From Candidatus Methylomirabilota bacterium (lineage in GTDB: Bacteria; Methylomirabilota; Methylomirabilia; Rokubacteriales; CSP1-6): DNA of 11,808 bases. Location: contig JBKPAK010000165.1 in the NCBI GenBank assembly GCA_046726415.1, positions 1-11,808 of the forward strand, given 5' to 3'. The stretch's first letter is position 1; each line of letters starts with the position of its first letter. A program made the position numbers and the translations under genes. Shown here piece by piece: positions 1-11,808 of this stretch. The notes under the pieces were generated by a model. The model did not search any database. It was not told where the DNA came from and was given only the letters and a program-made list of their open reading frames with translations.

Positions 1-1
1 G

Positions 2-946
2 ACGACCCTCCTGTCCGACATCGCCGCGCATCTCGGTGCGACGCCGGGGCCCGCCATCACGCTCGTGCCGGTGCCGTACCTCGTCTATCCGGGGATGCTG
101 GTCGAGATCGAGGCCGTCGCGATGGCGAGCGCCACCGGTGAACGGCTGCCTCGCATCGCGTCCGCTCCGCGCACCGTGGCCGGGCTGCCCGAGGCGTTCT
201 CGCAGGCGCTGCGGAGCGGCCAGATGATCCACGTCGGCGAGCAGACGGCGCGCGATGCGGCGGGCGGCCCGCCTACCGGCGACGTCGGCGCGCAGGCGGA
301 CGCGGCGATGGCGCGCCTGGCCGCGGTGCTCGGCGAGCTCGGGGCGCGCCTGGACGACGCCGTGAAGCTCAACATCTACTACGTCGGGGACGCGTCGCGG
401 GCCACCTGGCAGCGCGCCATGCAGGCCCTCGGCCGCCACTTCAGGGCGCCGGGGCCCGTGGTGACCGCGCTGCCGCTGCCGCGGCTCCCCGACGGGCTGC
501 TCCTGAAGGTGGACGTCGTCGCGATGCTCGGCGCGGACGGTGCGCGACTGCCCCGCACGGCCGCGGCGGTTCCGGGCCACTGGGACTGGGGCCTCCCGCT
601 GCCGTTCAGCCAGGGGCTCCGCTGCGGCGAGATGATCTTCGTGAGCAGCCAGAGCGCGCACGACGCGCGCGGCCACGTCGTGCACGGGGGGCAGCTCGTG
701 CCGCAGACCCACACCGCGATGGAGAACGTCCGGCGCGTGCTCGGCGCGCTCGGCGCCACCATGGACGACGTGGTGAAGATGAACGCGTCCTTCAAGAGCG
801 GCGGCACGGCCGAGGAGCAGAACGCCAACCTGCGCGTCCGGACGGCGTGCTTCGCGGATCCGGGCCCGGCATCGACCGGGATCTCCTATCCCTACCTCGC
901 GCTCGACGGGCTGATGATGGAGGTCGAGGTCATCGCGATGCGCTGA
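2..946 (+). CDS. Multi-domain Rid/YjgF/YER057c family protein (at least 3 tandem Rid domains), 5'-partial
   Basis: The frame is open from base 2 (TTLLSDIAAHLGATPGPAITLVPVPYLVYPGMLVEIEAVAM...) to TGA 944-946. Rid C-terminal motifs recur three times about 135-137 aa apart (LVEIEAVAM, LLKVDVVAM, MMEVEVIAM). Rid N-terminal motifs FSQALRSGQMIHVG/FSQGLRCGEMIFVS and DDAVKLN/DDVVKMN are present. Confidence 0.85.
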   Translation, partial: TTLLSDIAAHLGATPGPAITLVPVPYLVYPGMLVEIEAVAMASATGERLPRIASAPRTVAGLPEAFSQALRSGQMIHVGEQTARDAAGGPPTGDVGAQADAAMARLAAVLGELGARLDDAVKLNIYYVGDASRATWQRAMQALGRHFRAPGPVVTALPLPRLPDGLLLKVDVVAMLGADGARLPRTAAAVPGHWDWGLPLPFSQGLRCGEMIFVSSQSAHDARGHVVHGGQLVPQTHTAMENVRRVLGALGATMDDVVKMNASFKSGGTAEEQNANLRVRTACFADPGPASTGISYPYLALDGLMMEVEVIAMR

Positions 947-1003
947 GCACGGTCGGGAGCGGTCAGATTATCTGCTCCCCCGACACACCGTGGAATTTCG
1001 CCC

Positions 1004-1033
1004 TTGACCGCTTCGTCGTCCGCAGGGTATGAG
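1004..1033 (+). promoter_or_regulatory. Possible sigma-70-type promoter for the grdB-like operon
   Basis: TTGACC (1004-1009), 18 nt spacer, TATGAG (1028-1033), in the 237-nt gap before grdB. The -10 match is imperfect. Confidence 0.25.
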
Positions 1034-1170
1034 GGCACGAAGGACGGCGTCCCCGATGTTCACTGAGAAGCTTGCCCGTGGCCCGAGCATCGACCGCGCC
1101 TAGACTTCGACCGCCTCGAGCGCGCGCCGGCGACCTCGTCTCGGGCTTCGCCAGGCCCGCGTCGCCGCCG

Positions 1171-1178
1171 TAAGGAGG
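1171..1178 (+). promoter_or_regulatory. Shine-Dalgarno sequence of the grdB-like gene
   Basis: TAAGGAGG lies 5 nt upstream of the GTG start at 1184. Confidence 0.85.
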
Positions 1179-1183
1179 CAGTC

Positions 1184-2503
1184 GTGCTCAGGGTGGCGCA
1201 CTACCTGAACCAGTTCTTCGGCCAGATCGGCGCAGAGGACAAGGCGTCGGTCGGGGTCTCCTTCCGCGACGGCCCGGTGGGCGCCGGCGCTCTCCTGCAA
1301 CAGCGGCTGGCCGGCACGGGCACGATCGTCCAGACGGTGATCTGCGGCGACACCTTCTTCGCCGAGCACGCCGACCAGGCGCTTCCCCTCATCCTCCAGC
1401 GGATGCGCGAGCTCCGGATCGACCTCTTCGTCGCCGGCCCCGCCTTCAAGGCCGGCCGCTACGGGATGGCCTGCGGGCGCGTGTGCGCCGAGGTGGAGCG
1501 CGTGCTCGCCATCCCCACGGTGACCGGGATGCACCCCGAGAACCCCGGCGTCGATCTCTTTCGCAGGCAGACCCTTGTCAGCCATGCCGGCCCCACCGCC
1601 GCGAGCATGGCGGAGGACGTCGAACGCATGGCCCGCCTCGCCCTCAAGCGCGCGGAGAAGCAGCCGCTGGCGGCGCCGAGCGAGGAGGGCTACGTCCCGA
1701 GGGGCCGCGTGAAGAACGTCCTCCTGGAGCGGCGCGCCGTCGACCGCGCCGTCGAGATGCTCCTGAAGAAGGTGTCTGGCGAGCCGTACCGGACGGAGAT
1801 GTCGCTCCCGCGCTATCACCCGGTCACGCCGTCGGCGCCCATCCGGGACCTCGGGCGTGCGACGATCGCCCTGGTGACCGAGGGCGCCGTGGTGCCGAAG
1901 GGCAACCCCGATCGCCTCGAGTCGTGGACCGCGACGAAGTTCGGCGCCTACAGCCTCGACGGACTCGCCGACCTCTCGCCCGAGACCTTCGATTGCATCC
2001 ACGGCGGGTTTGACCTGACCTTCGCCAAGGCCGATCCCGACCGCATCGTTCCGCTCGACGTCATGCGCGAGCTCGAGCGTGAAGGCCGGATCCGCCGGCT
2101 CTTTCCCTACCTGTACGCGACGTGCGGCGGCGGCACGCCGATGGACACCGCGGAGAAGCTCGCGCAGGGCATCTTCGCCGATCTCGAGGCGAGAGGAGGC
2201 GCCCACGGCGTCATCCTCACCGCCACCTGAGGGACGGGCACTCGTTGCGGTGCAACGATGGCGCGCGAGCTCGACCGACTGGGTCTTCCCGTCGCGCTGA
2301 TCACGTGTCTCGTGGACGTCGGCGCCCTGATCGGGGTGAACCGCATCGTGGCCGCGCCGGCGATCGTCCACCCGCTCGGCCAGCCCTCGTTGCCCCTCGC
2401 GGCCGAGCGCGCGTTCCGCCGCCGGGTGGTGGAGCGGGCGCTCCAGAGCCTGCAGACCGACGTGGGAGGTCCGCAGGTGTTCCGGCTGGAGACCTCCCGA
2501 TGA
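1184..2503 (+). CDS. grdB: Glycine/sarcosine/betaine reductase family selenoprotein B (GrdB-like), 439 aa with Sec at codon 349 (UGA 2228-2230)
   Basis: Family motifs HYLNQFFGQIG, ICGDTFF, AGPAFKAGRYGMACG, VPKGNPDRLES, HGGFD, DPDRIVPLD. ORFs 1184..2230 and 2258..2503 share a frame and join as VILTAT-U-GTGTRCGATMARELDR, matching the GrdB Sec motif (canonical TST-U-GTCTRCGATM). The C-terminal HPLG motif follows. Confidence 0.93.
2242..2258 (+). promoter_or_regulatory. Bacterial SECIS element (selenocysteine insertion hairpin)
   Basis: Perfect inverted repeat TCGTTGC-GGT-GCAACGA starting 11 nt after the UGA, with a GGU apical loop. Spacing and loop resemble the E. coli fdhF SECIS. Confidence 0.8.
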
Positions 2504-3771
2504 AGCTGACCGTGCACGACTTCGACGTGCGATCGCTCGGGTTCGGACCGAGGACCGGCCTCGACGGCCACCACCTGACGGTGAACCCAGACGAGCTGAT
2601 CGAGCACCTCGCCCGGGATCCCGCGCTCGCCTCGATCGACGTCCGCCTGGCGCGGCCGGGCGAGCGGACGCGGATCGTCAACGTCCTGGGCATCACGGAG
2701 CCGCGCGCCAAGGTCGGCGACGACGTCGCTGACTTTCCCGGCGTGCTGGGCCCCCTCAGGCTCGCGGGCGTCGGGTCGACGAACGTGCTGCGCAACGTGG
2801 CGGTGATCGAGGCGGGATTCGTGAAGCCGTCGAAGGACGGCGATACCCGACAGGGTGTCGTCGACATGACGGGTCCGATCGCCCGGTTCACGCCGTTCTC
2901 GAGAACGCAGAACCTCGTGCTCCTTCCCTTCCCCGCACCCGGCATCGACCGCATCGACTACATCCGCGCCGTGAACCGGGCGGGGCTCCAGGCGGCCGCC
3001 CAGCTGGCGCGACGCGCGACCATCGATCATCCGGTCGCTCCGGACGCGACCGAGGTCTACCAGCTCGACCCCACGCGCAGAGCCGGCGGAGGGCTTCCGA
3101 GGATCGCCTACATCTGCCAGGCGTTCTGGCTCGCGGACGGATGGGAATCGTTCGTCTACGGCACCAGCATGAAGGACATCCTCCCCACGGTCCTGCACCC
3201 CAATGAGATCCTCGACGGGGCCCTCGTGAGCTGCAACTACGGCTCGCCTGCCAGCATCCGGAACCCCACCTACGCCCACCAGAACAACGCCGTCATCCGG
3301 ACGCTCTACGAGCTCCACGGCAAGGCGCTGGACTTCGCCGGCGTGGTCCTGACGCCGCAGCCGTCCGTGGGAGACGTCAAGGAGCGCTGCTCGCTGCTCG
3401 TCGCCAAGCTCGTGAAGTACGCGCTCGGCGCCGACGGCGTCGTCCTGAGCAAGGAGTCGGGGGGGCACGCCGACGTGGACACGATGCTGAACTGCCGGAA
3501 CTGCGAGGCGCTGGGCGTGCGCACGGTGCTGATGATGGACCTGCTCGAGGGCGACGCGCTGCTGTGCGCCACGCCCACGGCGGACGCGATCGTGTCGCTC
3601 GGGAAGTCCACCGAGAGGGTCAGGGGTGAGCGGGTCGACGCGGTGCTGGGCGGCAGCACGCTGGCGGGTGTGAACGGGCCCATCGACGGCGAGATCGAGA
3701 TCCCCCTCTCGATGATCTCCTGCTCCACGTCGCTCTTCGGGGATACCTACCTGTCGACCGTGGAGACCTGA
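2500..3771 (+). CDS. Glycine/sarcosine/betaine reductase component B proprotein (GrdE/GrdG/GrdI-like), 423 aa
   Basis: The true start is ATG 2500 (ATGA overlap with the grdB stop; SD GGAG 2488-2491), not 2122. Family motifs ARPGERTRIVNVLGITEPRAK, GVVDMTGP..RFTPFS, PTVLHPNEILDGA, NPTYAHQNN, LGADGVVLSKESGGHADVD, ADAIVSLG. Confidence 0.88.
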   Translation: MKLTVHDFDVRSLGFGPRTGLDGHHLTVNPDELIEHLARDPALASIDVRLARPGERTRIVNVLGITEPRAKVGDDVADFPGVLGPLRLAGVGSTNVLRNVAVIEAGFVKPSKDGDTRQGVVDMTGPIARFTPFSRTQNLVLLPFPAPGIDRIDYIRAVNRAGLQAAAQLARRATIDHPVAPDATEVYQLDPTRRAGGGLPRIAYICQAFWLADGWESFVYGTSMKDILPTVLHPNEILDGALVSCNYGSPASIRNPTYAHQNNAVIRTLYELHGKALDFAGVVLTPQPSVGDVKERCSLLVAKLVKYALGADGVVLSKESGGHADVDTMLNCRNCEALGVRTVLMMDLLEGDALLCATPTADAIVSLGKSTERVRGERVDAVLGGSTLAGVNGPIDGEIEIPLSMISCSTSLFGDTYLSTVET

Positions 3772-3782
3772 GCCCCGACGCC

Positions 3783-6263
3783 ATGGAGAGTCGCGCGCGA
3801 CTGGTGGTGATCGGAGCTGGCATCGTGGGGACGGCGGCCGTCTACCACCTCACCCGCTTCGGCTGGCGGGACATCGTCGTCATCGAGCAAGGACCGCTCC
3901 ACGACACCGGCGGCTCGAGCGGGCACGCGCCGGGTCTCGTCTTCCAGACCAACGCGTCGAGGACGATGACCGAGCTGGCGAAGGAGACGGTGAAGCTGTA
4001 CGGCGACCTCGAGCTGGACGGGCAGCCGTGCTTCTACCCGGTCGGGAGCCTGGAGGTCGCCTGCACGCGCGAGCGCCTGGAGGATCTGAAACGCCGCCTC
4101 GGCTACGCGCGGTCGTGGGGACTCCCCGCGGAGCTGCTGACGCCGCGCGAGACGCGCGCCAGGATCCCCCTCCTCGACGAGGCGCGGATCCGCGGCGCCT
4201 ATTGCGTTCCCGGCGACGGACTCGCCAGGGCGGTGCGCGCGGCGGAGGCCATGACGCGCGAGGCGCAGCAACGCGGCGCTCGCTTCCATGCGCGCACCAG
4301 GGTCACCGGCATCGAGGTGGTGAACGGCCGCGTGCGCGCGGTGGTGACGTCGCGGGGACGCATCGAGACCGAGCAGCTGCTCGTCTGCTGCGGGATCTGG
4401 GGCCCGCTCGTGGGACGCATGGCCGGCGCGTCGATCCCGCTGATGCCGATGCAGCACATCTACGCCCGGACCGCACCGATCCCCGCGCTGGCCGGGGAGA
4501 CGCGCGAGATCGTCCATCCGGTGCTGCGCCATCAGGACCGCTCGATGTACTTCCGGCAGCATGCGGACTGCTACGGAATCGGGTCCTACCGGCACGAGCC
4601 GCTCCTGGTCGAGGCGACCGAGATCCTGAGCCACGAGGCGGCGCCGGTGGCGCCGGCCCAGGTGGCGTTCACGCCGGAGCACTTCGCGGCCGCGCACGCC
4701 GCCGCCGTCGAGTTGCTTCCCGCGCTCCGGGGCGCCGAGGTCGCGCACGCCTTCAACGGGATGTTCTCGTTCACGCCCGACGGCTTTCCCCTCCTCGGTG
4801 AGGCCATCGACGTGCGGGGGTTCTGGGTCGCCGAGGCGATCTGGATCACCCACGCGGGCGGCGCGGCGCGCGCCGTCGCCGAGCTGATGCACGAGGGAGT
4901 CGCCTGGGTCGACCTGCGGGAGTGCGCCATCGACCGCTTCCACGCGCACGCGCACACCCGCGCGTACCTGCGCGCGCGGGGCGCGCAGCAGTACCGCGAG
5001 GTCTACGACATCATCCACCCGCGGCAGCCCATCGAGCACCCGCGCGGCCTGCGGCGGAGTCCGTTCCACACCCGCCTCGAGGAGCAGGGCGCGCTGTTCT
5101 TCGAGTCCGCCGGCTGGGAGGTGCCGCAGTGGTTCCATGCCAACGAAAAGCTGCTGGCGGGGCGAGCCTGGCCGGAGCGCTCCGGGTGGGAGAGCCGCTA
5201 CTGGTCGCCGATCGAGGGTGCCGAGCATATTGCCACTCGCGAGCGCGTCGGTCTCTTCGACCTGACGCGCTTCGTGAAGATCGAGGTAGCGGGCGCAGGC
5301 GCGCTCGCCCTGCTCGAACACCTCTGCGCGAACCGGATCGACGGGCGCGTGGGCAAGGTCGTCTACACCTCGATGCTGAACACCCGAGGCGGGATCGTGT
5401 GCGACCTGACGGTGACGCGACTGGCCGGGGACCGCTTTCTCGTCTTGACCGGCGCCGCCTCGGGCATGCAGGACCTCGCCTGGATCCGCCATCACGCGGC
5501 GAGCCGCGACGGCGTGACCGTGACCGACATCACCTCGGCGTACTGCGGGGTCGGGCTCTGGGGGCCCATGGCGGGACACGTCCTGCGCGAGGTCTCCGAC
5601 GACGACGTCTCGACCTTCGACTATTTCACGGCGAGGCGGCTGGCGGTGGGCAGTATCCCGGCGCTCGCGCTGCGTGTCTCGTACGTCGGCGAGCCGGGCT
5701 GGGAGATCTACTGCGCAACCGAGTACGGCGCGGGACTGTGGGACGCGCTGTGGAAGGCGGGACAGCCCTTCGGGATGGTCGCCGGGGGGAGCGGCGCCTT
5801 CGATTCCTTACGCCTCGAGAAGGGATACCGGCTCTGGGGCGCCGATCTCCACACCGACTACAACCCCTACGAGGCAGGTCTGGGGTTCGCGGTCAAGCTG
5901 GACAAGGGCGACTTCATCGGCCGCGAGGCGCTCACCCGCGTGAAGCAGCGGGGCCTCACACGCCGGCTCTGCTGCCTGACCTTCGACGATCCCGGTGCCG
6001 TCGTCGTCGGCAAGGAGCCGGTCCTCGACGGCGACACGCCGCTCGGCTACGTGACGAGCGCCAACTACGGGTACACGGTGGGCCGGGCGATCGCCTACGC
6101 GTATCTGCCGATCGATCACGCCACCGTCGGCAGCAAGGCCGAGGTCCAGTACTTCGATCGGCGCTACCGCGCGACTGTCACCGACGAGCCGCTCTACGAT
6201 CCGAAGGGGCTTCGCCTGCGGCGATCGTCGGCCCGGTCTCCTTCGACCAGGCCTGGGCCATGA
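3783..6263 (+). CDS. N,N-dimethylglycine oxidase/dehydrogenase-like flavoprotein (DAO FAD domain + GcvT folate-binding domain), 826 aa
   Basis: Rossmann VVIGAGIVG; GGSSGHAPGL with His at position 48 (the covalent-FAD His48 of Arthrobacter DMGO); PMQHIY and LRHQDRSMYFR (His/Tyr dyad region); GMFSFTPDGFP; GcvT motifs GGIVCDLTVTR, SYVGEPGWEIY, DSLRLEKGYRLWG, EPLYDPKG. Confidence 0.9.
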   Translation: MESRARLVVIGAGIVGTAAVYHLTRFGWRDIVVIEQGPLHDTGGSSGHAPGLVFQTNASRTMTELAKETVKLYGDLELDGQPCFYPVGSLEVACTRERLEDLKRRLGYARSWGLPAELLTPRETRARIPLLDEARIRGAYCVPGDGLARAVRAAEAMTREAQQRGARFHARTRVTGIEVVNGRVRAVVTSRGRIETEQLLVCCGIWGPLVGRMAGASIPLMPMQHIYARTAPIPALAGETREIVHPVLRHQDRSMYFRQHADCYGIGSYRHEPLLVEATEILSHEAAPVAPAQVAFTPEHFAAAHAAAVELLPALRGAEVAHAFNGMFSFTPDGFPLLGEAIDVRGFWVAEAIWITHAGGAARAVAELMHEGVAWVDLRECAIDRFHAHAHTRAYLRARGAQQYREVYDIIHPRQPIEHPRGLRRSPFHTRLEEQGALFFESAGWEVPQWFHANEKLLAGRAWPERSGWESRYWSPIEGAEHIATRERVGLFDLTRFVKIEVAGAGALALLEHLCANRIDGRVGKVVYTSMLNTRGGIVCDLTVTRLAGDRFLVLTGAASGMQDLAWIRHHAASRDGVTVTDITSAYCGVGLWGPMAGHVLREVSDDDVSTFDYFTARRLAVGSIPALALRVSYVGEPGWEIYCATEYGAGLWDALWKAGQPFGMVAGGSGAFDSLRLEKGYRLWGADLHTDYNPYEAGLGFAVKLDKGDFIGREALTRVKQRGLTRRLCCLTFDDPGAVVVGKEPVLDGDTPLGYVTSANYGYTVGRAIAYAYLPIDHATVGSKAEVQYFDRRYRATVTDEPLYDPKGLRLRRSSARSPSTRPGP

Positions 6264-6333
6264 TCGAGCTGGGCCCATGGGGAATGCCGAGTGCGACAGA
6301 TCGTGGCGCTCGCCGCTGCAACCCGAGAAGCGC

Positions 6334-6444
6334 TCAGCCGACGAACACTCCGCCGGCGGGGTGCAGGAGCTCGCCGGTGAAGTACGACGCGTCGTCCGAG
6401 GCGAGAAAGAGCGCGGTCGCCGCGATCTCCTCAGGCTTGCCGTA
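6334..6444 (-). pseudogene. 3' remnant of a short-chain dehydrogenase/reductase (SDR) gene
   Basis: Translates to YGKPEEIAATALFLASDDASYFTGELLHPAGGVFVG*, a typical SDR C-terminus with GC-rich codon usage. Resemblance stops abruptly at ~6445, where GC drops; no Rossmann or YxxxK part upstream. Confidence 0.8.
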
Positions 6445-6471
6445 ATTCTCCACGAGTACCATACGAATGGG

Positions 6472-7186
6472 ATGGCCCTCACCGCGACGAGTTATGCAGG
6501 TCAACTTCACTTCTTCGCCAACGTGATCGGCAATTTCGCAATCGATCATGGTTGGTGGGACGGTCAGTGGAATTTTGAGGATCTCGACGTTGACGAAGGT
6601 AACGATCCATCGTCAACTGCGATAGTCGGGAAAAGGCTGTGGGTGGTTGGTTCGGGAAGGTTTGATCCCTACTATCCTAAACTTCGTTGCGGCGTGTGGG
6701 ATCAAGGAGCTTGGCATTTCGCGACACTGGACCAAGGGAACGGCACTAACGGCGATTGTGTTTCAGCTGCCTACGGAGGGCAGTTCCACGTTTTCAGCCG
6801 CCGAGGTGGCCCAGTAGACCCGATCCCCGGAATACGGCACGGCTGGTGGGACGAGGCAAGACCTCTTCAGCCGCTCGGGCCTGGCGGTTGGCACTTCGAA
6901 ACGATGGACGAGCAAGAATTCGGCAGCGCCGCGGGCAAGCTCGCGGTGGTTAACTACGGTGCGCAACTTGACCTTTTTGTTCAAGGAGCTAATCCGGGCG
7001 GTGGGTTCGTGTTGCGGCATCACTCGTGGAACGGAAATCGTTGGAACGCGGAGTCACTCGACCAGGGAGTCAGCGAAGCAAGGGGCGTTGACAGCAGCAA
7101 CCTTAGGCAATCAGCTACACGTCTTAAACTTGGGACGTGAGGCCGGAGGCGCGCCGGTACTCCGACACGTGCTCTTTACACCGTAG
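6472..7186 (+). pseudogene. Trp-rich tandem-repeat beta-propeller (fungal fucose-lectin/PLL-like) protein with a frameshift at ~7063-7085
   Basis: Four repeats of A..Y.GQLH(V/F)F...(I/L)RHGWWD..W.F..LD type in the frame of ORF 6277..7140 from ATG 6472. A fifth partial repeat, ALTAATLGNQLHVLNL...VLRHVLFTP*, continues in the +1 frame (ORF 6959..7186). The region is visibly lower in GC. Confidence 0.6.
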
Positions 7187-7449
7187 CCGTCGGCATTGGC
7201 GCGCGGCGGATCCGCGCACGCAGACCCCCGCCATACCTGGCCGACCGACCACCCTCAAAAGGGGGCCCCATCCGACGCGGTGCGGCGCTGACGTAAGCCG
7301 ATCAAACGCGTACATCTGAGCCGCGACGAGTCCGAGACCGCCGACCGCCGCTCAGGCCCGTTTCCTCCCAACTTCTGCGCTGGATTAGCAACCAGCGGGC
7401 GACGCTAACCGACTTGATTGCACGGTGGCCTGACAACGCGCCAGCCGGC

Positions 7450-8499
7450 CTATGAGCTGGACGAGTCGAGGCCGTAACGCTTGATCTTCTCCAGCAGCGT
7501 CTTGTAGCTGATGCGGAGACGGTGGGCAGCCTCGGTGCGGCGCCAGTGCACCTGGGCGAGGGTCCGCTTCAGCGCCTCGCGCTCCACGATCTCGACGGCC
7601 AGCCGGGTCATCTCCTTCAATCCCGGGGACTCGTCGGCCAGCAGGGCCTCGGCATCGGGCAGCACCGCCGGCCCGTTCCTGGGCGCCGCGGGAGGCGGCT
7701 CGGGATCGTCGAGCTCGGCCACGACCGACTCGGTGCCGAGCACGACGATGCGCTGGATGACGTTCTGCAGCTCACGGACGTTGCCAGGCCAGGGGTAGCG
7801 CTGCAGCCGTTCGAGCATTGCCGGAGAAACCTGCCACGGTCCGCCGCCATGCTGTACTCGGTACAGGGTCAGGAAGTGCTGGACAAGGATCGCGATCTCC
7901 TCCGGGCGCTCCCGCAGGGGCGGAACTCGAAGGTGCACCACGTTCAGCCGATGGAAGACGTCCTCCCGGAAGCCACCCTCGACGACGTACCGGGCGAGAT
8001 CCCGATTCGTCGCCGCGATGACGCGGACGTCGACGCGGATGTCATGCTCGCTGCCCAGGCGGGAGAACTCGTGGTCCTGGAGCACCTGCAGCAGCTTCGC
8101 CTGCACGGAGAGCGGCATTTCGCTGATCTCGTCCAGGGAAATCGTGCCTCGATGCGCCTGCTCGAACTTGCCGCGCTTGGGATGATCGGCGCCGGTGAAC
8201 GCGCCGCGTTCGTAGCCGAAAAGCTCGCTCTCGAGAAGCGTGAAGGGGAGCGCCGCGCAGTTGACCTTCACGAACGGCCCGTCGTGTCGGCGAGAGCGGT
8301 GGTGGAGCGTCCGCGCGACGAGCTCCTTGCCCACGCCGCTCTCGCCCGAGATGAGCACAGTGACGTCGGTCGGCGCGACGCGCGTCACCGCCGCATCGAT
8401 GAGGCGCATGCTGGCGCTGTTCACGAGCGCCTCGTAGCCATTCGGTGCGTCCTCGCCCGAGGAGCCCATTTCCTTCCCGTTTCCCAAATTCTCGGACAC
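7450..8499 (-). CDS. Sigma-54-dependent transcriptional activator (bEBP: AAA+ and Fis-type HTH, no N-terminal sensor domain), 349 aa
   Basis: Walker A GESGVGKE, PFVKVNCAAL, ESELFGYERGAFTGA (GAFTGA at 8188-8205), Walker B-like ISLDEI, QAKLLQVLQ, RVIAATNRDL, WPGNVRELQN, C-terminal HWRRTEAAHRLRISYKTLLEKIKRYGL. The exact start is uncertain. Confidence 0.92.
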   Translation of the reverse strand: MSENLGNGKEMGSSGEDAPNGYEALVNSASMRLIDAAVTRVAPTDVTVLISGESGVGKELVARTLHHRSRRHDGPFVKVNCAALPFTLLESELFGYERGAFTGADHPKRGKFEQAHRGTISLDEISEMPLSVQAKLLQVLQDHEFSRLGSEHDIRVDVRVIAATNRDLARYVVEGGFREDVFHRLNVVHLRVPPLRERPEEIAILVQHFLTLYRVQHGGGPWQVSPAMLERLQRYPWPGNVRELQNVIQRIVVLGTESVVAELDDPEPPPAAPRNGPAVLPDAEALLADESPGLKEMTRLAVEIVEREALKRTLAQVHWRRTEAAHRLRISYKTLLEKIKRYGLDSSSS

Positions 8500-8771
8500 C
8501 GCCGCGCTGATCCGGAAACATAAAACCCCAAAATGCTAAGGAAAAGGTTTACCCAGGGAGGCAGCGTCTTGCGCGAAGGCCACCGTCAGCGCCGGCCACG
8601 AAGACGGCAAGCTAAGCCTTGGGAGGCCGGCCTTAGCGCCTCCGCTGGACGTCAGCCTACTGTTCTCGGAAGAGGGGAACGGTTGCCCGCCGTCGCCGGC
8701 GTCTAGATTTCGTGACTCATGTTCGTTCACGCCTCGGAGCCAAGGTTCGGGACTTGTGCCTGCTCGAGCGC

Positions 8772-8821
8772 GACTTGGGCGCCAGCAGGGCCCTGAGCTT
8801 CGGTGTGAGGTAGACCACGCG
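8772..8821 (-). pseudogene. Possible tiny tyrosine-integrase remnant
   Basis: Reads RVVYLTPKLRALLA, then (A)QV after a 1-nt shift. This resembles the ...GRVVYLTPELKALLAAQV... segment following the catalytic Lys in some phage-type integrases. Very short and recognised from memory only. Confidence 0.25.
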
Positions 8822-9020
8822 ACGTCGTGATCGAATCGGGGTAGCGTGCTCCGCTCTGAGGATGCCGATCCTCGCTAACGGCTGCTCAAAGCTATGCGCA
8901 AGCGGCAATCCGGCAAGTGTCCGCTCCCGAGCTCGGAAGACGCACATTGGACGGCTAGAGGTGGGCAGCATGCGAGGTTGCGACGACGACCATGCGCGGC
9001 GAAATAGCCACCACCGCTCG

Positions 9021-9390
9021 TCAGGCACCCGTGTTCCCCGCATGTTCTACGGCGTCCGCGACGAGTTGGGCCATCGTCGCAAGCTGAACGGTTTTTTGAA
9101 TACCCCGAAGAATCCTTCGCTCACGATTAGTGGATTGCCCGAGATCAGAATTACTGGGAGCTGACGCCGGTTCGCCGCAGCGAATCGAGAACATCTCTCC
9201 CCGAGAAGCCGGGCATCTGCATATCGACGATGATGACGTTCGGTTGGAAGATCGGCACCGCCTGGAGCGCTTCGGCGCCCGTCTCGACCGTGCTCACTTC
9301 ATAGCCCTGACCGGCTAGGAAGTCACGCAGCAGCGCAAGAACCCGAGGCTCATCGTCGGCAATCAGCACGCGCCTGGAGGCCGGATTCAT
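9021..9390 (-). pseudogene. Single-domain response regulator (receiver) with two frameshifts
   Basis: From ATG 9390: MNPASRRVLIADDEPRV...VIIVDMQMPGFSG. After a shift near 9157-9160 it continues PVILISG...VFKKPFSL, and after a second shift near 9072-9078 MAQLVADAVEHAGNTGA* (stop 9021-9023). DD, phospho-Asp, Ser and KP landmarks are all recovered across frames. Confidence 0.8.
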
Positions 9391-9667
9391 AGCCTCAGTC
9401 CGTTCAGGCGCACCGCGATTCCCGTAGCACGACGCCGGTATTCCTGCCGGGCGATCTGACAACGTATGTCCAGTGCGCGGCGAAGCAGCGGGTTCACTCT
9501 AGGCCTTGTCCTCGACGGGGGGCGCGCTGGCTGGGCTGGGTGGGTTCATGGTGGCCGGCTGTCCCGCTGATCTTACCCGCATCGTCGCTGGCCGGCCCTC
9601 CGTGGCCCGGCCCACGGTCATCACGGTGGTTGTTGAACCTTACTTCGTATGCGTCGAGAATCTGGCC

Positions 9668-11808
9668 ATGACGGCTGAGTCCCTGCGGAGCTGGCACCGA
9701 CGGCTCCGGCGGCTGGTCACTACGGTCCCGTTCCTCGTCACCCTCGGCGTGGTCGGGGTCCTCGTTGCGGCCTACACGCTCGCCGGCTTTCTGCTCGTGC
9801 CCCGGCTGATCGCGACCTACGTGCCCCGGTACGTGCAGGAGCAGCTCAAGCGGCGGGCGGAGATCGGGGAGGTCCGGCTGAACCCGCTCCTGTTCAAGCT
9901 GGAGATCAAGCACTTCCGACTCCAGGAGGCCGACGGGCGGCCGCTGCTCGGCTTCGACCGGCTCTTCGTCGACTTCGAGCTGTCGAGCCTGTTCCGGAGG
10001 GCGTGGACCTTCGCCGAGATCCGGCTCGAGGCGCCTCGCCTGGACGTGGTGCTGGCCCGGGATGGCCGGCTGAACGTGGCGGACCTGCTCGACGCGCTGC
10101 CGCAGGGCGAGCCGGCCGCGCAGCCGACACCGACGACCCCGTCCCGGATGCTGCTGCAGCATGCGCTCGTGAGCGGGGGTGCGCTGTCCTTCACGGACCT
10201 CTCGGGCCGAGCGCCGCAGAAGGCGACCGTGGAACCGATCAACGTCGAGCTCCGTGACGTCACGACCCTGCCCGGGCGCCGCGGTCCCTACGCCATCTCC
10301 GCGACCCTGACCGGTGGCGGTGTCGTGGCCTGGGAGGGCGAGGTGTCCCTCGTTCCGCTCGGCTCCACCGGCCACCTCGCCCTGCGCGGCTTTCCGCTGG
10401 CCACCGCCTGGCGCTTTGTCCAGGATGACGTCGCCCTCGCCGAGCCGGCCGGTCGGCTGGACGCGGAAGTGCGCTATCAGCTCGCCCATCGGGACGGGGC
10501 GACGTCGCTGAAGGTGGACGGCATCGATGTCACGGTGGCGGGCCTCGCCCTCAGCGAGCGCACGGCGAAGACGCCGCTGCTCGCGCTGGAGACGATCCGC
10601 CTGGCCGGCGGGCGTGGCGACCTCACCGCGCGCGAGCTGACGGTGCCGGAGATCTCGGTGAGCCGCGGCCGCCTCGCGGCGACCATGGCGCGAGACGGCA
10701 CCGTGAACTGGCAGAGACTGATAGCGACACCGGCCGCCGCTCCGACCGCTGGCGCGATCCCGGCGTCGCCGGCTCAGCCGGCGGCCACACCGGCTGCCAG
10801 CCCCTGGCGGCTGGCGCTCGACAAGGTGCGGGTCGAGGAAGTCGCGCTGGCCTTCGTCGACCAGAGCCGCACGGCTCCGCTCGAGGTCAGCGTCGGCGAT
10901 CTTACCGTCGATCTCGCCGCGAGGCTCGAGCATGGGCCTGCGGGCCTGACCGGCGCGGCGGAGAACCTGGGTGTGAAGCTCGCCCGAGTGGCAGTAGGCG
11001 AGGCCAGCGGGGCGAAGGCGCGCCTGCTCTCATTGGATCAGGTCTCGGTTGACGGCGGTCGTGTCGATCTGGGAGCACAGCACGTCGCGGTCTCCCGAAT
11101 TGCGGTGACGGGCGGGGCGACGACGGTGGTCCGTGCCGCGGACGGCTCGATTCCGCTCGTGACGATGCTAGGCTCCGCGGATCAGGGCAAGCCCGCGCGC
11201 CCGTCGGCCGCCCGGCCCGCTCGCGCCCCCGCCGCGCCGGCGGCCAAGCCCTGGACCGTCGCGCTGGAGAGGTTCGACCTCGCCGATCACCGCCTCGCCA
11301 TCGCCGACCGGAGCGTCACCCCCGCCGTTCAACTCGACCTCAGCGGGATCAAGGTGAGCGCCCGGGAGCTGCGCAGCGACGGCAAGAAGCCCGTCCCATT
11401 CGACGCGAGCTTCCGTGTCACCCAGGGAGGCCGCTTCACGGCGAAGGGGCGGGTGGCACCGGACGGCACCGCGGCGGATGCGACGCTGACCGTCGCCCAG
11501 CTCGCCCTCACCCCGACCCAGCCATACGTTGCGAAGAACGCCGATGTTCTGCTCCGCTCGGGCGAGGTGTCCACCGCCGGCCGGCTGACCTACCGCGCCG
11601 GCCGCGACCGCGCCACGGTCACGTTCACCGGCTCGGCCGACGTCGATGGTGTGAACGTGGTCGAGTCGGCCGGCGGAGAGCCCGTGGTGTCCTGGAAGAC
11701 GCTGCACGTCGACAACCTCCGGTTCGGGCTGGCCCCCGATCGGCTGGAGATCGCCGAGGTGAGGCTGACCGGGCTGGATGGAAAGCTGGTGATCTTTCAG
11801 GACAAGAG
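9668..11808 (+). CDS. DUF748 / AsmA-like domain protein with N-terminal membrane anchor, 3'-partial
   Basis: ATG 9668: MTAESLRSWHRRLRRLV, TM helix PFLVTLGVVGVLVAAYTLAGFLLVP, then EIGEVRLNPLLFKLEIKHFRL...LLGFDRLFVDFELSSLFRRAWTFAEIRLEAP...DGRLNVADLL. The same frame is in use at the window end (RLTGLDGKLVIFQDK). Pro/Ala-rich linkers ending PW separate repeated beta-rich units. Absent from the ORF track because there is no stop in the window. Confidence 0.85.
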   Translation, partial: MTAESLRSWHRRLRRLVTTVPFLVTLGVVGVLVAAYTLAGFLLVPRLIATYVPRYVQEQLKRRAEIGEVRLNPLLFKLEIKHFRLQEADGRPLLGFDRLFVDFELSSLFRRAWTFAEIRLEAPRLDVVLARDGRLNVADLLDALPQGEPAAQPTPTTPSRMLLQHALVSGGALSFTDLSGRAPQKATVEPINVELRDVTTLPGRRGPYAISATLTGGGVVAWEGEVSLVPLGSTGHLALRGFPLATAWRFVQDDVALAEPAGRLDAEVRYQLAHRDGATSLKVDGIDVTVAGLALSERTAKTPLLALETIRLAGGRGDLTARELTVPEISVSRGRLAATMARDGTVNWQRLIATPAAAPTAGAIPASPAQPAATPAASPWRLALDKVRVEEVALAFVDQSRTAPLEVSVGDLTVDLAARLEHGPAGLTGAAENLGVKLARVAVGEASGAKARLLSLDQVSVDGGRVDLGAQHVAVSRIAVTGGATTVVRAADGSIPLVTMLGSADQGKPARPSAARPARAPAAPAAKPWTVALERFDLADHRLAIADRSVTPAVQLDLSGIKVSARELRSDGKKPVPFDASFRVTQGGRFTAKGRVAPDGTAADATLTVAQLALTPTQPYVAKNADVLLRSGEVSTAGRLTYRAGRDRATVTFTGSADVDGVNVVESAGGEPVVSWKTLHVDNLRFGLAPDRLEIAEVRLTGLDGKLVIFQDK

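Follow-up and report, generated by a model that had tools for sequence, protein, structure and literature searches.

A selenocysteine-containing GrdB/GrdE-type pair encoded ahead of a dimethylglycine oxidase-type gene in a Methylomirabilota bacterium

The closest described systems are those in which several substrate-specific B complexes supply one common reductase (PMC10838667). Betaine reductase of Eubacterium (Peptoclostridium) acidaminophilum pairs GrdH with GrdI, a selenocysteine (Sec)-containing GrdB-family protein with a GrdE-family protein, and draws on shared GrdA and protein C. Two GrdE cysteines serve self-cleavage and pyruvoyl formation; GrdI is described as not being a proprotein, and both GrdI and FarE as lacking these processing cysteines (PMC10838667). 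FarB/FarE of Cloacibacillus porcorum MFA1 is presented as one of many B paralogues on a common GrdA/C, encoded in a small separate operon at a distance from grdA, with an antiporter and a radical-SAM enzyme as neighbours; FarB is reported there to be without CxxC and FarE without the two cysteines (PMC10838667). In the clostridial GrdB/GrdE and GrdF/GrdG systems the usual order is E before B. The first Cys of the UxxCxxC motif of GrdB belongs to a motif thought to interact with GrdA (PMC13188914). For the oxidase considered below, the reference is the four-domain dimethylglycine oxidase (DMGO) of Arthrobacter globiformis (PDB 1PJ5, 1PJ6, 1PJ7, 3GSI).

The window, by which we mean the whole 11,808-nucleotide stretch of DNA that was analysed, encodes a multi-Rid protein, a GrdB-like protein (GrdB'), a GrdE-like protein (GrdE') and a DMGO-type enzyme, in this order:

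2..946, + strand: multi-domain Rid (YjgF/L-PSP) protein, 5'-open at the contig start; Pfam PF01042
1184..2503, + strand: GrdB-like selenoprotein, 439 aa plus stop; Sec349; motif TATUGTGTRCGA
2228..2230, + strand: in-frame UGA read as selenocysteine, residue 349 of the GrdB-like frame
2242..2258, + strand: SECIS-like hairpin, 7-bp stem UCGUUGC/GCAACGA, loop GGU, beginning 12 nt after the UGA
2500..3771, + strand: GrdE-like subunit, 423 aa, without both self-cleavage/pyruvoyl cysteines
3783..6263, + strand: dimethylglycine oxidase-type flavoenzyme, DAO + FAO_M + GCV_T + GCV_T_C, 826 aa

The GrdB' frame starts at a GTG (1184) behind a Shine-Dalgarno sequence (AAGGAGG, 1172-1178) and continues beyond the in-frame TGA (2228-2230) to its true stop at 2501-2503, which the ATG of GrdE' at 2500 overlaps as ATGA. 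The last position of GrdE' is 3771, and on the same strand the DMGO ATG follows at 3783, leaving a gap of 11 nt in which no terminator-like site was found. The pair has a GC3 coding signal of 0.84-0.93, with values of 0.93 upstream and 0.91 downstream of the UGA in GrdB'. Coordinates and Pfam matches confirm the linkage behind a multi-Rid gene that the initial annotation of this DNA had described. Its statement that grdA, grdC, grdD and trx are missing from the window also stands, as none was identified among the window ORFs with a coding GC3 signal.

Soil contigs from three other studies bridge both the Rid-GrdB-GrdE junctions (X2, 1-2980; X5, 444-3317) and the GrdE-DMGO junction (X3, 2931-5014; X5, 3346-4782). 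The linkage is real, and the genes are physically joined in several soil populations. Among the listed strain differences within the three genes, 22 of 29 fall on third codon positions (GrdB' 5/5, GrdE' 8/13, DMGO 9/11), including both listed GrdB' differences after the UGA. The GrdB', GrdE' and DMGO genes form a tight, intact unit and are probably co-transcribed. The right half of the contig contains decayed genes, including a disrupted NtrC-type regulator and the tail of an SDR.

GrdB' matches the Pfam GRDB family (PF07355) at 1.8e-130 over model positions 2-347 of 347. The read-through product scores 473 bits on TIGR01918 (cut-off 65), with residues 3-433 aligned to model positions 1-430 of 431; the Sec position is reached in frame and GrdB homology runs on to the end of this alignment. 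Database entries end just at or before the Sec position in 72 of 81 family representatives of 330-460 aa. The stem of the SECIS-like hairpin is identical to that of a paralogue on contig C21 of the same genome, where the loop is GGC. The stem overlaps conserved R-C-G-A-T codons, its stability is not above that of shuffled sequences (z -0.68), and a search of Rfam gave no match.

GrdE' matches Pfam Gly_reductase (PF09338) at 4e-98 over model positions 1-421 of 426. Y247 and S252 occupy the columns of the canonical cysteine pair (SGNCVSACDKN). A rare cysteine, Cys245, lies two residues upstream of the canonical site, and possibly serves as a shifted self-cleavage site. In GrdB' the Sec motif is UxxGxxC (UGTGTRC), with Gly in place of the first Cys. 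The altered motifs stressed in the initial annotation are real in both subunits but recur often in the family: UxxCxxC is kept in 80 of the 97 GrdB sequences examined and the first Cys is absent from 15, while 109 of 123 GrdE rows are without the cysteine pair, the remaining 14 forming one clade (support 100).

The cut-offs of the type-specific NCBIfam models were all missed. GrdB' reaches 418 bits for glycine GrdB (cut-off 602), 470 for sarcosine GrdF (800) and 433 for betaine GrdH (775), and GrdE' reaches 246 bits on the GrdG model (780) and 200 on that of FarE (NF053623, 675). The separation from characterised reductase types suggested initially is borne out by these scores and by trees, which contain no GrdH/GrdI reference sequence. 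By these comparisons, the pair is placed outside every characterised glycine, sarcosine, betaine and fluoroacetate type. It shares with the clostridial GrdB/GrdE and GrdF/GrdG pairs the same two full-length Pfam families, the Sec position and the place of the hairpin, whereas GrdE' falls outside the cysteine-pair clade. Relative to betaine reductase, GrdE' resembles GrdI in having no pyruvoyl-forming cysteines, but in GrdB' the Sec motif has lost its first Cys, B precedes E, and the genome yielded no GrdD (see below). Unlike FarB, GrdB' keeps one motif Cys, and the pair is flanked by genes for a Rid protein and a flavin demethylase.

The UxxGxxC motif and a cysteine-less GrdE are common traits of an uncharacterised non-clostridial branch, in which none of 75 cluster representatives scanned reached a curated cut-off. 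The module is predicted to be a GrdD-less, non-pyruvoyl variant of glycine/sarcosine/betaine reductase that is common outside clostridia. GrdD-less loci of this branch with C-A-E-B or E-B-C-A order occur in Methylomirabilota and Deltaproteobacteria, and likewise encode a non-cysteine GrdE and often a UGT[G/S]TRC GrdB. In those loci GrdC is next to GrdA, whereas the window pair stands apart from GrdC-GrdA and is linked to the DMGO gene. Long branches in both the GrdB and GrdE trees, the lost motif residues and pseudogenes close by could indicate that GrdB'/GrdE' is a decaying or non-functional duplicate. We find this scarcely credible, given open frames, full-length profile matches, the GC3 values and strain differences that are mainly third-position, two of those listed lying after the UGA.

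The 7.6-Mb genome, in an assembly that is 98% complete, encodes four GrdB/GrdE pairs, and all four GrdB proteins contain Sec. GrdA is present in one copy (C21:9849-10340; one TGA for Sec; 188 bits, cut-off 130), as is GrdC (C21:8386-9846; 604 bits, cut-off 450), and they adjoin a different GrdB/GrdE pair than that of the window. Also identified were TrxB on contig C233 (403 bits, cut-off 343), from which the thioredoxin system was judged, as well as SelA, SelB, SelD and tRNA-Sec. GrdD was not found in the genome: the best match to NF040747 (26 bits, cut-off 350) was to a PlsX-like gene on contig C92, and a tblastn search with a verified GrdD query (564 bits) returned solely this weak match. 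GrdD is likely absent. The genome search proposed initially for a complete grdACD-trx set therefore recovered GrdA, GrdC and TrxB but not GrdD. The cysteine pair seen in the glycine and sarcosine enzymes is missing from all four B modules, and neither it nor GrdD was found at any of the 14 related phylum loci inspected. The description of the pair as an orphan holds within the window but not genome-wide, since its partner proteins are encoded elsewhere.

These data bear on the suggestion, also made initially, of a stand-alone component B that dispenses with GrdA and GrdC and either uses a new acceptor or partners directly with the oxidase. The absence of GrdA, GrdC, GrdD and Trx from the window, the failure to find GrdD in the genome and the Gly that replaces the first Cys of the motif thought to contact GrdA (PMC13188914) are consistent with this idea. 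The genome does, however, encode GrdA and GrdC, and the use of one A and one C by several B proteins is a known rule (PMC10838667). Furthermore, GrdB proteins with the identical U-G-T-G-T-R-C motif directly adjoin GrdC-GrdA in at least five other genomes (G037, G035, G067, G056 and a deltaproteobacterial MAG). We regard a stand-alone component B as improbable.

The DMGO-type protein aligns over residues 2-813 with residues 2-829 of PDB 1PJ5 (810 bits, E 1.8e-242) and scores 432 bits against mammalian DMGDH. Residues aligned to H48, H225 and Y259 of 1PJ5 are conserved. By this full-length match and the shared four-domain architecture, the enzyme is closely related to the Arthrobacter oxidase, but it is encoded behind a selenoprotein reductase pair. 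The nearest relative in the phylum (70% identical) is encoded on a short contig on which no Grd genes are seen.

The Rid ORF (2-946) contains two Rid domains in full and the end of another, with Pfam Ribonuc_L-PSP matched in two stretches; on TIGR00004 it scores 77 bits and misses the cut-off of 106. A full-length paralogue (411 aa) is encoded on contig C20. The Arg of the 'PAR' motif is essential in RidA. Alignments with PDB 2dyy and 3r0p place Ser or Val at this position in both complete domains; the absence of the Arg leaves an imine-deaminase role in the pathway unsupported.

We surveyed 174 other GrdB loci, comprising 14 from the phylum, 80 from GTDB and 80 from metagenomes. None has a DMGO-type or Rid-like neighbour, so the recurrent linkage that a neighbourhood survey was proposed to reveal did not emerge. 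The lone near-match is a weak DAO-domain match beside a different pair in G163. No orthologous or syntenic counterpart of the window was found in the same-genus genomes G163 (95% complete) and G164 (72% complete), and the DMGO linkage was seen in this species only. The B-to-E order had been taken as a mark of a new route, but it occurs also on C21 and at G163, G226, G168 and L136, while being absent from 79 of 80 GTDB loci and from all 80 metagenome loci. Other B modules of the branch are found with Opp-type and NMT1-type ABC importers, amidohydrolases, RuBisCO, fumarate reductase, or TctC with a proline-racemase family gene.

Because the DMGO/Rid neighbourhood is unique, only the spacing of the genes argues for functional coupling. 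The neighbourhood could be accidental, with a B module for an unrelated substrate behind which an ordinary dimethylglycine-catabolic oxidase, perhaps with the Rid gene, was placed by recent rearrangement. The survey result, the missing synteny in both congeners and the great diversity of gene contexts in the branch are in keeping with such an event; the decayed genes in the right half of the contig suggest a region in flux, and another multi-Rid gene in the genome has a DAO-family gene nearby but no Grd gene. Against it are the 11-nt same-strand gap without a terminator-like site and the persistence of the arrangement in soil populations sampled by at least three further studies. In addition, the GrdB closest to GrdB' in the tree (G168; 96*, long branches) belongs to a pair that also has B-to-E order and precedes a Rieske/LigXa-type oxygenase, by its family another predicted oxidative enzyme of the demethylase type. 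On balance, we consider an accidental neighbourhood rather unlikely.

DMGO-type oxidases give off H2O2, and GrdB reportedly has a peroxidase activity that GrdE fragments stabilise (Groebe et al. 2007). GrdB'/GrdE' might thus act mainly as a thiol-dependent selenoperoxidase that clears H2O2 from the neighbouring oxidase. We deem this very improbable, as a full substrate-binding partner, GrdE', is retained under purifying selection and such a pairing was found at none of the 174 other loci.

The reading that we favour, to which we give about an even chance of being correct, is that GrdB'/GrdE' is one of four substrate-specific B modules that feed shared GrdA/GrdC, as GrdH/GrdI do, and that it is tied to N-methylglycine catabolism. 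From gene content and arrangement we infer the use of shared GrdA/GrdC, co-transcription and the substrate. Sec349 of GrdB' would attack the alpha-carbon of X-CH2-COO- and expel the amine X, forming a carboxymethyl-selenoether. The carboxymethyl group would be handed to selenoprotein A, of which the genome has one copy, and then processed by GrdC, both encoded on C21, and thioredoxin reductase with NADPH would re-reduce the system. Since GrdD was not found, the pathway cannot finish in the canonical way, and the final acetyl-phosphate step would be unaccounted for.

Translational coupling of the pair and the DMGO relative 11 nt downstream lead us to take the substrate as an N-methylated glycine. 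It may be sarcosine, formed by the oxidase from dimethylglycine, or it may be dimethylglycine or betaine itself. The latter two need no Schiff base, which fits the lack of a pyruvoyl group. The sarcosine- and glycine-type partners lie in the cysteine-pair clade (528-647 bits on the GrdG model, compared with 246 for GrdE'), which argues against sarcosine. The betaine score of GrdB' is lower than its sarcosine score, with both far below the cut-offs, and so lends betaine no support.

A more far-reaching proposal is selenium-dependent C-N cleavage of dimethylglycine, betaine or sarcosine without pyruvoyl or GrdD, in one operon with a folate-dependent oxidative demethylase, in an aerobic soil phylum. 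We consider this full combination decidedly doubtful. If true, one substrate pool would be disproportionated in a Stickland-like manner to a C2 unit, a methylamine and a C1-folate unit.

In published work, grdB has served as a marker for "glycine reductase" and the reductive glycine pathway, including for Methylomirabilota transcripts (PMC11784365). As no B module here has the cysteine pair and GrdD was not found, such grdB-based annotations in this phylum may name the wrong reaction. The branch to which GrdB'/GrdE' belongs is large. The locus ties one of its members to the well-known chemistry of DMGO, and this tie narrows the candidate substrates of the selenoenzyme family, which is abundant in soils, to a few that can be tested.

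The window is one entire contig (C165, 11.8 kb) of a 7.6 Mb assembly with 67.5% G+C that is 98% complete (genome G000). Third-position G+C was used as the coding signal to tell real genes from other ORFs, and it supports each of the following features.

2-946, plus strand: multi-Rid gene, cut at its 5' end
1184-2503, plus strand: GrdB-like gene (grdB') with a TGA inside
2500-3771, plus strand: GrdE-like gene (grdE')
3783-6263, plus strand: dimethylglycine oxidase (DMGO)-like gene
7450-8499, minus strand: sigma-54 activator fragment
9506-11806, plus strand: DUF748/AsmA-like gene that runs off the contig end

The tight spacing described in the initial annotation is confirmed: grdB' and grdE' overlap at 2500-2503 (ATGA), and the DMGO gene follows grdE' after an 11-nt gap. 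A strong Shine-Dalgarno sequence precedes grdB', which lies 237 nt downstream of the Rid gene, and the latter may be a unit separate from grdB'-grdE'-DMGO. The sigma-54 promoter pattern has six matches in the window (9.3 expected), none of them upstream of grdB'. Scans of the window for sigma-70 promoters and terminators gave nothing useful, and the window has no match in Rfam.

Downstream of the oxidase gene, the 1.2-kb gap at 6264-7449 contains only a short-chain dehydrogenase (SDR) remnant (6334-6549, minus strand), and the remainder lacks coding signal. The remnant represents the last ~40 residues (adh_short_C2 positions 197-235 of 236). A 115-bp stretch at 6330-6444 resembles the ends of SDR genes on contigs C128 (96.5%) and C270 (84%) of the same genome and in a congener (93%). 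This "repeat" was considered as a mobile element and rejected, as it is the conserved C-terminus of SDR genes. Also apparently broken is an NtrC-type regulator (7450-9462, minus strand), in which ~650 nt without coding signal lie between a receiver fragment (9151-9462, Response_reg 1-68 of 111) and a sigma-54 AAA+/HTH ORF (7450-8499). At 7487-8668, contig depth summed over soil runs reaches 5- to 40-fold the depth elsewhere in the window, likely because the conserved sigma-54 AAA+ domain draws contigs of many organisms.

The UGA at 2228 in grdB' is confidently predicted to be a selenocysteine (Sec) codon. Read through this codon, GrdB' aligns to positions 1-430 of 431 of TIGR01918, and GC3 downstream of it is 0.91. 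Database entries stop exactly before the Sec position in 72 of 81 family representatives (330-460 aa); thus, family members are nearly always selenoproteins, cut short in gene calling. A hairpin with a 7-bp stem and a GGU loop, shared with one paralogue, begins 12 nt past the UGA. It is weak as sole evidence because its stability is not above that of shuffled sequence and it overlaps conserved codons. The Sec machinery is encoded in the genome, with SelA and SelB adjacent on C313, SelD and tRNA-Sec. The SelD gene (C223:11994-12938) has an in-frame TGA, and SelD is probably a selenoprotein itself.

In kind, GrdB' and GrdE' are known, as protein B of glycine/sarcosine/betaine reductases. They fall below all curated cut-offs tested. 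GrdB' scores 418 bits against the glycine-type GrdB model (cut-off 602), 470 bits against sarcosine-type GrdF (800) and 433 bits against betaine-type GrdH (775), and GrdE' scores 246 bits against the sarcosine partner GrdG (780) and 200 bits against the fluoroacetate partner FarE (675). The catalytic motifs are altered in both subunits, as initially noticed: the Sec motif of GrdB' is UGTGTRC and GrdE' has neither canonical Cys. UxxCxxC is present in 80 of the 97 GrdB examined and the first Cys is absent in 15, seven of which (the window protein and six others) have UGTGTRC. In an alignment of 123 GrdE (GrdE', three paralogues and the 119 best homologues), the canonical Cys pair (SGNCVSACDKN) is found in 14 rows that form one clade (support 100), the second Cys alone is kept in another 14, and neither occurs in 95, including GrdE' and its three paralogues. 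Cys-pair clade members score 528-647 bits against the GrdG model and other representatives tested 427 at most, which places glycine-type and sarcosine-type partners within this clade and GrdE' outside it. Two residues upstream of the canonical site GrdE' has an unusual Cys, in a column that holds G, S, P, A or N in all but at most 5 of the 123 rows.

In the FastTree phylogeny of 96 GrdB, GrdB' pairs with the copy of G168, another genome of the phylum (support 96), inside a group of 20 sequences, 13 of them without the first Cys; both branches are long, as in our trees generally, which are without characterised GrdH/GrdI, GrdF/GrdG and FarB/FarE sequences. Of the 75 GrdB cluster representatives, a single truncated one resembles GrdH (579 bits) and another lies close to GrdB/GrdF. 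The 23 scanned GrdE representatives all stay under the GrdG and FarE cut-offs. A true GrdH/GrdI pair is absent among the loci gathered, the best having 56% identity to the GrdH-like representative, and searches by sequence found no solved structure for GrdB or GrdE.

The pair had been described as an orphan, which does not hold for the genome: GrdA, GrdC and TrxB are encoded outside the window. The search for partners succeeded for these proteins and for SelA, SelB, SelD and tRNA-Sec, and failed for GrdD. Searching this draft assembly with the NCBIfam GrdD model, or with verified GrdD from a Tepidanaerobacteraceae MAG, gave a weak match to a PlsX-like gene on C92 and no other. The genome encodes four complete GrdB and as many complete GrdE, all paired, on C165, C9, C172 and C21, and all four GrdB have Sec. 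On C21 the order is GrdB-GrdE-GrdC-GrdA, followed by an OprB porin. GrdC and GrdA are each present once in the genome; GrdC scores 604 bits (cut-off 450), and GrdA, which likewise carries Sec, scores 188 bits (cut-off 130). GrdB' is 52% identical to its paralogue on C9, 48% to that on C172 (Sec motif UxxCxxG) and 40% to that on C21. The C9 and C172 pairs adjoin Opp-type ABC importers and amidohydrolases, and the C172 pair is additionally near a cyclase, DUF1989 and an NMT1-type binding protein. Three other stretches (C156:55541-55894, C78:1306-1728 and C49:3035-3337; E 1e-7 to 3e-4) match part of the C-terminal half of GRDB weakly and could encode short relatives, PrdB-like or of another type.

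We propose that GrdB'/GrdE' would be a substrate-specific B module passing a carboxymethyl group to shared GrdA and GrdC. The strongest support comes jointly from same-motif GrdB that adjoin GrdC-GrdA in other genomes and from the one GrdA and one GrdC available for four B pairs in this genome. One GrdA and protein C serving several B proteins is the known pattern in E. acidaminophilum and Cloacibacillus (PMC10838667). A truly stand-alone protein B is less likely, as is a peroxidase role of the pair. The cysteine that carries the acetyl-thioester is attributed to GrdD. If GrdD is absent, the pathway's closing step to acetyl-phosphate cannot proceed in the way described.

The 826-aa oxidase aligns over its full length to Arthrobacter dimethylglycine oxidase (1PJ5; 810 bits, E 1.8e-242) and scores only 432 bits against mammalian DMGDH. 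It keeps the residues aligned to H48, H225 and Y259 of 1PJ5, which we take to be the flavin attachment site and catalytic pair. Judged from gene order, the operon-like junction with this gene points to a substrate among methylated glycines. Sarcosine would be favoured by operon logic because it is the oxidase's product, and dimethylglycine or betaine because the pyruvoyl site is missing and neither substrate needs a Schiff base. Model scores decide nothing between the three. The Rid protein is a three-domain fusion, seen at full length in a 411-aa paralogue on C20. Both of its complete domains have Ser or Val at the Arg position of solved RidA-type proteins and it scores 77 bits against the RidA model (cut-off 106); thus, an imine-deaminase role is unsupported. 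This triple-Rid paralogue and a DAO-family flavoenzyme lie ~3 kb apart on C20 (22381-23616 and 26411-27592) with two opposite-strand genes between, and Rid genes may also be associated with flavoenzyme genes where no Grd gene is present.

Part of the stretch was found in 20 public runs belonging to 14 studies; almost all carry a soil-metagenome label, no RNA run is among those listed, and 8 contain at least half of the sampled words. Long, little-differing contigs span the junctions in four runs from four studies. Rid-GrdB-GrdE is bridged in soil runs X2 (1-2980), X5 (444-3317) and X3 (801-2034), and GrdE-DMGO in X3 (2931-5014) and X5 (3346-4782). A contig of X2 also extends ~1 kb past the left end of the window. 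Among the differences listed, 22 of the 29 inside the three genes are at third codon positions and none touches the UGA. The bridging contigs represent strains of a single population. As evidence, they rule out a chimeric assembly and, with their third-position differences, show purifying selection rather than evolutionary conservation. Alongside this, decay of the pair is a less likely explanation.

Close relatives of the pair are absent from all collections searched. An alignment of 14 GrdE offered no stretch conserved enough as a search pattern, so the GrdB alignment was used instead; pattern scans with the GrdE protein found no relative in genome or metagenome contig collections. The best GrdE identity is 44-45% among 251 phylum genomes (61 with any GrdE), with the same ceiling among 5.8 billion proteins, and the best GrdB identity outside G000 is 50-51%. 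Two same-genus genomes have paralogue-level matches only and no region syntenic with the window; their C21-type locus is 84-89% identical. Typical loci of the phylum are GrdC-GrdA-GrdE-GrdB or GrdE-GrdB-GrdC-GrdA, and none of 14 has GrdD. Deltaproteobacterial loci have the order GrdE-GrdB-GrdC-(Trx)-GrdA, and GrdD was not found at those having GrdC and GrdA. GrdD is present at 48 of 80 GTDB loci and 25 of 80 metagenome loci. Loci without GrdD include L057-L068, L093 (thioredoxin between GrdC and GrdA, TrxB downstream), L102, L123 and L141. At L063 (G067:C18, 10703-14760), GrdE-GrdB-GrdC-GrdA adjoins RuBisCO large and small subunits, a CbbX-like AAA protein and a LysR regulator.

The linkage to DMGO and Rid genes was not encountered elsewhere: a DMGO-like or Rid-like neighbour occurs at 0 of 80 GTDB and 0 of 80 metagenome loci by tblastn in fetched flanks, many of them short (E 1e-6 or better, at least 60 aa). 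At the 14 phylum loci, the single match is a 29%-identical DAO-domain gene beside the C21-type locus of G163. DMGO-type genes occur in 130 of the 251 phylum genomes (E 1e-100 or better; the tally counts one unpublished genome, G217), and none of the places listed for them is near any listed GrdE place. A 70%-identical oxidase in G250 was rejected as linkage evidence; its 3.9-kb contig has an internal rearrangement and no Grd gene. As the main rival explanation, the pair may have come to lie beside DMGO only recently and by chance, in a region that also has the SDR tail and the broken regulator. A parallel to the window occurs in G168, where the closest GrdB has the same B-to-E order and GrdE is followed by a Rieske/LigXa_C oxygenase, of an oxidative demethylase family. 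This oxygenase gene (locus L030, G168:C393, 2-1057, minus strand; Rieske [2Fe-2S] and LigXa_C) is truncated by the contig end. Gene neighbourhoods vary among the other relatives.

For a B module with both motifs altered, as proposed for GrdB'/GrdE', FarBE is a precedent. The phylum is known for its many selenoproteins; according to a review, 63 selenoprotein genes are predicted in one Methylomirabilota MAG (PMC13188914, citing another source), and grdB transcripts have been assigned to Methylomirabilota (PMC11784365). Outside subscription journals, we found no paper on Rokubacteria with glycine reductase, and titles and abstract openings revealed no publication on a GrdB-DMGO link or a GrdD-less system. 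Nor did a survey of mostly titles and abstract openings reveal one on four B modules per one GrdA/GrdC. New here are the attachment of a dimethylglycine oxidase to the pair and the presence of four B modules around one GrdA/GrdC.
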